64,000 nucleotides of DNA from assembly GCA_964450605.1 (NCBI GenBank), contig CAYVEK010000003.1:32778-96777 (forward strand), in the 5' to 3' direction. This document shows, one piece after another, positions 1 through 64,000 of the stretch; position 1 is the stretch's first letter; every line of letters starts with the position of its first letter. The notes beneath the pieces were generated by a model. The model was not told the DNA's origin and did not search any database. It saw nothing but the letters and a program-made list of their open reading frames with translations. The translations under genes and the position numbers were made by a program. Source of the DNA: an uncultured Candidatus Saccharibacteria bacterium (lineage in GTDB: Bacteria; Patescibacteriota; Minisyncoccia; Phycocordibacterales; CAIZLB01).

Positions 1-543
1 TGCGCAATTACCCGGGTAGGTGTAATTGCCGCAATTGCCACATACTGGGCAATGACAAGCATCTCGCTCCCACCGGATATACTTATCCGGTTCTTTGAGC
101 ACTTTTGACCTTTCCCACTTGAAAAAATCTTTCAGCCGCGGCCTGTTGTTGTAACTGCCATTACAGTAGTCACATGTCTCTTGCCGAACAGGAGGAAGGG
201 TGGCTTGAGATTCGAGCTCTGAGCCTTGGATGACTCTGTACTCACCTTGGCCACTCAAGGCTGTGGCCCAATCCTCTTCTGCCGGCAATTTACCAGGCAG
301 AAGACTGACGCGTCTTTTGCCAACAGACAGAAAAAATCCGCCAGGGTCAACCACACCTGTAGCGCGGTCATATCTCACCAAACCCCACCCAGCCAACGCA
401 ACCGCCCCCCCAAACAACTTCCCCCAAAACGAGGGTTGTTTGGGAATATTTCCAAACCCCAACCTTCTGAGATCGTTCACGTCTGTAGGTTGGGGCTCAA
501 CTGCCACCATACGATCTTGAAGAAACTGCTCATACTGGATCAT
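1..543 (-). CDS. Hypothetical Cys-rich protein, partial: the start codon is the reverse complement of 541-543 and the ORF runs off the left edge.
   Basis: Manual reverse-complement translation gives a continuous ORF: MIQYEQFLQDRMVAVEPQPTDVNDLRRLGFGNIPKQPSFWGGAVALAGWGLV...ETCDYCNGSYNN...CHCPVCGNCGNYTYPGNCA. It is absent from the ORF track because its stop lies outside the window. The region is visibly GC-richer than the rest of the window. Confidence 0.4.
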   Translation of the reverse strand, partial: MIQYEQFLQDRMVAVEPQPTDVNDLRRLGFGNIPKQPSFWGKLFGGAVALAGWGLVRYDRATGVVDPGGFFLSVGKRRVSLLPGKLPAEEDWATALSGQGEYRVIQGSELESQATLPPVRQETCDYCNGSYNNRPRLKDFFKWERSKVLKEPDKYIRWERDACHCPVCGNCGNYTYPGNCA

Positions 544-650
544 ATCTTCTTTTTCTCTTATTTTCTCGACGCAGAAAAAAACGTCATATCAGGTTCTATC
601 GGATTATTTGTTGGTTAACCGATGTATTTATATACGGAACTTGAAACGTA

Positions 651-707
651 TTTGCTAAATAGCTTTAAATACACAAACTGTGTATATACTTAAGGCTATT
701 TAGCAAA
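651..707. repeat. Perfect 13-bp inverted repeat, tttgctaaatagc (651-663) / gctatttagcaaa (695-707), with a nested acaca..tgtgt palindrome in the spacer.
   Basis: Read directly from the sequence. It lies between the two minus-strand ORFs of the GC-rich island. No T-tract follows on either strand, so it is not a canonical rho-independent terminator. Confidence 0.5.
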
Positions 708-821
708 ATTTTCAATGTACTTTATACTTTCGTCCTTTTGGACTCATCAGTCAGGATACACATCCTGAGAGTATAAGGGCAGATGTTACTCTGCCCCGAG
801 GGATTTGAACCCTCTACCAGT

Positions 822-1199
822 TTAGTACTGGTGGACTTCGCGGAAGCCGCGAAAGACGAATATCGCCTCTTTTTTGACCGTACCGTCCGGCTGGGGGGTC
901 TCTTTTACCTCCCGCGGCGTCACGGACTCGATGACCGCACAACCACGGCGACGGGCCTCTGCTTTGAGAGCATCGACCAGCTGGGGCTGGCCCATTGGGT
1001 GAACAGCGTCTCCGGCGGTGAACGTCTCGCCAATATTCCTGGCTCTTTCCAGGAACCAGTCCCGGCCGAGGTCAACCTGGTCAGGGACCACGAAGGCCTT
1101 CTTGTCGGCCCATTCAACAGGCTCGTAGCCGGCCTCACGGGCGGCGTTGAGCTGATCAGCGGTGGCGGCATGAGACATGATGAAATGAAGTTTCTTCAT
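822..1199 (-). CDS. Hypothetical 125-aa protein in the GC-rich island.
   Basis: ORF MKKLHFIMSHAATADQLNAAREAGYEPVEW..., with markedly higher GC than the surrounding genome. A 152-aa ORF on the opposite strand (783-1241) overlaps it; the minus-strand reading is preferred because its sequence looks protein-like and starts MKK. Confidence 0.4.
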   Translation of the reverse strand: MKKLHFIMSHAATADQLNAAREAGYEPVEWADKKAFVVPDQVDLGRDWFLERARNIGETFTAGDAVHPMGQPQLVDALKAEARRRGCAVIESVTPREVKETPQPDGTVKKEAIFVFRGFREVHQY

Positions 1200-1305
1200 A
1201 GGGCGGGTTCCACTATCTATTCGTCAACTTATACTTTCTGAACACGATGAGCGTGATCAATCCTGCTATTTAGGACCTCTGCTGAGAAAAATATAAATCA
1301 AGTTT

Positions 1306-1361
1306 CGATTAGTGGAATATATCTATTAAATACCGCCTTAACGGACATATTCCACTAATCG
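1306..1361. promoter_or_regulatory. Perfect 15-bp inverted repeat, cgattagtggaatat (1306-1320) / atattccactaatcg (1347-1361), with a 26-bp spacer. Candidate operator in a divergent promoter region.
   Basis: Read directly from the sequence. It sits about 195 bp upstream of the TrmB-family regulator gene and about 107 bp upstream of the minus-strand ORF start at 1199. Confidence 0.45.
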
Positions 1362-1556
1362 TTTTCAAGGTTCTATGGTTGCTCTGTATACACCATGTAA
1401 CAGTTCAACATGTATGTAGTATAGCATATAGAGTATATATGTCAAGTATATACACTATATAACCCTTTATTTATAAGGATTATTTTACAATAATTTGACA
1501 ATTACCAAAATAAGCCTTAATATAAGGCTATTAGTGTTATATAACAAAAACAATAT

Positions 1557-2315
1557 ATGGATATAAAAATACTACAAAACATAGGTTTAACCGAAGAACA
1601 GGCAAAAGTGTACCTTTGTCTAATATCTTCTGGGACATTACCCGCCCGTAAGATAGCCGTAAATACAGGTATAAACCGGAGCTTGGTATACAAAATATTA
1701 AAGCAATTAATAGAGCAGGAGCTGATTACTGAAACAGAAAACAAGAGATCTGTGAGCACATTCACAGCACTCCACCCTTCAAAGTTACATCGTTTATTAA
1801 AAAAGAAAGAGGACGATTTAAAATTAGCTGATCAATCCTATGAGGAAGCGCTTAGCACTCTAACAACTCATTACAATCTAGTCTGCGGAAAACCATCTAT
1901 ACGTTTCTATGAAGGTTTAGATGGTATAAAAATGATGTATAAGGATATACTTAGAACCGGAACAAATATAGACATAATCCGATCACAACTAAATGAAAAC
2001 AGCCCTGAGTTTCAGTCATTGATACAGAGTCAAATAAAACTGCAAGCAGCCAAAGGCATACGTGTGAGAGCTATAGTTCCTCACGATTTACCTTATGATG
2101 ACAAAATTCTAGAGAATGACAGGAAGCACGGTATTGTTCGAAAACGTGTCCCCTCTGAAGACTTGAATTTACCAGCGCTTGTCATTGTATATGGAAACAA
2201 AGTATCTATGACAGCATTTGGCGACTGCATTATTACAACTGTTATTGAAGATAAAACAATCGCTGATACATACCGGATTATTTTTGAAAGATTGTGGAAG
2301 ACTGCTCAGATTTAG
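1557..2315 (+). CDS. TrmB-family transcriptional regulator.
   Basis: The N-terminus, LTEEQAKVYLCLISSGTLPARKIAVNTGINRSLVYKILKQLIEQELI, is the typical TrmB winged helix-turn-helix. The length (252 aa) and C-terminal effector-domain layout also fit. Confidence 0.75.
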   Translation: MDIKILQNIGLTEEQAKVYLCLISSGTLPARKIAVNTGINRSLVYKILKQLIEQELITETENKRSVSTFTALHPSKLHRLLKKKEDDLKLADQSYEEALSTLTTHYNLVCGKPSIRFYEGLDGIKMMYKDILRTGTNIDIIRSQLNENSPEFQSLIQSQIKLQAAKGIRVRAIVPHDLPYDDKILENDRKHGIVRKRVPSEDLNLPALVIVYGNKVSMTAFGDCIITTVIEDKTIADTYRIIFERLWKTAQI

Positions 2316-2353
2316 AGTGACGATGTTTAAAACATAACTTTATACGCATAATT

Positions 2354-3169
2354 ATGCCTCGGTTAATTCAAAAAAAATTTTATACCATTAGACATTTTGA
2401 AGATGCAAACACTTTGCGTTCATCAGGGTTTGACGCCCCGCTTATAGAAAACAACCAAAAATTAATAGACTCTATACAGAAGTACTTTATAGTTGAAGTT
2501 CAGAAACAAGGTATGAAGTGTATACGACTGTACACGCCCGACAAGAAACGTACACTCCAAACGAGTAAGTTACTCAAGTGCGCATTTGAAGATAAACATA
2601 TTATGACGGACATATGTATTGATAATAGACTTGAAAATATCAACCAGGGAATACTGAAACTACCTGAAAAATATAATGATGGAGATCATTTTAGACCACT
2701 TGAGGAAGTTTGGCCAATATTTTGGCACAATACTTTTGAGAAGAAAGATCTACTATACAGGTTTGGAGTTTCTCATAAAGAAAATTTTGTGAAGCTTGGA
2801 AACACATACGCTGAAACAGTAGAAGGTTATTACAATTTTTTGATCTCCTTTTTAGAGAATATTAATTTACAAGATGACACTCTTCACATAATTATAGGAC
2901 ATTCTATTTGTCTTAATATAATCCTTGAACTTGAATACATAGCGAAAGACATGACAATAAAATCTGATTGCCTAACCATCCCCGAAGGGGACTTGCCTTT
3001 TGTTACCTCGGCGTATTTCCATAAATTAAAGTCAAAATCACTTTTACTTAAGCAAGACTTCGGAGGTATTAGATTGCATGAAGCAAGATATATGTCAAAA
3101 GAATACTTTATACAACTGCTCAAAAGAGAATCTTTGACACTAAGAAAACTTTTACTTGGACACAACTAA
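2354..3169 (+). CDS. Histidine phosphatase (phosphoglycerate mutase-like) family protein, putative.
   Basis: An N-terminal TIRHFEDAN (RH motif) and a later IIGHSICLNIILE (GHS) resemble the two signature His motifs of the family. The call is weak. Confidence 0.4.
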   Translation: MPRLIQKKFYTIRHFEDANTLRSSGFDAPLIENNQKLIDSIQKYFIVEVQKQGMKCIRLYTPDKKRTLQTSKLLKCAFEDKHIMTDICIDNRLENINQGILKLPEKYNDGDHFRPLEEVWPIFWHNTFEKKDLLYRFGVSHKENFVKLGNTYAETVEGYYNFLISFLENINLQDDTLHIIIGHSICLNIILELEYIAKDMTIKSDCLTIPEGDLPFVTSAYFHKLKSKSLLLKQDFGGIRLHEARYMSKEYFIQLLKRESLTLRKLLLGHN

Positions 3170-5509
3170 CGATTCTAATATATCTGCTACAGGTAAAACC
3201 CACCGTAGTGTAGAAACAGAACTTACATCAGCTTCCCAAACCTTCTTATGAATACGGGCAGCAACTTCTAAGGGCAGTCCTGATTCGAGCAGATATTCTC
3301 GAACAGTCTGTGGGTCCAATGCCCCTATATAAGAAGGAGAACTTTGCACACCCTCTGTCTCATCAGTTTTTTCAGTTATACCTCTTGCCAACCTGCCAAA
3401 CACATCATGAGTTCGAATGATCCACTCGGCCAATTTTAATCTCTTCTCATTACACCACTCTGGCGTTACTCTTCTTAAGAGTTTTGCACCAATTCTTTCG
3501 TGGATACCCGGAGTATTTATATTAAATAATTTTCCAAGATCGTGAGCAAACATGGCCATTCGCATAACCTGCCGAATATCTTTTGCCTCTTCAGCCATAC
3601 CATGTTCAGACAAGAAATCTATCATACTATCAGTCTCTAATAGTCTAGATGATGTTTCTTGATGATACTTTAGAGGCGATCCTAGGTGTGTAACCTTTTG
3701 CTCAGCACCCCCTTTTTCAGCTTTAGGTATAAAATCTTTTGAATCTCTTTTCTCCAGCACTTCCCTCATCTTTTCACTCTTATCGTAATCGATCAGTCCA
3801 ATCAAGTCGCGATCCTTGCCCCCTATGGGGCTTCTACTCCTTCGTTGATTCAATAACCATTCTCGATACGAATCATCATCTAACTCTTTAGAACAATAAT
3901 CAAACCAGCTATGAAAACCTTCAGGATGTGGTACAGCCACACGAGCCTGTTCAGCCAAAACAGTTTCCTCGGTAGAGATCTCTATCTCTACACCTTGCTC
4001 TTTGAGTTCCATCTTCTCTTTGGCAGACCTTATGGACTCGAGTGGTTCTGGGAGAGAGGCACGATTTGGTACCGGAGGTGCTGATGGTTCTTTTTCTGTA
4101 GTATTATAAAATCCAGCAACTTGATGCATATATCCAATCTCGGTATCAGTAATATGTTCAGAGTTCCAATGTAGGGTGGTAACCTGTGCACCACTTTCTT
4201 TTTCTGCTCGGGCAACTTCTTGAGCAATGGCTAACCAACCAGTACAAAAAGTTCCCATTTCTGGTTTTTTAAAAGGTACAGGGATATAAGGACCATACAC
4301 GTTTTCATAATATTCTTTTAATACACCGACAATCTTAAGCCCAGGATACTCTTGGGTGGTCTTACGAGCTCTTTTTACAGCTCGATCGATAAATCCCTCT
4401 TTCTTTCCATCAGGAATCTTATCAAGCAAGGATTCATCAAGGCGGATGATGCCGTTCCGCAAATCTTTTTCCACATCTGGGTTCATTAATATTTTCAATT
4501 TTCCGTTCTCAGATTTAACTCCCGCTTTTCTAAAAGTCAGAGGAAATGTTTGCATTGCCTCTTCTAAGTTCTGACTTTCAATTCCGTAAAAACTTCGAGT
4601 ATCATTCATCCTATCATCGACAGACCAGCGAGTATTTGGAGATATTTGCCGTAGTTTATTTAATACGGGTAAAATATGTTCTGCCTTGCCAACATGTACA
4701 TCCTTATCCATAGACAACATATGTGCCCCGTATATTCCATTCCAAAATGGGCGGTAGAGCAAACCGGCACCAGGCCATATATTCACATCTGTTAAACCCT
4801 CTTTCTTCAGTTCTTGTTCTGCCTGGTCAACCATCTGTAAAATATCATTTTCCCATTTCATAGATTCAAAGCTTTTACCAAAATGTTCACGTATTGCCAA
4901 AGTAATATCTTCTTTAGTTTGTAATGCATCTAGTTCTAATACCGGCAAACCGAGTGATTGCGCCTCTTGTATCGCCTCCATATCCATCGCAATAGCACGC
5001 TTAATCTTGCCGTGCATCTTAGCCTCCGTATCAGCACTAACAGGTTTACCCTTTCGTAATTCACGTATCAACTGTCTATCAAATGAAAGCTCTTCTGCCC
5101 TATCTGGCGGAAATGATAAATTCAATATTTCGACACCAATACCTCTTTCATCACAATATCTTACCAAGAAATCAAGCTGATCTTTGGACCGAGGAAATCC
5201 ATCTAGGATGGCGTATGACTGACCCTTAGCAAACTCTTGACTAGCTTTTTTCAAAAAACCTTCTTCCAAACCTTCGATGAGTTCACCTTTAGATCGAGCA
5301 GAATCTCTCTTAAGTAACACCTCTTCATCTCCGGACTCTCTTGCAAATGTTCCGACATGAAAAGATTCGGCTCCTAGCATACCTTGTAGGTGCGCAATCT
5401 GTGTAGACTTACCAGCCCCGGGCATACCCAGCACACAAACAAATCTCTTTGATCGTGTCAGATGTTCTTCTCTTGTTTCTAGCGAGTTTTCTTTCTTTAA
5501 TTTTTCCAT
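3152..5509 (-). CDS. Multidomain protein: N-terminal adenylate-kinase-like NMP kinase, an unknown central region of about 400 aa, and a C-terminal HD phosphohydrolase domain.
   Basis: P-loop GMPGAGKSTQ and an ILDGFPRSKDQLDFL lid/NMP-binding motif (compare Adk GAPGAGKGTQ / LLDGFPRT). C-terminal H..HD signature: MAMFAHDLGKLF ... IIRTHDVFGR. Confidence 0.8.
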   Translation of the reverse strand: MEKLKKENSLETREEHLTRSKRFVCVLGMPGAGKSTQIAHLQGMLGAESFHVGTFARESGDEEVLLKRDSARSKGELIEGLEEGFLKKASQEFAKGQSYAILDGFPRSKDQLDFLVRYCDERGIGVEILNLSFPPDRAEELSFDRQLIRELRKGKPVSADTEAKMHGKIKRAIAMDMEAIQEAQSLGLPVLELDALQTKEDITLAIREHFGKSFESMKWENDILQMVDQAEQELKKEGLTDVNIWPGAGLLYRPFWNGIYGAHMLSMDKDVHVGKAEHILPVLNKLRQISPNTRWSVDDRMNDTRSFYGIESQNLEEAMQTFPLTFRKAGVKSENGKLKILMNPDVEKDLRNGIIRLDESLLDKIPDGKKEGFIDRAVKRARKTTQEYPGLKIVGVLKEYYENVYGPYIPVPFKKPEMGTFCTGWLAIAQEVARAEKESGAQVTTLHWNSEHITDTEIGYMHQVAGFYNTTEKEPSAPPVPNRASLPEPLESIRSAKEKMELKEQGVEIEISTEETVLAEQARVAVPHPEGFHSWFDYCSKELDDDSYREWLLNQRRSRSPIGGKDRDLIGLIDYDKSEKMREVLEKRDSKDFIPKAEKGGAEQKVTHLGSPLKYHQETSSRLLETDSMIDFLSEHGMAEEAKDIRQVMRMAMFAHDLGKLFNINTPGIHERIGAKLLRRVTPEWCNEKRLKLAEWIIRTHDVFGRLARGITEKTDETEGVQSSPSYIGALDPQTVREYLLESGLPLEVAARIHKKVWEADVSSVSTLRWVLPVADILESLVVSK

Positions 5510-5655
5510 AAAATATTTGTAAGCTTTTTAATCATTATAGCTGAAATGAGTAAATTCAACTATTATTTAACCTGTATATAATATATGACAATTTTTTTAT
5601 ATACTGACCAGCTAAAATATATTTGTTTTAAAATTGAAACAATTTAAAGTAAAAA

Positions 5656-5696
5656 GAAAACCCCCACCATCTCTGGCAGGGGGTTTTCTTTTTTTA
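5656..5696 (-). terminator. Rho-independent terminator, bidirectional, downstream of rpsT.
   Basis: aaaaccccc-accatctctggca-gggggtttt hairpin flanked by an A-tract and a T-tract, immediately 3' of the rpsT stop. Confidence 0.7.
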
Positions 5697-5699
5697 AAA

Positions 5700-5969
5700 C
5701 TACTTAGTAGCAGCCTTCTTTATAAGCGCATTCAATCGAGATTTCTTTCGAGAGGCAGCACCATCTTTGATAGTGTTTGCTTTTGCAGCTTTGTCATAAG
5801 CTTTGTAGGCCTGTGGTAGAAGTGCGTTAGCTTCTTTTACCTTACCTTCCTTAACAAGCTTTTTGATAGACTTTGCTACATTTTCGATAGTTTTCTTTCG
5901 TCGTAGGTTGTAAACTTTTTTTCGTTCACCTGCTCGAAGAGCTTTTTTTGCTGATGATGTTATTGGCAT
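5700..5969 (-). CDS. rpsT: 30S ribosomal protein S20.
   Basis: MPITSSAKKALRAGERKKVYNLRRKK... is S20-like: basic, 89 aa, with a SAKKA-RQ-type N-terminus. Confidence 0.85.
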   Translation of the reverse strand: MPITSSAKKALRAGERKKVYNLRRKKTIENVAKSIKKLVKEGKVKEANALLPQAYKAYDKAAKANTIKDGAASRKKSRLNALIKKAATK

Positions 5970-5992
5970 ATGTTTTTCTTACTATATATTAA

Positions 5993-8140
5993 TTATTTTC
6001 GTGCGTCAACGATAGTTTTCTCTACGTTTGGTGGTACAGCTTCGTATTTAGCGAATTCCATAGTATTTGATCCTCGTCCTTCTGTCATAGATCGTAGCTG
6101 TGTTGTATAACCAAACATTTCTGATAGAGGTACCATGGCTCGAATAACTTTGTTAAGTCCTCGATCTTCCATACCCTCGATCTGACCTCGTTTAGCTGAA
6201 AGTGAACCAGTAACGTCACCCATGAACTTCTCAGGAACAACAACCTCTACTCGCATAATAGGTTCCATAATAACAGGTCGTGCTTTCTTTGCACCCTCCT
6301 GGAATGCTTGTGAAGCGGCGATCTTGTACGCAAGCTCTGATGAGTCCACATCGTGGTATGAACCGTATGTAAGCTCACAAGATACACCTGTAAGTGGAAA
6401 TCCTGCGACAATACCTCGATCCATAGCTTCTTTTACTCCTTTCTGTACAGCTGGAATAAATTCTCCTGGAATAACACCTCCTTTAATAGAATCGATAAAC
6501 TCATACCCAGCTTCTCGATGAACGTTCTTTGGAATCTTTTCACCCTCTGGCCAATCTTCAAGTGGTTTAAGGTTGATTCGTACGTGTCCATACTGTCCTT
6601 TACCTCCAGACTGCTTAACATATTTGTGTTCGATATCATTTACTGCAGCAGTAATTGTTTCTCGGTATGCTACCTGAGGTTGACCTACATTAGCCTCTAC
6701 GTTGAACTCTCGTTTCATTCGATCAATCATGATCTCAAGATGAAGCTCACCCATACCTGCGATAAGTGTCTGTCCTGTTTCTGGGTTTGATGTAACTCGG
6801 AAAGTTGGATCCTCATCCCCTAGTTTCTTAAGAGCGATACCCATTTTCTCCTGATCTGCTTTTGTCTTTGGTTCGATAGATAGAGATACCACAGGCTCAG
6901 CAAATTTGATTGATTCAAGAATGATAGGATTGTTTTCATCACAGAATGTGTGTGATGTAAGAGCTTCTTTAAGTCCTACGGCAGCAGCAATCTCTCCTGC
7001 AAATACTTTCTTAACTTCTTCTCGCTTGTTTGCCTGAAGTCGTACGATTCGTCCTAGTCGCTCTTTGTTTCCTGTTGTTGAGTTGTAAATATATGAACCA
7101 GCTTCGATAGTTCCTGAATACACTCGGAAGAATGTAAGCTGTCCTACGAATGGATCGTTCTGTAGTTTAAACGCAAGAGCTGAAAACGGCTCTGTATCAG
7201 ATGACTTTCGCTCCATCTCTTCTCCTGTATCTGGATTAACTCCTTTTATAGGTGGAACATCAAGTGGTGATGGAAGATATTCGATCACAGCATCAAGAAT
7301 AAGTTGTACTCCTTTGTTTTTCAAAGCTGTACCTGTAAATACTGGGAACAAACTGTTTGAAAGAGTTCCTTTTCGGATAGCGGCTTTAAGATCTTTGATA
7401 TCAAAATCTGTTTTTCCATCTAGATACTCGTTCATCATTTTCTCATCTTGCTCAACAGCTTTTTCAACAAGCTCTGCTCGTCGTTTTGTAGCTTCGTCTA
7501 GGAATTCAGCAGGTATCTCAGACTCAACAATCTTGTTACCCATCTCTCCTTCAAATGTATATGCTTTCATTTTTAGAAGATCAATAACTCCAGCCATCTT
7601 GTCTTCCTCTCCCATAGGGATTTGCATTCGAACAGCATTTTTACTCAATCGGTTTATGATTGATGCAAATGATCGCTCAAAAGAACCTCCTGTTCGGTCT
7701 AGTTTGTTGATGAAACAAATTCGAGGAACGTGATATTTATCAGCTTGTCGCCATACAGTTTCTGACTGAGGCTCTACTCCAGCCACTCCGTCAAATACAG
7801 TAACGGCACCGTCAAGAACTTTTAGTGATCGCTCCACCTCTACAGTAAAGTCTACGTGTCCTGGTGTATCGATAATGTTGAATCGGTGTTTATGTGATGT
7901 ATCTGCTCCCATGTATGTAGGATTCCAGAAACAAGTAATAGCAGCGGCAGTAATAGTAATACCTCGCTCTTTCTCTTGTTCCATCCAGTCAGTTACCGCT
8001 TCACCATCGTGTACCTCACCAATCTTGTGTGACATACCTGTGTAGTAAAGGATTCGTTCTGATGTTGTTGTTTTTCCGGCATCGATGTGAGCAATGATTC
8101 CAAAGTTTCGTGTTCGCTCTAGTGGATAATCTCGTTGCAT
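5993..8140 (-). CDS. fusA: Elongation factor G.
   Basis: [33 protein letters not shown] and a length of 715 aa, located downstream of rpsL-rpsG. Confidence 0.97.
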
Positions 8141-8298
8141 ATATTATTTTTTAATTTTTTTATTTATTTAATTAAGTTACAAATTTTTTGAGATTTATAA
8201 ACGAGTTTTGTTTATATCGAGGAGTAATTATTTTGATTCATTTGCAGGCGACGCGTTGCTGCAGAAGCCGAAACCGAATCAAAATAATTACGACGATG

Positions 8299-8769
8299 TT
8301 ACCATGCCATATGAGCAAAAGCTTTGTTTGCTTCCGCCATCTTATGTGTATTCTCTCGTTTCTTCATTGCCTCTCCTTCACCCTTAGTTGCAGCCAATAT
8401 CTCGTCTGCAAGTTTTAAGTGCATAGGCTTTCCTTTTTTATTTCGAGCTGAACCGATAATCCATGTCATTGCCAAAAATGTTTTTCGCTCTGGACGGATC
8501 TCGTATGGAACCTGATAGTTTGCTCCTCCCACTCGTCGTGAACGAACCTCTACTTGTGGAGATACAGCTTTAATAGCAGTATCAAAAAGCTCTACAGGAT
8601 TTTCTGTATTTCCTTTTTCTTTAAGAACATCAAGCATATCATATACTAGTTTTCGGGCAGTAACTTTTTTACCATCCCACATAACATAGTTAATGAATTT
8701 ACCCAGTGTGTCTGAACTATACTTTGGGTCTGGACCCGCTGTATTTCGATTTTTTACTTTTCTTCGCAT
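8299..8769 (-). CDS. rpsG: 30S ribosomal protein S7.
   Basis: MRRKVKNRNTAGPDPKYSS... with an S7 C-terminus, at the str-operon position. Confidence 0.95.
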   Translation of the reverse strand: MRRKVKNRNTAGPDPKYSSDTLGKFINYVMWDGKKVTARKLVYDMLDVLKEKGNTENPVELFDTAIKAVSPQVEVRSRRVGGANYQVPYEIRPERKTFLAMTWIIGSARNKKGKPMHLKLADEILAATKGEGEAMKKRENTHKMAEANKAFAHMAW

Positions 8770-8905
8770 GTTTTTAATAAATTAATATTTTTGTAATTTT
8801 GCCACCCGTTTTTAGGTTTATTCCTGGAATGCTCCAGTACTCCGGACACGTGGACTTTTGTCTCTATATTTTACGAACCGTTCAAAGTTCTAATTAAGAA
8901 TGATT

Positions 8906-9331
8906 TTATTTCTTTGCAGCACCAGCCTTAGGTCGTTTAGCACCGTATGCAGATCGCTCTTTTCGTCGCCTATCTACTCCAGCACAGTCTAGTTTACCTC
9001 GGATGATTGTATATCGGATACCAAGGTCTTTTACACGACCACCTCGGATAAGAACTACTGAGTGTTCCTGTAGGTTGTGTCCCTCTCCAGGAATATAGGC
9101 AGTAACCTCTTGACCATTTGTAAGTCGAACTCGGGCTATCTTTCGAACAGCTGAGTTAGGTTTTTTAGGTGTTTTTGTTGTTACCTTTGTACACACACCT
9201 CGTTTTAGAGGTGAGTTGTAAAAGATAGGTCGGTTCTGAAGTGTGTTAAAACCTCGAGTAAGCGTAATAGCTTTACTCTTTCTTTTTGCCTTTGAACGAT
9301 TTCGTTTTACCAATTGATTTAATGTAGGCAT
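8906..9331 (-). CDS. rpsL: 30S ribosomal protein S12.
   Basis: [12 protein letters not shown]...[18 protein letters not shown]...[14 protein letters not shown]. Confidence 0.95.
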
Positions 9332-9474
9332 GAGGGCTAATTTACTATATTTTTAAAGGTTTTGCAAGGGTTTTGACAACCTTACCCAAGCAAAATACCC
9401 AAAAATTTAACGACTGCCGGAGATATGACCTGCCACATCAGTAAGACCACCACAAGGCCGACCAAAAAACCTTT

Positions 9475-10026
9475 TTACTCCATCCAACGTCTAAATCCAT
9501 AAAACCTTTGTGGTATAAGGCTAAAAAGTATCTTTGATCCATCGAGTGGGGGTATAGGCATCAGGTTAAATAGAGCCAAAACGACGTTTATAACGACCGC
9601 TATGGCACAGAAACTGACCATAAATTCACCAATAGTCACTGTTTTAAGGATAGTCAGAAATACGGCAGCTATTATAATGTTTGTCAAAGGACCTGCTGCT
9701 GCCACGAAAGCTTCCCCAAAACGTTGATTTTTAAAGTTATATGGGTTTATTGGTACCGGTTTTGCCCAACCAAACATGATAGGACTACCACTTAAAGTGA
9801 ACAAAATAGGTAAAAATACAGAGCCTATAGGGTCTATATGAGGAATAGGGTTCAAGGTCAGCCGTCCTGCGTCTTTGGCAGTAGGGTCACCTTGCCATAA
9901 AGCAGCGATGCCGTGTGCAACCTCATGAGCAATAATAGATACTATAAGTATAAGTAGTCCTGTAAGTGTCATGGGGTCAGTATAGCATTTGCCAGAGCAA
10001 AAAATCCATGCTAATATGACTCCCAT
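9475..10026 (-). CDS. Site-2 protease family (peptidase M50) membrane metalloprotease.
   Basis: HEVAHG (HExxH) within a TM helix and a downstream NLMPIPPLDG motif. The true start is probably the internal Met at 9972 (MTLTGLLILIV...), which would avoid overlap with rpmB. Confidence 0.75.
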   Translation of the reverse strand: MGVILAWIFCSGKCYTDPMTLTGLLILIVSIIAHEVAHGIAALWQGDPTAKDAGRLTLNPIPHIDPIGSVFLPILFTLSGSPIMFGWAKPVPINPYNFKNQRFGEAFVAAAGPLTNIIIAAVFLTILKTVTIGEFMVSFCAIAVVINVVLALFNLMPIPPLDGSKILFSLIPQRFYGFRRWME

Positions 10027-10270
10027 GTCAAAAGTTTGCGCAATTACAAAAAGAGGATCTATAAACGGTGGCGGATATTCTAACCGAACTCGTGCGACTC
10101 AATTTAACCATACAGGTCACCGACGACGATACGCTAACCTACAGAAGAAAAAGATTTTTGTTCCTGAATTGAACAAAACTGTAACTCTTACTCTTTCTAC
10201 ACGAGCTATCAAAACTATTCAGAAGAATGGTGCGTATGCAACTCTACAGAAAGCTGGTCTTCTAAAATAA
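10025..10270 (+). CDS. rpmB: 50S ribosomal protein L28.
   Basis: MSKVCAITKRGSINGGGYSNRTRATQFNHTGHRRRYANLQKKKIF... matches L28 (MSKVC..G..N.SHA.N.T.R...NLQK). The start was moved to the third Met of the tracked ORF. Confidence 0.85.
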   Translation: MSKVCAITKRGSINGGGYSNRTRATQFNHTGHRRRYANLQKKKIFVPELNKTVTLTLSTRAIKTIQKNGAYATLQKAGLLK

Positions 10271-11221
10271 TCACTCAAAGGTATATATAATATTACCTTC
10301 CCGAAAAGTCTCTCTGATCAAGAGAGGCTTTTTGCGTCTTTGATCATATACACGATTCATGACCTCTTTGTGAGGGTGACCATATCTATTGTCTCTACCT
10401 GCAGAGACAACAACCTCGCTTGGTGAAACTGCCTGTAAGAATAAAACACTGGATGATGTCTTAGAACCGTGATGCCCGAGCTTGAGAGTGTCAGCTTTTA
10501 AAACACAGTCTTGTCTCTGTATATCGGGTTTAAAACTCTTTGTAGGACAAAATCTCTTAACTAGCTGTTCTTCAACCTTTATAGGTGCATCACCTGTAAG
10601 CAGGAAAGTAGTTGAAGATCCTGCTGTAATCTTGGTTACTATGGAAAACTGATTGTCATCGAGCTTTTTCTTTTTAGGTAAAGAAAGTGTTGATGTCGCC
10701 AGATACATGTTTTCAGATGGAAATAGAATATCTACAGAATAAATACCAAAAGTAAAATGGTCTCCCGTCTGAACCTTGCGTTTATTAAAAGAAAGTTTTT
10801 CTAGTTGGTTTTCAGCCGGTGATTCATCTTTTTGATTTACATCTAAAAATCCATTGTGTAAAACCTCTTTCACCAGCCCTCGTTCTATAAGCCTAGAAGC
10901 TTCACCTATGTGGTCGGTATCTGGGTGGGTTAATAATAGTTTATCTATAGATACAATAGGACAGCCAGTTACACTCTCGATTTGTTCTAAAACTCGTCCA
11001 TCTTTAGGACCTGTGTCTATGAGCATGTTTGAACCGTTTGCATTTTGCATATATATAGAATCACCTTGACCAATATCAAGAAAAGCTAGGAGAGGCTTTT
11101 TGACAGAACATGTTTCATTTTTTTGAAGGTTTTTATACAAGAAAAAGGAGCTACCCGCGACAAGAGCAAGAACAATATAAATAAGGTTGGTTTTGTGTAG
11201 AAAAAGTTTTAGTCCTTGCAT
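10271..11221 (-). CDS. ComEC/Rec2-related metallo-beta-lactamase domain protein: the MBL half of a split ComEC, with its own N-terminal TM anchor.
   Basis: FLDIGQGDSIYMQ..NMLIDTG, LLLTHPDTDHIG, LKLGHHGSKTSS and RYGHPH are the ComEC C-terminal lactamase_B motifs. Confidence 0.8.
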   Translation of the reverse strand: MQGLKLFLHKTNLIYIVLALVAGSSFFLYKNLQKNETCSVKKPLLAFLDIGQGDSIYMQNANGSNMLIDTGPKDGRVLEQIESVTGCPIVSIDKLLLTHPDTDHIGEASRLIERGLVKEVLHNGFLDVNQKDESPAENQLEKLSFNKRKVQTGDHFTFGIYSVDILFPSENMYLATSTLSLPKKKKLDDNQFSIVTKITAGSSTTFLLTGDAPIKVEEQLVKRFCPTKSFKPDIQRQDCVLKADTLKLGHHGSKTSSSVLFLQAVSPSEVVVSAGRDNRYGHPHKEVMNRVYDQRRKKPLLIRETFREGNIIYTFE

Positions 11222-11282
11222 ATATATAAATATAGTATACTGTATCTGTAATAAAGAATTTATAAATAAATCTTAAAGAAAC

Positions 11283-11864
11283 ATGAAATATACAGAAAAG
11301 AAATTTGAAATCCCTGCTCTAGAGGGAATAAGTGCCAAAACCATAGAGGAGCATCTAAAACTTTATGCCGGATATGTTAAACACACAAACCTGATACTGG
11401 AAAAGATCAGTCAATTAGAAACAGAACCTACACCTGAATCTCTGTATGAAATAAACGAACTTCGACGAAGATTAGGATTTGAATTTTGCGGTATGAGAAA
11501 TCACGAATATTATTTTGAACAATTTGAAGGTGGTTTCAAAAAGACAGATGGAACAGCGCTTGAACAAAAAATAATATCGCAGTGGGGTTCAACTGAAAAA
11601 TGGATCACTGAGTTTAAACAACTGGCGATGACTCGAGGTTTGGGATGGGCTGGTTTATACAAAGATACTCACACAGATAATCTTGTAAATGTTTGGATCA
11701 ATGAACAACAAGATGGTCAGCCTACAGGACTTACACCCATACTTATGTTAGACATGTGGGAACATTCATATATGCTTGATGTTCCGCCATCAGAAAAGAA
11801 AAAATACATCGATGCTTTTTTCAGCAACGTGAACTGGGAGACTGTTGCAAAGAGATACGAATAA
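11283..11864 (+). CDS. sod: Fe/Mn superoxide dismutase.
   Basis: C-terminal LDMWEHSYMLD (the D-x-W-E-H metal ligand motif), N-terminal FEIPAL...EEHLKLYAGYVKHTN, and the two-domain SOD layout. Its 3' end overlaps the convergent ComEC-N gene by about 44 bp. Confidence 0.85.
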   Translation: MKYTEKKFEIPALEGISAKTIEEHLKLYAGYVKHTNLILEKISQLETEPTPESLYEINELRRRLGFEFCGMRNHEYYFEQFEGGFKKTDGTALEQKIISQWGSTEKWITEFKQLAMTRGLGWAGLYKDTHTDNLVNVWINEQQDGQPTGLTPILMLDMWEHSYMLDVPPSEKKKYIDAFFSNVNWETVAKRYE

Positions 11865-13185
11865 TAAAAAGTATAGATAAAAAATATAAAACAAGCACAA
11901 CAAGAACCGTGCTTGTTTTCATATATATGTATGCGTATTCAAATTGTGAAAGTTTTTTCACAACAAAGAATATAAACTCAAGCACTTTGTTGTTTATAAA
12001 AACAAACACATCTTTTAACCAACTAAGATTCACAAGACTAAAAACAATTGTTAAAAATCCAAGCAACATAACGATGGGTATAAACGGTAAGACCAAAATA
12101 TTACTCAACAAAAAAACTGTTGAAAAAGATCCAGACATGTACAACAGGTATGGAAACACAAATACTTGAGTCGATAAGGTTACAGCAATAATCTCTATCA
12201 ACCACATCGGCATAAAATGTAAAAAAGAAAATTTTATTTTTTCTGTAAAAAAGTTAGAGAATAAAATAAGTCCAAATGTAGCACAGCAAGTTAAATGAAA
12301 TGACGGATCATACAGAGTTTGAAAAGGTGCAATTGTTGTAAGTAATAAAATGGTTATAGTAAGTGCATACACCTGAGAAGTTTTTTCTGAAAATAAAAAC
12401 AAGCCACAGAACGTACTCGCCACCGCACGATATATCGGAGCTCCTCCACCAACTAACATCATAAAAAACCAGACAAACATTGCGATAAATATTTTTTGGA
12501 AAAACTTTTTTCGACGAAATATTTTATCTGTAATTGTTTTAACACAACCGAGTATCAAACTTACATTTGAGCCAGACAAAACCACAACATGACTTAAGCT
12601 CACTCGTTTAAACATATCCAGCATACTGTTTGTCATCAAACCTTTTCCAGCTATCAACACGCCCGCAACCAAACCACTGTATGGTTGTACATACTCTCTC
12701 AAGAGTATGTCTGTGAATCTTTTTTTCTGTTTCATGAAGAAAAGTTCTAGGGTTTGATAGGGACCTAAACTAGGGCAATTAATTTGTGTTTCATTTACTA
12801 TGATGGCTTGTAATATGAGAAAAACATCATCTTTTGCAAGATATTTTTGATATGGAAATGTATACAAAACATCTTTGGAATCTATATCTTTTGGCTTTGA
12901 AACACGTCCTGAAACATTGATACACTGTCCAAACGTTATTTCGGTAGTGGCCGGGGTAGTGATCTTATACCTATAGCCGGAAACTAGATCATGAGCAAAA
13001 AACTTGTACAAATACCGATCCATAACAACATCCGAATCAATAATAAGAGTACCTTTAAAAGATCCTTCTGTTGCAAGTTTTTGTTTTTGTTCAAAGCTTT
13101 TGTGAGAAAAAATAATCGCAACCAGTGAGCTTATCAATAACACAAAAAATAAAATGTATTTATATTTTGAAATTAAAAAACTCAC
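11821..13185 (-). CDS. comEC: ComEC/Rec2 DNA-uptake channel, N-terminal part (DUF4131/OB domain plus polytopic competence domain).
   Basis: At least 8 TM segments and the GLVAGVLIAGKGLMTNSMLDMFKRVSLSHVVVLSGSNVSLILG competence-domain motif. The MBL domain is encoded separately at 10271-11221. Confidence 0.8.
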   Translation of the reverse strand: MSFLISKYKYILFFVLLISSLVAIIFSHKSFEQKQKLATEGSFKGTLIIDSDVVMDRYLYKFFAHDLVSGYRYKITTPATTEITFGQCINVSGRVSKPKDIDSKDVLYTFPYQKYLAKDDVFLILQAIIVNETQINCPSLGPYQTLELFFMKQKKRFTDILLREYVQPYSGLVAGVLIAGKGLMTNSMLDMFKRVSLSHVVVLSGSNVSLILGCVKTITDKIFRRKKFFQKIFIAMFVWFFMMLVGGGAPIYRAVASTFCGLFLFSEKTSQVYALTITILLLTTIAPFQTLYDPSFHLTCCATFGLILFSNFFTEKIKFSFLHFMPMWLIEIIAVTLSTQVFVFPYLLYMSGSFSTVFLLSNILVLPFIPIVMLLGFLTIVFSLVNLSWLKDVFVFINNKVLEFIFFVVKKLSQFEYAYIYMKTSTVLVVLVLYFLSILFIIRISLQQSPSSRC

Positions 13186-13252
13186 TGACGTATTGTTGCA
13201 TATCAGTGATAAAGTTTTTTAAAAGAAAAGATAAAGAAAAATATAAAAATAT

Positions 13253-13786
13253 TTATTGTCTCCAGTTTGAGAAAACATCGTTATAAAAATATTTTTCTTC
13301 TCCATCAATAAGAGCCTCGTCATCTGCACATGTCGTTGCGATCTCATCAGCGCGAGCATTGAAGACGTTGTCGCTATGACCCTTAACATACGTCCACTTT
13401 ATGGTGTGACCGGCTTGCTGTATCTCGAGCACAAGAGCATCTAGCTTTTTCCAAAGATCTTGATTTAAAACTTCTTTTTTTGCAGAAGTTTTCCAATTAT
13501 TTTTTTTCCAACCATGTATCCATTCTGTTATACCTTGTAGTACATATTTTGAATCAGCAAAAACATGTATGTTTTTTAAACCAAAAGTATTTTCAGAATA
13601 AGCTAAAGACAGCCCATGAATAGCGCCTTCGAGTTCCATTTTATTATTTGTAGTGTATTCACTTTTACCACCAACTTCCAAAACTTTTTCTTTTCCAAAA
13701 ACAACTATGCAAGCCCATCCGCCCGGACCTGGATTTCCACGAGCTGCGCCATCGGTATATATAGTAATAGTGTCAGAAGTAAACAT
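13253..13786 (-). CDS. rnhA: Ribonuclease HI.
   Basis: IYTDGAARGNPGPGGWA, ELEGAIHGL, ADSKYV and HSDNVFNARADEIA. Confidence 0.9.
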   Translation of the reverse strand: MFTSDTITIYTDGAARGNPGPGGWACIVVFGKEKVLEVGGKSEYTTNNKMELEGAIHGLSLAYSENTFGLKNIHVFADSKYVLQGITEWIHGWKKNNWKTSAKKEVLNQDLWKKLDALVLEIQQAGHTIKWTYVKGHSDNVFNARADEIATTCADDEALIDGEEKYFYNDVFSNWRQ

Positions 13787-13795
13787 GTACCCATC

Positions 13796-15571
13796 TTACA
13801 CCTTACGCTCAAGCTTTTCTACCCGGACACGCACCTCTCGTTTTCCCAAGAAAAAGCTCTCTTCGATAAAACCATATACATCTAACACCTCCTCGACTGG
13901 GGCATTCAAAAGTGTTTCATCTGCAAAAAAGGTTATGTATCGAACAGGAGTGGTTTTGAATCTTCCTGTTGTGTATTTGTATGTGTCCTGTAAAAAATCA
14001 GGAGTTGGTTTTTTAATAACGCCTTCTGAATCTATAAAGTGTTCAATCATAAACTCAGCATGCTCTTTTTCTTTTCCAAATTTTTTAACTTCTCTCAATA
14101 CCACTCCTGCTATTTTAAACAACGGCTTTTCATTTGCTATACCAAAAGGACGAAGGTTGTTCAGATTGGATATAAAAGACTCGTTTATAGTATCGTGACT
14201 TATAGTGTAGATACAGGTTTCTTCTGATGACTGAACTTCTGCAACCTGTCCTTCAGAAGATTCTTTCCATTTTGTAAAAGCCTGTTCCAACTCAGACTCA
14301 AAGACATCAACTTTATCTTTTGTAAAAGCAAAACCTCCCGACAGAGCATGGCCTCCAAACTCTTCAAAAAAATCTTGTGTAACATGTCCCATGATATCTA
14401 CCAAACTGAAACCTGGAATAGATCGACATGAACCACGAAAAACATCTCCATCCTCGCAACCATATACGAAAACCGGCTTTTGAAACTTTCGTACCATGTT
14501 ACTCGCCACAGGACCAACCAGTGTAGGGGACCACTGTTCATCACCTACTATTAGTATGTTTTTATCATTAACAGAAACTGTATCAACCTTTTTTTCTGCT
14601 GATTTTATAAGATCTTTGGCTTTTTCTTTTCGAGACTTGTTGAGAGTAACCAGATGACGAGCTTGTTTCACTGCTTCAACAGCATTACCTCCAGATAATA
14701 GATGAAACGCATCAAGTGCATGAGACATACGAGAAGCGGCATTTATACAAGGACTTATAGAAAAACCAATATCATCTTCTTGGATATCTTTTACCTGTAA
14801 TTTTAATTCAGCCAAAAGACTTTGAAGTCCTAGACGTCGTCCTTTTTGAAGAACCTTAAGTCCATAGACTGCAAAGACACGATTCTCACCAGTCAGTGGA
14901 ACCATGTCTGATATAGTCGCCAAACCAACCATGTCCAATAACCACTTCTCCCAACCAGGAGCTATTGTATATCCTTTTGTTCGAGCTTGTGCGACCAGTC
15001 TGTGTATCAACTTATACATCACGCCGGCACCGCAAAGCATTTTTTCACCATATCGGCAATCTTCTTGTTTTGGATTTAAAATCGCATATGCTTTTGGCAA
15101 CTCACCATGTGGCATATGATGATCTGTGATAATCACATCTATACCTAAACTATTTGCATACTCAACCTCATCAACTGCTGATATACCAAGATCCATAGTT
15201 ATGATAAGTGTCACCTCCAGATCTCTAGCTTTATCTATGAGATGTTTATGTAAACCAAAACCGTCTTTATGTCTGTGAGGTATGAGCACCTCTATATGAT
15301 CGCTGTAACCTATTTTATTAAAAAAATCATATGCAATAGTGGCCGACGGAACACCGTCAGCATCATAGTCAGCATACAAACAGATCTTTTCTTTATTTTC
15401 TATCGCTTTCCAAATACGATCTGTAGCTTTATCTATATCTTTCATTCTAGATACATCAAACATCCCCCCTTTTTCTTCATCATACACAGGATTAAGAAAC
15501 TCCTCGATCTGACCCTTCGTCAAACCTCTGTCTTTCAGTATTCGCAGATGTACAGGAGTATCTTCATACAT
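13796..15571 (-). CDS. recJ: Single-stranded-DNA-specific exonuclease RecJ (DHH family).
   Basis: ADYDADGVPS, ITMDLG and IITDHH DHH/DHHA1 motifs; 591 aa. Confidence 0.9.
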   Translation of the reverse strand: MYEDTPVHLRILKDRGLTKGQIEEFLNPVYDEEKGGMFDVSRMKDIDKATDRIWKAIENKEKICLYADYDADGVPSATIAYDFFNKIGYSDHIEVLIPHRHKDGFGLHKHLIDKARDLEVTLIITMDLGISAVDEVEYANSLGIDVIITDHHMPHGELPKAYAILNPKQEDCRYGEKMLCGAGVMYKLIHRLVAQARTKGYTIAPGWEKWLLDMVGLATISDMVPLTGENRVFAVYGLKVLQKGRRLGLQSLLAELKLQVKDIQEDDIGFSISPCINAASRMSHALDAFHLLSGGNAVEAVKQARHLVTLNKSRKEKAKDLIKSAEKKVDTVSVNDKNILIVGDEQWSPTLVGPVASNMVRKFQKPVFVYGCEDGDVFRGSCRSIPGFSLVDIMGHVTQDFFEEFGGHALSGGFAFTKDKVDVFESELEQAFTKWKESSEGQVAEVQSSEETCIYTISHDTINESFISNLNNLRPFGIANEKPLFKIAGVVLREVKKFGKEKEHAEFMIEHFIDSEGVIKKPTPDFLQDTYKYTTGRFKTTPVRYITFFADETLLNAPVEEVLDVYGFIEESFFLGKREVRVRVEKLERKV

Positions 15572-15600
15572 GTCCGTATAGTAACATAAAGATCCATTTT

Positions 15601-15873
15601 CTATATCACCTCCACAAGCAAAGTAACTTTTTGTCCAACCACCAACCCCTCCACCCTACACACAGCTTTTTTAATAGGGGCAAAATATTTTTCTTTTTTC
15701 ATTGGAAATAACGACGTCTTCCACCTAGTCTTACCTATGGTGATATAAACAGGTATACTTCCCCAACCACCGGTTTTCAAACCTTTCAAAGGTTCATACG
15801 GAATACATACATATCTCCACGGAGCAGTCATATTAAATACCTCTATTTCATCAGTAACAGTAAACTTTTTCAT
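15601..15873 (-). CDS. DUF1905-like small protein.
   Basis: IPVYITIGKTRWKTSLFPMKKEKYFAPIKKAVCRVEGLVVGQKVTLLVEV resembles the DUF1905 pattern (TING..WRTSL....G.FLLPV.KAVR...G...GD.V.V.L). Confidence 0.55.
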   Translation of the reverse strand: MKKFTVTDEIEVFNMTAPWRYVCIPYEPLKGLKTGGWGSIPVYITIGKTRWKTSLFPMKKEKYFAPIKKAVCRVEGLVVGQKVTLLVEVI

Positions 15874-15895
15874 ATTCTTATGCTACCATACCGTC

Positions 15896-16354
15896 ATGTC
15901 ACAAGACGAAAATCCTAACAAAACAACATATGACCAATCAGAGATAGAGTCTAACTGTGTTTTTTGTAAAATAGTTCGAGGAGATATACCTGCTGTAAAG
16001 ATATATGAAGATGAGGATACACTGGCTTTTATGGATATAAAACCAAATCATCGTGGACACACCCTTGTTGTACCTAAAGAACACTTTGAAAATATACACT
16101 CGTTACCCGCGGAAAGTGTATGTCGGGTATTTATGGTAGCTCAAAAAATAGCAACCGCCTCAAGAAACGCGCTGGACGCTGATGGAATAAACATAGTTAT
16201 GAACAATGACTCAGCTGCTGGACAGGAGATCTGGCATTCTCATGTACACGTTATACCCAGATATAACAACGATGGTGGGTATATAGGTCAAAAATACACA
16301 TATATAGCTGGAGAGATGGAAGAAGTTGCAGAAAAAATCAAAGCTGAGCTATAA
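15896..16354 (+). CDS. HIT-family (histidine triad) nucleotide hydrolase.
   Basis: CVFCKI... and HSHVHVIPR (the HxHxHxx triad). Confidence 0.85.
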   Translation: MSQDENPNKTTYDQSEIESNCVFCKIVRGDIPAVKIYEDEDTLAFMDIKPNHRGHTLVVPKEHFENIHSLPAESVCRVFMVAQKIATASRNALDADGINIVMNNDSAAGQEIWHSHVHVIPRYNNDGGYIGQKYTYIAGEMEEVAEKIKAEL

Positions 16355-16362
16355 TTAGAGTT

Positions 16363-16806
16363 ATGAAAACAAAAAACATTTTATTGCTTCTTGTGCGACT
16401 TATCGCCGGAGGACTTATAGCATATGCCGGATATACAAAAGTTACTGATATGGAGCAAACTGTATCAAATCTAAGTGGAGGTTTTGGACTATCAACTCCA
16501 GTTATCTGGGCAGTTGCTTGGGGAGAGCTCCTAGCAGGTCTAGGACTTATCTTCGGAGTATGGGCACGACTTGCGGCAGTTGGTTCTGCCATCATTATGT
16601 GTGGAGTGTTCTACTATACACGAAACATGGATATGGGAATGTCTAAATACATGATCGAGGCCGCTGTTATCCTTCTTGGATCAGTGATTGTACTTATCAC
16701 AGGAGCTGGTTCATGGGCACTTACAGGACGAAAAGGATCTGCTATGGCACCTGCAGCTACACAGCCAGTAAACCCAGTTCCACCCAGCACAAATCCTCAG
16801 ATGTAA
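16363..16806 (+). CDS. DoxX-family membrane protein.
   Basis: LLLVRLIAGGLIAYAGYTKV with four TM helices matches the DoxX pattern (LLRL.LG..F..AG.SKL). Confidence 0.7.
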   Translation: MKTKNILLLLVRLIAGGLIAYAGYTKVTDMEQTVSNLSGGFGLSTPVIWAVAWGELLAGLGLIFGVWARLAAVGSAIIMCGVFYYTRNMDMGMSKYMIEAAVILLGSVIVLITGAGSWALTGRKGSAMAPAATQPVNPVPPSTNPQM

Positions 16807-16831
16807 TCTGATATTATCAAAACAGTTAAAG

Positions 16832-16860
16832 AAAAAACCACCTAATCGGTGGTTTTTTCT
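16832..16860. terminator. Bidirectional rho-independent terminator between the convergent DoxX and pgk genes.
   Basis: aaaaaaccacc-taatc-ggtggtttttt. Confidence 0.75.
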
Positions 16861-16870
16861 GTTTACATAT

Positions 16871-18103
16871 CTAAAACAAACTCTCTATTCCCGGCAACTT
16901 TCCATCTTTCTCTAAAAACTCAAGCATTGCGCCTCCCCCAGTTGAAACAAATATATTTGAAGATTTCCGATCAAAGTCTGGATATATTGGCTGTATAGCG
17001 GCAACTGTATCACCTCCACCTATAAATACAGAAACGTCTTCGTGCAGTGTTGCGTACTCATAGGTCAGTTCCGTCATCTTTTTAGTACCTTCAGCAAACT
17101 GCTCATTCTCATAATTTCCAACCGGTCCATTCCAAATAAGAGTTTTTACTCCCAAATCTTTAATCTTATTAAAAAAACTTTGAACACCTATTGGCGCGAT
17201 GTCTTGTATAGATTCATTTTGTTTAACGTCTTGTATTGGACAATTCCTAATCTGTCCAGATATAACATCTCTAACAACAACTGTGTCTGGTATAAATACT
17301 TTGGCTTTAAATAAAGGCTCCTCTACCAACATGTCGATATATGATGCTTCGGGGTCTATAAGAGAAACACCAACAGAATAACCCAATGATTTTAAAACAT
17401 TGTTAAATAAAGCTCCGCCTACAAGAATACTGTCAGCTGTTTGTAGATACTTTTTAATCAGAGGCAGTTTTGTTGAAAACTTCATACCACTCAAAACAAC
17501 AGCCACTGGAGTTTTTGGGTGTATGGCTTCTGCGAGCGCTGATATTTCTTTATGTAACAAAAAGCCTGTTGCCTTATGATCTACATCAAACAAACGTGGA
17601 AGCGCTGAAACTGATGTGTGTTTTCTGTGAGAAACAGCAAAGGCATCTTGTACATAAAAATCTATTCCCTGCGCCAGATATGTTGCCAAATTTACATCAT
17701 CTTTTTTTTCATTCATCAGTTCCTGATCCGCGTTTCTTATGTTTTCCAACAACACAAATCCACCTTCAACTGTAGAATTTATAGCACCCTGATAAACCTC
17801 TGTATTAAGAAAGTCTCTACAGAATGACATAGCAAATTCAGGATGTTTTTCTTGAAAATATAGAAATACAGGTTCAAGAGTTGGAGTTTCTGTGTCGGCT
17901 GTTTCTATGTGCGAAGCAATAACGGTTATAGCCCCCTCTTTTTTCAAGAACTCTAGCGTAGGAAGAGAGCTTTGTATTCTGTAGACATCATCTATATGTC
18001 CGTTTTGTATAGGAACATTGAAGTCTGCGCGAAGAAATACTTTTTTACCTTTTAATTTTCTCGTCAGTGCCTGTATATTATTTATGTTTTTTAGCTGATC
18101 CAT
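16871..18103 (-). CDS. pgk: Phosphoglycerate kinase.
   Basis: VFLRADFNVP, LENIRNAD, DAFAVSHR and GGGDT. Confidence 0.95.
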   Translation of the reverse strand: MDQLKNINNIQALTRKLKGKKVFLRADFNVPIQNGHIDDVYRIQSSLPTLEFLKKEGAITVIASHIETADTETPTLEPVFLYFQEKHPEFAMSFCRDFLNTEVYQGAINSTVEGGFVLLENIRNADQELMNEKKDDVNLATYLAQGIDFYVQDAFAVSHRKHTSVSALPRLFDVDHKATGFLLHKEISALAEAIHPKTPVAVVLSGMKFSTKLPLIKKYLQTADSILVGGALFNNVLKSLGYSVGVSLIDPEASYIDMLVEEPLFKAKVFIPDTVVVRDVISGQIRNCPIQDVKQNESIQDIAPIGVQSFFNKIKDLGVKTLIWNGPVGNYENEQFAEGTKKMTELTYEYATLHEDVSVFIGGGDTVAAIQPIYPDFDRKSSNIFVSTGGGAMLEFLEKDGKLPGIESLF

Positions 18104-18941
18104 ATTGCTTGAGTATATTTTTCTTAGGATTAATGAGTACTGATTTTATGATTGATACAAATGATTCTGGTGTCCAACTTGCTCTGCCTATAAGCAACCC
18201 TTGCACTTCTCCGTTCCAAAGTACATCTTGCGCGTTCTCAGGAGTTACTGAACCTCCATATAAGACCCGTACTGACTTTGAAGTTTCTTCTCCAAATTTT
18301 TCAAGAAGCAATCTTCTGATAAACACAACCATACTATGAAGACCATGAGCATCGAGCGAAAGATTGTCTTTATTGTTTACCGCCCACACTGGTTCATAAG
18401 CGATAGTTATCATTCCATGATCTTTTTTATCTATATATGAAAATACAGATAGTATTTGTTCTTCAACAACTTTTAGATACTGGACTCCAGTATCTCTTTC
18501 CCTCTCACCAACACAGAGGACTACTTTTAACTTATTGTCTATTGCTAGTTTTGTTTTTGTGATAACAATAGCATTCGTATCCCCTGCGTCACGACACTCA
18601 GAGTGACCCACTATCACATACGAAACACCTGCATCTTTCATAGTAAGAACAGGCAATTCACCTGTATGAGACCCTCCTTCATGTACAGATATATTTTGTG
18701 CAGCAAGGTTAAGTTTTGGATACGGGTTTCTTCTAGGTTTTGAATGTTTTAAATGCTTTGAAAAAACCTGCGAAAGCGTATGTGTATGCGTTGCAGACGG
18801 CGCAAACACAAGCTCTAGCTTTGAAGAACTTGATCCGAGGTCTTTATATGTTTGTAATATTTTTAACTCTGCTTCTTTATATGACAAAGTTCCAGCCTTC
18901 CAATTTGCAATAATAAGGGGCTTTGATGATACCGTAGACAT
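18078..18941 (-). CDS. tpiA: Triosephosphate isomerase.
   Basis: IANWKA, AAQN, IVGHSECR, CVGE, IAYEPVWAV and YGGSV. It overlaps the pgk start by 26 bp. Confidence 0.9.
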   Translation of the reverse strand: MSTVSSKPLIIANWKAGTLSYKEAELKILQTYKDLGSSSSKLELVFAPSATHTHTLSQVFSKHLKHSKPRRNPYPKLNLAAQNISVHEGGSHTGELPVLTMKDAGVSYVIVGHSECRDAGDTNAIVITKTKLAIDNKLKVVLCVGERERDTGVQYLKVVEEQILSVFSYIDKKDHGMITIAYEPVWAVNNKDNLSLDAHGLHSMVVFIRRLLLEKFGEETSKSVRVLYGGSVTPENAQDVLWNGEVQGLLIGRASWTPESFVSIIKSVLINPKKNILKQYGSAKKHK

Positions 18942-18964
18942 GTATCAGATTATACTACAAAAAG

Positions 18965-20749
18965 TTAGTTTCCTTCCACTTCTTTCCAAGACTCAACTGT
19001 CCAAGAGCCTGATGGACCTGACGTAAAGTCTAGATCCGCCAAACCAGAATCATATATTATGTTTGAAGCACCTGACATTTTAACCTTTTTAGCAACGAGA
19101 GACTTTATACTCACAGACCCTTCGAGCTCTACCGTTCCATCTGGTGCCACAAGAACAACAGAACCTGCAGCTCCTGATATCTTTATAGCTCGACTTCCTC
19201 CGGTGCAGTTTGAACCACCGGGACATGTACTGGTTGTAGCAACTACTACATAACTTCCAGCCTGACCTGAGCCATATATACCTCCTGAGCCTTCAAGCTC
19301 AACAATACCGTCAGCAACCACTATACCGCTGGCGGTTCCCATACTGCTGTGTACATATATTTTTCCATTTCCACTTACTTTGATGAATCCTGTCACATAT
19401 ATAGGACCTGTTATATATAGTGTACCACCAGCCTCGACTTCTAGATTTCCGTTTATTTTAATAGGACCAATAGTTCGAACATTGTTTCCGTCTATTTTAA
19501 TACTTGAAGTTGCACCTCCGGCCGTAGCTAGACTTTTCCATTCATCCATATTTCCCTGAGAGACAGGCATATTTGTAGGAGCAGGGTCAGAACGACTCAT
19601 ATCACAAGTCTTATTATTTCCAGAGCCCATCTGGCAATACAACGCACCTGTGGCAGTTACATTTGTTGCTGTGTGTGCCCAAGCAACACCTGTCCCACTT
19701 GTTCCAACACCTATTCCAGTTATAGAACCAGTATCTCCACCGGAAAGTATTTTGAATTTTACGTCGGCCGTAGTCGTAGCTATATCGCTCCAAGAGTTTC
19801 CGAGTCGACCATTTTTAACAGAGCCTGAAAAAGTATTGTTGTTCAATTGTAAAATATAATAGTTGCTGTTATTACTTGAGGGCATATCTATAACCATCCA
19901 ATAAGTTGTTCCTGGAACAAGACTAGTTGTTGTATTCATAGAAGATGGAACATATGAATACAGCGTTGTAGCGAGTGATGAACTGAGTGTACCTGAAGAC
20001 AATATAGTCGTTCCAGGTTGCCCACTACTGTCATTAACTATCTTAACGGTTGCGTTTGCTGGAGAACCTACCTTTTTTAGATATATCTGCGCCTCAGTTA
20101 TGGGACTTGTTGTTCCATAAACAAAAGACTGTGCAAAATCCTGATTTGTATTACTTGTACCCATGATATGAGTTGTATCCGTCGTAGAAGCTATTGTTGC
20201 ATTATCTATATGAGGAGTCTGATCAGATATATTGGCAACTATGGCACTTCCTGTGATGTAGTTGTTGTACCAACCATTTCCCCCATTACCAACTATGTCA
20301 CCATTACTGTATACATTTCCTGTTATATAAGAAGAACCTTCCATCTCAACTCCACCTATACCAGACTGAAGCCCATAGTTGAAAGCAACACCCGCATCTT
20401 GTCTAAACTGTGCCTGTACCACACGTTCAAATTGCTGATTTATACCCTCTACTGTTATCTGCTTTATCTCTCCTATATCAGTCATATTTGCACTAGCAGT
20501 AACTCCCAACAAAGACAGTGTAGATGGTGCATCTGAACGACCGTTGTTAAATCTATACAAAGCATTCTCTGCCTGGGCATCTGCCAAAGAGTAGCTTTGC
20601 TTTGAATTCAGAAACTCATTTGCATTACGAATCTGAAAAGCTATAGGATTCATTATCCCTACAAGAAGTGTTGTTGCAACAACTAGAAACAGCAAGACTA
20701 TACTTATAAGTGCGGCACCTTTTCTTTTTGATGCGTGAGAGATATTCAT
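18965..20749 (-). CDS. Large type IV pilus-associated protein (putative minor pilin or tip adhesin), Ser/Thr/Gly-rich.
   Basis: The N-terminus KRKG|AALISIVLLFLVVATT is a prepilin-like hydrophobic segment lacking Glu5. It is followed by about 560 aa of Gly/Ser/Thr/Asn-rich repetitive sequence, directly downstream of three prepilin genes and pilC. Confidence 0.55.
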   Translation of the reverse strand: MNISHASKRKGAALISIVLLFLVVATTLLVGIMNPIAFQIRNANEFLNSKQSYSLADAQAENALYRFNNGRSDAPSTLSLLGVTASANMTDIGEIKQITVEGINQQFERVVQAQFRQDAGVAFNYGLQSGIGGVEMEGSSYITGNVYSNGDIVGNGGNGWYNNYITGSAIVANISDQTPHIDNATIASTTDTTHIMGTSNTNQDFAQSFVYGTTSPITEAQIYLKKVGSPANATVKIVNDSSGQPGTTILSSGTLSSSLATTLYSYVPSSMNTTTSLVPGTTYWMVIDMPSSNNSNYYILQLNNNTFSGSVKNGRLGNSWSDIATTTADVKFKILSGGDTGSITGIGVGTSGTGVAWAHTATNVTATGALYCQMGSGNNKTCDMSRSDPAPTNMPVSQGNMDEWKSLATAGGATSSIKIDGNNVRTIGPIKINGNLEVEAGGTLYITGPIYVTGFIKVSGNGKIYVHSSMGTASGIVVADGIVELEGSGGIYGSGQAGSYVVVATTSTCPGGSNCTGGSRAIKISGAAGSVVLVAPDGTVELEGSVSIKSLVAKKVKMSGASNIIYDSGLADLDFTSGPSGSWTVESWKEVEGN

Positions 20750-20765
20750 ATCTATATATTATATA

Positions 20766-21281
20766 CTAATCTCTCATTTGAACAGTAGTATAGAAATTTT
20801 CATACTTAACGCCGGGGTTATCTCGTATTGGAGCTTGTAGATTTAGCAGAATCTTAAGTGCTTTCGTACTTGTTCCATTTATATATTTAAGCTCAAAATT
20901 ATTTACTGTTATAGAAGGCAACGACAAAGTTCCCAGATAAACTCCATTTTTATCAACACTAACTTTTCCATTTGAAGCATAGTATTTTACTGTATCATTT
21001 CCGCCCAGAGAATTAGGTACAGTGAGTGTTACATAACTTTCTGGGATATTGAACGAGCTCTGATTTTCGACTATAGATACAGCATTTCGAACATCTCTAG
21101 AGATCTTATCTAGAACTTGTATAGCCGTTGTTTCCATGTCCTGAGCCACTCGAACCTGACTATATGAGGCAAACAAGGAAACAGTACTATCGACAACCAC
21201 CAAGCCTATTACCACCAAAAGTGACATATATACGAGTGTTTCTATGATGGTAAAACCTTTTTTAAAAGCTATTTTTTTCAT
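20766..21281 (-). CDS. Type IV pilin-like (minor pilin/pseudopilin) protein.
   Basis: N-terminal KKG|FTIIETLVYMSLLVV class III signal (prepilin peptidase site, Glu5). Confidence 0.75.
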   Translation of the reverse strand: MKKIAFKKGFTIIETLVYMSLLVVIGLVVVDSTVSLFASYSQVRVAQDMETTAIQVLDKISRDVRNAVSIVENQSSFNIPESYVTLTVPNSLGGNDTVKYYASNGKVSVDKNGVYLGTLSLPSITVNNFELKYINGTSTKALKILLNLQAPIRDNPGVKYENFYTTVQMRD

Positions 21282-21283
21282 AT

Positions 21284-21766
21284 TTAATTATTAAATATAT
21301 TAAACATATACATACTTAAGTTTTTTGTAGTGGTTGCCCCTTTATCTGACCACAGAACTGTAAGATCTACCCTTTTACTTCCTGCATCCAATGTTCCGGA
21401 TTGCGCGATGTTAAAATTTGCATCTCTGTATACGGGTGTAAGTACAAAAGTTCTAGTAAATACTCCGTCTATGACTTGTGGAGTTGTTGTAGCTTTCCAT
21501 TTATTTGTTGACCAAACAAAATAGTATGTAGTACTGGCAGTCAGGTTTGAGATATTTTGAGACCAACTTTCTCCCCGCATGGTTTTTAATGCTTCAACTC
21601 CCTCATCAAGCAAAAAAGTTGCCTGTATTCGCGTTGTATTTGATCCTGATAAAGAAACAAAGTTTGCATAAGAGTTTGCGATGTAAATAATGGCAGAAGA
21701 AACAATTGCGGCACCAATAAGAACCTCTATTAAAGATAATCCTCTTTTTTTATGTAAACGCTTCAT
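21284..21766 (-). CDS. Type IV pilin-like (minor pilin) protein.
   Basis: N-terminal KKRG|LSLIEVLIGAAIV prepilin motif. Confidence 0.75.
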   Translation of the reverse strand: MKRLHKKRGLSLIEVLIGAAIVSSAIIYIANSYANFVSLSGSNTTRIQATFLLDEGVEALKTMRGESWSQNISNLTASTTYYFVWSTNKWKATTTPQVIDGVFTRTFVLTPVYRDANFNIAQSGTLDAGSKRVDLTVLWSDKGATTTKNLSMYMFNIFNN

Positions 21767-21780
21767 TATATATTAGTATA

Positions 21781-22236
21781 TCACTCCACTGTTCCAAGTC
21801 CATTTATGGATATAGTTTCTGTAGCCATCGATGTTGATCCTTTTTGTAAAATAAATACAAGCGTACCAGTCGCGTTTGTATAACCAGATATACGAGCAAA
21901 AGACAGAGTGGTTGTAGCCGAACCATTCGTTACGCTTTTCAAATTGTTTTGAAACAAAACGATATCATTTGATAATGAATATGTTGTAGCTGTTGTAGTT
22001 CCACTCTCTATCTTCTGTATTGAAGAAGATGCAAAAACTAGAGCGTGAATATTTCCATTTTTAGAGTTTAGTGATTCAAGTCTTGTTTTTTGTACGAGTG
22101 ACCGAATAAAATCCATTTCTTTATCGAGAGACTGTTTGTTCTGCATTTCTGAAATAGATACAAACACTATTCTGGACAATATTCCAAAAATAGTAATAAC
22201 TATGATGAGCTCAATAAGAGAAAAACCTCTTTTCAT
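21781..22236 (-). CDS. Type IV pilin-like protein.
   Basis: N-terminal MKRG|FSLIELIIVITIFGIL prepilin motif. Confidence 0.75.
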   Translation of the reverse strand: MKRGFSLIELIIVITIFGILSRIVFVSISEMQNKQSLDKEMDFIRSLVQKTRLESLNSKNGNIHALVFASSSIQKIESGTTTATTYSLSNDIVLFQNNLKSVTNGSATTTLSFARISGYTNATGTLVFILQKGSTSMATETISINGLGTVE

Positions 22237-22243
22237 ACATCTA

Positions 22244-23485
22244 TTATAGATTATTCATCACTGAATACATAGGAGTAATCATCGCAATAGCAAAGAAACC
22301 AACAGCCGCTCCTACAAACACCATAAGCATCGGTTCGATAATAGTTGATAAATCTTTTGTTTTTTGCTCAACCTCATTTTCATAAAAAGTCGCAGTACCT
22401 TGTAACATGGACGCAAGTTTACCTGTCTCTTCTCCAACACTTATCATCTCAGTTACAAAGATAGGATACAGTTTTTGATTTTGTTCTATGGCAGTTGTGA
22501 GAGATTTTCCTTTTTCGACAGCAGCTATAGTATCATCAAGAACTTTTTTATAATAACTGTTTTGAACAACATCTCTGGTTATCTCGACAGATTGTATCAA
22601 GTTAACACCCGAAGCAACGAGCGAAGAGAGTGTTCGTGCTGTTTTCGCAGAGTTTGATTCAACAACAATGCGACCTATTATAGGAAGTCGAGTAGAGAGC
22701 CAATCAAACATTTTTCTACCCTTGGCAGACTTGGCAGTAACAATAAGACCAAAAATAATCAAAGCAACAGCTCCTACAAATAAAATCAGGTGCGAACTTA
22801 GAGTATCACTCAACCATATTATAAACTTTGTAGACTTTGGAAGTTCAGCTTTAACATCTTTAAAGGCTTTAGTTAGTTTCGGAACAACCGTCGTCATCAG
22901 TATGATTCCAATAATAAGCATCACGGATATAATAACCCCAGGATACACCATCGCACCTTTAACTTTTTTCTGGAGCATAAATGTTTTTTCCATCTGATCA
23001 GCTACAGTTTTTAAAGACTCAGACAAGTTTCCACTCTCCTCACCCGCCTTAACCATAGAGACAAAGATGGTTGGAAACACCTTTGGAAACTTTTGCAGGG
23101 CTTCATGAAAAGTTTTTCCAGAAGATATATCTGTTGTGATGGATTGAAAAACATTTTTCATCTTCTGATTTTTTGTTTGTTTTTCCATCACTGCAAGCGC
23201 TCGAGTGAAAGAAAGACCAGCATCGAGCATGTTACCGAGATTACGAGCAAAAACTATCTTATCTGTGATTTTTATTTTATTAAAAAAACCATTTATCTTT
23301 TCCATAAAATCAATAGACTTTCCACTTTTTTCTTCATAGTGAACAAGTGTTGCACCATTTTTCTCTATTTCTTTAAATAGATCTGATTTTGATTCACATT
23401 CAAATACAGCTTTATATGTTGAACCATCACTTTTTTTAGCAGTGTACGCAAATCGCATACATACATCATAACAAAAAACATTCAA
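22244..23485 (-). CDS. pilC: Type IV pilus assembly platform protein PilC (GspF family).
   Basis: Two GspF repeats (FARNLGNMLDAGLSFTRAL...; ARTLSSLVASGVNLIQSVE...), 413 aa, with three TM segments. Confidence 0.9.
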   Translation of the reverse strand: MNVFCYDVCMRFAYTAKKSDGSTYKAVFECESKSDLFKEIEKNGATLVHYEEKSGKSIDFMEKINGFFNKIKITDKIVFARNLGNMLDAGLSFTRALAVMEKQTKNQKMKNVFQSITTDISSGKTFHEALQKFPKVFPTIFVSMVKAGEESGNLSESLKTVADQMEKTFMLQKKVKGAMVYPGVIISVMLIIGIILMTTVVPKLTKAFKDVKAELPKSTKFIIWLSDTLSSHLILFVGAVALIIFGLIVTAKSAKGRKMFDWLSTRLPIIGRIVVESNSAKTARTLSSLVASGVNLIQSVEITRDVVQNSYYKKVLDDTIAAVEKGKSLTTAIEQNQKLYPIFVTEMISVGEETGKLASMLQGTATFYENEVEQKTKDLSTIIEPMLMVFVGAAVGFFAIAMITPMYSVMNNL

Positions 23486-23511
23486 ACACTAAATGTGTTG
23501 AATGTTTTTTG
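23474..23511 (-). terminator. Hairpin plus T-tract terminator downstream of the RRM gene, between it and pilC.
   Basis: aaaaaacattcaaacac-taaa-gtgttgaatgtttttt, which is symmetric with an A-tract and a T-tract. Confidence 0.6.
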
Positions 23512-23538
23512 TGTGTAACTATTTGTACACTGTGTAGA

Positions 23539-23889
23539 CTAGTTCCATCGATCTCGTCGCTGTCCTCCTCCAAAACCACCTCGTGATGCTCCACCAAAAC
23601 CACCTCGTGATCGTGGTGCTGCACCTTCTACTTTAGGCATAGCAACGTTAACTCGTAGAGGTCGTCCATCAAGCTCTTGGTCATTCCATCGAGCGATAGC
23701 TGCCTGAGCAGCCTCATCTGTATCAAATTCAACGAATGCAAAACCTCGTGATCGGCCTGTCATTCTGTCGATTGCTACCTGAGCTGAAACTACGTTTCCG
23801 CACTCAGAGAAAGCTGCTTTTAATGAATTGTCGTCTACTCCCCATGATAGGTTTCCTACGTACAATTTCTTGTTGTTTACTGTATCCAT
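23539..23889 (-). CDS. RRM-type RNA-binding protein with a Gly/Arg-rich C-terminal tail.
   Basis: RNP-2 LYVGNL and RNP-1 RGFAFVEF, followed by the tail RSRGGFGGASRGGFGGGQRR. Confidence 0.85.
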   Translation of the reverse strand: MDTVNNKKLYVGNLSWGVDDNSLKAAFSECGNVVSAQVAIDRMTGRSRGFAFVEFDTDEAAQAAIARWNDQELDGRPLRVNVAMPKVEGAAPRSRGGFGGASRGGFGGGQRRDRWN

Positions 23890-24070
23890 ATTTTTTCTAT
23901 TTTCTATTTCGATAATTAAGCTTTCGCCCGACTCATAGCACTACTTTGGACCTATACTTGATTTATCGAAAACGAAGAGTCACCGCGCTCTGTCATAAAC
24001 CAAAATCTCAAAATTTGTGGGAAAAACCCTTGTGCTTCAATCATAACACTATTATCCAACTAAAGCAATG

Positions 24071-25828
24071 TTATTCACTTACCATTCTCAACACCTCTTC
24101 TATAGACGTATATCCCTGAACAGCTTTAAATAAACCATCTTCAAGCATTGTGAGCATACCTTCTTTTTTAGCTTGATCCTCGATTTGGTCAGCATTTGCT
24201 CCTTGCATAATAAGCTCTTTTATGGCCGGACTTACCTTTAGTACTTCATGTATACCGAGTCGTCCTGCATAACCACTATTATCTTTATCTACTTTTCCTG
24301 GCTTATAAAACGGAATCTTTGTCCAATCAGTCTTCTTTTCCAATATTTTTTCTTCAACAAGCGCATTCATAACACTCTCTAGATTTATCTTTTTACCTAT
24401 AGAATCAACCTCTTTGTCTGTTAGGGTATATTTTTCTTTAGTTTCAGAGAGCTGTCGAAGTAGTCGTTGTGCGACAATAACTTTTGCAGTTGAAACAATA
24501 AGAAACGGCTCACATTTCATATCTATAAGACGAGGTATGGCACCCGCCGCTGAGTTCGTGTGCAATGTTGAAAGCACCAAGTGACCGGTAAGTGCAGCGT
24601 TTATAGCAAGAGCGGCTGTTTCATTATCACGAATCTCTCCAACCATGATAACATCAGGGTCTTGTCGTAGAAGAGCTCTCAAACCGTTTGCAAAAGTGAA
24701 ACCAATATCAGAACGTATCTGTGTTTGATTAATTCTCTTAACCTGATACTCAACAGGATCTTCAACGGTAGAGATATTTACATCTGGTGTATTTAAAATA
24801 TCAAGCACAGTATACAATGTTGTTGTTTTTCCTGAACCAGTTGGACCTGTTGTAAGAATCATTCCATCTGGAAAGTTTATTGCCTCATGTATATCTTCGA
24901 GAGACTTACCGTGAAAACCTAAACCTTCGAGAGTGAAACCTGAAACAGCTTCTCGGAGCAATCGCATCACAATCTTCTCACCATAGTATGTTGGTAACAC
25001 AGAAACTCGAAATGAAACCTTTTCACCATTGAGCTCTATCTTGAAACGACCATCTTGGGGAAGACGTTTTTCATCAAGCTTCAAGCTTGCCAACACTTTT
25101 ATACGAGCAACAATACTTGGACCTGTTGCTTTAGGAAGTACCATAGCGTCGTGTAACATTCCATCTATTCGATATCTGATAACTGTTTCTGTTTCAGTAT
25201 GTTCGATATGAATATCAGATGCATTTTGAATAACAGCGTGTTTTAGCAATGTTTCCACGATACGAACAACAGGAAGGTCTTCAGCCATCTTTCTCAACTC
25301 TTCAGGACTCATATCTGTAGTTTCAGGAGTTACAGACAATGTGTCTGACATATTATCAACCTCTGTTTGCAGTATCTCGCCAAAATCTCCTTTTAGACTC
25401 TTTTGATACTGCATCAACAACTGCTTCATCGACTCAACATTTGTAAGACGAGGGGCTATTTGTAAACCAGTCTTCTTTTTTACAAAGTCGATAACAGGCA
25501 GATCGTTGGAATCAAGAAGAGCGACCTCTAGAACATTATTGTTTTTACCTATAGCAACTATATTGTGTTTCCGGGCAATAGGTTCTGGTATAAGATACAA
25601 AACATCTGATGGAACCTTTTTATCAGACAGGTCAATAAATGGAACACCTCCTAGATACGATTCGATCTTAACAAGATCTTCTTCTTTTATTTTTCCTTCA
25701 GAAACCAAAATCTGCTGGAGTTTTTGTTTACCCCCTTCTACTTTTTTCTTATATTCCTCATACTCGTCTTTGGAAATAATGCCCGTATCAAGTATGAAAT
25801 GCGCTAATTTGTCTTGGTCAATGTACAT
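24071..25828 (-). CDS. pilB: Type IV pilus assembly ATPase PilB (GspE family).
   Basis: Walker A GPTGSGKTTTLY, VGEIRD, the His-box LVLSTLHTNSAAGAIPRL and an N-terminal GSPII domain. Confidence 0.92.
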   Translation of the reverse strand: MYIDQDKLAHFILDTGIISKDEYEEYKKKVEGGKQKLQQILVSEGKIKEEDLVKIESYLGGVPFIDLSDKKVPSDVLYLIPEPIARKHNIVAIGKNNNVLEVALLDSNDLPVIDFVKKKTGLQIAPRLTNVESMKQLLMQYQKSLKGDFGEILQTEVDNMSDTLSVTPETTDMSPEELRKMAEDLPVVRIVETLLKHAVIQNASDIHIEHTETETVIRYRIDGMLHDAMVLPKATGPSIVARIKVLASLKLDEKRLPQDGRFKIELNGEKVSFRVSVLPTYYGEKIVMRLLREAVSGFTLEGLGFHGKSLEDIHEAINFPDGMILTTGPTGSGKTTTLYTVLDILNTPDVNISTVEDPVEYQVKRINQTQIRSDIGFTFANGLRALLRQDPDVIMVGEIRDNETAALAINAALTGHLVLSTLHTNSAAGAIPRLIDMKCEPFLIVSTAKVIVAQRLLRQLSETKEKYTLTDKEVDSIGKKINLESVMNALVEEKILEKKTDWTKIPFYKPGKVDKDNSGYAGRLGIHEVLKVSPAIKELIMQGANADQIEDQAKKEGMLTMLEDGLFKAVQGYTSIEEVLRMVSE

Positions 25829-25997
25829 AATTTAATTAGATTAATTTGGTTTGACTTTTTATCTATATTTGATAGTATATCACACATACAGATAGTCTCA
25901 CGGTCAGAGGGCCAGGGAAAGATCGCTTCCTACAAGGAACGCGGTCTTTTCTTCTTAAAGACTTCTATATTTATTAATAATAAATACAAAAACAACC

Positions 25998-27179
25998 ATG
26001 TTTGACCTAAAAGCAATACACGCAGTACTAGATAATCTAGAGCAGGAGCGAAATATTCCTCGAGAAAAAGTTATTGAGGCTATTGGAACTGCCCTTGCAA
26101 CTGCATATAAAAAAGAATTTGGACGAAAATCACAGATTATTCGTGGAGATTTTGATATAAACTCAGGAAAAGTAGAATTTTTCCAGATCAAAATAGCTGT
26201 TACTGAAGATTCTATACTTTCTGACGAAGATATAGAGAAAATACGAGAAGACCGAGAGAACGGCACAGAACTTTCAGCTGAACAAGAAGAACTTCTTGCT
26301 ACAAAGATACGATTTAATGATGATCAACATATTCTTTTAGAGGACGCCCAGAAGATTAAGAGAGATGTTGTTGCAGGAGAAGAACTAGCATTTCCTTTGG
26401 AATATAAGGATGATTTTGGACGAATCGCTGCTCAGACAGCTAAACAGGTTATTATGCAAAAGATACGAGAAGCTGAAAAAGTTAATCTTCTAGGTGAATT
26501 TGGAAGTAAAGAAGGTGAGATTGTTACAGGTACAGTTGAGCGAGTTGAAAGAGGTTCTGTATTTATAGATATGGGTAAAGCAGTCGGCGTTATTCCTTTT
26601 GAAGAACAGATTAAGGGAGAAAGATTTCAGCAGGGAGAGCGTGTGCGGGCTTACTTGATGCAAGTTGAAGAAACTGGACGAGGAGTATTTTTAAGACTTT
26701 CTCGATCTCATCCAAAATTCCTACAAAAACTATTTGAACTTGAAGTTCCAGAGATAGCAGCAGGAACAGTAGAAATCAAATCTATAGCCCGAGAAGCAGG
26801 AACTCGATCTAAAATAGCAGTACAAGGACACGGTATTGATCCTGTTGGTGCCATGGTTGGCCAAAGAGGCGCTCGTGTAAATGTTGTACGAAACGAACTA
26901 CACGGAGAAGGTATCGATATCATAGAGTGGTCAGAAGACCTTGCTGAATTTATAGAAAAATCTCTATCTCCTGCATACATACTAGGAGTTGATATAGATG
27001 AAGAAAACAAAACAGCCCATGCAGTTGTTACAGAGGATCAACAGTCACTTGCTATCGGTAAAGGAGGACAGAACGTTCGACTCGCAGCAAAACTTACAGG
27101 CTGGAGAATAGATATAAAAGCTGTACCAAACGAAGAAGGGGCTCAAGGAGAAGATGATGAATACACTGAGGCTGAATAA
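25998..27179 (+). CDS. nusA: Transcription termination/antitermination factor NusA.
   Basis: S1 domain plus two KH domains: IAVQGHGIDPVGAMVGQRGARVN...GEGIDIIEWS and LAIGKGGQNVRLAAKLTGWRIDI. Confidence 0.92.
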   Translation: MFDLKAIHAVLDNLEQERNIPREKVIEAIGTALATAYKKEFGRKSQIIRGDFDINSGKVEFFQIKIAVTEDSILSDEDIEKIREDRENGTELSAEQEELLATKIRFNDDQHILLEDAQKIKRDVVAGEELAFPLEYKDDFGRIAAQTAKQVIMQKIREAEKVNLLGEFGSKEGEIVTGTVERVERGSVFIDMGKAVGVIPFEEQIKGERFQQGERVRAYLMQVEETGRGVFLRLSRSHPKFLQKLFELEVPEIAAGTVEIKSIAREAGTRSKIAVQGHGIDPVGAMVGQRGARVNVVRNELHGEGIDIIEWSEDLAEFIEKSLSPAYILGVDIDEENKTAHAVVTEDQQSLAIGKGGQNVRLAAKLTGWRIDIKAVPNEEGAQGEDDEYTEAE

Positions 27180-27217
27180 ACTAAGTATTATTAACAACTA
27201 AAAAATAAATCAAATAT

Positions 27218-28144
27218 ATGATAAAAGTTTTTGGACACATATCACCTGACACTGACGCAACAGTGAGTGCTGTTATCTGGGCATGGTATCTAAACACACA
27301 TACATCACATAAGGCAGAAGCATTTGTACTAGGTTCATTGAACAAAGAAACAGCTTTTGTTTTGAAACGATGGAACGTTACAGAACCTGCTTTACTTGAA
27401 GGACTTACAGCTGAAGATTCTGTTGTTATTGTAGATACAAACAACCCTCAGGAACTTCCCCAGAACGTTCTTGATACAAACATAGTTCAGATTATAGATC
27501 ACCACATGCTTGCTGGTGGACTTTCAACTCGAAAACCTATAGATGTAACTATAAAAACAGTAGCATCTACAGCAACAGTTATGTATGATCTTATGAGTGA
27601 ACACGCAGAGACATTACCCGAAAACATCGCCGGTCTACTGTTATCTTCTATACTATCTGACACACTCGCTTTTAGATCTCCGACTACAACACCTCATGAT
27701 AAAGCTGTAGCTGAGAAGTTGGCGCAAAAACTAAACATACATATTGAAGACTATTCAAATGAAATGTTTAAAGCAAAATCAGATGTATCAGATTTTACAG
27801 ACATAGGTTTAGTTCACCTAGACAGTAAAAAAAGTCCTTTGGGAGATAAAAATGTACGAGTATCTGTAGTTGAAACAACTGACCCAGAATCAATACTTGC
27901 TCGAAAATCTGGAATAGTCGCTGCAATAGAACAAATAAAATCAGAAGAATCTGATGTACACGATGTTTTGTTCTTCATAGTTGATATTCTAAAAGAAGAG
28001 GCTACAGTTCTTACGTACAACCAGTTTGTGAAAGATGTTATCTCTGCATCATTTGGTGTTATGGCTCAAAATGAGACCGAAGTATTACCAGGAATAGTAT
28101 CTCGAAAAAAACAGATAATCCCTTCTCTAAAATTACCTAACTAA
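27218..28144 (+). CDS. ppaC: Manganese-dependent inorganic pyrophosphatase (family II, DHH).
   Basis: FGHISPDTDA, IIDHH and the DHHA2 C-terminus; 308 aa. Confidence 0.8.
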   Translation: MIKVFGHISPDTDATVSAVIWAWYLNTHTSHKAEAFVLGSLNKETAFVLKRWNVTEPALLEGLTAEDSVVIVDTNNPQELPQNVLDTNIVQIIDHHMLAGGLSTRKPIDVTIKTVASTATVMYDLMSEHAETLPENIAGLLLSSILSDTLAFRSPTTTPHDKAVAEKLAQKLNIHIEDYSNEMFKAKSDVSDFTDIGLVHLDSKKSPLGDKNVRVSVVETTDPESILARKSGIVAAIEQIKSEESDVHDVLFFIVDILKEEATVLTYNQFVKDVISASFGVMAQNETEVLPGIVSRKKQIIPSLKLPN

Positions 28145-28165
28145 TAAAAATTAATCCGACATATT

Positions 28166-29230
28166 ATGTTTAAAAAGAAAAAATTTACAATAGAAAAAAC
28201 TACGAATCCAAAAGCTTGTGAAGTTGAACTGGAGATTATTATTCCTAAAGAAGTTATTGCTGAACATCGAACAGAAGCTCTTTCTTCTTTAAATAAAAAT
28301 GTACAAATAGATGGTTTCCGACCAGGTCATGTACCAGAAAAAGTATTGATAGATAAAGTTGGAGAATATACTATAACAGAAGAAGCTTGCCGAAATGCAA
28401 TCGACACTATGTTTTCAGATATCGTTGTTGAAAGTAAGCATATACCTATAAATCAACCTCAAATAGAGGTTATCAAGTTGGCAGTTGATACCGACGCAAC
28501 CATCCGTGTTAAGTTCGCAACACCCCCAGAGATAGAGCTTGGAAACTACAAAAAAATAGCCAAGAAACATCTTGAACATAAAAAAGATGTTGAACCAGTT
28601 ACTCAAGACGAAGTTGATGCAGTACTTCTTGATCTAAGAAAACAGGTTGCCCACATGGAATATCATCACAAACATACAGAAGATACAGAGCATTCACATG
28701 GTGATCTTGAACCTGTTGAGCTAAATGACGGCTTTGCACAAAAAGTTGGACCATACAAAACCGTTGAAGAGCTTACTACAGCCATAAAAGAAAATCTTCT
28801 TGGACAAAAGACACAAACAACAACAGAAAAGTTTAGACTTGCCCTTATAGACGAGATCGTCGATGATTCAAAGATTTCATATCCTGAGTTCTTCCTCACA
28901 GCAGAACAAAATATAATTCTTGAGGAAGTTCGAGCTGACCTTGCACGAATGGGAGCAACACTTGAATCATATCTAAAACAAATTGGAAAAACTGAAGCGG
29001 AACTAAAAGAAGAAAAGAAAGATGTTGCCGACAAGCGAGTAAAAACACAGCTTGTATTAAGTAAAATCGCTGCCGTTGAAGAGATAAAACCTGATGAGAA
29101 AGTTGTTGAAGAGCAAGTTACAGAGATACAAAAGAGTTATCCAAATGCAAACAAAGAGAATATACAATCTTTTGTTGAGAGATTTGAACTCAATCAGCTT
29201 GTTTGGAAAATGCTTGAGGATCTAAAATAA
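28166..29230 (+). CDS. tig: Trigger factor, short form apparently lacking the FKBP-type PPIase domain.
   Basis: The N-terminal ribosome-binding domain has VQIDGFRPGHVPEKVLIDKVGE (compare GFRKGKVP). At 354 aa it is short, and no FKBP motif was recognised. Confidence 0.7.
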   Translation: MFKKKKFTIEKTTNPKACEVELEIIIPKEVIAEHRTEALSSLNKNVQIDGFRPGHVPEKVLIDKVGEYTITEEACRNAIDTMFSDIVVESKHIPINQPQIEVIKLAVDTDATIRVKFATPPEIELGNYKKIAKKHLEHKKDVEPVTQDEVDAVLLDLRKQVAHMEYHHKHTEDTEHSHGDLEPVELNDGFAQKVGPYKTVEELTTAIKENLLGQKTQTTTEKFRLALIDEIVDDSKISYPEFFLTAEQNIILEEVRADLARMGATLESYLKQIGKTEAELKEEKKDVADKRVKTQLVLSKIAAVEEIKPDEKVVEEQVTEIQKSYPNANKENIQSFVERFELNQLVWKMLEDLK

Positions 29231-29968
29231 TTAGATTATACGACTACAACCAACTATAGCAGCAGTCTCTGCACGTAAAACGTACTTACCTAAACTTATA
29301 GGGAGTACGTTTTCGTTTACAAACAATTGAACCTCTTTATCAGTCCAACCACCTTCTGGCCCTATAAACAACGCACAACTTTTAGCTGATTCTGGATGAT
29401 TCATACTTGCGTCATTTATATGTCCAAAGAAAACCTGATCCGCATACAGTTTGGCCTGAGCAATAGCATCGTGTAAGACGATTACATCTCCCCCTATTTT
29501 CATCATATCAATTCTTCCCGACTGCTCTGTTGCTTCCTTTATAATTTTCTTAAGTCTATCTGTATTTATACCTGTCTTTATGGTTCGCTCTGTTACAACT
29601 GGTATTATTTCAGTAATACCCAACTCTGTCGCCTTTTCTACAACTAGATCAAAGTTACTATTTTTAATAACAGACATATATAAGATTTTTCTTGGTCGAT
29701 ACGTGTCTTTTGGTGGCTCTATCTTTACCTGTTGTATTTTCTCAAAGACCACCTTACCCTTTTTCATGTCTTTTATGGACACCTGCCACTCTCCGACATC
29801 TTCGTTAAAGACATGTACTATATCCCCCGTTTTGTACCTGAGTACTTTACTTAACTGATGATGAAGTTCTCCATCATGAACAGTTGAATCAAGGACACTA
29901 AAGTCTTTTACATAAAATCTATGGGTCTTCATGGTCAGAATTATACTACCTATAGGCCTAAAGTACAA
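29231..29968 (-). CDS. rsmE: 16S rRNA (uracil1498-N3)-methyltransferase RsmE.
   Basis: LFIGPEGGWTDKE and LG..VLRAETAAIVG SPOUT motifs, with an N-terminal PUA-like domain. Confidence 0.85.
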   Translation of the reverse strand: MYFRPIGSIILTMKTHRFYVKDFSVLDSTVHDGELHHQLSKVLRYKTGDIVHVFNEDVGEWQVSIKDMKKGKVVFEKIQQVKIEPPKDTYRPRKILYMSVIKNSNFDLVVEKATELGITEIIPVVTERTIKTGINTDRLKKIIKEATEQSGRIDMMKIGGDVIVLHDAIAQAKLYADQVFFGHINDASMNHPESAKSCALFIGPEGGWTDKEVQLFVNENVLPISLGKYVLRAETAAIVGCSRII

Positions 29969-29998
29969 AAACTTGCATAGTCTGTTATAATAGCTGTC

Positions 29999-30571
29999 AT
30001 GCTAATACCAACAGTAATTGAAAAAAGCCCTATGGGCGAAAGAGCTTATGATATATATTCTAGGCTCTTAAAGGAAAATATTGTCTTTTTAAATGGACAA
30101 GTTAATCAAGATAGTGCGAATATTATTATCGCTCAACTTCTTTTCCTGGCCTCAGAAAACCCTAAAAAGGACATAAAACTGTATATAAACTCCCCTGGAG
30201 GATCTGTTGTGGATGGTTTGGCTATCATAGATACCATGAACCATATACCTAATAACGTTTCAACAATAGTTGTTGGCATGGCAGCTTCTATGGGTGCCCA
30301 CATATTGGCAGCAGGAACAAAAGGAAAACGCTTTGCTCTTCCCAGCTCAGAAGTTATGATACACCAACCGCTTGGAGGGTTTGAAGGACAAGCAACTGAC
30401 ATAGAGATTCACGCTCGACGCATGTTAGAAATCAAAAAAGCTTTAGCCAAGATGCTTTCACAAAATACAGGACAACCCTTAGAGAAAATTGAGAAAGAGC
30501 TCGAAAGAGACTACTTCATGTCAGCTCAGGAGGCTAAAAAGTACGGTATTATTGACAAAGTACTTAGTTAG
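29999..30571 (+). CDS. clpP: ATP-dependent Clp protease proteolytic subunit.
   Basis: [13 protein letters not shown]...[24 protein letters not shown] (catalytic Ser) and MIHQPLGG (catalytic His). Confidence 0.95.
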
Positions 30572-30599
30572 TTGTGTATATAAAACTATCAAAAAACCC

Positions 30600-30628
30600 T
30601 TGCAAAATATAGTTTTTTCGCATAAAAT
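30600..30628 (+). promoter_or_regulatory. Sigma-70-like promoter for hup.
   Basis: TTGCAA, a 17-nt spacer, then TAAAAT, about 60 nt upstream of the hup ATG. Confidence 0.5.
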
Positions 30629-30690
30629 ATGAACATTACTTCGGTAATACAAGTTTTGATTATTTACAAATAATTTAAAAATAAAAAACT

Positions 30691-30963
30691 ATGAACAAAG
30701 CAGCCTTAGTTGATAAAGTAAACGACCTTCTTGGTACAACAAAAGTACAAGCTGAAGCAGTTGTTGATCTTATTGTAGATAGTATTATCTCTACTCTTAA
30801 AAAAGGAGAGGAAGTTTCTATCGCAGGTCTTGGTATTTTCTCAGTAAAAACTCGAGCAGCCCGAATGGCCCGAAACCCTAAGACAGGAGCAAGTGTTAAA
30901 GTTCCTGCAACAAATGTGCCTAAATTCCGAGCAGCAAAAGCATTTAAAGATGCTGTAAAATAG
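30691..30963 (+). CDS. hup: DNA-binding protein HU.
   Basis: MNKAALVDKV...GLGIFSVKTRAARMARNPKTGASVKVPA...KFRAAKAFKDAV. Confidence 0.9.
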   Translation: MNKAALVDKVNDLLGTTKVQAEAVVDLIVDSIISTLKKGEEVSIAGLGIFSVKTRAARMARNPKTGASVKVPATNVPKFRAAKAFKDAVK

Positions 30964-30987
30964 TAGACATCCTACTACCGCACAACG

Positions 30988-31023
30988 CAAAAACCTCTCA
31001 ACATTCCGTTGAGAGGTTTTTGC
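30988..31023 (+). terminator. Rho-independent terminator after hup.
   Basis: aaaacctctcaac-attcc-gttgagaggtttttg. Confidence 0.8.
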
Positions 31024-31060
31024 TTATATGTATTTAAAGAACAATCGTAACAGTATAATG

Positions 31061-31131
31061 TGCGGGATAAGAGAATCGAACTCTTGTCTACTGCTTGGAA
31101 GGCAGTCATTCTACCACTAAACCAATCCCGC
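31061..31131 (-). tRNA. tRNA-Gly (anticodon UCC).
   Basis: Hand-folded: acceptor GCGGGAT/ATCCCGC, D-arm GTTT-AGTGGTA-GAAT, anticodon stem ACTGC/GCAGT with loop CTTCCAA, T-arm AAGAG-TTCGATT-CTCTT. No encoded CCA. Confidence 0.85.
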
Positions 31132-31169
31132 TTTCTTATTTCAAATCTGGTATAATACTAGCAAAATAT

Positions 31170-32237
31170 ATGCAAATACTCAAGCAGATAAAAGAACATA
31201 TTATAGCCACAGCACTTATACTTATCTGTCTATTTTTTGTATCTTTTATTGCCTCATCGGAGAGGTTTAGAACAAGCCTAAGTACAAATCTTGCAGCAGT
31301 TATTAATAGCAACAAAAAAGGCCAGGGCACCATAGAAGATTATGTATTAAACATATTTTGTACAGAGAGATACAAGACTTACATCAAAGCAGTGAGTGGA
31401 AGTGGAGTTTTTTTATCTGACCCTGACGAAAATACAGGTATTATCCTTACAAACGCCCATGTTGCGAGACATTTGCTCGATGGAAAGAAAAAGTGTGTAG
31501 GCAGAACAGGAAGTCCTGCAGTAACCACTCATAATCTTGTTCTGAGATATATACCGAGCTACTGGCTGGATGAACATAATCAGTATGTTATAGGAGATCC
31601 TGACAAAAGCTCTACTGGAGAATTTGACTTTGCACTTATAGAAGTTAAACGTATAAAAGAAAAAACCGCTTCAAATACAAATATTTACTCAACATTCAGG
31701 CAGAAGCTTCAGGTAAAAGTTAATGACTATAAGCCTAATTATTTTGCAAATATAGATCACTATATCTACTCTTACCCCGCCCAAAAAACACTTTCAGTAT
31801 CTATATACTCCCCTTTGTACAGAAAAAAGGATCGCGTTGAGATCGGTGATATATTCCAAAGTCCTACTCTCAGAACAGAAAACAGTTTACTAGATGCTAT
31901 AGGTTCATCAAATGTAGACCATGGTTCATCAGGAGGTATGATGTTGGCTGTTGATACTTCTTTTTCTTTGGTTGGACTATCAAGTATTTTGATACATGAA
32001 AATAGCCCACAAACGGTCAGAATCGTTACTATGAGACATGTATTTGATGTATTACAAAATGAACTAAAAAACTCTACAGCGCCACAAATAGAAGGCTTTA
32101 AACCGATAATTGCAGATATATTAACAAAAACAAAGATAGACAAAGATATTTACTCAGTATTAAAGAATCAAAAGTTAACAAGTGTACTTGAGAAAAATAC
32201 TCGAGACACACTAGTTAAACTAAACATAATCAAATAA
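31170..32237 (+). CDS. Membrane-anchored trypsin-like (S1 family) serine protease.
   Basis: Catalytic triad in order: ILTNAHV (His), DFALIEV (Asp), GSSGGMM (GxSGG Ser), with an N-terminal TM helix. The start was moved from 31095 to the internal Met at 31170, because 31095 overlaps tRNA-Gly. Confidence 0.7.
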   Translation: MQILKQIKEHIIATALILICLFFVSFIASSERFRTSLSTNLAAVINSNKKGQGTIEDYVLNIFCTERYKTYIKAVSGSGVFLSDPDENTGIILTNAHVARHLLDGKKKCVGRTGSPAVTTHNLVLRYIPSYWLDEHNQYVIGDPDKSSTGEFDFALIEVKRIKEKTASNTNIYSTFRQKLQVKVNDYKPNYFANIDHYIYSYPAQKTLSVSIYSPLYRKKDRVEIGDIFQSPTLRTENSLLDAIGSSNVDHGSSGGMMLAVDTSFSLVGLSSILIHENSPQTVRIVTMRHVFDVLQNELKNSTAPQIEGFKPIIADILTKTKIDKDIYSVLKNQKLTSVLEKNTRDTLVKLNIIK

Positions 32238-32250
32238 TATGAGATGAAAA

Positions 32251-32326
32251 TGGTCGGAGCGCTGGGATTCGAACCCAGAGTCACATCAGCCCAAGTGATG
32301 CATGTTAGCCGTTACACCACGCCCCG
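32251..32326 (-). tRNA. tRNA-Pro (anticodon UGG), with CCA encoded.
   Basis: Hand-folded: acceptor CGGGGCG/CGCTCCG (one G-U pair), anticodon stem CATCA/TGATG with loop CTTGGGC, T-arm CTGGG-TTCGAAT-CCCAG, 3' ACCA. Confidence 0.8.
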
Positions 32327-32354
32327 TTCTGAGAACAATACTACCACAACACCC

Positions 32355-32855
32355 TCAGATTAACAAATTTATATTTTGATAATATTTATGTAGTTTAAAG
32401 CTTTTTTCGGGTTTTTCAGATACCCCTACTCCAAGCCGATCAGAATCTACCACTTTTATAACTATTACTAAATCGATATGGAGATTAAAAAACAGCTTTT
32501 CTGAACAATCTCTTTGAAGCTGTTCAACCAGAAGACTGACAGCACCTGGTCCAAAACGTATGTATTTTGATATCTTGTTTTTTAAACCCAGTGTCTGAAG
32601 GCTTACATACTCATATTCACCAGATCGTATATCACGTGTTTTGACCTCTATAAGTCTTATATCTACCTTGTCCTTATGGATCTTATAGACAATAAGGTCT
32701 ATCTCATACCCCAATCCTTTTACATTTGTTGCAAAAACTTCAAAACCTCTAGATTTCATAAAGTCCAATACAAACAACTCTCCCTTGGTTCCGAGAGTTT
32801 TGTCGGTCAACACCTCCTTTGTATTTGGACGCATATAAGACTTATCCATACCCAA
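32355..32855 (-). CDS. yraN: UPF0102 (YraN) family endonuclease-like protein.
   Basis: GELFVLDFMKSRGFEVFATNVKGLGYEIDLIVYK...IEVKTRD. The true start may be an internal Met. Confidence 0.7.
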   Translation of the reverse strand: MGMDKSYMRPNTKEVLTDKTLGTKGELFVLDFMKSRGFEVFATNVKGLGYEIDLIVYKIHKDKVDIRLIEVKTRDIRSGEYEYVSLQTLGLKNKISKYIRFGPGAVSLLVEQLQRDCSEKLFFNLHIDLVIVIKVVDSDRLGVGVSEKPEKSFKLHKYYQNINLLI

Positions 32856-33050
32856 ATACTAGCAATACAGTGTTAAAGATTATCCAAAGAATTTATAAAG
32901 AATCTATAAAATACTTATAAAATAAGATTAAAAATCTCTATCTCATAGATAAAATCTATAAGTCGTGCTAAATAATGTCTTTTATACACATATCCCCAAA
33001 GTTATCCACATTTTGTCTTATATATCCACCCATCTGTCTCAAAACAATTG

Positions 33051-33121
33051 TGCGGATAGAGAGAATCGAACTCTCGTCTCATCCTTGGCAAGGACGTATT
33101 CTACCACTAAACCATATCCGC
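33051..33121 (-). tRNA. tRNA-Gly (anticodon GCC).
   Basis: Hand-folded: acceptor GCGGATA/TATCCGC, anticodon stem CGTCC/GGATG with loop TTGCCAA, T-arm GAGAG-TTCGATT-CTCTC. Confidence 0.85.
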
Positions 33122-33139
33122 TTTGTCTTTTTGTCTTTG

Positions 33140-33211
33140 TGCACCCACCAGGACTCGAACCCAGAACAACGGTTCCGAAGACCGATGTGATATCCATTTC
33201 ACCATGGGTGC
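33140..33211 (-). tRNA. tRNA-Arg (anticodon UCG).
   Basis: Hand-folded: acceptor GCACCCA/TGGGTGC, D-arm GTGA/TCAC, anticodon loop CTTCGGA, T-loop TTCGAGT. Confidence 0.75.
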
Positions 33212-33223
33212 TTTCAATTTTAC

Positions 33224-34744
33224 TTGAAAAGTATTATATTTCAAATAACTTGTACATCTATGCTATCACCAATCTCTCAAAAAAACAAATCTTTGTCAAC
33301 CTTTGCTTATCCTGAGGAGGTTTTGACTATAATCAAAAAACTCTCAGACAACGGTTTTCAAGCGTTTCTTGTTGGTGGTTGTGTAAGAGACATATTGATG
33401 AATAAGACACCTAAGGATTGGGATATATGCACTTCAGCAACCCCAGATAAAATACAGACCCTATTCCCCGACTCTTTCTATGAAAATGATTTCGGAACCG
33501 TTGGTATCAAATCAGAACTTGGAGTTATAGAGGTAACGCCTTTTAGAACTGAGGGTGAATATAAAGATGGTCGTAGACCTGAGAGTGTTTCATTCGGAAC
33601 ATCTATACAAGAAGACCTTCAGAGACGAGATTTTACTATGAACGCTATAGCACTAAACCCTGTGTCACATGAAACTATTGATCCTTTTGGTGGCGAAAAA
33701 GACATAAAAGACAAGATTATACGGGCTGTAGGCGCCCCAAAAGACCGCTTTTCTGAGGATGGACTGCGTATCATGAGATTATTCAGATTTGCATCTCAGC
33801 TTGATTTTTCTATAGATTACGAAACGCTACAAGCCGCAATAGAGACCAGAGATATACTCTCTCGCATATCAAAAGAGCGCATACGTGACGAATTTACAAA
33901 ATTACTCATGTCTCATAACCCTTCTATAGGTTTTATGTATATGGACAAGACTGATACACTGTCTTTTATAAGTCCCTATATAGCAGAAGCAGTTGGTGTA
34001 GAACAAAATGGCATGCACGCATACCATGTCTTTGAACACCTTGTACGCAGTTTACAGCACGCAGCAGACAAAAACATGTCTTTAGAGCTTCGTTTATCTG
34101 CCCTACTCCATGACATAGGAAAACCGGCTACACGAAAATGGTCTAAAGAAAAAAAGGACTACACTTTCTATGGACATGAGGTTGTTGGAGCAAAGATGAC
34201 TAAAAAGATCTTGACCGATCTAAAGTTTTCACATGAAACAGTTGAGGTGGTTTCAAAATTGGTGCGTTGGCACATGTTTTTTTCAGATACCGAACAAATA
34301 ACCCACTCTGCTGTGAGAAGAATGATATCAAATGTTGGTAAAGAGCATATTTGGGATCTTATAAACCTGCGTATGTGTGACCGTATAGGTACAGGTAGAC
34401 CAAAAGAAGATCCATATAGATTAAGAAAATACATGTCTCTTATAGAAGAAGTCATGGCTGATCCTACTGATGTATCTATGTTGAAGATAAACGGAAACGA
34501 CATTATATCTGAGTTACATGTGAAACCAGGGCCAATGCTCGGTAAAATACTACATATTCTTTTGGATATGTGTCTAGAAAACCCGAAACTAAATAATAAA
34601 GAATCTCTTTTAGCTGAGGCTAAAAACATACTAACAAAAACAGAAGAAGAGATAGATACCCTATATTTGAAAGCATTACAAACAAAACAGGAAGAAAACG
34701 AAGAGAAAATAAGAAAAATCAGACAAAACTACAAGGTTTCTTAA
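33224..34744 (+). CDS. cca: CCA-adding tRNA nucleotidyltransferase with an HD domain.
   Basis: Pol-beta head FLVGGCVRDILMN...DWDI and RDFTMNAIAL, then the HD domain LSALLHDIGKPAT. The start may be the internal Met at 33263. Confidence 0.88.
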   Translation: MKSIIFQITCTSMLSPISQKNKSLSTFAYPEEVLTIIKKLSDNGFQAFLVGGCVRDILMNKTPKDWDICTSATPDKIQTLFPDSFYENDFGTVGIKSELGVIEVTPFRTEGEYKDGRRPESVSFGTSIQEDLQRRDFTMNAIALNPVSHETIDPFGGEKDIKDKIIRAVGAPKDRFSEDGLRIMRLFRFASQLDFSIDYETLQAAIETRDILSRISKERIRDEFTKLLMSHNPSIGFMYMDKTDTLSFISPYIAEAVGVEQNGMHAYHVFEHLVRSLQHAADKNMSLELRLSALLHDIGKPATRKWSKEKKDYTFYGHEVVGAKMTKKILTDLKFSHETVEVVSKLVRWHMFFSDTEQITHSAVRRMISNVGKEHIWDLINLRMCDRIGTGRPKEDPYRLRKYMSLIEEVMADPTDVSMLKINGNDIISELHVKPGPMLGKILHILLDMCLENPKLNNKESLLAEAKNILTKTEEEIDTLYLKALQTKQEENEEKIRKIRQNYKVS

Positions 34745-34794
34745 AACTACCATGTTTCAGGTGTAACCAAACTCCCCTATATTTTTACTAGAAA

Positions 34795-35601
34795 CTATAT
34801 TTTTATAGTCAAAAGAACCGGACAATGGTCTGACCCAAACATGTACTCGAGTATATCGACTCTATATTTTGAAGGATCTATTACATTAGATGAGTAAAAA
34901 GAATCTATTCTCCAACCAATATTCCTATCCCTACTTCTTGTTTTCATGTCCCACCAGGTGTATTTAACAGTCTCAGGATGTTTCACTCGAAACATATCGA
35001 CAAAACCTTTTTCATGCAAAACATTCAATTTTTCTCTTTCTTCAGGCAAAAAACCTACATTTTTTTCATTTTCTTTAGGCCGAGCAAGATCTATGGGGGT
35101 ATGAGCTATGTTCAAATCTCCAAAAAATACAATTTTTTTACCCAGCTTTTTGGTTATATGTGAACAAAACCTTGTAAACTCATCATAAAAACGGAGTTTA
35201 TACTCCAATCGATGCTTTTCTCCTCCTCCATTTGGAAAATAACAATTTATCAACACGAAACTGTCTAATTCTATACACACCATCCGACCCTCCGTACGAA
35301 GTGTTTCGTATGAAACGTCTATTTCTATCAAATCCGACTTTATCTCATTAGAAACAAACAAAACCGTTCCACTGTAACCTTTTCGTTCTTTTGCTGAATT
35401 ATGATAAACAGTGTAACCTTCAGGGAAAAAGTCTCCCGAAAGCTCCAAATATGTAGCTTTAGTCTCCTGAAACCCTATAATATCAAGCTTTGTTGGATTA
35501 CTACCCTCTTCCAATTGTATTCCAACTTCAAACAAAGGCTTCAAAAGACCTTTTTTATGAAGTGATCTTATTCCATTTACATTCCAAGACAATATTTTCA
35601 T
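34795..35601 (-). CDS. xth: Exodeoxyribonuclease III / AP endonuclease.
   Basis: MKILSWNVNGIR, FQETK, GDLNIAH, WRIDSF and SDHCPV. Confidence 0.92.
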   Translation of the reverse strand: MKILSWNVNGIRSLHKKGLLKPLFEVGIQLEEGSNPTKLDIIGFQETKATYLELSGDFFPEGYTVYHNSAKERKGYSGTVLFVSNEIKSDLIEIDVSYETLRTEGRMVCIELDSFVLINCYFPNGGGEKHRLEYKLRFYDEFTRFCSHITKKLGKKIVFFGDLNIAHTPIDLARPKENEKNVGFLPEEREKLNVLHEKGFVDMFRVKHPETVKYTWWDMKTRSRDRNIGWRIDSFYSSNVIDPSKYRVDILEYMFGSDHCPVLLTIKI

Positions 35602-35604
35602 ATA

Positions 35605-36558
35605 TTATTTATTAGGTTTCTTATGAAACTGTTGGTGCACTTTTTTTAGATGAGAATCGGTAACATGAGTATATATTTGTGTTGTGGATATACTAGCATG
35701 TCCAAGCATGGCCTGAACAGATCGTATATCTGCCCCATTTTGTAACAAGGTTGTGGCAAAACTGTGCCTTAGTATATGGGGAGTTATTTTCTTAGATATT
35801 CCTGCTTGTATGGCATATTTCTTAACAATTCTTTCTACACTTCTCGGTGTCACATGAAACAGTTTGTCTGAAACAACTGAATCAGCCTTATTTTGTAAGG
35901 CTTTTTTGTAATTTTCCACAACACTTAACGTCTCTGGGGTCAAAAACACCACCCTAACCTTTCCACCCTTTCCTCGTATTGAAAATTCAAGGTTTTTCAT
36001 ATCTATATCAACATCCAATGAACAGAGCTCTGACACACGGAGCCCTGTTGTAAACAACAATTCGAGGATAGCTTTATCCCTTAAAATCATTAATTTACTT
36101 GATTTTTCAAGGTTTTTTTCAGGTTGGGCAAGTAGATTCGCAAGTTCTGACCCGTTCATGAAAGAAACATGTCTCTCAGCAACCTTTGCCAGTTCAACTG
36201 TTTCTGGTGAAACCACTTTTTTGCCTATCATACCTAAGTATTTAAGAAAGGCTCTAATAGCAATAAGATAGTAGTTCTGCGTCTTTTTAGACAAAAATTC
36301 ATTTTCAGCCTTATTTTGCTTGATTTTTTGCCTATTTAGATACAGGCGATAGTCTCTTATGGCCTGTCTATCTATGTCCTTTATGTCTTTTATACCTACA
36401 GTCTTTAAGTATGCACTAAAATGGACTAGATACCTGTTGTAGTTTTCTATTGTCTTTAAACTGCGACCTTTCTCAATTTCAACATATTCTAAGAAATCAA
36501 AGATAAATGAATCTATTTCTGTTCTATTTTCACGCTTTTTAGGTTCATTTTGTTGCAT
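35605..36558 (-). CDS. xerD: Tyrosine recombinase XerC/XerD.
   Basis: LFTTGLRVSELCSLDV, IRGKGGKVRVV and HILRHSFATTLLQNGADIRSVQAMLGHASISTTQIYTHV (the R..H-R-Y catalytic motifs). Confidence 0.88.
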   Translation of the reverse strand: MQQNEPKKRENRTEIDSFIFDFLEYVEIEKGRSLKTIENYNRYLVHFSAYLKTVGIKDIKDIDRQAIRDYRLYLNRQKIKQNKAENEFLSKKTQNYYLIAIRAFLKYLGMIGKKVVSPETVELAKVAERHVSFMNGSELANLLAQPEKNLEKSSKLMILRDKAILELLFTTGLRVSELCSLDVDIDMKNLEFSIRGKGGKVRVVFLTPETLSVVENYKKALQNKADSVVSDKLFHVTPRSVERIVKKYAIQAGISKKITPHILRHSFATTLLQNGADIRSVQAMLGHASISTTQIYTHVTDSHLKKVHQQFHKKPNK

Positions 36559-36587
36559 ATTTATCCTTTATGTGCTAATATAATAGC

Positions 36588-36851
36588 ATGTTATCTAAAA
36601 ATAAAAAAACAAAGATCATCTCTAAAACAAAGATCCACGCAACAGATACTGGTTCTCCTGAAGTACAGGTTGCCGTATTAACAGCACGAATAGACGATCT
36701 TGCAGGTCATCTTAAAACACACAAAAAAGACAACCACTCTCGACGAGGTCTATTGAAACTTGTTTCAAAAAGACAAGCTCATATGAAATATCTACAGAGA
36801 AAAAGTCCTGAGCGATATGCTTCAGCACTTGCAACAGTTAAATCAAAATAA
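36588..36851 (+). CDS. rpsO: 30S ribosomal protein S15.
   Basis: [43 protein letters not shown]. Confidence 0.9.
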
Positions 36852-36875
36852 TTTTTTCAAACAGTTATTCTAACA

Positions 36876-36911
36876 AAAAGTCTTACACCTAGGTAAGACT
36901 TTTTGTTTTTA
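36876..36911 (+). terminator. Rho-independent terminator after rpsO.
   Basis: agtcttac-acctag-gtaagac hairpin followed by ttttgttttt. Confidence 0.75.
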
Positions 36912-36934
36912 TGGATATGCTATAATTCATACAT

Positions 36935-37507
36935 ATGGATATAATTCAAAAAGAAAATGTAAAACACCTGGGACAGAGAGTTGGTATACTCATAGACACA
37001 CAAAATCTCTACCACGGTGCAAAAAATCTACACAGAGCACGGGTAAATTTCCAAAACATTGTAACAGATGCAACAGCAGGAAGAGATCTTATACGAGCAA
37101 TAGCATATGTTATAAACACAGACTCGGAAGAAGAAAAAAACTTCTTTGATGCGCTAGAGAAAGTTGGAATAGAGACAAAAATAAAAGATATACAGATATT
37201 TAGTGGGGGATCAATGAAGGCTGATTGGGATGTTGGAATTGCAATAGACGCAGTACGATTGGCACCGAAGCTTGATGTTTTGGTTATTGCCTCAGGTGAC
37301 GGAGATTTTGCACACCTTGTTGAATATTTACAAGGAACATTTGGTTGCAGGGTAGAAGTGGCCGCGTTTGGACAATCAACGTCACAAATCATAAAAGAGA
37401 AAGTTGATAGCTTTATGGATCTATCAGAAAACCCATCAAGATACTTAATATTTTCTGGTAATAAAAAAAGGGGGAAGAGAAGATTTCCAAATATAAACAA
37501 CAAATAA
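36935..37507 (+). CDS. NYN-domain (LabA-like) protein, predicted RNase.
   Basis: VGILIDTQNLYHGAK ... DWDVGIAIDAV ... VIASGDGDFAHLV matches the NYN/LabA PIN-like motifs. Confidence 0.78.
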   Translation: MDIIQKENVKHLGQRVGILIDTQNLYHGAKNLHRARVNFQNIVTDATAGRDLIRAIAYVINTDSEEEKNFFDALEKVGIETKIKDIQIFSGGSMKADWDVGIAIDAVRLAPKLDVLVIASGDGDFAHLVEYLQGTFGCRVEVAAFGQSTSQIIKEKVDSFMDLSENPSRYLIFSGNKKRGKRRFPNINNK

Positions 37508-37508
37508 C

Positions 37509-38453
37509 ATGGCAGGGGAGAATCAGGAAAACCAAAATAATACATTCAAGAAACCATCCATACATACTTTGGAAGGTGATTTAATGAATGCTGTTAAAGA
37601 TGAGAACTATTCCAGTAATATAGTAAAAATAGCCGCCAATGCCAGAACCCAAGCAAGCACCGAAGAGGAGACAGCATTTAAAGGGAGCGATAAAAGCTTT
37701 CTGAAAAAGATCTTTTTAATAATCGGGGGAGTTATAGTTGTATCAATTGCTGTATTGTTTTTTGTATTATACGGAGGAAAGACAACACCTAAAGCAACCA
37801 ATACTGATACAGACCCTGTACCCGCAACCACAAGCTCAAGCACACCTCAGACAATACAAAGAAAAACTTTAATAGAAGCCGAGGCTGTCTTGCAAACAGA
37901 TCTAAATAATTTTGATAAGATTGAATCTGTTGAAAAAATAAAAAATATACAAAACCAACTTAGAGATAGAAATATTAATGAAAAAGCAACCGTTGAAATA
38001 GACACAAAGTTAAGTACTGTAGATTTTTTTCTAAAAAATAGATTTTCTGGGGAAGAGCGATTGCTCGAATCTCTTGGTTCAGCCTACACTTTTGGTTTAT
38101 ACAATAACTCAAACGATGTATTTGAAACATTTATTCTAGTAAAAGTTAGTTCTTTTGATACAGCTTTTACATCAATGATAAACTGGGAGCCTTACATGAG
38201 ATACGATTTGCAAGACATGTTTAATGACTATACTGCTAGTTCAACTGAAAATATCTCTTATTCTTCACCATCTGGATCAGTGTTTAAAGATCGTCTCTTA
38301 AAAAATACTGATACCCGCGTTGATGCTGATCAAGATGGCTCAATACATCTCGTATATGGTTTTATAAATAAAGAATATCTACTTATAACCAGTGGAACAG
38401 AATCTTTTTTAAGTGTTAGAGATCGGCTTTTAAACAAAAATACTTTAAGATAA
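37509..38453 (+). CDS. Hypothetical single-pass membrane protein.
   Basis: One TM helix (IFLIIGGVIVVSIAVLFFVLYG), then a Thr/Ser-rich linker and a domain of about 200 aa. No motif was recognised. Confidence 0.5.
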   Translation: MAGENQENQNNTFKKPSIHTLEGDLMNAVKDENYSSNIVKIAANARTQASTEEETAFKGSDKSFLKKIFLIIGGVIVVSIAVLFFVLYGGKTTPKATNTDTDPVPATTSSSTPQTIQRKTLIEAEAVLQTDLNNFDKIESVEKIKNIQNQLRDRNINEKATVEIDTKLSTVDFFLKNRFSGEERLLESLGSAYTFGLYNNSNDVFETFILVKVSSFDTAFTSMINWEPYMRYDLQDMFNDYTASSTENISYSSPSGSVFKDRLLKNTDTRVDADQDGSIHLVYGFINKEYLLITSGTESFLSVRDRLLNKNTLR

Positions 38454-38498
38454 ATTTATCTTTTCTTTTGAAGAACTTTATGTACTGCGTAGTATATT

Positions 38499-39809
38499 TT
38501 GTTCATGAATAATACAAACAAAGTACTATCAATTGCATTAAACAAACACAACCTACATGAAAGTGTCCAAGTAGACACTGTGACAACTGGTGGTATGTAC
38601 TCGTTTGAAATACTTGGGATACCTACAAAACAGTCCACTGAGATAAAACAAAAAGTATATACATCTCTGAGGTCAAAAAATATCTTAAACATCAAATCTG
38701 ACAACAGAAAGATTTATAGTTCAGTAACATCGGGATCAAACCTGATAGAAACAGGGAATATGGAGCTGGCAATCCTTGTATCTTGTTACAACTGTATAGC
38801 TAAAAAAGCTATCTTTTCAAACTCATTTATCATAGGCCGTATAAACATAACGGGTGAGATAGGATCAACCAGGCACCTCATACAATCCATATATCTTGCA
38901 ACACGAGAGGGGATAAAGAACATCATATGCCCATTTGAGGATTTTAATCGTCTACCTTCAGAGGTTTTAAATTATTGTTATACAAACAACATAAGTATAA
39001 AACCAACATCATCCATACAAGAACTTTTTTACAATACCAATCTCAATACAGATACCAAATGTACAGAGGTGGTTGAAGTAAAAAACGAACTACATAACAA
39101 AAAGGTTTTTGAGATATTCAACAATATAAAAGAACACCCTTTATTGTGGCCTTTGGTTGTAAGTATCTGTGGAAAACATGATTTACTGTTCTATACAAAT
39201 AAAACAATAGATATGGAGAGGCTACTCTTGTTAATTCAATTAATACACCCAAACTACACCATCAAAGAAACATTGTATCTATCACACATATTCAATTTAG
39301 ACGATGAGAGTGCATTAAAAATCCCTTATTTTGAAATCAATAACCAACCATCTATAGAAAACATATTTTCTAAACACAAAAAAGAGGAGCGGTACATAAA
39401 GCAGTTGTACCTAATTTCAACATGCCTGTGTAAAAACACTGCTGAAAACTGTATATGTAACGTACGAAGTAAAAAGTTTTATCGGGATAAAATTAGCAAA
39501 TCTACTGATGATTTATCCTGCATAAGACTACATATTACACCTAAGGACTTAGACCTATCTATAGATATGTCCACTGTAAAGATAATACTTGAGACTATTA
39601 TCTCTTCGGAGACTGTATTTTCAGAAATATCTAATGAAACACTCTCATATATTGATACTTTGTGTACAAAAATGAGCCATATAGACAAGAAGTTGGTACT
39701 GGATATTGCCAAAACAATATATAAAATAGATCATTTTTTGGACAAGACAAGTATATTAACAAAAAAGACCATTTTATTGGCCTTTTCGTTAATACAATCA
39801 AAGATTTAA
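38499..39809 (+). CDS. Protein with a ComM/YifB N-terminal (ChlI-N, Lon-like) domain but no recognisable AAA+ ATPase.
   Basis: VQVDTVTTGGMYSFEILGIPTKQSTEIKQKVYTSLRSKN...IIGRINITGEIGSTRHLIQSIYLATREG matches the YifB N-domain pattern (..G.P.F.IVGLPD..V.ES..RV.....N.GF...GEL.L.G.LR...G). No Walker A or B motif was found in the remaining roughly 270 aa. Confidence 0.45.
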   Translation: MFMNNTNKVLSIALNKHNLHESVQVDTVTTGGMYSFEILGIPTKQSTEIKQKVYTSLRSKNILNIKSDNRKIYSSVTSGSNLIETGNMELAILVSCYNCIAKKAIFSNSFIIGRINITGEIGSTRHLIQSIYLATREGIKNIICPFEDFNRLPSEVLNYCYTNNISIKPTSSIQELFYNTNLNTDTKCTEVVEVKNELHNKKVFEIFNNIKEHPLLWPLVVSICGKHDLLFYTNKTIDMERLLLLIQLIHPNYTIKETLYLSHIFNLDDESALKIPYFEINNQPSIENIFSKHKKEERYIKQLYLISTCLCKNTAENCICNVRSKKFYRDKISKSTDDLSCIRLHITPKDLDLSIDMSTVKIILETIISSETVFSEISNETLSYIDTLCTKMSHIDKKLVLDIAKTIYKIDHFLDKTSILTKKTILLAFSLIQSKI

Positions 39810-39813
39810 ATTT

Positions 39814-40995
39814 CTAGAATGGATTCTTTGCTCCACGAACCTCGAAGTGTAGGTGAGGGCCTGTTGATCTACCTGTATTTCCAAGTGTTCCAACCTGCTG
39901 TCCTCTTCCAACCTTCTGACCCTGACTTACTGTAATACTGTTCATATGAGCATATAGTGTCTTTACACCGTTGTCATGTGTAATAACCACATAGTTTCCG
40001 TAACCACCATTCCAAGTACTACCGCCTCGAACAAGGGTTACGACACCCTCTCGCGCGGCCAATATAGGTGTTCCAATAGGACCCGCTATGTCTATACCAT
40101 TGTGACCATGTATACCTTGAGACTTAACACCTCCTTTAATAGGTCGAGATAGGAAACCTGACACAGTTTCTTTATTACTTGATTTTGGTATGTTTTTACC
40201 ACCATTTACTTGATTTTGACCCTGATTTGTAGAAGTCTTTAGTGTACCTCCGGGGATAATAATACGTTGTCCCACAACGAGTTTTCCGTCTTCTAAGTCG
40301 TTAAATTCTGACAATTCTTTCTGAGAAACATTAAACTTTTCAGAGATTTCACTTACAGTGTCACCAGCCTTTATAGTATAGGCTACTCCGGAAATAGGTA
40401 GGATTACTAGTTTTTGACCCACTCGAATAACATCATTTTTCTTGAGATCGTTGGCCCAAATAATTGTATCAACAGATATATTGAATTTCTGTGATATAGA
40501 GGCAAGAGTATCTCCTGTTTGCACCTCATATTCTTGAATATCACCATCATCCTCCAAAGAAACAGGTTCCTCTGGAAGTTCTGGGACCTCTATAACAATC
40601 TCTGTGGCAAGAATATCACCATGTATAGGTGAGACTTCTGGAGTAGGACTATCTATACCAGCCAAAGCATTCAACTCATCAACAGATACTTCTGTTTCTG
40701 GGTTTACGTTCTGTTCTTCAGAAAAACCCTTTATTACCAAGAGTTTTCCATCCAAACTTACAGCCTTAACCTTCTTAGATTTTGCTTTATTTGTAGCCTT
40801 TGTCACCAAATTCTTGATTTGACCTTTTTTCAGAGTTTTTGATGAATCTGACAATAAGACAACACCTTCAAGCTTGTTTAAGGCGTTGAAAATATGACTC
40901 TCTGCAACAAAACGTGATGCTTCGGCAGGTTTTGGATCGCTTCCGATCAAAAACGCTGTAGAAACACTGACCAACAACATTACCCCTGTGAACAA
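39814..40995 (-). CDS. LysM-domain M23 peptidase (peptidoglycan endopeptidase).
   Basis: Two LysM repeats (VQTGDTLASISQKFNISV...; YTIKAGDTVSEISEKFNVS...) and a C-terminal M23 domain (HGHNGIDIAGPIGTPILAA..G...GNYVVITHDNG..TLYAHMNSI.V..GQ.V..GQ.VG.LGNTG.STGPHLHFEV). Confidence 0.88.
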   Translation of the reverse strand: MFTGVMLLVSVSTAFLIGSDPKPAEASRFVAESHIFNALNKLEGVVLLSDSSKTLKKGQIKNLVTKATNKAKSKKVKAVSLDGKLLVIKGFSEEQNVNPETEVSVDELNALAGIDSPTPEVSPIHGDILATEIVIEVPELPEEPVSLEDDGDIQEYEVQTGDTLASISQKFNISVDTIIWANDLKKNDVIRVGQKLVILPISGVAYTIKAGDTVSEISEKFNVSQKELSEFNDLEDGKLVVGQRIIIPGGTLKTSTNQGQNQVNGGKNIPKSSNKETVSGFLSRPIKGGVKSQGIHGHNGIDIAGPIGTPILAAREGVVTLVRGGSTWNGGYGNYVVITHDNGVKTLYAHMNSITVSQGQKVGRGQQVGTLGNTGRSTGPHLHFEVRGAKNPF

Positions 40996-41105
40996 GGATG
41001 AAGATTTATGACTTAAAATAACCTTAATTTATGTAAATAAATACCCTTATGCACCATCGGATATTGCACGATATATAGTCTAATATATCCACAAAAACAG
41101 TTCAA

Positions 41106-44100
41106 TTGATGCGCCTTGGCTTTTCGTGGTATAATTTTTGTATGGAGATACTAAAAAACGATGGTGGAAATCAAGAATTTACACCTGAACAACAAAAAAT
41201 TGTTGATCAAATAGGAATACTACGCTCAGAAACTAAAAAATTGGAGGAGGAGATAAAAATCCTGGAAGAGAAGGGGGCGACGATACCCCTTACCCCACAA
41301 GACAGGAGTAGACTTGCCTCAAAAAAGCGAGATGTTACAAAGAAACAGCAAGAAATCGCTTTGCTAAAAAAACAATACGATGACTTATATGGCGACAAGG
41401 TTGAAAAACCTGAAATAAAAACTGAAAATACAGAGGATTCTTTGATCGAGGACCTAATAGGACAGGCGAACAGGCTTCTTGGTGAAGGTCTAAGTTTGGA
41501 TGGAAATAAAGCAGAAAGGGCACGAACATTACTTGAAAGAATAGAAAAACAACCCGGCTCCTCAAAATACACAGCGCTCTTGGCAGATTTAAGGATATTG
41601 ACTTCAAATACCCCCGAACCAACACCCTCTCCCGAGAGGGAGGAGGGTGATCCTTCTGGTCCAGAAAAAGGCACTACTGACAATAGGAGTGAGGGCGGAG
41701 ATGTGGGGGCTGAAAAAAACAAACCCTTAAAACCAGAGAAAATCGGTGGCAAGTGGGACACTGGTGATTGGGAAAAAGACCTACATACAATAAAAACAGA
41801 TTTTGAACACAATGAAAAACTAACTTTTACCGAAGGTCTTTGGAAAAAGAAGTTTGGAGGAGATAAACGAGACGGCCTAGAACCAAAAGATACAGACACT
41901 GTGCTTATTCTAGAAGAAAAGATAGTATCAGCAGCGCTTGCGGTTGAGGTTATTAACTACATAATTCCAAAATTGGAAAAAGTCACTCGTCCCAACCATA
42001 CATCTAACTACAAAGAATCCCTTCACGGATGGAGACAATTACGAGAAAAACTAGAAAAAGCAAAACGAAAAAAAGTTGCGGAAAATGTTGAAATAACAAA
42101 TAAAGAAGAATTAGAAAAACTGTCCACATCAATAAAAAGAGTTCTAGAGGGTGTAGACACCGTGACGGCACTTTTTGGCAGAAGAAAATTAATATCTTCA
42201 ACAAAAGAAACATTGGATACACCGTCAACACAAGGATTGTTGGTGGCGTCAACATATTATCTTGAGTGTTTAGAGTTAGCGAATATAAAGGATCAGATAT
42301 TGAAAAAAGACAAACAGGATCATACAAACCTTCTTCAAGACTTAGCAAAACTCCACACAAAACTTTCAGCGCTAGAACCTTTCGACACTGATGCTTTTGA
42401 GAGTGGTGGGGAAGAGTTGAAAGATAAGTTCAACCAACTTAAAGCTAAATTAAAAGAGAAGCAAATTACCGAAGAAGACCTTGGAAAAAGATCATCCGGA
42501 GAAAAACCCCCCAAACCAAAAGGAAGGACAAGCACTGGAACAAAAGATCCTACAACCGGCACCACATCAAAAGATAGTGTGCCTCGAATAAAAACAGCTA
42601 GCGAATTACAAAGTTTCCTGGACGGTAATCATACACTTTCAGAATCTTTGAAAAACACTAAAGATTTGAGAGAGATTGTGTTGAGACTTAAAAACGAAGA
42701 TGTTGCCATCGATGACATTGATAGTAGCACTGTAACACTTATAAATAACGCAAGGTCTCAGATTACTGACCTATATGGTCTTATCCCTATTGGGGAAAGC
42801 GTTAGTGAGAGTAATTTTAATCCAGTAAAAGAATCTATATTGGATCAGTTGGTGCCTATTTGGAATATATTAAACAAAATATCCCTAGATAAGAAGCCTG
42901 AGGCAAAAGCTCTTTTAACTTCAATAAAAAGTTTCTGCAAAAGAATAGGCAAAGATCTACCGTCAAATAAGAAAGAGGTTAAAAATCCAACAGAAGTATT
43001 TGAAAGTAATATAACAGATAAAAACTCTCCATTTATAACAAAGCTTGTTAGATTTTTAAAAAAAACAAAGCGAGTATTGGAATTTGGCCATGGTGCCAAA
43101 CCCGACACAGTAGAACTACAAAAAATGGAAAAAGAAATTCCGGATGATCTCAATGAAGATAAAAAGAAAATTATCAGAGATGTTGTGTGTACCGCTGTAC
43201 AAGAACTACTTACCAGTGTGACAGATGCTTCATGTAAACAAACACTCATAGAGATATCTATAAAACTAGATATAGAGGTACCAAAACCTGAAGAAAAAGA
43301 AAAACCATTGTACACAGTAAAATCTGTTGGAGAATACAAATTCTCTAACAAAGAATCCTTTGTTAGAGAATTAAAAAAGGGTGATAAATCAGAGTATTTG
43401 GTTGATGTTAAAATCTTATTGGTACACCTACTAGACCAAATAAAACACAAAGTTGTCAGCAATGAGGATGCTCAGACATGGAAAAATATCCATAAATCTA
43501 TACCAATAGGTTGTGAGCCTGCTGATTATAGCCCCTTAACCAACATACTCACCGATAGTAATCAAATACAAGAAGCAATATCATTAATTCCTTCTTCAGA
43601 AAAAGAACCTCTTCTCGGATTGCGTAAGGCTCTTGTAAGCATTTGTGTTGTTTTAAAAATAGAAGTACCTAAAGAAACCCCCGACCCCGTCGACACTCCT
43701 GAGATCCGAACAATTCAAGCAACACTTCGAAGGGAAGATATCATTACAGGTGGAACATTTAAACCGGAATACGAAAGAAAGGCTCCAGGTTTTAAACATT
43801 ATGTTGAAGGTGTCTATGTAAAAAGAATACAAGACAGTTGCTTTGAGAGCGATCTTCCTGATTCATACAAAAAAAGCATTGATGAGTTATTCGCCTTATA
43901 TGAACCTCATGCAAAAACTATCAATGATTTGTCTAAAGCGTTAGAAGTCGAGGATGTTGTAAATAGTGATTTATACAATGATTTTTTGCACGATATGGAC
44001 ATGTCTCCCGATACAACACATCCAGTATTAAGACAGGAACTCATCAATAACATAGTTATGTCAGTACTTTGTGGAACATACGAAACCGTCTATAAAGATT

Positions 44101-45539
44101 CAGTAGAAAGCATTATACATGGGGCACAAAAAATAACTGGGGCACGAGAAAAAATAAAAAGTCTAGAATCAAAACTAGAAGCAGAGCAAGCCCGATTAGA
44201 CACCTTAACCGACCCAGCAAGAGAACTAACTGAAGCTGAGTACAATACCGCCCTTACAACTGTTGAATTTCCAGATGTTGAAAATGATATGGATACATTC
44301 TTGGAAAGAATTCATTCTGAATACGAAACATTACGAGGTGGTATGAAAAGTGATGGAATAGGCTTTGCCACATCTTTCTATAAAAGATGGGCCCAAAGAG
44401 TTGAGGACGTTGAAAATGTTGAAGGAAAAATCAACGAAGCTGAAAAACAAAAAACAGTACTTGAAGAAGCTATATCAACGACCCAAGAAAGTATTGATGG
44501 TGCAAGAACTATGGGCCACACAGACACAGTAGAAGTACTTACAAAAAAGTTAAAAAAACTACAAAAGCTTTTAAAGAAACAGCAAAAAGCAGCCTCAAAG
44601 GAGATCAAGCCTCTCGGCCTCTTGGGAAGAATAAGAAATAAAACACTCGCGTATTTTGGTAGTATGGAGACATCTGACTATGTTGAAGTAAACAAACTGC
44701 AAAGCAAACTGACAATACTTAGAGATAATAGACTTCTACCTGAGGGTGAGCCTTACACAACAAAAGAAACCGCAGAATCAAACTGGAAAAAACTTAATGA
44801 ATATATTGATGCAAGAAGGACTGGCAAGCTAGATACATTGGATGCTGAAACCAAAAGATACGCTGAACCTATATACAATAACCTGTTCCAGAGTTTTGCT
44901 CGAGACAAATATTCATTTAACAGTGCTGACAACAGACAAACCGTAAAAGAAAAAATAATAGAAAACCAGGAGAGTGTTGTAGAAGACTTATCTGATGAAT
45001 TATCACAAGAAAATGAAAAGGTGCTTGATGCCAGATCAAGAGTAATAAACCCTCTTGATCGAAGCTCTATAGCATCAGAGCAGATGGCCGAAGTACTAAA
45101 ATCAAAAGATATTGATTCATACATATCAGAACTTGGAGATGATAAGGACACCATAACTGCAAACAAAATCAGAACAATACTAACGAAAGGAGAGAATATG
45201 TTTAGAAGAGGATCTGCTTATGGACCCCTACAACAAAAAATAGAAAAAGCAGCGATAACAACAGTGGGTACAATTCGAAGATATTTAGAATCCAAAAGGC
45301 TGTTTGAGTCTGCCGAGAATACGATTCTAAAACTAAAAGTTATTCTTGTATTCTCACTAGAACAAGCTATAAGATCTGAGCTTGTAACAAAAGCAAAGAA
45401 AAAAGAGGTACTTGATCAATTTGAGAAAATTCTTGGAGAATATAGAAAGGATTTTGTGAAAAAAGGAGACAGATACTCTATATCAGAGACAGATAGTTTG
45501 CTTCGAGAAATAGAAAACATGAAAACACGAATAATATAA
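41106..45539 (+). CDS. Giant (1477 aa) K/E-rich coiled-coil protein of unknown function.
   Basis: Continuous ORF with no TM helix, signal peptide or P-loop, and long heptad-like K/E/L-rich stretches. The start may be the internal Met at 41142 (MEILKNDGG...). Confidence 0.65.
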   Translation: MMRLGFSWYNFCMEILKNDGGNQEFTPEQQKIVDQIGILRSETKKLEEEIKILEEKGATIPLTPQDRSRLASKKRDVTKKQQEIALLKKQYDDLYGDKVEKPEIKTENTEDSLIEDLIGQANRLLGEGLSLDGNKAERARTLLERIEKQPGSSKYTALLADLRILTSNTPEPTPSPEREEGDPSGPEKGTTDNRSEGGDVGAEKNKPLKPEKIGGKWDTGDWEKDLHTIKTDFEHNEKLTFTEGLWKKKFGGDKRDGLEPKDTDTVLILEEKIVSAALAVEVINYIIPKLEKVTRPNHTSNYKESLHGWRQLREKLEKAKRKKVAENVEITNKEELEKLSTSIKRVLEGVDTVTALFGRRKLISSTKETLDTPSTQGLLVASTYYLECLELANIKDQILKKDKQDHTNLLQDLAKLHTKLSALEPFDTDAFESGGEELKDKFNQLKAKLKEKQITEEDLGKRSSGEKPPKPKGRTSTGTKDPTTGTTSKDSVPRIKTASELQSFLDGNHTLSESLKNTKDLREIVLRLKNEDVAIDDIDSSTVTLINNARSQITDLYGLIPIGESVSESNFNPVKESILDQLVPIWNILNKISLDKKPEAKALLTSIKSFCKRIGKDLPSNKKEVKNPTEVFESNITDKNSPFITKLVRFLKKTKRVLEFGHGAKPDTVELQKMEKEIPDDLNEDKKKIIRDVVCTAVQELLTSVTDASCKQTLIEISIKLDIEVPKPEEKEKPLYTVKSVGEYKFSNKESFVRELKKGDKSEYLVDVKILLVHLLDQIKHKVVSNEDAQTWKNIHKSIPIGCEPADYSPLTNILTDSNQIQEAISLIPSSEKEPLLGLRKALVSICVVLKIEVPKETPDPVDTPEIRTIQATLRREDIITGGTFKPEYERKAPGFKHYVEGVYVKRIQDSCFESDLPDSYKKSIDELFALYEPHAKTINDLSKALEVEDVVNSDLYNDFLHDMDMSPDTTHPVLRQELINNIVMSVLCGTYETVYKDSVESIIHGAQKITGAREKIKSLESKLEAEQARLDTLTDPARELTEAEYNTALTTVEFPDVENDMDTFLERIHSEYETLRGGMKSDGIGFATSFYKRWAQRVEDVENVEGKINEAEKQKTVLEEAISTTQESIDGARTMGHTDTVEVLTKKLKKLQKLLKKQQKAASKEIKPLGLLGRIRNKTLAYFGSMETSDYVEVNKLQSKLTILRDNRLLPEGEPYTTKETAESNWKKLNEYIDARRTGKLDTLDAETKRYAEPIYNNLFQSFARDKYSFNSADNRQTVKEKIIENQESVVEDLSDELSQENEKVLDARSRVINPLDRSSIASEQMAEVLKSKDIDSYISELGDDKDTITANKIRTILTKGENMFRRGSAYGPLQQKIEKAAITTVGTIRRYLESKRLFESAENTILKLKVILVFSLEQAIRSELVTKAKKKEVLDQFEKILGEYRKDFVKKGDRYSISETDSLLREIENMKTRII

Positions 45540-45545
45540 AAACAT

Positions 45546-45839
45546 ATGAACAACACTCAAACAATAGATCCTCAAAAACTGGCCCAAAAAACTGTACAGC
45601 AAATAAAAGAAACGGTAGAAGAGGAACAACAAACAAAAGGCATGCTGGATGCACTACAAGGGCACTATGAAACTCTATATAAAAATCAAAAATTATATAT
45701 AGACTATCTAACAGAACTTGTAGAAAAGTTGAAGGACGTACAAAAGGCTGATAAAGAATCATTTTCAGCCCTAAAAAAAGAAGTCATAAAACACGTATTG
45801 GATTCTGAAAAGAAGAAAAATAAAAGTCTTGAGGTATAA
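45546..45839 (+). CDS. Small (97 aa) coiled-coil protein, partner of the giant protein.
   Basis: ORF starting 7 nt after the giant gene's stop. Its stop overlaps the pcrA start (TAATG). K/E-rich helical sequence. Confidence 0.45.
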   Translation: MNNTQTIDPQKLAQKTVQQIKETVEEEQQTKGMLDALQGHYETLYKNQKLYIDYLTELVEKLKDVQKADKESFSALKKEVIKHVLDSEKKKNKSLEV

Positions 45840-47869
45840 TGCAACGCATGGACCTAACATATCTAGACTCACTCAATAGTGCTCAAAAGAAAGCGGTTCT
45901 TAAGACAGAAGGACCGCTTTTGATTATAGCTGGTGCAGGGGCAGGGAAAACAAAAACAGTAACTGAACGCATACTACACTTGGTACTAAACGGTGTGGCA
46001 CCAGAAAACATCTTGGCCATCACATTTACAAACAAGGCCGCCAAAGAGATGCGGGAACGAGTTTCTCACGCTCTCCACAAACATCCACAAGGTGGTACCG
46101 TGTTTTCAGGTAGAACACCTTTTGTCTCAACATTTCATAGTTTTGGTGTTTTTATGTTGAAAAAGTTTGGTCATAAACTAGGATTACCAAAGCATATAAC
46201 CATACTAGACAGAGATGATAGTAAAAAGATGGTTAAAGACATACTTGTACAACTTGGACATGATCCAAAAAAAGTTGAGCCTTCAAAGATGTTGAACATC
46301 ATCTCAAAACAGAAGGGAAATAATGTTTCTTTACAAACTTTCACAGAACAATCTGCATCAAAACCACGAGGATATTCTGACGAGATCGCATCTATAGTAT
46401 GGCGAGAATATGACGCACAGCTGCGAAAAGAAAAATCTGTAGACTTCGATGACTTGTTAACACTTCCTGTTAAACTGCTTCGTGAAGATGTTGAAGTCAG
46501 AAGTTTTTGTAATAATACTTGGCGGTACATACACGTTGATGAGTATCAAGATACAAACCCTATCCAATACGAGCTTTGCAAACTTCTAGCAGGAAAGGAT
46601 AAAAATATCGCAGTAGTAGGAGATGCAGATCAAACTATATATACATGGAGGGGTGCAAACATATCTCACATACTTGAGTTTGAACATGATTTTCCTGGAA
46701 CCGAAGTAGTCTTACTTGAACAAAACTATCGATCAACAGGAACCATCATAGAAGCTGCAAATGCTATTATAGAAAAAAACATTTATAGAAAAAAGAAAAA
46801 TCTTTTTACAGACAAAGAACTTGGAGAAAAAATAACAGTCTATACAGCCCTCGACGAAACCGATGAGGCGCACTATATAGGTCGAGAGATAAAAAACCTT
46901 ATACAAAACGGTACCGAACCGAAAGATATAGCTGTTTTGTACAGAGCAAACTTTCAATCACGATCACTCGAAGAAGCTTGTTTGGTATACGCCGTACCAT
47001 ATCAAGTGCTCGGAACAAAATTCTTTGAACGAAAAGAAATCAAAGATATGATCTCATACCTAAAGGCGTCCATAAACAGAGACTCTGTGACAGATATAAA
47101 AAGAACCATAAACACCCCAGCACGAGGTATAGGAAATGTTACAGTTCTCAAAGTTGTGAGCAATCAGGTTGCCGAACTCCCAGCAAGCGCTCAACAAAAA
47201 GTATACGAATACTTTAGGCTGCTCGACACTGTCAAAACAAAAAGTGAACAAGAAAAACTTTCAGAGGTATTCAAATATATTTTTCAGGCATCAGGCTTAG
47301 AAAAAAATCTAAAAGAGGGGAACGATGATGATAAAGAAAGACTTGAAAACATCAAAGAGCTTGTATCTCTGGCAACAAAATATGATTCATTGACACCAGA
47401 AGAAGGTGTTGCGCGTTTCTTAGAAGAAGCAGGGCTTATGTCTGACCAAGATGAGCTTGATGCAAAAAAGGATGAAAACAAAGTTCGACTTATGACAGTT
47501 CATGCCTCAAAAGGTCTTGAATATAACTATGTGTTTATAGGAGGGATGGAGGAAGGTTTGTTTCCATACGAAAGGGCCGACGAGGTTGGAACACAAAGCG
47601 AACAAGAGGAAGAGGAGGAAAGACGCTTGTTTTATGTTGCAGTAACTCGAGCCAAGAAAAAACTTTATGTAAGTAGCGCCATGATGCGAACAGTTTTTGG
47701 GGCACGACAGTTTAGAACAACATCAAACTTTTTGGAAGATATTCCAGCACACCTAACAGAGAGCATAGACAATACAAGTGGTTTTATCTCACACAACACC
47801 GGAAATCAGTACCGACCAGGGGAGAGAAGGACAGGTGGACTCTTAGATCTGGGGGAGATAGATTTCTAG
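45839..47869 (+). CDS. pcrA: ATP-dependent DNA helicase PcrA/UvrD.
   Basis: LNSAQKKAV, GPLLIIAGAGAGKTKTVTERI (Walker A), ILAITFTNKAAKEMRERV, DEYQDTN and VGDADQTIY helicase motifs. Confidence 0.92.
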   Translation: MQRMDLTYLDSLNSAQKKAVLKTEGPLLIIAGAGAGKTKTVTERILHLVLNGVAPENILAITFTNKAAKEMRERVSHALHKHPQGGTVFSGRTPFVSTFHSFGVFMLKKFGHKLGLPKHITILDRDDSKKMVKDILVQLGHDPKKVEPSKMLNIISKQKGNNVSLQTFTEQSASKPRGYSDEIASIVWREYDAQLRKEKSVDFDDLLTLPVKLLREDVEVRSFCNNTWRYIHVDEYQDTNPIQYELCKLLAGKDKNIAVVGDADQTIYTWRGANISHILEFEHDFPGTEVVLLEQNYRSTGTIIEAANAIIEKNIYRKKKNLFTDKELGEKITVYTALDETDEAHYIGREIKNLIQNGTEPKDIAVLYRANFQSRSLEEACLVYAVPYQVLGTKFFERKEIKDMISYLKASINRDSVTDIKRTINTPARGIGNVTVLKVVSNQVAELPASAQQKVYEYFRLLDTVKTKSEQEKLSEVFKYIFQASGLEKNLKEGNDDDKERLENIKELVSLATKYDSLTPEEGVARFLEEAGLMSDQDELDAKKDENKVRLMTVHASKGLEYNYVFIGGMEEGLFPYERADEVGTQSEQEEEEERRLFYVAVTRAKKKLYVSSAMMRTVFGARQFRTTSNFLEDIPAHLTESIDNTSGFISHNTGNQYRPGERRTGGLLDLGEIDF

Positions 47870-47874
47870 AAAGT

Positions 47875-48696
47875 TTGGTATATACTGTGTCTATAATGCA
47901 AGCAAAAAAGTCTCTTGGCCAAAATTTCCTTAAAAATGAAGGTGTTTTGAACAAAATCAAACAAAAAACCGAGGAAATTCTCAAAAAAGAGCAGGTGCAC
48001 AACAAAAAAACTATAAAAATCCTAGAGATAGGACCAGGTAAAGGAGCCTTAACTAAGCACCTCCTAGATACAAAACATCCCGTTTTTGCCATAGAAGCCG
48101 ACGACAGGCTTATTCCAATCCTCCAAGAAACCTTTGAAAAACCTTTGAAAAACAAGGATTTTGAGCTTATCCATCAAGACATACGCCTATTTGAACCTAA
48201 AAACATAACAGATCCTTATATTCTAGTGGCCAATATTCCTTATTATCTAACAGGTTTTATATTTAGACAATTTTTAGAAAGTGAAAATCAACCTTTGGCC
48301 ATCATAGTCCTTATACAAAAAGAGGTTGCTAAACGCATAATAGACACAAAACAAACACTTCTATCTTTATCAGTGCAGATTTATGGAGAACCGCACATTC
48401 TGACCCATGTATCAAAAGGGAACTTTACTCCCGCACCAAAGGTAGATTCTTCAGTTTTGGTTATAGAAAATATAAGTAAAAAACATTTTAAAAACAAAAC
48501 TGAAGAAAAAAAGTTCTGGGAAATAGCCAAAAAAGCATTTGGAAGCAAGAGAAAACAGCTTGGGGGAACAATTTTAAAGAACCTACCACAGGAAACAAAA
48601 TCAAAATTATCTCAATATCTAACAAAAAGACCTGAAGATCTATCCATTTCTGATTGGCTTATCATAACTTCATGTTATGATATAGATAATGAATAG
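47875..48696 (+). CDS. rsmA: 16S rRNA (adenine1518/1519-N6)-dimethyltransferase KsgA/RsmA.
   Basis: SLGQNFL, EIGPGKGALT and ANIPYYLT. Confidence 0.9.
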   Translation: MVYTVSIMQAKKSLGQNFLKNEGVLNKIKQKTEEILKKEQVHNKKTIKILEIGPGKGALTKHLLDTKHPVFAIEADDRLIPILQETFEKPLKNKDFELIHQDIRLFEPKNITDPYILVANIPYYLTGFIFRQFLESENQPLAIIVLIQKEVAKRIIDTKQTLLSLSVQIYGEPHILTHVSKGNFTPAPKVDSSVLVIENISKKHFKNKTEEKKFWEIAKKAFGSKRKQLGGTILKNLPQETKSKLSQYLTKRPEDLSISDWLIITSCYDIDNE

Positions 48697-49531
48697 AAAG
48701 ACTATAAACTTAGCTGCTGTTTGTTTTGTTATTGTATTAGTTGTTTTTGTGTACACACAAAGAACAAAGAAGCACTCTCTATCTGTTGAACCCAATGTTG
48801 CAGTAGATAAGACAGAGATACTAGGGAAGGTGGAGATAGATGAAAATAACTATCAAGAGAGTATTTTTAAAGCAATAGTACAACAACAACTCCTCGCCTT
48901 TGAAAAGATCAATGATTCTTACAAGAAAAAACCAGGAGACACACTGACAGACCAGATAACTAAAGACATTTTTGGTGAATATATACAATACAACGTCTCT
49001 GGCGAGCTCGACAGCAAAACACTTTCACAGGTAACAGAGAACAATATCAAAGGTCAAACCCTTCCAAAGTCATCGGTTACTTTGAAACAGATAAAAATGA
49101 CGAAAGCCACACTGGCAAACCTAAAGGCTTATGGAAACAACATGGTTGTTATTCAAAACTCTTTTAGTAAAGCTGTTGCAAGCATCTCAAACAAAAAAGA
49201 TCAGGATAGATACCTCCCAGCACTTTACAGCAAAATGGCTGTGATTCTGGCAAAACAACCCGCTCCAACTGTTGTGGCTCAATACCACCTAAACCTCATA
49301 AACTCTTATCGAGATTTTGCATACTCATTTAAAGTTATGGAACTACAATCAAAAGATCCAGCAAAGGCCTTACTTGGTGTAAACAACGCGAAAGCCGCAA
49401 GTGAGTCTTTGGTTAAAAACTTTGCTGAGATACAGCGTGTTATAAAATTAAACAAAATCGAGTATTCAGCAAAAGAACCCGCTTATAGGTGGATAAATGA
49501 AATAGATAATAGTATTATTACTACAGAGTAA
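48689..49531 (+). CDS. Hypothetical membrane-anchored protein.
   Basis: N-terminal TM anchor (INLAAVCFVIVLVVFVYT) with a soluble C-terminal domain and no recognised motif. First gene of the downstream T4SS-like block. Confidence 0.5.
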   Translation: MNRKTINLAAVCFVIVLVVFVYTQRTKKHSLSVEPNVAVDKTEILGKVEIDENNYQESIFKAIVQQQLLAFEKINDSYKKKPGDTLTDQITKDIFGEYIQYNVSGELDSKTLSQVTENNIKGQTLPKSSVTLKQIKMTKATLANLKAYGNNMVVIQNSFSKAVASISNKKDQDRYLPALYSKMAVILAKQPAPTVVAQYHLNLINSYRDFAYSFKVMELQSKDPAKALLGVNNAKAASESLVKNFAEIQRVIKLNKIEYSAKEPAYRWINEIDNSIITTE

Positions 49532-49532
49532 T

Positions 49533-51188
49533 ATGAATAAGTTTTCTCTTCGAAACTTAAAAAAGAATTTTCTACCATTGTTTTTTGTGTTGACTTTTTT
49601 GATACAACCTGTTTTTGTGCTTGGTGCCGGTAGCACCAGAGTAAACAACCAGGCGCCCATACCACAAGGAGATGGGGGAATGGGGGAAGACACTGATTAT
49701 ATGTTCCCTGGAGCCGGGGTTGATGATTCTGGTAATGTCAACGTTCCGGATAGTCCTTTGGGCAGCGAAAACAACCCTCTAGATTTTGGATCACTTGGCG
49801 CCGATCCTTTCAGCTCACCTGATGGACCTGACCCTTTTTTATCAGGAGGAGATGATGATTTTACACCAGGAGAAGTTATAGGTGACGGTCAACAGCAAAA
49901 AGGCCTTCTACCTTACCCAGATGATTATACAGCAACAGATCAGTATGGTAACCCAGTTGACTTAAACGGAGATGGCCAAGCTGCTGCATATGCAAATGGA
50001 GATATTTTATTAAAAGATGGCACTGAGGCACCTTACAGAGATTCTGATTCCATCGGCTCATCTGCTGATAGAGACCTAGCAACAACCATCAGAAACGTAC
50101 AACGAAGCACTGTAGCCCAAGCACAGGCTTACGCAAACGGTACAGGAAGTAGTACAACACAAGGCGCAGGAAGTATACCAGGATCTGCTGGCGCATGTAT
50201 CGCAGGAAAACTACTATCAACAATACTCGCCTCAACAATCACCGCGGCCATAAATACAATTGTAGGTACAGCCGAAACGGTTATAGGAACAGCTATAGGT
50301 CTCTTGAGTGTACCTGTTGCTGACTGGAATGTTAAACTCGACACACTTAGAACAAAAGAACAGCTCCAGTTTAATAACGCAGCCCAAATAGGAACATCAG
50401 CTGGAATACCAGGAAGTATAAATGCTTTAGTAAATGTGAGTTGGAACTCTGTTGGATACTGTATAATAAACTCAATGATCGACTACATAGCTCGATCAAC
50501 TATCGCTTGGGCAAAATCAGGATTTAAAGGAAACCCTGCGTTTATCGAAAACCCAGGACAATTCTTTAAAGATATAGGAAATATAGAAGCAAGTTCTTTC
50601 CTAAACACACTTGCATACGGAGTACTCGGACAAAACATCTGTCAACCATTTAGAGCACAGATAGTGTTAACTATTGCCAGAGATTATCTTGATTCAAACG
50701 GATCAGGATACTACGGCTCCGCTGGTTATGGGGGAGGGGGGTATAACGGTATAGGTAATCCTAGAACTTTTGGAGGTTGTAGTCTTGATGATGCTAAAAA
50801 CAACTTCAAAAGCTTCTTGAAAGGAAACTTTAACGAGGGTGGTTGGAACAGTTGGCTAAAAGTGTCACAGATAGATACAAATAACCCTTATTCCGTATAC
50901 CTAAACCTAAGCTCACAACTAAGCAGTCGTGTAACACAAAAGAAGACTATTGTCGATAAAGAGCTTACTTGGAACAAAGGATTCTTGAGTTTCAGAAAAT
51001 GTGAAAATAAAAACATGAAGCCTCAAGATTGTCCTATAGTTACTCCAGGAAACCTTATCGAAGATCAACTTTCTAAAACACTTAACCTGTCAAAAGATAG
51101 ACTTGTACTTGCAGAAAAATTTGATCAGGTTCTAGATGTTGTGATTAACCAACTTATAAACACAGCATTAAGTAAACTTTTGAATTAA
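49533..51188 (+). CDS. Secreted protein with a Gly/Asp-rich N-terminal region (T4SS-like cluster).
   Basis: Signal peptide (FLPLFFVLTFLIQPVFVLGAGS), a G/D/P-rich low-complexity segment, a hydrophobic segment and a GYGGGGYNG motif. Confidence 0.55.
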   Translation: MNKFSLRNLKKNFLPLFFVLTFLIQPVFVLGAGSTRVNNQAPIPQGDGGMGEDTDYMFPGAGVDDSGNVNVPDSPLGSENNPLDFGSLGADPFSSPDGPDPFLSGGDDDFTPGEVIGDGQQQKGLLPYPDDYTATDQYGNPVDLNGDGQAAAYANGDILLKDGTEAPYRDSDSIGSSADRDLATTIRNVQRSTVAQAQAYANGTGSSTTQGAGSIPGSAGACIAGKLLSTILASTITAAINTIVGTAETVIGTAIGLLSVPVADWNVKLDTLRTKEQLQFNNAAQIGTSAGIPGSINALVNVSWNSVGYCIINSMIDYIARSTIAWAKSGFKGNPAFIENPGQFFKDIGNIEASSFLNTLAYGVLGQNICQPFRAQIVLTIARDYLDSNGSGYYGSAGYGGGGYNGIGNPRTFGGCSLDDAKNNFKSFLKGNFNEGGWNSWLKVSQIDTNNPYSVYLNLSSQLSSRVTQKKTIVDKELTWNKGFLSFRKCENKNMKPQDCPIVTPGNLIEDQLSKTLNLSKDRLVLAEKFDQVLDVVINQLINTALSKLLN

Positions 51189-51231
51189 AACTAGAATATC
51201 TTTGAAAAAATTTGTATACTATATGTAGTAT

Positions 51232-54200
51232 ATGAATATCTCTGGAGTAAAAAAAATATTTTCTCGTGTTGGTGTTTTGTTGTTTTTAATTTCTTTCTTG
51301 TGTTTGGGTTTTTTACCAAATAAAACAATTGCTCTACAAGATAAAACTGATGCAGGTTTTAAAGGGGAAGCTGTGACAACGGTTGATAGATATGAATTAG
51401 CAAACACTCCAACAAGCTTTATACAGAGCGGATTAACTGTAAAAGTTGTTAGCCCTGTGGTGAACGAAATCAGTCGGACATCAATAACAGGATCGACTAA
51501 CCCTCCAACATATTCTGTATCAAATACATACAGTCTGAGAAGAGATTATAATATAACAAAAGGCCCTATAGATGCCCAAACTCAAAAAAATCTTACATCA
51601 GGACAACTGAGTGCCATACAGGCAGCAGTTAAAGATAAGTACACTATAACAAAAGACAATGTCTTTGCCATCAACACACCTGATTCAACCAACTACTACA
51701 TAAAAGTTCAAAACCCAGCAGCAAAAGGTGGTTATGATAAATACTTGATAATGTCTGCTGTTGGAGATAATTTGTACATACCAGAAGAAAAAATAAAAGA
51801 ACTACCAACCTCAACAAAAGATGACATAGGGGCAACGGATGTAAAAAGAGAAGATGGATTTCTTAATATGATTGGTGCTCGGGAGGGTTTGCAGCCAGGA
51901 ACATTAGCATCACAGATTAGAGGAAATGATGCGACAAATGCCCAGATAGGTAACCTGACACAACAAAAAGAAGATCTTGAAAAACAGATTCGATCGGTCG
52001 AGGATGAGATAGATAATCTAAAAGCAAAACAAGACGCAGGAACACTGACGGCACAAGAGCAGCAGAGACTGGATGAGCTTGAAGGAAAGAGAAGCGGTCT
52101 TTTGTCTGAATTAGATATTGTAAATAAAAACAAACTTCAAACCACCGCCCTTTCAAACTCAGATGAAATCTCTATAGAAGAGTGTAAGGGTTTATTTGGT
52201 TGGGCAACCCTTAAATGTGCAGTACAAGCCATATCGGTACTTGCAAACATTGGACTAAAACTTGTTTCTTACGGACTAGGTCTCGTAGGAGTGATGTTTG
52301 ACTATTCTATAGAGCTCGCTGTAAACTCTGCGGAGTTTATAGAAAAGCTGGGAGTAGTAAATCCTGTTTGGACTCTACTTAGAGATCTCTTAAACATGAC
52401 CTTTATTTTTATACTGGTCTGGATAGCCATACAGATAATAATTGATAGAAAAAGATACACAATAAAAAAAGATGTTGTTCGTGTTGTTGTAGTTGCGATA
52501 CTTATGAACTTCAGTTTGTTTGTTGCCAAAGTTTTTGTTGATGGGTCAAACCTTGCAACACTACAACTCTATCAAGCAACAAAGAGTAGTGGAGTGGTGG
52601 CTGATCATGCAAATATTTCATATAGAATAATGAACACTCTCGGGTTTCAGACCATCTATAGTATTGGAGACATCTTCGCAAATGGTAACCTAACAAAAAC
52701 AATACTTGGTTGTGGTGGGGCAAATGGAACCATTATCAGTGTTGCTGTTTTTGGTTCTATATTTATGATTATTTTAAGTCTTGCGTTTTTGGCTGTAGGA
52801 TTATTATTCTTTGTTCGAATGGCAAATATAATATACTTGTTTGTAACATCACCTTTGTGGGTTTGGGGATACATACTTGATAATGAATTTTTCTCAAAGA
52901 TTAGAAACGATTGGTGGAAAAAAATGAAACATGTTGTAAAGTTTCCAGTCACATTCATGCTCTTTATGTTTGTGGCAGTATTCGCTTTCACAAAAATGTT
53001 CGCGCTTAGTTATGGAGGACTATCATTTCTAACCCTATTCTGTGTAAGTGATCAACCAACTATTATAGGCCAACTACCTTTGATACTAAACTTCTGTCTT
53101 GTTATCTGGGTAATACTTGCTGCGGTTAAAAAAGGCATGGAAGACAGTGAGGGCGGTATAGAAAAAGCAATCACAGGAAAGTTTGGTGGCTGGGCCCAGG
53201 CGGCTTCAACAGGTTTGGCAAGAAAAATGGGAGACAAGGCAAAACAAATACCTTATGCTGCTGGACAGGTTGGAAAAATAGCCTTTAATGGTGCCGGTAA
53301 CTTCAAAAGATTATCTGAGAAATATCCAACATTTGGAAATTTAAGTGGCTTTAAGGCATTAAATAAACTAGGATCAAAAATAGCATCTAATTCAAATTCT
53401 CCAGCATGGCTTAGAAACATGGGGGCAGGCTTAGCAAACAAAACCAAAGATCCAAAGTTCTTTGGAAAAACAACAGATGAGTGGAGAAAGAAAAGAAAAG
53501 AGTGGTGGGCCAGTGATGGTGAAAAAGATGCGGCCAGAACCGCTGAGGTTGCAGAAAGCGCAAAGAAAGCTCCTAAGTATCAAGAAAAAGGTCATGAACA
53601 GGAGAGTAGAAATCAGTTTGAAGAGCGTGTAAAAGCATTTGCTAAAGCAAAAGCGAGAATATATCTTGATCAAAACATATTAAATGTTGCAGACCCGACC
53701 AACAGCAACAAATCACATGAAGAAGGTATTATAGAGAACGCTTTGGCTGGAATTGAAGAGATAAAAGATGCAAACGGAAATGTGACAGGTCACCGATTCA
53801 ACGAGGAAAAAATGCGAAAGCATATCAACAATGTATATGAAGCCCATACAGAAAAAGGTCGTCTAAAATCTGTTGCAAGACATACAAAATCTCGATTCAT
53901 GTCTAAAGCAAAGTTTGAGGCCCGAGAAAAGGCATTTAAAGCTGCAACAGAAGCACGATACAAGTCTGTTCAAACATTGGAAAAATTACGAGACGATCTC
54001 AAAAAATCTGAGGATGACTTTAAAAACCATCCTGAAACACTGGCTGATTTAGAGACAAGAATACAAAATAAAGACCCTAAACTCAAAGGGGTTGTAAGTA
54101 TTGCGGCTATAGGTTCTTTAGAGAGAGATATCGCGAAACTTCAAACAAATATTGCATATATACAACACGCAGTGCAAACAACAGGTTCTCACCCAGATGA

Positions 54201-54348
54201 AGATAAAATAGATAAATACACAGAAGAAATAGAAAAGAAAGAAAAGAGGCTAGAAAGTATCAAGAAAGGAGCTCTACAAAACCGCGAAAAAATACAAAAG
54301 AAAATCGAAGAGTTAAAAGAAAAGATTAAAGAACAAGAAAAGAAATAA
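51232..54348 (+). CDS. VirB6/TrbL-like polytopic membrane protein (1038 aa) with a K/E-rich C-terminal tail.
   Basis: Signal peptide, an extracytoplasmic domain of about 300 aa, five to seven TM helices (residues ~330-640) and then about 400 aa of charged coiled-coil. This is the architecture of VirB6/TrbL/PrgH-type channel components. The call rests on topology and context only. Confidence 0.5.
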   Translation: MNISGVKKIFSRVGVLLFLISFLCLGFLPNKTIALQDKTDAGFKGEAVTTVDRYELANTPTSFIQSGLTVKVVSPVVNEISRTSITGSTNPPTYSVSNTYSLRRDYNITKGPIDAQTQKNLTSGQLSAIQAAVKDKYTITKDNVFAINTPDSTNYYIKVQNPAAKGGYDKYLIMSAVGDNLYIPEEKIKELPTSTKDDIGATDVKREDGFLNMIGAREGLQPGTLASQIRGNDATNAQIGNLTQQKEDLEKQIRSVEDEIDNLKAKQDAGTLTAQEQQRLDELEGKRSGLLSELDIVNKNKLQTTALSNSDEISIEECKGLFGWATLKCAVQAISVLANIGLKLVSYGLGLVGVMFDYSIELAVNSAEFIEKLGVVNPVWTLLRDLLNMTFIFILVWIAIQIIIDRKRYTIKKDVVRVVVVAILMNFSLFVAKVFVDGSNLATLQLYQATKSSGVVADHANISYRIMNTLGFQTIYSIGDIFANGNLTKTILGCGGANGTIISVAVFGSIFMIILSLAFLAVGLLFFVRMANIIYLFVTSPLWVWGYILDNEFFSKIRNDWWKKMKHVVKFPVTFMLFMFVAVFAFTKMFALSYGGLSFLTLFCVSDQPTIIGQLPLILNFCLVIWVILAAVKKGMEDSEGGIEKAITGKFGGWAQAASTGLARKMGDKAKQIPYAAGQVGKIAFNGAGNFKRLSEKYPTFGNLSGFKALNKLGSKIASNSNSPAWLRNMGAGLANKTKDPKFFGKTTDEWRKKRKEWWASDGEKDAARTAEVAESAKKAPKYQEKGHEQESRNQFEERVKAFAKAKARIYLDQNILNVADPTNSNKSHEEGIIENALAGIEEIKDANGNVTGHRFNEEKMRKHINNVYEAHTEKGRLKSVARHTKSRFMSKAKFEAREKAFKAATEARYKSVQTLEKLRDDLKKSEDDFKNHPETLADLETRIQNKDPKLKGVVSIAAIGSLERDIAKLQTNIAYIQHAVQTTGSHPDEDKIDKYTEEIEKKEKRLESIKKGALQNREKIQKKIEELKEKIKEQEKK

Positions 54349-54357
54349 TAAAAACAT

Positions 54358-55257
54358 ATGAACAACGACGCATACTTCAAAGAAAAACTTCAAGATCTTC
54401 CAGATTATGTACGCTGGGCGATAGAGGAGACTGATTATGCATCTGACCTTGAGGCTATTAAGAAAAAATACAGACTCCACATAGACCAATCTTCCGTGCT
54501 TGAAAAACTTGGATTAGACTTTATATTAGGAGAGATAGATCAGGCGGGTTTTGTAGAGAGCTTGTTCCATGATGGCCGTATAAGTTATCAGATGGCGGGG
54601 GATATACTTGCAGACATAAATGGATTGATAATTAAAAAAATCAAAGACAAGATTGCTGTTTACAGAGAGGAGGAACAGGCGGTGAAAGATAATGAAAACT
54701 TCTACATGGATGATAAAGAAAGAGAGATAGAGGAGATGAGTACACTCTATCAACAGCAAGATGAAGAATATGTAAAAATTCAAAAAGATATAGAAGAACA
54801 AGAAAAACAAAATGGACCTATAACAGACGCGGATATAGCTCGAGAGCAGGGTATAACACTTGCTGAATACTTGGCTCAAAATAAACCATCAGAAGGACCT
54901 ACACTTAAAACAGCGGTACCAACAGAAAACCATACTGAAAACGTAGCACTTTCTGAAAAAGAAGAGTTACTTAAAGAACTTGAAACTCCTGAAAAATCTT
55001 TCAAAACACCTTTGATTCAAATTACACCAAAGAAAGATATACAAACCACCAAACCAGAAACAGTTATCGCACCTATACAACCAGACCACCAACTGCAAAA
55101 CACCCATCTCGAAGAGCCTTATAAAGCCCCAGAGATACATCCGGAAAAACCTGTTGTAGAGACCTCAAAACAAAACCCTCCACAGACAACCCCAATAATA
55201 CAAAAACCTGCTAAAATAGAAATTAAACACGATATTTATCGAGAACCAATAGAATAG
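54358..55257 (+). CDS. Hypothetical acidic protein (T4SS-like cluster).
   Basis: ORF with a start overlapping the upstream stop (ATAAAAACATATG). E/Q/K-rich with a Pro/Thr-rich C-terminus and no motif. Confidence 0.45.
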   Translation: MNNDAYFKEKLQDLPDYVRWAIEETDYASDLEAIKKKYRLHIDQSSVLEKLGLDFILGEIDQAGFVESLFHDGRISYQMAGDILADINGLIIKKIKDKIAVYREEEQAVKDNENFYMDDKEREIEEMSTLYQQQDEEYVKIQKDIEEQEKQNGPITDADIAREQGITLAEYLAQNKPSEGPTLKTAVPTENHTENVALSEKEELLKELETPEKSFKTPLIQITPKKDIQTTKPETVIAPIQPDHQLQNTHLEEPYKAPEIHPEKPVVETSKQNPPQTTPIIQKPAKIEIKHDIYREPIE

Positions 55258-55258
55258 T

Positions 55259-55705
55259 ATGCGATATGAAGTACCACAGTTTATAGAGTTTGAGAGTAAG
55301 ATTGTTGGACCACTAACATTTAAGCAATTTGCCTATATCCTTGGAGCCGCTGGGGGAACATATATCATATACAGACTACTAGGCCTATTTCCTGGAATCA
55401 TTGTTATAATTCCTTTTTGGGTGCTAAGTTTTGCCTTGGCTTTTATTAGAGTAAACGATCGCCCTTTTGTGGATACTATTTCTGCTGCCTTTTCATTTGT
55501 TTTTGGAAACAAGCTATATGTTTGGAAAAAAATAGACAGACCCATAAAAAGCTCTGTTGGAGATGGATCAATAAAATCTTCAGCTGACGAGCTAACAGCT
55601 CCCACACTTTCTCAGAGTAAACTTAAAGAATTGGCTTGGGGTTTGGATATAAAACAGAACGTCTTCTCGGGACAATCACTCCTTGATAAAACAGAGAAAC
55701 ACTGA
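55259..55705 (+). CDS. VirB3/PrgI-like small membrane protein.
   Basis: 148 aa with PLTFKQFAYILGAAGGTYIIY and GIIVIIPFWVLSFALAFI forming a two-helix hairpin typical of VirB3/PrgI. It lies immediately upstream of VirB4, as VirB3 does in T4SS loci. Confidence 0.45.
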   Translation: MRYEVPQFIEFESKIVGPLTFKQFAYILGAAGGTYIIYRLLGLFPGIIVIIPFWVLSFALAFIRVNDRPFVDTISAAFSFVFGNKLYVWKKIDRPIKSSVGDGSIKSSADELTAPTLSQSKLKELAWGLDIKQNVFSGQSLLDKTEKH

Positions 55706-55730
55706 TATACATATACTTGTTGGTCTGTAT

Positions 55731-55802
55731 GGCGATTATAGTTTAGTGGTAAAACCCAGGTTTGTGGATCCTGTGTCGAGAGTTCGATTCTCTCTAATCG
55801 CC
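55731..55802 (+). tRNA. tRNA-His (anticodon GUG) with an encoded G-1 opposite C73.
   Basis: Hand-folded: extra 5' G, then acceptor GCGATTA/TAATCGC, D-arm GTTT/AAAC, anticodon loop TTGTGGA, T-arm GAGAG-TTCGATT-CTCTC, discriminator C. Confidence 0.85.
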
Positions 55803-55806
55803 CAAT
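55785..55806 (+). repeat. Direct repeat, copy 1 (the 3' end of tRNA-His): cgattctctctaatcgcccaat.
   Basis: An identical 22-mer occurs again at 55919-55940. Confidence 0.8.
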
Positions 55807-55918
55807 GTAACACAAGGAAAGCATATTATGCTTTCCTTAGAGAATCGAAAGGCTTTTGAGTATATTTTGAGCACTTTGTGCGAAAAATATCCAAAAGGCG
55901 TACTGGTCCTGTAAGGAC

Positions 55919-55940
55919 CGATTCTCTCTAATCGCCCAAT
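55919..55940 (+). repeat. Direct repeat, copy 2: a duplicated tRNA-His 3'-end 22-mer, att-site-like.
   Basis: Identical to 55785-55806. It is preceded by a ggtcctgtaaggacc hairpin, and the intervening 112 bp also contain the aaggaaagcata/tatgctttcctt hairpin. Confidence 0.8.
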
Positions 55941-55982
55941 TGGTTTATACATTTTGTATTATTTCAACATTCTCGGTATACT

Positions 55983-56609
55983 TTGTGTATGGCTTTTAAT
56001 GCATCTCAAGAATTTGTACCCATACAAGAAGTTAGGGAAGGTGTTCTTATATTGAAAGATGGTTCTATGCGAGCGGTTGTTTTGGCTTCTTCTATAAACT
56101 TTGCACTAAAGTCTATAGAGGAACAAGAGTCTGTTATTTATCAGTTTCAAAACTTCATAAACTCACTGGATTTCACTATACAGATATACATACAATCAAG
56201 AAAACTAGATATTCGACCTTATATAGCACTCCTAGATGATAGACTTAAGGCTCAAACAAGTGATCTTATGAAAATGCAGATCACGGAGTATATGAACTTT
56301 ATAAAAGGATTAACTGAGATTTCAAGCATTATGACAAAAAGCTTCTTTGTTGTGATTCCGTATGGAGGATCCACAAAAGAAACAAAGTTAAGTGATATTT
56401 TAAAAAGAAAAGATGAATCAAAAGAGGAAAAGAGTAGAGATGATGAGTTTGAGGAAGTAAAGAGTCAGATAGAACAACGAGTTTCTGTTGTTGAACAAGG
56501 GCTTGCACGTTGTGGAGTTAAAGTTGCTCGACTTGGAAGTGAAGAACTTGTTGAGTTGTTTTATAGAATTTTCAATCCCGGAGATGCAGAAAAACCAATA
56601 AAGATGTAG
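55983..56609 (+). CDS. VirB4-family ATPase, N-terminal domain, separated from the ATPase domain by an in-frame TAG.
   Basis: PIQEVREGVLILKDGSMRAVVLASSINFALKSIEEQESVIYQFQNFINSLDFTIQIYIQS matches the VirB4/TraC N-terminal pattern. It is in the same frame as 56619-58430, with a single TAG at 56607-56609. Confidence 0.6.
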   Translation: MCMAFNASQEFVPIQEVREGVLILKDGSMRAVVLASSINFALKSIEEQESVIYQFQNFINSLDFTIQIYIQSRKLDIRPYIALLDDRLKAQTSDLMKMQITEYMNFIKGLTEISSIMTKSFFVVIPYGGSTKETKLSDILKRKDESKEEKSRDDEFEEVKSQIEQRVSVVEQGLARCGVKVARLGSEELVELFYRIFNPGDAEKPIKM

Positions 56610-56618
56610 TATATATAC

Positions 56619-58430
56619 ATGGGATTTTTTGATTTCTTAAAACCAAAAACTAAACAGGTAACAAAAATAACATCTGTACTACCTCGAGATATTTACAGAT
56701 CTTCTGTTTTAGAACTAAAAGACATCATTGCTCCATCAGCATTAAAGATAACCCCAAAAACTCTAAACCTGGGAGAGAAACTTGTTCGAAGTTTTTTTGT
56801 AATGTCATACCCAAAGTATCTCTCAGACAGTTGGTTTTCTCCTATCATAAACCTCGATAAAGCCTTTGATATATCTATCTTTGTTCACCCCATAGACACA
56901 GCAACTATACTCCACGAGTTTGAAAAAAAAGTAACAGAGGCACAGAGCCAGATACAAGAGAGAGAAGAGAAGGGATTAGTTCGAGACCCTAAACTTGAAG
57001 CCTCATACCAAAACCTCGAAAACCTTCGAGATAACCTGCAACAAGCCCAGGAAAAGATGTTTGATGTTGGTATCTATATATCAGTTTATGGAGATAGCGA
57101 GGATGAACTCAACCGTATAGAATCAGAGATCAAGAGTACACTTGAAGCGTCTCTGGTATTTATAAAACCTTCACTCTTTCAACAAGAACAAGGTTTTAAA
57201 AGCGCTATTCCTGTTTCAACAGATGAGATGCAGATAAACTCAAAACTAAACTCTGCACCGCTATCTAGTATATTTCCTTTTATTTCTTTTGACCTTACCT
57301 CAGACAAAGGTATTCTCTATGGAATAAACAAACACAACAGCAGTCTTGTTTTGTTTGATAGATTTTCTCTTGAAAACTACAACTCTGTAACCTTTGCCAA
57401 AGCCGGAGCAGGAAAGTCCTATGCCACAAAACTTGAGATACTACGATCTTTGATGTTTGATATAGACGTTATTGTCCTTGACCCTGAGAGGGAGTATGAG
57501 TACCTAGCAGAAACAACAGGTGGTAGATATTTTAATATTTCTCTTACATCTGAAAACCATATAAATCCTTTTGATCTACCAACTCCACGGGAAGACGAAT
57601 CACCTGCTGATGTTCTTAGATCACACATCATAAATCTTGTAGGACTGTTTAGAATCATGTTGGGAGGCCTTACACAAGAAGAAGATGCTATCATTGACAG
57701 AGCTATCACAGAGACATATGCTCTCAAAGACATAACACCTGAGTCAAACTTTGCAGCGGTTGAACCTCCACTTATGTCTGATTTTGAGCTTGTACTTGCC
57801 GGTATGGAAGGAGGAGACTCTTTGGTACAACGACTTACAAAATATACAAAAGGAACTTGGGCTGGTTTTATAGACAAACCTTCAAACCTAGATATAAACA
57901 AGAAGTTTGTTGTATTTTCTCTACGAGACATGGAAGATGAGCTTAAACCAGTGGCTATGTACATAGTTATGCATTATATATGGAACGCTGTTCGAAAGGA
58001 GCTTAAAAAGCGTCTTTTGGTTATAGATGAGGCGTGGTGGATGATGAAATCAGAAGATACAGCTTCTTTCTTGTATGGTTTGGCAAAACGAGGTCGAAAA
58101 TACTACCTAGGAATGTCCACAATCACACAAGACGTTGAAGACTTTCTTAAATCACCTTATGGACTACCTATCATCACAAACTCATCTATGCAGTTCATGA
58201 TGAAACAGTCTCCTTCGTCTATAGATATGGTTCAGAGAACATTTAACCTTACAGATGAGGAAAAATACCTCCTTCTTGAATCGGCGGTGGGGGAAGGTAT
58301 CTTTTTCGCTGGAACAAAACATGTTGCTTTGCAGGTAGTGTCCTCAGAAACAGAGAGCAGGATCATAACATCCGACCCTGCACAGATACTAAAAATGAAA
58401 GAAGAGAAGAAAACTTGGTTAAGAAATTAA
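56619..58430 (+). CDS. virB4: VirB4/TrbE/CagE-family type IV secretion ATPase (C-terminal ATPase portion).
   Basis: Walker A FAKAGAGKSYATK, VLDPEREYEYL...GGRYFNIS...INPFDL, Walker B LLVIDEAWWMM and AKRGRKYYLGMSTITQDVED (the RK.G...TQ motif). Confidence 0.85.
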   Translation: MGFFDFLKPKTKQVTKITSVLPRDIYRSSVLELKDIIAPSALKITPKTLNLGEKLVRSFFVMSYPKYLSDSWFSPIINLDKAFDISIFVHPIDTATILHEFEKKVTEAQSQIQEREEKGLVRDPKLEASYQNLENLRDNLQQAQEKMFDVGIYISVYGDSEDELNRIESEIKSTLEASLVFIKPSLFQQEQGFKSAIPVSTDEMQINSKLNSAPLSSIFPFISFDLTSDKGILYGINKHNSSLVLFDRFSLENYNSVTFAKAGAGKSYATKLEILRSLMFDIDVIVLDPEREYEYLAETTGGRYFNISLTSENHINPFDLPTPREDESPADVLRSHIINLVGLFRIMLGGLTQEEDAIIDRAITETYALKDITPESNFAAVEPPLMSDFELVLAGMEGGDSLVQRLTKYTKGTWAGFIDKPSNLDINKKFVVFSLRDMEDELKPVAMYIVMHYIWNAVRKELKKRLLVIDEAWWMMKSEDTASFLYGLAKRGRKYYLGMSTITQDVEDFLKSPYGLPIITNSSMQFMMKQSPSSIDMVQRTFNLTDEEKYLLLESAVGEGIFFAGTKHVALQVVSSETESRIITSDPAQILKMKEEKKTWLRN

Positions 58431-59494
58431 ATATAGGTATAATAGTATTAATGCTACAAAAAACACTCATGCGTATATTTGCATTTGCGTTTTTTGTACT
58501 TGCCACAATGTACTCTTTTAGTTTTGTACAAGCACAATCAACCCAAGATTTTGTTGGACCAAATGGTATTAAAGAAATAAAAGAAAAAGTATACTACGAA
58601 GTTCTTCCAACCAAACCACGAGTAGGAGACACTGTAGACATAAGTACCGAGATGTATGGTACACCTGTAAAAGACGCTTATTTTACTTGGTATATTGATG
58701 GTAAGGAATACGAAAAGGGTATAGGAAGAAGCAAGATATCTTTCTATTTGTCAAAAAAAACAAATGTTTCTGTTAAAATTATCACAGGACCTGGATATCC
58801 AGCCGAAAACAGCTGGACTTTTAATCCACAAAACACCGTTATTATATGGGAAGCAAACACTTATACACCACCTTTCTATAAAGGAAAGTCTTTATACACA
58901 GCTGAGTCAGGTCTTATTTTAAATGCTATAAATCTAAGTGCCAAAAATCCTTTAACAAACACGTACAACAACTATATTTGGAAGGTTGATGGATCAGTAA
59001 AAGGGGACAACTCTGGTGTTGCTCAAAATACCTATCTGTATCAGGGAGATATTTTGATGCAGGAGCCTTATTTTGAGGTTATCATGCAGGGTGTTTCCGC
59101 GTACAGAAACGGCAAACAAGATCTAAGTGATGAAAGTTTAATAGATAGCAGTGCGGCAATACGAGTTCCAACACTTGAAACAACTGTTTTTACCTATGAA
59201 AACTCACCCCTTCTAGGTATATTATTTGATAAACAAGTAACAAACAACATATTTAGATTTAACAAAAGTGAAACCTCTCTTGTTGTATACCCAGGATATT
59301 TTAGTGTTCCATCGACTTTAAATATGGGTTATGAGTGGACTATAAACGATGACGTGGTAAAAAGAAACGTAAATTCTATAACCTTTAAGAAAATACGAGA
59401 TGATGAGCAGTCTCGTTTGTCTATAAGTCTTTCAAACCCAAAAGCTCTTCTGCAATCTAAAGATATTTCGTATATAATAGATACATCAAAATGA
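58415..59494 (+). CDS. Secreted hypothetical protein (T4SS-like cluster).
   Basis: Signal peptide (MRIFAFAFFVLATMYSFSFVQAQS); likely start at the Met near 58451. No motif recognised. Confidence 0.5.
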   Translation: MVKKLNIGIIVLMLQKTLMRIFAFAFFVLATMYSFSFVQAQSTQDFVGPNGIKEIKEKVYYEVLPTKPRVGDTVDISTEMYGTPVKDAYFTWYIDGKEYEKGIGRSKISFYLSKKTNVSVKIITGPGYPAENSWTFNPQNTVIIWEANTYTPPFYKGKSLYTAESGLILNAINLSAKNPLTNTYNNYIWKVDGSVKGDNSGVAQNTYLYQGDILMQEPYFEVIMQGVSAYRNGKQDLSDESLIDSSAAIRVPTLETTVFTYENSPLLGILFDKQVTNNIFRFNKSETSLVVYPGYFSVPSTLNMGYEWTINDDVVKRNVNSITFKKIRDDEQSRLSISLSNPKALLQSKDISYIIDTSK

Positions 59495-60624
59495 AAAAAG
59501 GTGTAATACATATATTTATAACAACTCTATTCTTGTTTAGTATCTTTGTTGTTGGACCAAAAACCCTAAAAGCTGAAGAAAAATCTATACTACAAACACT
59601 TTCAGGTGAACAAAAAACTTGTCGATATGTTAAAGACGGACTCTATAAACCTTTTTCAAACATAAGCACAGATTTTGTTTTATTTAAAGATGTTTTTAAT
59701 CTAAAAACAAAAGGAGGTAAAACAGAGTGTTTGGTGATTGCAGGAAGTACTGATCGGTTCTTGTTTATGATTTTTAGACTATTTATAGGATTCTCATCGG
59801 TTTTAGCTGTTGTTTATATAGCTATTGCAGGTATTGGACTTATAGTAGAAGAAGCAGACCCAAACAAGCGTATAAAAGCTCGCCAAATGCTTAAAAACGC
59901 CCTTATAGGACTACTTTTGTCTGTAGGCGCTTGGGTTATCTTATATACTGTAAACAATAAACTTACAGAGTTTTCACTAGATGAAACGATAGGAAAAACA
60001 GGCTTTGATAAGGTTATAGAACAAGGGGCAAAAAATGCTGCTAGAAATATAGCAATCGCAAACAGTGAAATTAAGCAAGGTAACGCCAATGGAGTAGGTG
60101 GTACAGGATCATTATTAACCACAGCGGGTGCTATAGATCAGAGAGCGGACAGTATTGAATTCGCAAGAACAGGAACCTTGGTAGAATCGAGAGATCCTAC
60201 AGTTCCAAACTATATTGAAAAATCATACACACCAACAACTATTGATGGAAAAACCTTTTACGTGGGAAAAGTTACAACCTTTGGAGGTGTTGGGGATATA
60301 AACACTAAATCATATGACAATCTTGCTATCGATGATAGTATGAGGGAGATTGATTTAAATCAAAATGACGAGTTCATCAGTGCACGTTGGGCATATAGTA
60401 TGGTTGGTAAAAATGATCTAAAAAGTTACGATGTTGAGGTTGCAAACCCTACAACAGGGAAGAGTATTATACTTAGAGCAAATAATGGTATAGCAGTTAA
60501 AGACTGGGGTCCTCATCCAAACGCAAACAGTAATGCTGATTACGATACAAGTAAAGCTGTTCTTGATAAGATCGGTGTGCCTGACGGCGGACAGATAGCT
60601 GTTAGATTAATACCTAAAAAATAG
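59491..60624 (+). CDS. Membrane-anchored RlpA-like (DPBB) domain protein: a putative T4SS-associated cell-wall hydrolase (VirB1/TcpG/PrgK analogue) with a VirB2-like two-helix hairpin.
   Basis: Signal peptide, a Cys pair, then a hydrophobic hairpin (FLFMIFRLFIGFSSVLAVVYIAIAGIGLIV ... LIGLLLSVGAWVILYTV). The C-terminus (GKVTTFGGVGD...ARWAYS...YDVEVANPTTGKSIILRANNGIAVKDWGP...D.SKAVLDKIG...GQIAV) resembles the RlpA double-psi beta-barrel. Confidence 0.5.
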   Translation: MKKGVIHIFITTLFLFSIFVVGPKTLKAEEKSILQTLSGEQKTCRYVKDGLYKPFSNISTDFVLFKDVFNLKTKGGKTECLVIAGSTDRFLFMIFRLFIGFSSVLAVVYIAIAGIGLIVEEADPNKRIKARQMLKNALIGLLLSVGAWVILYTVNNKLTEFSLDETIGKTGFDKVIEQGAKNAARNIAIANSEIKQGNANGVGGTGSLLTTAGAIDQRADSIEFARTGTLVESRDPTVPNYIEKSYTPTTIDGKTFYVGKVTTFGGVGDINTKSYDNLAIDDSMREIDLNQNDEFISARWAYSMVGKNDLKSYDVEVANPTTGKSIILRANNGIAVKDWGPHPNANSNADYDTSKAVLDKIGVPDGGQIAVRLIPKK

Positions 60625-60632
60625 TATTTATA

Positions 60633-62003
60633 ATGAATAAACCAAACCCTATAAAAAAAGTAATAATCATCCTTATCTTCCTTGTTATTGCTGTAGGTGT
60701 ATATTTTGGTGTTACTTTTTATAACGCTTCAAAAAAAGCATCTGATATTAAAGTAACTGACCCTAAAACAGGTAAAACCTCTTTTCAGCAGAGAACAGGT
60801 AGCTCTACAGATGAAAATTCACAGATAGGTTTTTATGTAGATGATAGGACTCCTATTAAACAAGACAACAGTTCATCCACAAACAATCTTCTTGTAAAAC
60901 AGAGACTTATACAGCTATGGAAAGAACCTGTTTCTGGTTTTGATTTTATAACAAAAGATATTGAGATAACCTCAACAACAACACTAAGTACATCAACAAA
61001 ACCATTATCTATAGACGAAAAAAAGACACCTGAACAACCTATTATATCTTACAAAAAAAGCATTCTTAAAAACCAAGAGTTTATATATTTTTGGGATAGA
61101 GCTTCTGGTCATATATATGAAAACCTATCTTCCTCAACAGATGTTTTTAAATTATCAAACTTTACATTACCCCGAATGGAAGAAGTGTTTTTCTTTAACA
61201 AAGATACCGTACTCGCACGAGGTGTATCATCTGATAATGAAACAATATATTCTAGACTATTAAAATTATACAAAGAAACAGCCACAAGTACTGTATTCAC
61301 AGCAAACGTATCAAATGTATCCTTTAGAACAAAACATGTTGCAGTACTACCAAGCCTGAACAAAGTTTTCCACATAATAGACAAGACTGGACGTGGTTTT
61401 ATATCAAACCCTGATGGAGCTCAACAAAGTCAAGTTTTATCAACTTCACTAACAGAGTGGCTATATCAGTATGTAAATAAAGACATTGTTGCCCTTACAA
61501 CAAAACCAAGTGCTTATTTTCCAGGATATTTATTCTTACTAAACACAAACGGAAAAGGGGATAATGAATACATTATAGGTGAGAAATATGGTTTTAATAC
61601 ACTTGTATCACCAGATGGAACAAAAGTTATATACAACGAGATCTTAAATGATCAGCTTGAGACAACTGTCTATAATATAAAAACAAAGAAAGCTGTTCGT
61701 TTAACACAATCAACTATTGTTGAAAAGTGCACATGGAACAAAGAATCAACGCTTATCTACTGTGCAATTCCTCAAAAACTAGCAAACGCACCTTATCCTG
61801 ATGATTGGTATCAAAACAAAACTGATTTTTCTGACAATGTTTGGTCTATAAAACCAGAAACAGGTGATTTTGATGTCATTATTCCTCTACAAGACCAGGT
61901 TTCAGTGCCTATAGATGTTCTAAGTATCAAAGTATCTGACACAAACAAATACCTATTATTCCAGGACAAGAAAACACTATCTCTTTGGAAATACGAACTT
62001 TAA
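60633..62003 (+). CDS. Membrane-anchored protein, possibly beta-propeller/TolB-like (T4SS-like cluster).
   Basis: N-terminal TM anchor (VIIILIFLVIAVGVYFGV) and an SPDGTKVIY-type repeat signature. Otherwise unknown. Confidence 0.45.
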   Translation: MNKPNPIKKVIIILIFLVIAVGVYFGVTFYNASKKASDIKVTDPKTGKTSFQQRTGSSTDENSQIGFYVDDRTPIKQDNSSSTNNLLVKQRLIQLWKEPVSGFDFITKDIEITSTTTLSTSTKPLSIDEKKTPEQPIISYKKSILKNQEFIYFWDRASGHIYENLSSSTDVFKLSNFTLPRMEEVFFFNKDTVLARGVSSDNETIYSRLLKLYKETATSTVFTANVSNVSFRTKHVAVLPSLNKVFHIIDKTGRGFISNPDGAQQSQVLSTSLTEWLYQYVNKDIVALTTKPSAYFPGYLFLLNTNGKGDNEYIIGEKYGFNTLVSPDGTKVIYNEILNDQLETTVYNIKTKKAVRLTQSTIVEKCTWNKESTLIYCAIPQKLANAPYPDDWYQNKTDFSDNVWSIKPETGDFDVIIPLQDQVSVPIDVLSIKVSDTNKYLLFQDKKTLSLWKYEL

Positions 62004-62006
62004 GAC

Positions 62007-62732
62007 CTATTTAACTAGTTGATCTTTGTATTTTCTTCTGAAATATAGCTCTTGACCAATCATAAAGATAGAACTTACTATCCAATACAGAGCAACTGAA
62101 GCAGAAACATTTAGAGCGGCTATAAATATAAGTGTGGGCATAAAAAACTTCATCAACACAGACATTTGTTTTTGCATCATTTGTTCTTGTGTTAGAGGTT
62201 TACCAGGCTCAGCTTTAACCTCCATATGATTCAAAGATAGTCGTATTTGTATATATTGAAATATAAAAGCCAGAACACCTATGGTAGTACTTGTTTTTAT
62301 AAAATCTATACCAAAAAGAATATGTTTAACTTCCGGTGTGTGAGATATAAAACTATACAAATCTGCTGTATTTATAGTAGGGAGACCTCCTCGAGAAAAC
62401 ACAAAGTACAGCGCAAAAACTATAGGGATCTGTATAAGTAGAAGTAGAATAGAAGAGAAAGGGTTTAGTTTATGTTCTCTGTATAATTCAAGCATTTTAA
62501 TACCCAATAACTGCCTGTTGTCTTTATATTCTTCTTGTATTTTACGTAGAAGAGGTTGTATCTTTCTTTGTGCTATTTGAGACAAAAACATCTTCTTTGA
62601 AAGAGGAAGGAGTATTATTTTTACAAGAATGGTTAGTATAACAACCGCAACAGCAACCTGTCCTCCAGGTATAGCTGATAATATAAACACCAACGCGTTG
62701 TACATTGGTTTATAGAATAGAAAATGGAACAT
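62007..62732 (-). CDS. yidC: Membrane protein insertase YidC (short form).
   Basis: Five TM helices, ILTILVKIILLPLS.K....Q...KIQP....IQEEYKDN.Q......ELYREHKLNPF, and a conserved position next to rnpA. Confidence 0.85.
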   Translation of the reverse strand: MFHFLFYKPMYNALVFILSAIPGGQVAVAVVILTILVKIILLPLSKKMFLSQIAQRKIQPLLRKIQEEYKDNRQLLGIKMLELYREHKLNPFSSILLLLIQIPIVFALYFVFSRGGLPTINTADLYSFISHTPEVKHILFGIDFIKTSTTIGVLAFIFQYIQIRLSLNHMEVKAEPGKPLTQEQMMQKQMSVLMKFFMPTLIFIAALNVSASVALYWIVSSIFMIGQELYFRRKYKDQLVK

Positions 62733-62735
62733 ATT

Positions 62736-62993
62736 TTATTTAATTAAATCTTCTTTAATTTTATTAACAATATTGTTAAATGATTCTTGAATCATATCAC
62801 GTTCAAGATTAAAAAACAGAGATTGTGTTGGGGGAGGAGTTGTTTTTAAAACCTCTTTAAGGGCATGGCGAGCTCTTCTTTTAACTCGGTTTCTCTCAAC
62901 AGCTGTTTTGAAGACTTTTTTCTTGGCAATAAAATAAAACCCAGGTTTTTGGCCAGGGGTTTTATTTTGTATCTTTTTCAATACGTAAAGCAT
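62736..62993 (-). CDS. rnpA: Ribonuclease P protein component.
   Basis: AKKKVFKTAVERNRVKRRARHALKEV (the RnpA A.RN..KR..R motif), located between rpmH and yidC. Confidence 0.8.
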   Translation of the reverse strand: MLYVLKKIQNKTPGQKPGFYFIAKKKVFKTAVERNRVKRRARHALKEVLKTTPPPTQSLFFNLERDMIQESFNNIVNKIKEDLIK

Positions 62994-63007
62994 AAGTATT
63001 CAAAAAA

Positions 63008-63145
63008 CTATACTGTAGAAAGGTTTTTTCGACCTTTTCGTCGTCGAGCTTGTAGAGTTCTTCGTCCTCCATGTGTTTTTGTTCGAGATAGGAAACCGTG
63101 AGTTCGGGCTCGCTTCTTTACTTTTGGGTTATATGTAAATGACAT
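63008..63145 (-). CDS. rpmH: 50S ribosomal protein L34.
   Basis: Manual translation: MSFTYNPKVKKRARTHGFLSRTKTHGGRRTLQARRRKGRKNLSTV, 45 aa. It is absent from the ORF track because it is under 60 aa. Confidence 0.9.
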   Translation of the reverse strand: MSFTYNPKVKKRARTHGFLSRTKTHGGRRTLQARRRKGRKNLSTV

Positions 63146-63263
63146 AATACATAACAATATACATTATTTCCTATAAAAAACAAGTATTTTAAACCCTCTA
63201 TTGGAAATAAAGGTCTTAAACCACCAAACCGCTCCCAAAACTACAATCCACCACTAAACTGAG

Positions 63264-63311
63264 TTATCCACAAGTGCCTAAACTTATCCACATAGATATA
63301 ATTTATCCACA
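63264..63311 (+). promoter_or_regulatory. Three perfect, evenly spaced DnaA boxes (TTATCCACA) at 63264-72, 63284-92 and 63303-11: the dnaA promoter/oriC region.
   Basis: Exact consensus 9-mers in direct orientation immediately upstream of dnaA and overlapping its ATG. An AT-rich stretch lies at 63140-63240, and the rnpA-rpmH|dnaA synteny fits. Confidence 0.8.
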
Positions 63312-64000
63312 TGGGAGACATTGTAACAATTTGGAAAAATATACTAGAAAAAATCAAAAAAGACGTTACTCCTTCTGCTTATAACGCCTGGCTCAAAGAC
63401 GCCCAAATAGACTCTTATAACGACGGGGTGGTTTATATAAACGTTAAAAACCCTTTTGCTAAAGATTGGATTCAAAATAAGTATGTAACAAAGATACTAA
63501 ACCTCTTCCGAGAAGCCAATTCTGATATTAAAAATGTTGAATATATCATAGCCCCAACCCAAAAAACCGATAAAAATAAAGCTGAAAACCCTATTCCAAC
63601 AGAGAAAACAGACCAAAAAACACAAAAAAACGAATTACCTTTGAAAGATCACTATATAGACCTGAACGATAACCTAAACCCTAAATATATATTTGAAACC
63701 TTTGTTGTAGGCTCTTTTAACGAGCTCGCTTATGCTTCAGCGCAGGCTGTTATTAAAAAACCGGCTGTATACAACCCTCTTTTCTTTCATGGAAGCACTG
63801 GGGTAGGGAAAACTCACCTTATGCAGGCTGTTGGAAACTATTATAAAAACACCTTACATAAGAAGGTTTACTATGTAACCTCTGAGAGATTTACAAATGA
63901 CTATATTTCTTCACTTCAAAACAACAAAGCCTCACATTTTAAGGAAAAATATCGAAAATACGACCTTTTAATCATGGATGATATCCAATTTCTCTCAAAT
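63311..64000 (+). CDS. dnaA: Chromosomal replication initiator DnaA, partial (runs off the right edge).
   Basis: Manual translation MGDIVTIWKNILEKIKKDV...NPLFFHGSTGVGKTHLMQAVGN (AAA+ Walker A), preceded by DnaA boxes. Confidence 0.9.
   Translation, partial: MGDIVTIWKNILEKIKKDVTPSAYNAWLKDAQIDSYNDGVVYINVKNPFAKDWIQNKYVTKILNLFREANSDIKNVEYIIAPTQKTDKNKAENPIPTEKTDQKTQKNELPLKDHYIDLNDNLNPKYIFETFVVGSFNELAYASAQAVIKKPAVYNPLFFHGSTGVGKTHLMQAVGNYYKNTLHKKVYYVTSERFTNDYISSLQNNKASHFKEKYRKYDLLIMDDIQFLSN

What the first reader, a model, noticed from the sequence alone, without database searches (positions are those of the whole stretch)
1..1400. GC-rich island at the window edge, flanked by perfect inverted repeats, next to a TrmB-family regulator: a probable horizontally acquired segment.
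Positions ~1-1240 are conspicuously GC-richer than the rest of the window. By eye, 822-1199 is roughly 55-60% GC against about 35% elsewhere. The island carries two minus-strand ORFs: a Cys-rich partial protein with CxxC...CxC...CxxC motifs, and a 125-aa unknown.

A 13-bp perfect inverted repeat with a nested palindrome (651-707) lies between them. A 15-bp perfect inverted repeat (1306-1361) lies in the AT-rich divergent promoter region shared with the TrmB regulator gene. TrmB regulators typically bind palindromes, so the 15-bp repeat is a plausible operator.

The compositional discontinuity suggests recent acquisition from a high-GC donor.
Basis: partly seen in the sequence, partly recalled or inferred. 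Interest (0 to 1): 0.55.

Follow-up and report, generated by a model that had tools for sequence, protein, structure and literature searches.

The report
Ribozyme-punctuated variable gene array

Summary
The composition claim is real. Positions 1-500 and 820-1200 are the only part of the 64 kb window at or above 50% GC. Third-codon GC is 0.44-0.70 there, against 0.28±0.03 in host genes.

The island is not a simple recent insertion bounded by inverted repeats. The contig extension shows a 3.3 kb array of five same-strand genes. In more than 20 related CPR loci, a TrmBL2-like regulator gene faces such an array divergently.

The first array gene is a ring-nuclease type. It is Csx20-like here (the "125-aa unknown") and Csx3 in the syntenic relative. 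Downstream genes are mosaic and mostly orphans.

Window 722-776 (minus strand) holds a complete type III hammerhead ribozyme, with cleavage predicted between 769 and 768. Related hammerheads occur 26 times in these arrays and never in about 270 kb of flanking or control sequence.

The 15-bp repeat (1306-1361) is the base of a covarying, G·U-tolerant hairpin in a conserved leader RNA downstream of the promoter. It is probably not a TrmB operator. The 651-707 repeat is the long hairpin that often follows these ribozymes.

The best reading is a ribozyme-processed, polycistronic accessory-gene array, possibly involved in defence or counter-defence. GC-richness persists across deep divergence and is unexplained.

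The parts
1..543 (-). ORF2, the second array gene. It is a Cys-rich orphan protein, with 181 of its 187 codons inside the window. GC3 is 0.51.
   Evidence: Translation. The complete gene is L001 10657-11220. It matched only itself among 5.8e9 proteins. No Pfam, PADLOC or NCBIfam hit. GC3.
651..707 (-). Long imperfect hairpin (about 24 pairs) 15 nt downstream of the hammerhead, in the 5' UTR of ORF2.
   Evidence: The 281-nt spacer folds with z = -7.1. A hairpin of at least 20 pairs lies within 110 nt after 8 of 17 related hammerheads, against a shuffled mean of 7-10 pairs.
722..776 (-). Type III hammerhead ribozyme.
- Stem III: 771-776 paired with 722-727.
- U16.1 at 770, C17 at 769.
- Predicted cleavage between 769 and 768.
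- Stem I: 751-768.
- Core CUGAUGA: 744-750.
- Stem II: GUCC-AAAA-GGAC.
- Then GAAA.
   Evidence: Rfam RF00008 scores 45.0 bits, E 3e-8, over the full model. The minimum-energy and centroid fold of the 61-mer is the canonical three-way junction. In 8 locus homologues, 13 of 17 pairs show compensatory change and 92.6% of cells are paired. It is the only hit in the 64 kb window with model R1.
777..814 (-). Two short 3'-UTR hairpins after the Csx20-like stop codon. The first is a T-loop-like hairpin, GAGGG-UUCAAAU-CCCUC (798-814). The second is GGGGCAG-AGUAACAU-CUGCCC (777-797). After cleavage they would form the 3' end of the upstream RNA.
   Evidence: It is not a tRNA (ARAGORN and Rfam). Similar T-loop-like hairpins follow ORF2 and ORF3 in L001.
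822..1199 (-). First array gene: a 125-aa Csx20/MJ1673-like protein with a minimal CARF fold, a probable cyclic-oligoadenylate ring nuclease. GC3 is 0.70.
   Evidence: PADLOC Csx20 E 2.5e-6 over the full length. NCBIfam CAS_Csx20 E 6.7e-7, below the cutoff. Precomputed PF27247. AlphaFold2 pLDDT 88. The top Foldseek hits are the CARF ring nucleases Sso2081 and Sis0455, and Csa3. Csx20 is shown to cleave cA4 in bioRxiv 10.1101/2024.09.24.614671.
1224..1361 (-). Conserved structured 5' leader RNA.
   Evidence: Twelve copies in ten loci (11 distinct sequences). There are 39 pairs, 95.4% paired, 18 with compensatory changes, and many G·U pairs on the sense strand. The fold has z = -5.5. No Rfam family matches.
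1418..1445 (-). Predicted sigma-70 promoter of the array: TTGACA, 16-nt spacer, TG-n-TATACT, matching 11 of 12 consensus positions.
   Evidence: Equivalent TTGACA promoters with 17-nt spacers were read by eye in L005, L006, L007, L008 and L033.
1426..1460 (.). A 14-nt inverted repeat (93% complementary) centred on the -35 hexamer of the array promoter. This is a candidate operator.
   Evidence: It is AT-rich, so chance is not excluded. Conservation in other loci was not established.
1495..1529 (+). Predicted promoter of the regulator gene (TTGACA, 17-nt spacer, TAATAT). The palindrome AGCCTTAATATAAGGCT (1513-1529) overlaps its -10 element.
1557..2315 (+). TrmBL2-like regulator: a TrmB-type winged helix, a long helix and a PLD-like C-terminal domain. 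It has host-like composition (GC3 0.32) and is the conserved divergent partner of the array.
   Evidence: Pfam PF01978 scores 46.4 bits against a cutoff of 25.6. Orthologues lie next to arrays (A2). AlphaFold2 pLDDT 90. The best Foldseek match is TrmBL2 over the full length, E 1e-14, and the C-terminal domain resembles NucT/PLD.

Best explanation
Window 1-1445 (minus strand) is the promoter-proximal part of a hypervariable array of accessory genes with foreign composition. In CPR/Patescibacteria, such an array occupies a fixed position facing a TrmBL2-like regulator gene.

Proposed mechanism:
1. A near-consensus promoter (1445->1418) drives one long transcript.
2. The transcript starts with a conserved structured leader (1224-1361). 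It then encodes a Csx20-like ring nuclease, which probably degrades cyclic tetra-adenylate, followed by orphan genes.
3. Forty-five nucleotides after the first stop codon, a type III hammerhead ribozyme cuts the RNA between 769 and 768.
4. The upstream message then ends in two hairpins with a 2',3'-cyclic phosphate. The downstream message starts with a 5'-OH, the folded ribozyme and a 24-pair hairpin (651-707). Each cistron can therefore have its own stability and translation.
5. Genes are exchanged as cassettes at the structured spacers. The regulator presumably controls the promoter.

Shown here: the composition, the ribozyme fold with its covariation, the synteny, the cassette mosaicism, and the leader structure.

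Inferred: co-transcription, cleavage in vivo, end protection, ring-nuclease activity, regulation by the TrmB-like protein, and a defence or counter-defence role.
For: Composition.

Array extent: five same-strand ORFs between TrmB and a convergent bPH_2 gene.

Hammerhead:
- Full core and fold with covariation.
- Model R1 finds 26 locus hits, about 18 of them non-redundant. All are co-oriented and intergenic by inspection, within the arrays.
- None occurs in about 77 kb upstream of the arrays, the other 63 kb of the window, 78 kb of distant Csx20 loci, or about 50 kb of non-array flanks in the TrmB-anchored loci L032-L037.
- A hammerhead directly follows the first gene in L001, L008, the second copy in L006, and L034/L035.

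Synteny:
- The TrmB-like gene lies next to the array in 9 of the 20 loci. The other 11 either have little upstream DNA (contig ends) or, as in L018/L024, have about 8 kb upstream without it.
- Closer TrmB orthologues are paired with Csx3-led arrays. One of these sits at the same S20/EF-G chromosomal site.

Cassettes:
- Gene families are mosaic between loci.
- L006 and L016 differ by a 910-nt cassette bounded by TCTCCACT after a hairpin.
- Junction modules are 78-97% identical between unrelated ORFs.
- L033 keeps the D1 module, ORF4 and ORF5 but replaces the proximal genes.

Leader.

Gene content: Csx20-like, Csx3, SAVED, DEAH helicase, a weak viperin-like radical-SAM hit, and NDK; the rest are orphans.

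Literature:
- Clustered bacterial hammerheads flank single genes of varying identity and cleave polycistronic RNA in vitro (PMC3088659).
- Csx20 is a cA4 ring nuclease.
- csx20 homologues occur in regulator-controlled anti-defence operons.
Against: - There are no expression or cleavage data.
- The hammerhead scores 3.5 bits below Rfam's gathering threshold.
- The Csx20 assignment is remote: NCBIfam gives 29.7 bits against a cutoff of 70, and Foldseek gives E 3e-3 with TM about 0.5.
- No type III CRISPR, CBASS cyclase or CRISPR array was seen nearby, so the source of any cyclic oligoadenylate is unknown.
- Only one of the four spacers in this genome has a hammerhead. The others carry a different structured module (D1).
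- Long hairpins follow only about half of the related hammerheads.
- Nothing explains why the arrays stay GC-rich.
- Binding of the regulator to any site is untested.
- In L018/L024 no TrmB-like gene lies upstream of the array, and in L014/L015 the Csx20-like gene is not the first gene.
Confidence: 0.6

Rival explanations
1. First reader's model. The segment is a single, recently acquired island from a high-GC donor, delimited by inverted repeats. The 15-bp repeat acts as the TrmB operator in a shared divergent promoter.
For: The composition is foreign. ORF2 has no homologues. The repeats are real and lie in or near the divergent intergenic region.
Against: - The locus is syntenic across CPR classes, with the same GC step at the same gene boundary.
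- Distal genes are shared with a relative at 66% amino-acid identity and are still GC-rich.
- No high-GC donor was found.
- The two repeats are unrelated hairpins and do not bound the island.
- The 15-bp repeat is downstream of the promoter, and shows G·U pairs, compensatory changes and variable loop length.
Confidence: 0.08
2. The array is the anti-defence or cargo region of an integrated mobile element, such as a prophage, satellite or integrative plasmid remnant. The TrmB-like protein would act like an Aca repressor of an acr-type operon.
For: - Bacterial hammerheads are typically prophage-associated and flank ardA in Agrobacterium (PMC3088659).
- csx20 homologues occur in Aca-regulated anti-defence operons.
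- The array has small variable orphan genes behind a strong promoter with an adjacent HTH regulator.
- A palindrome lies over the -35 element.
Against: - No integrase, transposase, replication or structural genes occur in any array.
- No flanking direct repeats or tRNA target were found.
- No relative occurs in 2.9 million IMG/VR viral contigs.
- The regulator has host composition and many vertical-looking orthologues.
- The locus lies at the same housekeeping site (S20/EF-G) in a genome with 59% TrmB identity.
Confidence: 0.15
3. The array is an integron-like gene-capture platform. The hairpin modules would be recombination sites, folded as single-stranded DNA, at which promoterless cassettes are inserted and excised. 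The RNA structures and the ribozyme would be secondary.
For: - Cassettes are same-orientation and mostly promoterless behind one promoter.
- A precise 910-nt cassette indel lies between 8-bp direct repeats (TCTCCACT) abutting hairpins.
- The motif 'hairpin + C[CT]AC..ATTGAG' recurs at cassette ends in six loci.
- The leader module is duplicated inside arrays.
- In L001, 97-nt D1 repeats flank ORF3.
Against: - No tyrosine or serine recombinase, or any other recombinase, occurs in or beside any array. The one integrase seen, in L036, is 5 kb away on the other side of the regulator.
- There is no attC-type R/L box or GTTRRRY core (read from the sequence).
- G·U-rich covariation is strand-specific, which argues for RNA.
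- The indel could equally be a deletion by microhomology or homologous exchange between conserved spacers.
Confidence: 0.12
4. The GC-rich segment is an assembly chimera, joined to an AT-rich CPR contig.
For: There is a sharp compositional step, and the finding lies at the window edge.
Against: The same junction is present in three independent contigs, including a 142 kb NCBI record. The same regulator/array junction recurs in more than 20 independent assemblies. The leader upstream of the step is conserved together with the gene downstream of it.
Confidence: 0.02

Closest known systems
Clustered type III hammerhead ribozymes flanking variable genes in bacterial prophage-like regions (Perreault et al. 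2011, PMC3088659; Rfam RF00008)
   Same: The catalytic core and three-helix fold are the same. The ribozymes lie between co-oriented genes of non-constant identity. There are several per locus in relatives. The expected role is cutting polycistronic RNA into gene-length pieces.
   Different: The hosts are CPR bacteria, for which no hammerhead report was found in the library searched. The locus has a fixed chromosomal anchor, a TrmBL2-like regulator, and no phage genes or integrase. The first gene is always of a ring-nuclease type in the loci where it could be typed. The arrays are strongly GC-rich in AT-rich genomes. Two further conserved RNA modules share the spacers.
Csx20 (and Csx3/Crn3) CRISPR-associated cA4 ring nucleases
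   Same: The protein is a small stand-alone CARF-like fold. It gives full-length profile matches to Csx20 models. A Csx3 gene fills the same position in syntenic relatives.
   Different: It is far below NCBIfam's Csx20 cutoff. It belongs to a small CPR-specific subfamily (20 clusters at E<=1e-10 among 1.84e9 representatives). It is not next to any cas10 or CRISPR locus. Activity is untested.
acr-aca anti-defence operons (Aca HTH/RHH-regulated; csx20 homologues reported in them, bioRxiv 10.64898/2026.07.27.740549)
   Same: There is an HTH regulator beside a strongly promoted string of small, fast-changing orphan genes that includes a ring nuclease. A palindrome lies at the promoter.
   Different: The regulator is divergent, large (252 aa, TrmBL2-like) and host-like in composition. 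The locus is chromosomal and syntenic, not on a recognisable mobile element. No known Acr family was detected.
Integron cassette arrays
   Same: Cassettes are in one orientation behind a common promoter. Hairpin-forming spacer elements sit at the cassette boundaries. One cassette-sized indel lies at a short conserved core.
   Different: There is no IntI-type integrase and no attI/attC sequence signature. The spacers behave as RNA structures and include a ribozyme.
TrmBL2 (archaeal TrmB-family chromatin protein and repressor, PDB 5BOX)
   Same: The predicted fold matches over the full length: winged helix, coiled helix and PLD-like domain. The sugar-binding domain is absent.
   Different: It is bacterial (CPR), only about 13% identical, and is paired with a specific divergent array. 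Its DNA target is unknown.

Membership tests
Hammerhead ribozyme, type III (RF00008) | Invariant core: CUGAUGA, GAAA, the A15.1-U16.1 pair and a non-G residue at position 17 | tested here: met
   All are present at 722-776 (-), with C17 at 769.
Hammerhead ribozyme, type III (RF00008) | Three helices around the core, with stems I and II closed by loops and stem III open | tested here: met
   The Rfam alignment covers the full model. The minimum-energy and centroid fold is the canonical junction. In 8 homologues, 13 of 17 pairs covary.
Hammerhead ribozyme, type III (RF00008) | Score at or above Rfam's gathering threshold (48.5 bits) | tested here: not met
   The score is 45.0 bits, E 3.2e-8. It is absent from the gathering-threshold scan.
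Hammerhead ribozyme, type III (RF00008) | Site-specific self-cleavage giving 2',3'-cyclic phosphate and 5'-OH ends | not testable with these tools
   This needs in vitro transcription or end-specific RNA-seq.
Csx20 ring nuclease (NF040559 / PF27247 MJ1673) | Profile match above the curated cutoff | tested here: inconclusive
   NCBIfam gives 29.7 bits against a cutoff of 70. PADLOC Csx20 gives E 2.5e-6 over the full length. A precomputed PF27247 hit is on record.
Csx20 ring nuclease (NF040559 / PF27247 MJ1673) | CARF-like Rossmann fold resembling Crn1 (Sso2081) | tested here: met
   The AlphaFold2 model has pLDDT 88. The top Foldseek hits are Sso2081, Sis0455 and Csa3, with probability 0.98-1.0, E 3e-3 and TM 0.44-0.52.
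Csx20 ring nuclease (NF040559 / PF27247 MJ1673) | Location in or beside a type III CRISPR-cas locus | tested here: not met
   There are no cas genes among the called genes of L001 and its relatives. No CRISPR-like array occurs in the window.
Csx20 ring nuclease (NF040559 / PF27247 MJ1673) | Degradation of cyclic tetra-adenylate | not testable with these tools
   This has been shown only for a canonical Csx20.
TrmB family regulator | N-terminal TrmB-type winged helix (PF01978) above the cutoff | tested here: met
   The score is 46.4 bits against a cutoff of 25.6.
TrmB family regulator | C-terminal sugar-binding effector domain of TrmB/TrmBL1 | tested here: not met
   NCBIfam TrmB equivalogs score 16-23 bits against cutoffs of 500-650. 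The fold matches TrmBL2, which lacks that domain (my knowledge of TrmBL2). The C-terminal domain resembles PLD/NucT.
TrmB family regulator | Binding to a palindromic operator at the regulated promoter | tested here: inconclusive
   The candidates are 1426-1460 and 1513-1529. The 1306-1361 repeat behaves as an RNA hairpin. No binding data exist.
Integron | Adjacent IntI tyrosine recombinase | tested here: not met
   None occurs in or next to any array.
Integron | attC sites with R''/L''-L'/R' boxes and a GTTRRRY core | tested here: not met
   The spacer hairpins lack these boxes when the sequences are read. The recurring core is C[CT]AC..ATTGAG.
Integron | Same-orientation cassettes behind one promoter, with cassette-sized indels at the sites | tested here: met
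   (a single clear indel).
Classical genomic island or prophage | Integrase, flanking direct repeats and a tRNA target | tested here: not met
   There is no tRNA at the borders, no border repeats, no integrase, and no IMG/VR relatives.

The most novel reading that the evidence does not exclude
CPR bacteria may carry a previously undescribed cassette-exchange platform, a functional analogue of an integron without an integrase. In this reading, the structured spacers (hammerhead, leader motif, D1 motif, hairpin + CCAC..ATTGAG) serve both as RNA-processing signals and as the joints at which genes are swapped. Ribozyme-excised RNA intermediates might be involved. The platform would hold a pool of ring nucleases, SAVED proteins and orphan genes, kept GC-rich by selection, for interference with cyclic-oligonucleotide immune signalling. 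The D1 and leader motifs could include new self-cleaving or ligand-sensing RNA classes.
Probability: 0.12. Interest if true: 0.9.

Novelty: new variant of a known kind. Interest (0 to 1): 0.62.

Why it matters
What clustered hammerhead ribozymes do in bacteria has been open since 2011; a 2019 review calls their roles 'largely elusive' (PMC6765202). This locus family offers a defined and comparable system:
- a fixed anchor gene (a TrmBL2-like regulator) and a strong promoter;
- a first gene of a ring-nuclease type, which is recognisable and can be assayed;
- ribozymes at cassette joints;
- natural variants in which one ribozyme position is filled by another conserved RNA module.

It links self-cleaving RNAs to cyclic-oligonucleotide signalling genes. 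It places them in CPR bacteria, for which the library searched held no hammerhead report. It also exposes two candidate new structured RNA motifs.

Array genes keep a GC3 of 0.6-0.8 inside genomes with a GC3 of 0.3, across deep divergence. This compositional puzzle argues against the usual reading that a GC anomaly means recent transfer.

Tried and rejected
- **tRNA gene or tRNA-derived attachment site at 785-847.** The T-arm-like hairpin looked like a tRNA 3' half. ARAGORN and Rfam find no tRNA there. Only a 16-bit mascRNA-like match appears, at E 6. The 5' acceptor strand is absent, and the upstream 'arms' lie in conserved coding sequence. Rejected.
- **Known Rfam family for the leader or the D1 module.** None was found at E<=1 over L001 9000-15000, or at E<=10 over L001 11215-12640.
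- **Phage origin.** There are no relatives of the Csx20-like protein or of the D1 core in IMG/VR.
- **Recombinases in the arrays.** Pfam and PADLOC scans of about 35 array proteins found none.
- **DNA-level relatives of ORF2, ORF3 or the spacers.** Among the 30 loci held at that point, only the leader, the first gene and the hammerhead match. The D1 and ORF4/5 relatives appeared only in TrmB-anchored loci fetched later.
- **The TTTGTAGATAG motif as a genome-wide signal.** It is not enriched in the window.
- **A Cas12a-repeat-like reading of 'GTAGAT'.** Rejected by inspection, because there is no matching 5' stem.
- **Donor search.** Profile searches of 1.84e9 and 5.8e9 proteins, and of GTDB genomes, gave only CPR relatives plus distant Csx20 proteins.
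- **Conserved operator around the -35 element in other loci.** None could be recognised by eye.
- **Papers by Weinberg et al. 2015 and Roth et al. 2014.** These were not held in the library.
Full report
**1. Observation**

The window averages 37.0% GC (sd 3.8% for 400-nt windows). The only 400-nt windows at or above 50% start at 1-151 and 651-951, with a peak of 59.5%. At codon level, 33 host ORFs of at least 250 aa have GC3 of 0.28±0.03 (maximum 0.34). The island ORFs have 0.70, 0.51, 0.44, 0.54 and 0.57, and the TrmB-like gene has 0.32.

They are the two longest of 14 local inverted repeats in the window. The repeats are unrelated to each other and do not bound the island. One lies between ORF1 and ORF2, and the other lies in the AT-rich leader.

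**2.

The minus strand of 722-776 is a complete type III hammerhead ribozyme.
- Rfam RF00008 gives 45.0 bits and E 3e-8 over the full model, 3.5 bits under the gathering score.
- Every invariant core residue is present, and C17 is at 769, so cleavage is predicted between 769 and 768.
- The 61-mer folds into the canonical junction as both its minimum-energy and centroid structure.
- It is preceded by two short hairpins, one of them T-loop-like (777-814). ARAGORN and Rfam show this is not a tRNA.
- It is followed after 15 nt by the 651-707 hairpin.
- The whole 281-nt spacer is unusually structured, with z = -7.1.

**3. Extension of the contig**

The exact 125-aa protein occurs on three contigs. 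One of them was fetched as L001, where window position = 11200 - L001 position. The GC-rich stretch runs over L001 9990-13340, about 3.3 kb. It contains five same-strand ORFs (125, 187, 203, 93 and about 65 aa) between the TrmB-like gene and a convergent bPH_2 gene. Ribosomal-protein, EF-G, enolase and RuvB genes lie around it. It is therefore chromosomal, and most of it lies outside the window.

**4. The genes**

- **ORF1** matches Csx20 profiles over its full length: PADLOC E 2.5e-6, NCBIfam E 6.7e-7 (below cutoff), and precomputed PF27247 MJ1673. An AlphaFold2 model (pLDDT 88) is closest to the CARF ring nucleases Sso2081 and Sis0455, and to Csa3. Csx20 is an experimentally shown cA4 ring nuclease (bioRxiv 10.1101/2024.09.24.614671). 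The subfamily is small, with 20 clusters at E<=1e-10 among 1.84e9 representatives.
- **ORF2**, the Cys-rich protein, matched only itself among 5.8e9 proteins.
- **ORF3 and ORF4** have no family hits.
- **The regulator** has a TrmB winged helix. Its model (pLDDT 90) matches TrmBL2 over the full length at E 1e-14, with a PLD-like C-terminal domain. TrmBL2 lacks a sugar-binding domain (my knowledge).

**5. Relatives**

Homologues of ORF1 (51-58% identity) were found in Taylorbacteria and Saccharibacteria MAGs, in an unclassified bacterial MAG, and in lake, groundwater and other metagenome contigs.

A TrmB-like orthologue lies divergently next to the array in 9 of the 20 loci, at 29-40% identity over the full length. 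Most of the others end close to the array. The exception is L018/L024, which has about 8 kb upstream without a TrmB-like gene.

GC jumps at the first start codon in the four loci profiled: 36->60, 38->59, 39->52-59 and 30->63%. A 2.7 to more than 8 kb GC-rich stretch follows.

Closer TrmB orthologues (48-77% identity) face arrays that begin with Csx3, the Crn3 ring-nuclease family, instead:
- L032/L033 lies at the same S20/EF-G site as the window (Csx3 E 4e-18).
- L034/L035 has Csx3 at E 4e-20, followed by a hammerhead and then a 498-aa GC-rich ORF.
- L036 carries SAVED and a radical-SAM gene with weak similarity to viperin.

Array genes have GC3 of 0.59-0.80, while their TrmB and other neighbours have 0.27-0.40. 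One exception is the L007 TrmB at 0.66.

**6. Ribozyme association**

Eight hammerheads from these loci align with 92.6% of cells paired, and 13 of 17 pairs show compensatory change. A model built from them (R1) finds 26 hits in loci, about 18 of them non-redundant, plus the window copy.

All hits lie within the arrays and, by inspection, are co-oriented with and between the ORFs. None lies in about 77 kb upstream of the arrays, the other 63 kb of the window, 78 kb of distant Csx20 loci, or about 50 kb of non-array flanks in L032-L037. A hammerhead directly follows the first gene in L001, L008, the second copy in L006, and L034/L035.

This matches, and extends to CPR bacteria, the earlier observation that bacterial hammerheads cluster around single genes of varying identity and cut polycistronic RNA in vitro (PMC3088659). 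Their role is still called elusive (PMC6765202). No paper in the library links hammerheads to CPR bacteria or to defence loci.

**7. The repeats reinterpreted**

A near-consensus promoter (TTGACA, 16-nt spacer, TG-n-TATACT; 1445->1418, minus strand) puts the 15-bp repeat at about +50 to +105 of the transcript.

The repeat is the base of hairpin P1 of a 140-190-nt leader module. The module occurs 12 times in ten loci and twice within three of them, also ahead of other genes. Its 39 pairs are 95.4% paired, and 18 have compensatory changes. Several positions alternate G·U with A-U or G-C, and the P1 loop length varies.

This is strand-specific RNA behaviour, not that of a fixed-spacing protein operator. 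Better operator candidates are a 14-nt repeat centred on the -35 element (1426-1460) and a palindrome over the -10 element of the regulator's own promoter (1513-1529). Both are untested.

The 651-707 hairpin belongs to a recurrent pattern. A hairpin of at least 20 pairs lies within 110 nt after 8 of 17 related hammerheads.

**8. Cassettes**

Gene families downstream of the first gene are mosaic. SAVED occurs in six loci, a DEAH/HA2 helicase in four, and others in two to four. Of 25 representative array proteins scanned together against Pfam, only an NDK matched. SAVED, helicase, CSD and DUF3800 hits came from separate scans, and the rest are orphans.
- L006 and L016 (92-98% identical) differ by a 910-nt unit: hammerhead, leader, a 179-aa ORF and a terminal hairpin. 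It is bounded by TCTCCACT.
- The motif 'hairpin + C[CT]AC..ATTGAG' recurs at gene ends in six loci.
- L015 and L017 share hammerhead-containing junctions at 78-97% identity between unrelated ORFs.
- L033 keeps homologues of ORF4 (66% identity) and ORF5, plus a 65-nt stretch of the D1 spacer module at 97% identity. TrmB is only 59% identical between these genomes. Csx3 there replaces Csx20, the hammerhead, ORF2 and ORF3.

No recombinase was found in any array.

**9. Interpretation**

The best-supported model is a polycistronic accessory-gene array at a fixed chromosomal site. It would be controlled by the divergent TrmBL2-like regulator and cut by the hammerhead into units with protected ends. 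Its gene content points to cyclic-oligonucleotide signalling, as defence or counter-defence; csx20 homologues occur in anti-defence operons.

Cleavage, co-transcription, enzyme activity and regulation are inferred. Prophage, integron-like and chimera readings are weighed in the rivals section.

Unexplained points are why the arrays stay GC-rich, how cassettes move, and what the leader and D1 RNAs do.

Noticed in passing
L001 11231-11331 and 12111-12211 (just beyond the window's left edge); also L033 656-751(-), L017 775-868, L013 1216-1308, L015 1813-1893, L019 4887-4967, L036 4772-4850(-): The 'D1' inter-cassette module is a conserved RNA motif of four hairpins. One hairpin has a GAAA tetraloop, and the last has a variable stem between the invariant flanks UUAUCAA and UUGUAGrUA. 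It has 31 pairs, 13 with compensatory changes, and no Rfam match. It occupies the same position as the hammerhead in other spacers and often precedes SAVED genes. It is a candidate new structured RNA or ribozyme.
   Followed up: partly
L006 about 7100-7800 and L007 about 3625-4380 (between the array promoter and the leader module): An extra non-coding stretch of about 600 nt shares blocks between two genomes, for example GTGGATAAGCCAT and GGTAA(A)GAGGAGAGAGTGAG. It may be a large leader RNA. It is absent from the window's locus.
   Followed up: no
L002 9821-9889(-) = L006 11821-11889(-): A DUF3800-IX RNA (RF02968, 43.1 bits, above the gathering score) lies beside a DUF3800 gene inside a related array. 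DUF3800 RNAs are orphan motifs of unknown function.
   Followed up: no
L006 about 15100-15600(-) and the minus-strand genes at 12500-15200; the same in L016: A second Csx20-like gene with its own hammerhead heads a convergent array, so two arrays face each other. Two of its hammerheads have a 27-nt insertion in stem II.
   Followed up: partly
L007 7795-7835, L013 2055-2095, L015 3370-3410 and 7225-7265, L017 1615-1655 and 4195-4235: A hairpin just upstream of several hammerheads has a loop (for example UGCAGAUU) complementary to the 5' strand of ribozyme stem III (UCUGCA). This could be an alternative pairing that gates cleavage.
   Followed up: no
window 1426-1460 and 1513-1529: A 14-nt inverted repeat is centred on the -35 element of the array promoter, and a 7+3+7 palindrome lies over the -10 element of the regulator's promoter. 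Both are plausible operator sites, but they are AT-rich and their conservation is unproven.
   Followed up: partly
window 2354-5509: A 271-aa orphan gene and a 785-aa protein (adenylate-kinase-like P-loop, nucleotidyltransferase and HD domains) lie between the regulator and rpsT. In the syntenic relative L032 the regulator abuts rpsT directly, so these two genes are an insertion or are lineage-specific.
   Followed up: no
L001 12211-12531: A 320-nt AT-rich, ORF-less gap lies between the second D1 copy and a truncated third copy. It is possibly a decayed or emptied cassette slot.
   Followed up: no
All arrays (e.g. L008 8001-10750, L034 4500-6750, L033 1-1400): Array genes keep a GC3 of 0.59-0.80 in genomes with a GC3 of about 0.3, even for cassettes shared by genomes whose TrmB is only 59% identical. 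This suggests a maintained compositional bias with no explanation yet.
   Followed up: partly

What the first reader, a model, noticed from the sequence alone, without database searches (positions are those of the whole stretch)
3152..5509. 785-aa fusion of an adenylate-kinase-like NMP kinase, an unknown ~400-aa core and a C-terminal HD phosphohydrolase.
The N-terminus carries a bona fide Adk-type P-loop and NMP-binding lid (GMPGAGKSTQ ... ILDGFPRSKDQLDFL). The C-terminus has an HD metal-dependent phosphohydrolase signature (FAHDLGK ... RTHD). The central region matched nothing I recognise.

This pairs a phosphotransfer kinase and a phosphohydrolase in one polypeptide. The only kinase/hydrolase pairing that comes to mind, RelA/SpoT (HD hydrolase plus synthetase), has a different domain order and family. 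In a minimal genome that otherwise looks streamlined, such a large bespoke nucleotide-metabolism or signalling enzyme is unexpected. It sits next to a histidine-phosphatase-like gene (2354-3169), suggesting a small nucleotide or phospho-metabolite module.
Basis: partly seen in the sequence, partly recalled or inferred. Interest (0 to 1): 0.6.

Follow-up and report, generated by a model that had tools for sequence, protein, structure and literature searches.

The report
Kinase–nucleotidyltransferase–HD hydrolase fusion enzyme
This is a real, strongly conserved but rare bacterial gene that joins a nucleotide kinase, a CCA-adding-enzyme-like nucleotidyltransferase and a two-metal HD hydrolase in one protein; its parts are known enzyme types, but the combination and its substrate have not been described.

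Summary
The 785-aa ORF (3152-5509, minus strand) is real and under strong purifying selection (dN/dS ≈ 0.06). The N-terminus is a diverged short-LID adenylate/UMP-CMP-kinase-type domain with its catalytic motifs conserved.

The C-terminus is an HD domain with the extended H…HD…H…H…D pattern that a review treats as diagnostic of two-metal sites.

The kinase–core link recurs by fusion, by a domain-order permutation, and by adjacent thymidylate-kinase-like genes beside stand-alone cores. Nudix hydrolases and a TrmB-type regulator recur nearby. The histidine-phosphatase-like neighbour recurs only in a close relative.

The window also encodes a canonical HD-containing CCA-adding enzyme, so this protein is something else.

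My best reading (confidence about 0.4) is a write/erase pair acting on a nucleotide or short-RNA acceptor, coupled to NMP re-phosphorylation. The substrate is unknown. I rate it a new variant of a known kind, of moderate interest.

The parts
3152..5509 (-). Whole 785-aa ORF (stop codon 3152-3154): kinase, NTase head, helical neck, bridge and HD
4874..5452 (-). Adk/UMP-CMP-kinase-type NMP kinase domain (res 20-212). It includes the P-loop GMPGAGKST (5402-5428), DGFPR (5189-5203) and the short LID with R145/R149/K168/R171 (4997-5086)
   Evidence: Pfam AAA_17 2e-9 and ADK 2e-5. Family profile versus PDB: 3cm0 Adk E 1e-15 over the full domain, 1tev UMP-CMP kinase 6e-13. Motif conservation
4415..4864 (-). 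Pol-beta-type nucleotidyltransferase head (res 216-365) of the PF06042/DUF925 type. It includes the hG[GS]-like WPGAG (4763-4777), catalytic D268-K-D270 (4700-4708) and a class II motif-C-like EKDLRNGIIRLDE (4433-4471)
3926..4414 (-). Helical neck/middle region (res 366-528), with the conserved R380..K383..E387-Y-P-G-L391 helix and two low-confidence loops
3674..3925 (-). Bridge region (res 529-612) carrying the most invariant motif of the family, D545..W551..Q555.R.SR.P..GG.D566 (3812-3877), and Q604-K-x-T-H608
   Evidence: Some short relatives keep the NTase plus this motif without the HD
3155..3673 (-). HD phosphohydrolase domain (res 613-785). Ligands are H616 (3662-3664), H656-D657 (3539-3544), H670 (3500-3502), H701-D702 (3404-3409) and D761 (3227-3229), giving the extended two-metal pattern H..HD..H..H..D
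5562..5682 (-). Upstream control region: rpsT terminator-like hairpin (5661-5682), then promoter-like TTGTCA-18-AATAAT (5562-5591). The fusion appears to be its own transcription unit, and no riboswitch was found
1557..2315 (+). TrmB-family winged-helix regulator (252 aa), a recurrent neighbour of the system in four independent lineages and a candidate regulator
   Evidence: Pfam TrmB 3.5e-12. tblastn hits near the system in L016, L003 (54%), L005 (35%) and L015 (26%)
2354..3169 (+). Convergent 271-aa gene with weak histidine-phosphatase (RHG) similarity. It is conserved only in the 85%-identical relative, so its link to the fusion is doubtful

Best explanation
The protein is a three-activity nucleotide-processing enzyme built around a 'write/erase' core. 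SHOWN: a CCA-adding/poly(A)-polymerase-type Pol-beta nucleotidyltransferase head with an intact G…DxD catalytic motif; an HD domain with the full six-ligand pattern (H616, H656-D657, H670, H701, D761) that a review treats as diagnostic of two-metal sites; and an Adk-type NMP kinase with an intact P-loop, NMP-phosphate arginine and LID arginines. All three are under purifying selection and are genetically linked by fusion, permutation or adjacency. INFERRED MECHANISM: the NTase transfers an NMP from an NTP onto a hydroxyl of a nucleotide or short RNA/oligonucleotide acceptor, making a phosphodiester-linked product (a 3' tail or a di-/oligonucleotide). The two-metal HD domain hydrolyses that linkage or trims or heals the end, releasing NMPs. 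The NMP kinase re-phosphorylates the released NMP to NDP, or supplies the nucleotide substrate, so the cycle does not drain the salvage-dependent nucleotide pool of these small-genome bacteria. In some genomes a Nudix hydrolase adds a pyrophosphohydrolase step, and a TrmB-type regulator probably controls expression. It is not the cell's CCA-adding enzyme, because a canonical one is encoded at 33224-34744.
Against: No substrate has been identified. All domains are acidic (pI 5.4-6.1) and there is no basic body/tail like that of the window's canonical CCA enzyme (pI 8.86), which argues against tRNA or long RNA as the substrate. By-eye alignment suggests that class II motif B (RRD) and motif D (EDxxR) are not kept. 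The NTase carboxylates are lost in several lineages while the HD and kinase motifs persist, so nucleotidyl transfer is not always essential. An Adk-type kinase yields NDP, not the NTP that an NTase consumes. Nudix, UDPGP and TrmB neighbours fit an NDP-X small-molecule theme at least as well. Inter-domain geometry could not be inspected because no coordinates were available.
Confidence: 0.4

Rival explanations
1. The protein acts in small-molecule NDP-X or dinucleoside-polyphosphate metabolism. The kinase makes an NDP or a phosphorylated acceptor. The NTase adenylylates or nucleotidylylates it to give an NpnN- or NDP-X-type compound (a signal, cofactor-like molecule or activated sugar). The two-metal HD domain (as in YqeK on Ap4A) and the partner Nudix hydrolyse it. 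This resembles the kinase + adenylyltransferase cofactor enzymes NadR, RibF and COASY.
For: Nudix partners occur in four lineages, and Nudix substrates are nucleoside-diphosphate-X compounds (established knowledge). The dinuclear HD motif is shared with the Ap4A hydrolase YqeK. A UDPGP gene is adjacent in L010, and TrmB-family regulators recur. The protein is acidic. P0008 replaces the kinase with a region that carries hexokinase-like motifs by eye (unverified, with no Pfam or PDB hit).
Against: Characterised Pol-beta-fold NTases transfer to hydroxyl acceptors, not phosphate acceptors (knowledge). The closest structures are RNA 3'-end NTases. The Nudix partners have no subfamily assignment.
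Confidence: 0.22
2. The protein is a self-contained synthetase/hydrolase for a nucleotide second messenger or alarmone, a functional analogue of RelA/SpoT. The NTase-fold domain makes the signal, the HD domain degrades it, and the kinase controls precursor supply or senses adenylate charge.
Against: There is no similarity to RelA_SpoT, CD-NTase, GGDEF or DAC synthetases. No receptor or effector partner was found. The NTase is dispensable in some lineages.
Confidence: 0.13
3. The protein is a tRNA/RNA end-repair enzyme analogous to Pnkp or Trl1, or to the HD-containing CCA-adding enzyme. The HD domain heals 2',3'-cyclic or 3'-phosphate ends, the NTase rebuilds the 3' end, and the kinase acts on the 5' end.
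For: The head and neck resemble CC-/CCA-adding enzymes. Translation genes are neighbours in three loci. Four of five tRNA genes in the window lack encoded CCA. The same three chemistries occur in Pnkp and Trl1 (knowledge).
Against: A canonical HD-containing CCA enzyme is already present. There is no basic tRNA-binding body/tail. The kinase has the Adk NMP-site motifs rather than those of a 5'-OH polynucleotide kinase, and it is interchangeable with Tmk-like kinases. Motifs B and D appear to be absent.
Confidence: 0.12
4. The protein is a loose fusion of three independent nucleotide-salvage or pool-sanitising activities (NMP kinase, nucleotidase/dNTPase-like HD, accessory NTase) with no coupled chemistry. 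Alternatively it is a conflict/defence or antibiotic-modifying enzyme.
For: CPR-type genomes depend on salvage (knowledge). Some loci have mobile or toxin neighbours: a relaxase in L020, HD-CE in L021, PemK and PIN nearby. P0005 adds a GNAT domain.
Against: Linkage that persists through fusion, permutation and gene adjacency argues for coupled function. There is no PADLOC hit for the fusion or the core. The CPR context is mostly housekeeping. The confident whole-protein model (pTM 0.88) suggests a fixed inter-domain arrangement.
Confidence: 0.1

Closest known systems
Bacterial class II CCA-adding enzyme with C-terminal HD domain (E. coli Cca type; example in this window at 33224-34744)
   Different: There is no PF01743, PolyA_pol_RNAbd or tRNA_NucTran2_2 hit. 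By eye, motif B (RRD) and motif D (EDxxR) are not kept. There is no basic body/tail. The HD has the extended two-metal ligand set, and an N-terminal NMP kinase is added. The genome already has a canonical enzyme.
PF06042 / DUF925 / COG3575 (NTase group XX of Kuchta et al. 2009; structure 2LA3)
   Different: PF06042 proteins were described as single-domain and of unknown function (PMC2794190). Here the head is embedded between a kinase and a neck, bridge and HD. The window protein itself scores below the Pfam cutoff (19.4 against 25).
RelA/SpoT homologues and GlnD (NTase-fold transferase + HD hydrolase with opposing activities)
   Same: The design logic is the same: an NTase-fold 'writer' and an HD 'eraser' in one polypeptide.
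   Different: The NTase and HD subfamilies and the domain order differ. There are no RelA_SpoT, ACT or TGS domains, and these families have no kinase. Only a weak NCBIfam GlnD hit falls on the HD (E 0.012).
Adenylate kinase / UMP-CMP kinase (short-LID NMP kinases)
   Same: The P-loop, the R36-like and R88-like (DGFPR) arginines, the Q after DGFPR and the LID arginines are present. The family profile matches 3cm0 and 1tev over the full domain.
   Different: Scores fall far below the equivalog cutoffs (TIGR01351 37.5 against 168 bits). The domain is a diverged paralogue, fused, and replaced by Tmk-like kinases in split systems.
Pnkp / Trl1 RNA-repair enzymes, and kinase-plus-nucleotide-enzyme pairs such as CMPK2–viperin, NadR and COASY
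   Same: They combine a kinase, a phosphoesterase and a nucleotidyltransferase (Pnkp, Trl1), or pair a nucleotide kinase with a nucleotide-transforming enzyme to supply or recycle substrate (from established knowledge).
   Different: Every domain comes from a different superfamily. The resemblance is functional analogy only, with no homology.

Membership tests
Adenylate kinase (PF00406 / TIGR01351) | P-loop GxPGxGK[GST]T | tested here: met
   GMPGAGKST at residues 28-36. G31, G33 and K34 are each conserved in 25 of 26 family members.
Adenylate kinase (PF00406 / TIGR01351) | NMP-site arginines (R36-like and the DGFPR R88-like) and LID arginines | tested here: met
   R57 (K/R in 19/26), R107 in 26/27, R145 in 25/27, R149 in 26/26, K168 (K/R in 29/29) and R171 in 26/29.
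Adenylate kinase (PF00406 / TIGR01351) | Score above the curated family cutoff (orthologue of housekeeping Adk) | tested here: not met
   PF00406 scores 24.9 against 26.8, and TIGR01351 scores 37.5 against 168 bits.
Adenylate kinase (PF00406 / TIGR01351) | AMP + ATP = 2 ADP activity | not testable with these tools
   Needs an enzyme assay.
PF06042 NTP_transf_6 (DUF925, COG3575) | Pfam score at or above the gathering threshold of 25 bits | tested here: inconclusive
   The window protein scores 19.4 bits (E 1e-3). Homologues P0011 (31.3) and P0044 (25.2) pass, and 10 of 39 members hit at E<=0.01.
PF06042 NTP_transf_6 (DUF925, COG3575) | Pol-beta head fold like 2LA3, with hG[GS] and DxD | tested here: met
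Class II tRNA nucleotidyltransferase / poly(A) polymerase (PF01743) | Head + neck fold | tested here: met
Class II tRNA nucleotidyltransferase / poly(A) polymerase (PF01743) | Sequence membership (PF01743 hit; motif A GGxVRD…DxD) | tested here: not met
   There is no PF01743 hit at E<=1. hhalign aligns only the motif A region (84% probability), with G-A-G…D-K-D in place of GGxVRD…DxD.
Class II tRNA nucleotidyltransferase / poly(A) polymerase (PF01743) | Motif B (RRD, ribose recognition) and motif D (EDxxR, base templating) | tested here: not met
   By-eye alignment to the window's canonical enzyme gives 'QRRDFTMNA' against 'QTFPLTFRKA'. The EDxxR-equivalent positions are poorly conserved. This is not a formal structural alignment.
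Class II tRNA nucleotidyltransferase / poly(A) polymerase (PF01743) | Basic body/tail that binds tRNA | tested here: not met
   All segments have pI 5.4-6.1, whereas the canonical enzyme's C-terminal part has pI 8.86.
HD-domain metal-dependent phosphohydrolase superfamily (PF01966) | H…HD…D metal ligands | tested here: met
   H616 in 39/39, H656 in 38/39, D657 in 39/39 and D761 in 36/37.
HD-domain metal-dependent phosphohydrolase superfamily (PF01966) | Extended dinuclear pattern H…HD…H…H…D | tested here: met
   The additional H670 (38/38) and H701 (37/38) are conserved. The pattern is defined in PMC8177086. Actual metal content is not testable here.
HD-domain metal-dependent phosphohydrolase superfamily (PF01966) | Fold and Pfam score | tested here: met
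RelA/SpoT homologue (RSH) | RelA_SpoT synthetase domain C-terminal to the HD, plus TGS/ACT | tested here: not met
   No such Pfam or NCBIfam hits were found. The domain order is NTase then HD.
Known anti-phage defence systems (PADLOC-DB v2) | Match to a defence-system protein model | tested here: not met
   There were no hits for the fusion, the stand-alone core or the 271-aa neighbour. Only the Tmk-like partner of L004 hits the kinase models PDC-M51B and VakA.

The most novel reading that the evidence does not exclude
The family is a self-contained synthetase–hydrolase–kinase machine for a so-far-undescribed nucleotide-derived product, such as a linear di- or oligonucleotide, a dinucleoside polyphosphate or a 5'-cap-like NpnN structure. 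It would serve as a signal or RNA-end mark in Patescibacteria/CPR and a few other bacteria. In this reading the uncharacterised PF06042/DUF925 NTase is the 'writer', a two-metal HD (plus Nudix) is the 'eraser', and an NMP kinase ties the cycle to the adenylate/nucleotide pool under a TrmB-type regulator. It would be a functional analogue of RelA/SpoT built from different parts.
Probability: 0.15. Interest if true: 0.8.

Novelty: new variant of a known kind. Interest (0 to 1): 0.5.

Why it matters
The fusion works as a Rosetta stone for PF06042/DUF925, a nucleotidyltransferase family that has had no assigned function since it was classified in 2009. It ties that family physically and genetically to a two-metal HD hydrolase and a nucleoside-monophosphate kinase, and often to a Nudix hydrolase and a TrmB-type regulator. 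That gives a concrete, testable biochemical hypothesis (writer, eraser and recycler of a nucleotide linkage). The host organisms are small-genome, salvage-dependent bacteria whose nucleotide and RNA-end metabolism is poorly understood. If the product proves to be a new signal or RNA-end modification, the finding would matter for CPR physiology. If it is only a salvage or repair enzyme, it is a modest addition to the known NTase–HD enzymes.

Tried and rejected
- **Sole CCA-adding enzyme: rejected.** A canonical PolyA_pol + RNA-binding + HD + tRNA_NucTran2_2 gene lies at 33224-34744.
- **Riboswitch upstream: none.** The weak Rfam hits at 5611-5714 are the rpsT terminator hairpin. No cis-regulatory RNA was found in 12 homologous loci.
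- **Defence system:** no PADLOC hit for the fusion or the core.
- **Histidine-phosphatase module:** the 271-aa neighbour recurs only in the 85%-identical relative.
- **Second adk in the window:** none found.
- **AFDB50 fold search:** the library was unavailable. The viral library gave only generic tRNA-NTase/PAP-head hits.
- **Profile search with A2 in the word-indexed database:** added only generic kinases.
- **Metagenome scan:** gave one extra locus.
- **P0008 N-terminus:** no Pfam or PDB match. Its hexokinase-like motifs are a by-eye impression only.
- **Nudix and Tmk-like partners:** no equivalog assignment.
- **Literature searches:** no description of this architecture. The search for '2LA3' returned only lithium-garnet papers.
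- **hhalign of the core against the canonical CCA enzyme:** aligned only motif A.
Full report
**Observation.** The window holds an ATG-started ORF of 785 aa at 3152-5509 on the minus strand. The gene lies downstream of rpsL-rpsG-fusA-rpsT. A terminator-like hairpin separates it from rpsT, and promoter-like hexamers precede it, so it looks like its own transcription unit. A 271-aa gene on the opposite strand converges on it with an 18-nt overlap. The ORF is a real gene. Its orthologue in L016 is 85% identical, with dN/dS 0.06 overall (0.07 kinase, 0.055 NTase, 0.11 middle; dS is saturated in the HD part). AlphaFold2 with a 39-sequence alignment gives mean pLDDT 91.4 and pTM 0.88 for the whole protein, and 92.0 and 0.92 for residues 215-785.

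**N-terminal domain.** Pfam gives AAA_17 (2e-9) and ADK (2e-5, just under the gathering score). NCBIfam adk models hit at up to 1.9e-9, but far below their equivalog cutoffs (37.5 against 168 bits). A profile of the family matches short-LID adenylate kinase 3cm0 (1.4e-15) and UMP-CMP kinases 7e9v and 1tev over the whole domain. Across the family the following are conserved: the P-loop, the R36-like K/R57, D103-G-F-P-R107, Q111, R145, R149, K/R168 and R171. The domain therefore has what an NMP kinase needs, but it is a diverged paralogue rather than the housekeeping Adk. No other adk-like sequence is in the 64-kb window. The rest of the genome could not be examined.

**Central region.** This region is not unknown. 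Pfam NTP_transf_6 (PF06042) hits residues 243-376 at E 1e-3. Homologues P0011 (31.3 bits) and P0044 (25.2 bits) pass the gathering score, and 10 of 39 family members hit at E<=0.01. PF06042, also known as DUF925 or COG3575, is group XX of the nucleotidyltransferase-fold classification. That paper describes the group as probably active NTases of unknown function (PMC2794190).
- *Foldseek:* agrees (3wfp E 5e-5, 2la3, 4wc2).
- *hhalign:* aligns the helix–G–DxD segment with motif A of the canonical CCA enzyme encoded in the same window (84% probability).

G249, D268 and D270 are conserved in 33/36, 35/37 and 33/37 sequences. By eye, 'EKDLRNGIIRLDE' (347-359) resembles class II motif C ('EKDIKDKIIRAVG' in the window's own CCA enzyme). 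Motif B (RRD) and motif D (EDxxR) have no conserved counterpart. That comparison is not a formal structural alignment.

**Distribution and architecture.** The family is rare. I found 8 clusters in the 5.8-billion-cluster collection. There are 207 representatives at E<=1e-3 and 55 at E<=1e-30 among 1.84 billion proteins. Scans found 5 loci in 185,579 species genomes and 1 in the metagenome scan. Named genomes are Nomurabacteria, Peribacteria, Paceibacterota and Saccharibacteria (CPR/Patescibacteria) plus an alphaproteobacterial MAG. High-GC members also exist.

A census with domain HMMs built from the alignment gave about 42 kinase–NTase–(mid)–HD fusions, about 22 stand-alone NTase–HD cores, and one permuted core–kinase protein, P0084. 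The roughly 430-aa 'HD-only' relatives are compact cores. Of the 64 proteins with both NT and HD hits, 33 keep all three catalytic motif sets. The HD ligands are almost never lost. The NTase carboxylates are lost in about nine, for example D270H in P0019, P0021 and P0035. No source names the architecture; JGI calls one member 'RimJ/RimL…/adenylate kinase family enzyme' because of an extra GNAT domain.

**Gene neighbourhood.** The kinase link is the strongest signal.
- *Kinase:* stand-alone cores have a thymidylate-kinase-like gene directly upstream in L004, L005 and L015. These kinases are about 35% identical to each other and fall below the dTMP-kinase equivalog cutoff. L014 has an AAA_17/33 kinase-like gene upstream, and L010 has one three genes away. 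With the fusions and the permutation, this shows functional coupling between a nucleotide kinase and the core.
- *Nudix:* Nudix hydrolases recur in four independent lineages. In L016 the gene sits directly upstream and overlaps the fusion's start. In L003 a homologue (38% identity, 1e-40) forms the C-terminal half of the protein directly downstream. L004 has an adjacent one. In L020 the operon reads HD–kinase, NTP_transf_2, NUDIX.
- *TrmB-family regulator:* it recurs in four independent lineages, namely window/L016, L003, L005 and L015.
Its family assignment is weak.

Contexts are mostly housekeeping (ribosomal proteins, aminoacyl-tRNA synthetases, tsaD), and PADLOC finds nothing. No riboswitch precedes the gene.

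**What it is not.** It is not the cell's CCA-adding enzyme. The window encodes a canonical one at 33224-34744 (PolyA_pol 1e-36, RNA-binding domain, HD 8e-15, tRNA_NucTran2_2), next to a tRNA cluster in which most genes lack encoded CCA. Unlike that enzyme, whose C-terminal part is basic (pI 8.9), every segment of the fusion is acidic (pI 5.4-6.1). That argues against a tRNA-sized substrate.

**Mechanism.** Shown: three nucleotide-handling catalytic domains with conserved active-site residues, genetically coupled. Inferred: the NTase and HD domains form a writer/eraser pair, as in RelA/SpoT, GlnD and the HD-containing CCA-adding enzyme. The NMP kinase recycles the NMP released or supplies substrate, as nucleotide kinases do beside other nucleotide-transforming enzymes. 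The head's nearest relatives add NMPs to RNA 3'-OH, Pol-beta NTases use hydroxyl acceptors, and the HD has a PDE-type two-metal site. My preferred reading (about 0.4) is therefore addition and removal of nucleotides on a nucleotide, oligonucleotide or short-RNA acceptor, coupled to NMP re-phosphorylation. The rivals are:
- NDP-X or NpnN small-molecule metabolism (0.22), favoured by the Nudix, UDPGP and TrmB neighbours and the YqeK-like motif.
- A new second-messenger synthetase/hydrolase (0.13).
- tRNA/RNA end repair (0.12).
- Uncoupled salvage or a conflict function (0.10).

**Verdict.** Each domain belongs to a known superfamily, and NTase–HD pairing is a known design. However, this family, its fusion with an NMP kinase and its substrate are undescribed in the libraries and literature I searched. 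I class it as a new variant of a known kind, with interest 0.5.

Noticed in passing
window 722-776 (-): A full-length match to the type III hammerhead ribozyme (Rfam RF00008): 45 bits against a gathering score of 48.5, E 1.2e-7 in the 6.2-kb search and 6e-9 in the 301-base search. The canonical CUGAUGAG…CGAAA core and three helices are present. It lies just 3' of the MJ1673-like ORF at 822-1199 (-). The first 2 kb of the window are also more GC-rich (0.44) than the rest.
   Followed up: partly
window 33224-34744 (+), with tRNA genes at 31060-33211: A canonical class II CCA-adding enzyme with its own HD domain lies beside a cluster of tRNA genes. Four of the five tRNA genes in the window lack an encoded 3' CCA.
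   Followed up: yes
L003 10219-11523: A 434-aa protein directly downstream of the fusion combines an N-terminal P-loop (weak nucleoside/nucleotide-kinase similarity) with a C-terminal Nudix-like domain. That domain is homologous to the Nudix gene upstream of the fusion in L016. It may be a second kinase–hydrolase fusion in the same neighbourhood.
   Followed up: partly
L020 6001-9430: In a high-GC genome the permuted protein (degenerate NTase-like region, then HD, then Adk-like kinase) overlaps a separate NTP_transf_2 gene, and a NUDIX gene follows. The surrounding context (relaxase, helicase, HTH genes) looks like a mobile element.
   Followed up: partly
P0005 (L007 6001-8994) and P0008 (L009 6001-8892): P0005 adds a C-terminal GNAT (RimJ/RimL-type) acetyltransferase to the fusion. 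P0008 replaces the Adk-like domain with an unassigned ~490-aa N-terminus that shows hexokinase-like motifs by eye, and its HD ligands are degenerate.
   Followed up: partly
L018 6104-7228 (-) and L010 3022-4902 (+): A radical-SAM gene (MoaA/maturase-like, with a weak viperin-family hit) converges on the fusion in L018. A UDPGP-family sugar-1-phosphate nucleotidyltransferase sits directly upstream of the stand-alone core in L010.
   Followed up: no
L001 3805-4836 and 9409-10113: Next to the Nomurabacteria fusion are a 343-aa protein with a DHH-like motif ('FDHHAPG') and a 234-aa protein with an HD motif ('LALHDLGKP'). Neither has a Pfam hit.
   Followed up: no

What the first reader, a model, noticed from the sequence alone, without database searches (positions are those of the whole stretch)
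10271..13185. ComEC split into two genes with a convergent, overlapping superoxide dismutase gene between them.
The ComEC membrane channel part (DUF4131 plus competence domain, 11821-13185) and the ComEC-type metallo-beta-lactamase part (10271-11221) are separate minus-strand ORFs. The MBL part has acquired its own N-terminal TM anchor. Between them, on the opposite strand, lies sod (11283-11864), whose 3' end overlaps the ComEC-N 3' end by about 44 bp.

DNA uptake is considered central to the nutrition of ultra-small bacteria. A split ComEC with an interposed antisense gene is an unusual arrangement. The convergent overlap also implies possible transcriptional interference between the oxidative-stress response and the competence machinery.
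Basis: partly seen in the sequence, partly recalled or inferred. Interest (0 to 1): 0.5.

Follow-up and report, generated by a model that had tools for sequence, protein, structure and literature searches.

The report
Two-gene ComEC with interposed sod gene
The DNA-uptake protein ComEC really is encoded here as two separate genes with a superoxide dismutase gene lying backwards between them, but this layout is the norm across a large group of ultra-small (Patescibacteria/CPR) bacteria rather than an oddity of this genome.

Summary
ComEC-N (11821-13185, -) carries an OB fold and the channel domain. A 316-aa protein (10271-11221, -) carries one TM helix and a ComEC-type metallo-beta-lactamase nuclease. 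A Fe/Mn sod gene (11283-11864, +) lies between them and overlaps the ComEC-N 3' end by exactly 44 nt.

- The split is not an assembly error. The MBL protein is on three contigs read, and the same arrangement recurs in 37 of 88 related loci, down to about 31% MBL identity.
- It is lineage-typical. Of 80 species-representative loci, 29 have ComEC-N/antisense sod/MBL, 13 have the halves adjacent without sod, and 7 have another insert. Only 5 are fused, all Firmicutes or Chloroflexota.
- The TM anchor was inherited, not acquired. The break falls in the loop before the last TM helix of fused ComEC, and the two halves tile a solved full-length ComEC.
- The overlap is not conserved (+73 to -1128 nt) and fits this compact genome.

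Best reading: a functional two-subunit ComEC produced by an old gene fission, with sod lodged at the junction. Published work already noted that CPR ComEC lacks the fused MBL domain. I found no description of the separate TM-MBL subunit gene or the sod position. Modest interest.

The parts
11821..13185 (-). ComEC-N gene: channel subunit. It has one N-terminal TM helix, an extracytoplasmic OB fold, and the helical competence/channel domain ending in the TM10-equivalent helix. Start is GTG 13185 (454 aa) or GTG 13143 (440 aa, one public gene call).
   Evidence: PF03772 E=6.7e-33; 120 best homologues of 249-607 aa, full-length ones about 400-600 aa, none with an MBL domain; AF2 pLDDT 89.7; profile covers residues 63-489 of full-length ComEC 30bt_A, E=9e-41.
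12790..13065 (-). OB-fold (DUF4131-equivalent) coding segment of ComEC-N: residues 27-118 in the 440-aa numbering.
   Evidence: AF2 beta-barrel E27-E118. Profile match to the ComEC OB-fold NMR structure 9iew, E=4.7e-4. Weak Foldseek matches to SSB/RPA/aaRS OB folds. Pfam DUF4131 only E=0.13.
11854..12648 (-). Competence (PF03772) channel domain coding segment: residues 180-444 in the 454-aa numbering.
11821..11864 (.). 44-nt convergent overlap of the sod and ComEC-N 3' ends. It covers the last 13 codons plus the stop codon of ComEC-N, which encode the end of the last helix and a low-confidence tail.
   Evidence: last 3 residues pLDDT below 50. Overlap length varies among relatives.
11888..11919 (.). 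GC-containing hairpin 24 nt downstream of the sod stop, inside the codons for the last TM helix of ComEC-N. It is the likely sod terminator. On the minus strand it also matches a terminator pattern.
   Evidence: pattern scan: 3 found versus 2.2 +/- 1.7 expected, so not significant alone. (a stable hairpin after the sod stop in all six relatives examined; in three it lies inside the ComEC-N coding sequence, in three it is intergenic).
11283..11864 (+). sod: Fe/Mn-family superoxide dismutase, cytoplasmic (no TM or signal sequence seen). It is antisense to both ComEC halves.
   Evidence: best PDB match is 1coj (Aquifex Fe-SOD), E=1e-23, and the positions I take to be the His/His/Asp/His metal ligands are conserved in that alignment.
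11222..11282 (.). 61-nt AT-rich divergent intergenic region between sod and the MBL gene. It must hold, or adjoin, both promoters. A TATACT -10-like hexamer lies about 13 nt before the MBL ATG.
   Evidence: a TATACT-like hexamer recurs 5-15 nt before the MBL start in many relatives. Inference only: the sigma-70 scan was not enriched (18 found versus 13.9 +/- 4.2 expected).
10271..11221 (-). MBL subunit gene: N-terminal TM helix (TM11-equivalent), linker, and ComEC-type metallo-beta-lactamase-fold nuclease domain.
   Evidence: TIGR00361 positions 416-652; 120 best homologues all 177-399 aa, none with a Competence domain; AF2 pLDDT 85.9; best structural match 9ic4, ComEC beta-lactamase-like domain, E=2e-20; profile covers residues 521-787 of 30bt_A, E=1e-45.
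11120..11188 (-). Codons for the membrane anchor of the MBL subunit (about residues 12-34). It is positionally equivalent to the TM helix preceding the MBL domain in fused ComEC.
   Evidence: alignment with fused Peribacillus and Anaerolineae ComECs; helix 2-36.
10910..10927 (-). Codons for the ComEC-type metal-binding motif H99-P-D101-T-D103-H104 (HxDxDH).
   Evidence: Invariant in alignment A1, as are D211, H250, H251 and H282. The same HxDxDH form is described for ComEC in PMC12455585.
13253..15571 (-). Context: recJ (13796-15571) and the RNase H gene (13253-13786) lie directly upstream of ComEC-N on the same strand. This neighbourhood is conserved in relatives.

Best explanation
This is a functional ComEC DNA-uptake machine encoded as two polypeptides.

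Subunit 1 (ComEC-N) provides one N-terminal TM helix, the extracytoplasmic OB fold and the membrane channel, up to the TM10-equivalent helix.

Subunit 2 provides the last TM helix of canonical ComEC (TM11-equivalent), the flexible linker and the metal-dependent MBL nuclease. That nuclease degrades the non-translocated DNA strand at the outer mouth of the channel.

The break is an old gene fission in the cytoplasmic loop between the last two TM helices, so both pieces keep their native topology. The fission is characteristic of Patescibacteria.

In a large Paceibacteria/Parcubacteria-type clade, a Fe/Mn sod gene became lodged antisense at the junction and has stayed there. The MBL subunit therefore needs its own promoter, in or next to the short intergenic region it shares with sod. 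ComEC-N sits at the end of a recJ-rnhA-comEC-N string.

The 44-nt 3' overlap with sod, and the sod terminator hairpin inside the ComEC-N coding sequence, are by-products of genome compaction.

Shown: gene structure, homology, split point, conservation, phyletic spread. Inferred: physical assembly of the two subunits, nuclease activity, promoters and terminators, and the direction of the evolutionary events.
For: - ORFs and domains are confirmed.
- The halves are complementary on TIGR00361 (positions 121-396 and 416-652) and on the solved full-length ComEC 30bt_A (residues 63-489 and 521-787).
- The concatenate is 770 aa, against 765-801 aa for fused ComECs. The junction falls in the basic loop before the pre-MBL TM helix.
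- The MBL model best matches the ComEC nuclease-domain crystal structure 9ic4 (E=2e-20).
- HxDxDH and the other conserved Asp/His positions are invariant across 14 homologues down to 33% identity.
- The cryo-EM paper reports that TM10/TM11 are peripheral. It also reports that the MBL domain hangs on a flexible linker and is positioned by contact with the OB fold (PMC13539106). That makes a non-covalent version plausible.
- Conservation: the MBL protein is on three contigs read. The same ComEC-N/antisense-sod/MBL order holds at 65%, 54%, 47%, 42% and 36% MBL identity.
- 37 of 88 loci have sod in between, 13 are split and adjacent, 7 are split with another insert, and 5 are fused (all non-Patescibacteria).
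- The 120 best homologues of each half are single-half proteins.
- Meheust et al. [quoted passage not shown]
Against: - No direct evidence that the two proteins assemble. No multimer prediction was available.
- In 11 Patescibacteria loci with enough upstream sequence, no ComEC-N lies within about 5 kb of the MBL gene. Linkage is therefore not obligatory, and the MBL protein could also act alone.
- Each half scores below the TIGR00361 equivalog cutoff (103 and 41 bits against 190).
- Promoter and terminator scans are not above chance.
- The NJ tree used to infer history is rough and has no support values.
Confidence: 0.82

Rival explanations
1. The TM-anchored MBL protein is an autonomous surface nuclease or phosphoesterase, for example for scavenging nucleotides from environmental DNA. 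It no longer works as part of the ComEC channel, and its adjacency is a historical remnant.
For: - It must have its own promoter, because sod lies antisense between the halves.
- In 11 Patescibacteria loci with enough upstream sequence, no ComEC-N is within about 5 kb.
- Firmicutes carry standalone ComEC-like MBL paralogues next to no channel gene.
- The next-best structural match is the surface esterase Pce.
Against: - It retains the TM11-equivalent helix and linker at exactly the native position.
- Its best matches are ComEC nuclease domains, by both sequence and structure.
- Linkage to ComEC-N is kept in 57 of the 80 species-representative loci, directly or across one to a few genes.
- ComEC-N keeps the OB fold, which in full-length ComEC positions the nuclease.
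Confidence: 0.12
2. The interposed sod is functionally coupled to competence. sod and the nuclease subunit would be co-regulated from a shared bidirectional promoter region. Convergent sod transcription would dampen ComEC-N expression, linking oxidative stress to DNA uptake.
For: - The sod-MBL divergent pair is tight and widely conserved, with intergenic regions of 20-160 nt in 26 loci.
- The sod terminator hairpin lies inside the ComEC-N coding sequence, so transcripts would overlap by about 100 nt.
- In L023 the sod-MBL pair persists without ComEC-N nearby.
Against: - The overlap is not conserved, ranging from +73 to -1128 nt.
- Other genes occupy the same junction in sister lineages: VTT/DedA, an IS200-like transposase, and unknown ORFs.
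- sod has been lost from the junction in several subclades.
- No shared operator-like motif was found beyond -10-like hexamers.
- The whole PGK...EF-G block is syntenic, so conservation of the sod position may only reflect low rearrangement rates.
Confidence: 0.06
3. The split is an artefact (assembly or frameshift error) or a decaying, disrupted comEC pseudogene.
For: None found.
Against: - The MBL protein is on three contigs read.
- The arrangement is conserved in dozens of species.
- Both ORFs are intact, with invariant catalytic and channel residues across deep divergence.
- Both predicted structures are confident.
Confidence: 0.01

Closest known systems
Canonical three-domain ComEC/Rec2 (e.g. 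B. subtilis ComEC; cryo-EM and crystal structures 30bt, 9vc6, 9ic4, 9iew)
   Same: - It has the same three modules in the same order: OB fold, competence channel, MBL nuclease.
- It has the same HxDxDH metal motif.
- The two window proteins tile residues 63-489 and 521-787 of a solved full-length ComEC.
   Different: - It is encoded as two polypeptides, broken between the last two TM helices.
- It has only one TM helix before the OB fold instead of three (compare PMC13539106).
- An unrelated antisense gene separates the two genes.
CPR/Patescibacteria ComEC family without a fused MBL domain (Meheust et al. 2019, PMC6744442)
   Same: This locus is a typical member. [quoted passage not shown]
   Different: In the passages I read, the paper does not report three things. 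It does not say that the MBL domain persists as a separate TM-anchored gene next to the channel gene. It does not give the split point. It does not mention the sod gene at the junction.
ComEC variants that lack the nuclease domain and use another nuclease or an unknown mechanism (H. pylori ComEC without MBL; S. pneumoniae ComEC with a likely inactive MBL, plus EndA)
   Same: The channel protein lacks a covalently attached active nuclease. There is a single N-terminal TM helix, as predicted for H. pylori ComEC.
   Different: Here the cognate ComEC-type nuclease is retained, with intact metal ligands and its native membrane helix, as a neighbouring gene. It has not been lost or replaced.
Fe/Mn superoxide dismutase (SodA/SodB family; closest solved structure Aquifex pyrophilus Fe-SOD, 1coj)
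   Same: It has the two-domain Fe/Mn SOD fold by sequence. The positions I take to be the four metal ligands are conserved. SOD is common in Patescibacteria from oxic groundwater (PMC8672522).
   Different: The N-terminal domain is divergent (Sod_Fe_N is below the Pfam cutoff). Its conserved genomic position inside a split comEC has no known functional meaning.

Membership tests
ComEC/Rec2 DNA internalisation protein | Polytopic competence/channel domain (PF03772) | tested here: met
   E=6.7e-33, 114.6 bits against a cutoff of 23, residues 180-444 of ComEC-N. Profile match to solved full-length ComECs, E=9e-41.
ComEC/Rec2 DNA internalisation protein | Extracytoplasmic OB fold (DUF4131, PF13567) N-terminal to the channel | tested here: met
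   Pfam alone fails (E=0.13). However, the family profile matches the ComEC OB-fold structure 9iew (E=4.7e-4). The AF2 model shows a beta-barrel at residues 27-118. More distant homologues carry PF13567.
ComEC/Rec2 DNA internalisation protein | C-terminal ComEC-type MBL nuclease domain with HxDxDH and downstream Asp/His ligands | tested here: met
   H99-x-D101-x-D103-H104, D211, H250/H251 and H282 are invariant. The best structural match is 9ic4 (E=2e-20). Profile E=1.4e-47 to 9ic4.
ComEC/Rec2 DNA internalisation protein | All domains on one polypeptide (TIGR00361 equivalog, cutoff 190 bits) | tested here: not met
   The two halves score 103.3 and 40.6 bits separately, both below the cutoff. 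They are two ORFs separated by an antisense gene.
ComEC/Rec2 DNA internalisation protein | Mediates ssDNA import and strand degradation (transformation phenotype, nuclease activity) | not testable with these tools
   Needs genetics or biochemistry.
Patescibacteria-type split ComEC (arrangement defined here) | Separate channel gene and TM-MBL gene, with the break in the loop before the last TM helix | tested here: met
   (the junction aligns with those of the adjacent-split loci L031, L054, L064 and L079). (37 + 13 + 7 split loci).
Fe/Mn superoxide dismutase | Sod_Fe_N + Sod_Fe_C domains with His, His, Asp, His metal ligands | tested here: met
   Sod_Fe_C E=4.3e-24. Sod_Fe_N scores 24.1 bits, just below the 27 cutoff. 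The full-length alignment to 1coj has the positions I take to be the ligands conserved.
Intrinsic (rho-independent) terminator | GC-containing hairpin followed by a T-tract, downstream of a stop codon | tested here: inconclusive
   The hairpin at 11888-11919 fits the pattern on the minus strand. A hairpin follows the sod stop in all six relatives examined. The scan is not enriched over shuffles (3 found versus 2.2 +/- 1.7), and no transcript data exist.

The most novel reading that the evidence does not exclude
The sod-MBL divergent pair could be a selected regulatory module. Oxygen or superoxide-responsive transcription from the shared 61-nt region would co-induce SOD and the extracellular nuclease subunit. 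Convergent sod transcription, terminating inside comEC-N, would lower channel-subunit expression. Oxidative conditions would thereby shift the cell from DNA import towards extracellular DNA degradation. The evidence does not exclude this, but nothing specifically supports it.
Probability: 0.06. Interest if true: 0.6.

Novelty: new variant of a known kind. Interest (0 to 1): 0.3.

Why it matters
ComEC is the universal inner-membrane DNA importer, and its first full-length structures are very recent. A naturally split ComEC is widespread in Patescibacteria. Its nuclease keeps only the last TM helix and linker. This is a natural experiment showing that covalent linkage of the nuclease to the channel is dispensable.

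It also fits the structural finding that the nuclease hangs on a flexible linker and is positioned by the OB fold.

There is a practical annotation point. Reports that CPR ComEC 'lacks' the MBL domain should be read as 'encodes it separately'.

The sod gene at the junction is a useful synteny marker for a large Paceibacteria-type clade. At present it has no demonstrated functional meaning. For this particular window the arrangement is ordinary for its lineage.

Tried and rejected
- Assembly or frameshift artefact: rejected.
- 'Acquired' TM anchor: rejected by alignment with fused ComECs and by mapping onto solved ComEC.
- Pfam detection of DUF4131 in the window protein failed (E=0.13). It was replaced by a profile-to-PDB search and AF2 evidence.
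- Foldseek of the ComEC-N model against the PDB gave only weak OB-fold matches.
- A search for a conserved operator in 26 sod-MBL intergenic regions found only -10-like TATACT hexamers.
- Promoter and terminator pattern scans were not above shuffled expectation.
- Rfam and tRNA scans found nothing in the locus.
- Four literature searches found no description of a separate TM-MBL gene or of sod inside comEC. Only the statement that the fusion is absent in CPR turned up.
Full report
OBSERVATION. The three ORFs exist exactly as described.
- MBL part: 10271-11221 (-), 316 aa.
- sod: 11283-11864 (+), 193 aa.
- ComEC-N: 11821-13185 (-), 454 aa from a GTG start. One public gene call uses the in-frame GTG at 13143, giving 440 aa.

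The sod and ComEC-N 3' ends overlap by 44 nt (11821-11864).

Pfam finds Competence (PF03772, E=6.7e-33) in ComEC-N and Lactamase_B (E=5.6e-12) in the small protein. In sod it finds Sod_Fe_C (E=4.3e-24) plus a sub-threshold Sod_Fe_N.

Against the full-length ComEC model TIGR00361, the two proteins match complementary parts. ComEC-N matches positions 121-396 and the MBL part matches positions 416-652 of 663.

Pfam does not detect DUF4131 (E=0.13), but the OB fold is present. A profile of 30 homologues matches the solved ComEC OB fold 9iew (E=4.7e-4). The AlphaFold2 model (pLDDT 89.7) shows one N-terminal TM helix, a beta-barrel at residues 27-118, and a helical channel domain.

IS THE SPLIT REAL? 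Yes. The MBL protein is on three contigs read.

Relatives whose MBL protein is 65%, 54%, 47%, 42% and 36% identical carry the same gene order: recJ - RNase H - ComEC-N - antisense sod - MBL - (L28) - M50 - S12 - S7.

The 120 best homologues of the MBL part are all 177-399 aa, with no Competence domain. The 120 best homologues of ComEC-N are 249-607 aa (full-length ones about 400-600), with no MBL domain.

HOW WIDESPREAD? I scanned one genome per GTDB species with an alignment of the MBL proteins. That gave 80 loci. I classified them with HMMs built from the window proteins.
- 29 have ComEC-N, antisense sod, then MBL. With the 8 close relatives this makes 37 of 88 loci.
- 13 have the two halves as directly adjacent but separate ORFs. 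These include loci labelled Sungiibacteriota and Uhrbacteria.
- 7 have something else in between.
  - L011, L014, L015 and L021 have an antisense 196-202-aa membrane protein. The L011 copy matches a VTT/DedA domain.
  - L047 has an IS200-like transposase.
- 2 have sod upstream of MBL but no ComEC-N seen.
- 5 are fused: Peribacillus (2) and Anaerolineae/Anaerolineales (3).
- 24 have only the MBL gene within the flanks.
  - 10 are Firmicutes paralogues.
  - 14 are Patescibacteria, of which 3 have too little upstream sequence to judge.

A rough NJ tree of the MBL domains puts the sod class throughout one large Paceibacteria/Parcubacteria-type clade. That clade contains scattered sod-less and VTT-replaced subclades. 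The fused Anaerolineae sequences group near the adjacent-split Patescibacteria (no support values).

WHERE IS THE BREAK? I aligned the concatenated halves (770 aa) with fused ComECs (765-801 aa). The junction falls in the short basic loop between the last helix of the competence domain and the TM helix that precedes the MBL domain in the fused proteins. The adjacent-split Patescibacteria loci break at the same place.

On the solved 801-aa ComEC 30bt_A, the ComEC-N profile covers residues 63-489 (E=9e-41). The MBL profile covers residues 521-787 (E=1e-45).

The membrane anchor of the MBL protein is therefore the native last TM helix of ComEC, inherited at the fission. It is not a new acquisition.

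The cryo-EM paper describes 11 TM helices, with TM10 and TM11 peripheral to the channel. It describes the MBL domain as joined by a flexible linker and positioned through a small interface with the OB fold (PMC13539106). That makes a non-covalent version mechanistically plausible.

ARE THE PARTS FUNCTIONAL? The MBL model (pLDDT 85.9; helix 2-36, then an alpha-beta/beta-alpha fold) best matches the ComEC nuclease-domain crystal structure 9ic4 (E=2e-20). The next-best match is the esterase Pce.

The ComEC-specific HxDxDH motif (H99, D101, D103, H104) and D211, H250/H251 and H282 are invariant in homologues down to 33% identity. The motif form matches that described in PMC12455585.

The SOD aligns end to end with Aquifex Fe-SOD 1coj (E=1e-23). 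The positions I take to be the His/His/Asp/His metal ligands are conserved in that alignment.

THE OVERLAP AND TRANSCRIPTION. sod is antisense, so the MBL gene cannot be a simple operon partner of ComEC-N. It is separated from sod by a 61-nt AT-rich divergent region. TATACT-like -10 hexamers recur 5-15 nt before the MBL start in many relatives, and I found no shared operator-like motif.

A hairpin at 11888-11919 lies 24 nt after the sod stop, inside the codons for the last ComEC-N helix. A comparable hairpin follows the sod stop in all six relatives examined. In three of them it is embedded in the ComEC-N coding sequence, and in three it is intergenic. It is probably the sod terminator. The pattern scans themselves are not above chance.

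The overlap is not conserved. It ranges from +73 to -1128 nt and is positive in 11 of 37 loci. Its ComEC-N side encodes the end of the last helix and a low-confidence tail.

Within this window, coding density is about 92% by my greedy ORF selection. The nine convergent gene pairs have gaps of -18, 0, -44, 64, 0, 117, 50, 4 and 3 nt. rpmB abuts the MBL stop with a 0-nt gap, and a terminator-like hairpin lies inside the MBL coding sequence.

The overlap is best read as compaction. Transcriptional interference is possible but unsupported.

COMPARISON WITH WHAT IS KNOWN. Meheust et al. [quoted passage not shown] Pimentel and Zhang 2018 catalogued competence-domain proteins with and without each domain (PMC6299819).

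Source annotations already call some members of both families 'competence protein ComEC' or 'ComEC/Rec2 family'.

In four full-text searches I found no statement on three points:
- that the missing domain persists as a neighbouring TM-anchored gene;
- where the break lies;
- that a sod gene occupies the junction across a large clade.

In cultivated Saccharibacteria, the com genes did not contribute significantly to fitness in Tn-seq, and a comEC deletion mutant was viable but could not be transformed (PMC10633639). This tempers the 'nutrition' premise.

VERDICT. The locus is a normal member of a Patescibacteria-wide two-gene ComEC, with the clade-typical sod at the junction.

As a class, this is a modestly new variant of a known system: a two-subunit ComEC broken before TM11. 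As a feature of this window it is ordinary. Interest 0.3.

The source organism is an unnamed Patescibacteria (Parcubacteria/Paceibacteria-type) genome. The closest labelled relative is a 'Candidatus Parcubacteria bacterium' MAG, at 53% MBL identity (L009).

Noticed in passing
window 13253-15571 (-): recJ (ssDNA exonuclease, 13796-15571) and an RNase H gene (13253-13786) lie directly upstream of ComEC-N on the same strand, with gaps of 9 nt and 67-109 nt. The string recJ-rnhA-comEC-N is conserved in all close and distant relatives examined, which suggests a DNA-processing operon.
   Followed up: partly
window 10016-10334: rpmB (L28, + strand) ends at 10270 and the MBL gene's stop codon begins at 10271, a 0-nt convergent gap. 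A terminator-like hairpin on the + strand (10302-10334) lies inside the MBL coding sequence. This is the same design as at the sod/ComEC-N junction. In L004, L006 and L007 the two genes overlap by 4 nt.
   Followed up: partly
window 13075-13143 (-), ComEC-N residues 2-23: ComEC-N has only one predicted TM helix before the OB fold, where the cryo-EM ComEC has three. The profile alignment starts at about residue 63 of 30bt_A. The cryo-EM paper says the same of H. pylori ComEC. This looks like a second reduction of the protein in this lineage.
   Followed up: partly
L011 4265-4879 (-), also L014, L015, L021: In a Yonathbacteria-type subclade, an antisense membrane protein of 196-202 aa occupies the ComEC-N/MBL junction where sod sits elsewhere. 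The L011 copy matches a VTT/DedA domain (PF09335, E=6e-13). The junction seems to tolerate different antisense genes.
   Followed up: partly
L004 4740-5246 (+), L009 3707-4252 (+): An extra sense-strand ORF of 166-179 aa, with no Pfam match and a hydrophobic N-terminus, lies between ComEC-N and sod in two relatives at about 54% MBL identity.
   Followed up: no
L047 4085-4810 (+): An IS200-like Y1 transposase (PF01797, E=4e-9) is inserted between the two ComEC halves in one Patescibacteria MAG.
   Followed up: no
L068 (JBLHQB010000006.1): A contig labelled 'Patiriisocius sp.' (Flavobacteriaceae) carries the Patescibacteria-type ComEC-N/sod/MBL locus, which suggests a binning contaminant. Many loci labelled 'uncultured Candidatus Saccharibacteria' (TPA assemblies) group with Paceibacteria-type sequences, so those labels should be treated with caution.
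   Followed up: no
L004 12544-12933 (+): A Cas Csx3 (PF09620) gene lies about 5.6 kb downstream of the MBL gene in one relative's contig.
   Followed up: no
window 31060-33211 and 55732-55803: There are five tRNA genes (Gly-tcc, Pro-tgg, Gly-gcc, Arg-tcg, His-gtg). No other Rfam family was found anywhere in the 64-kb window.
   Followed up: yes
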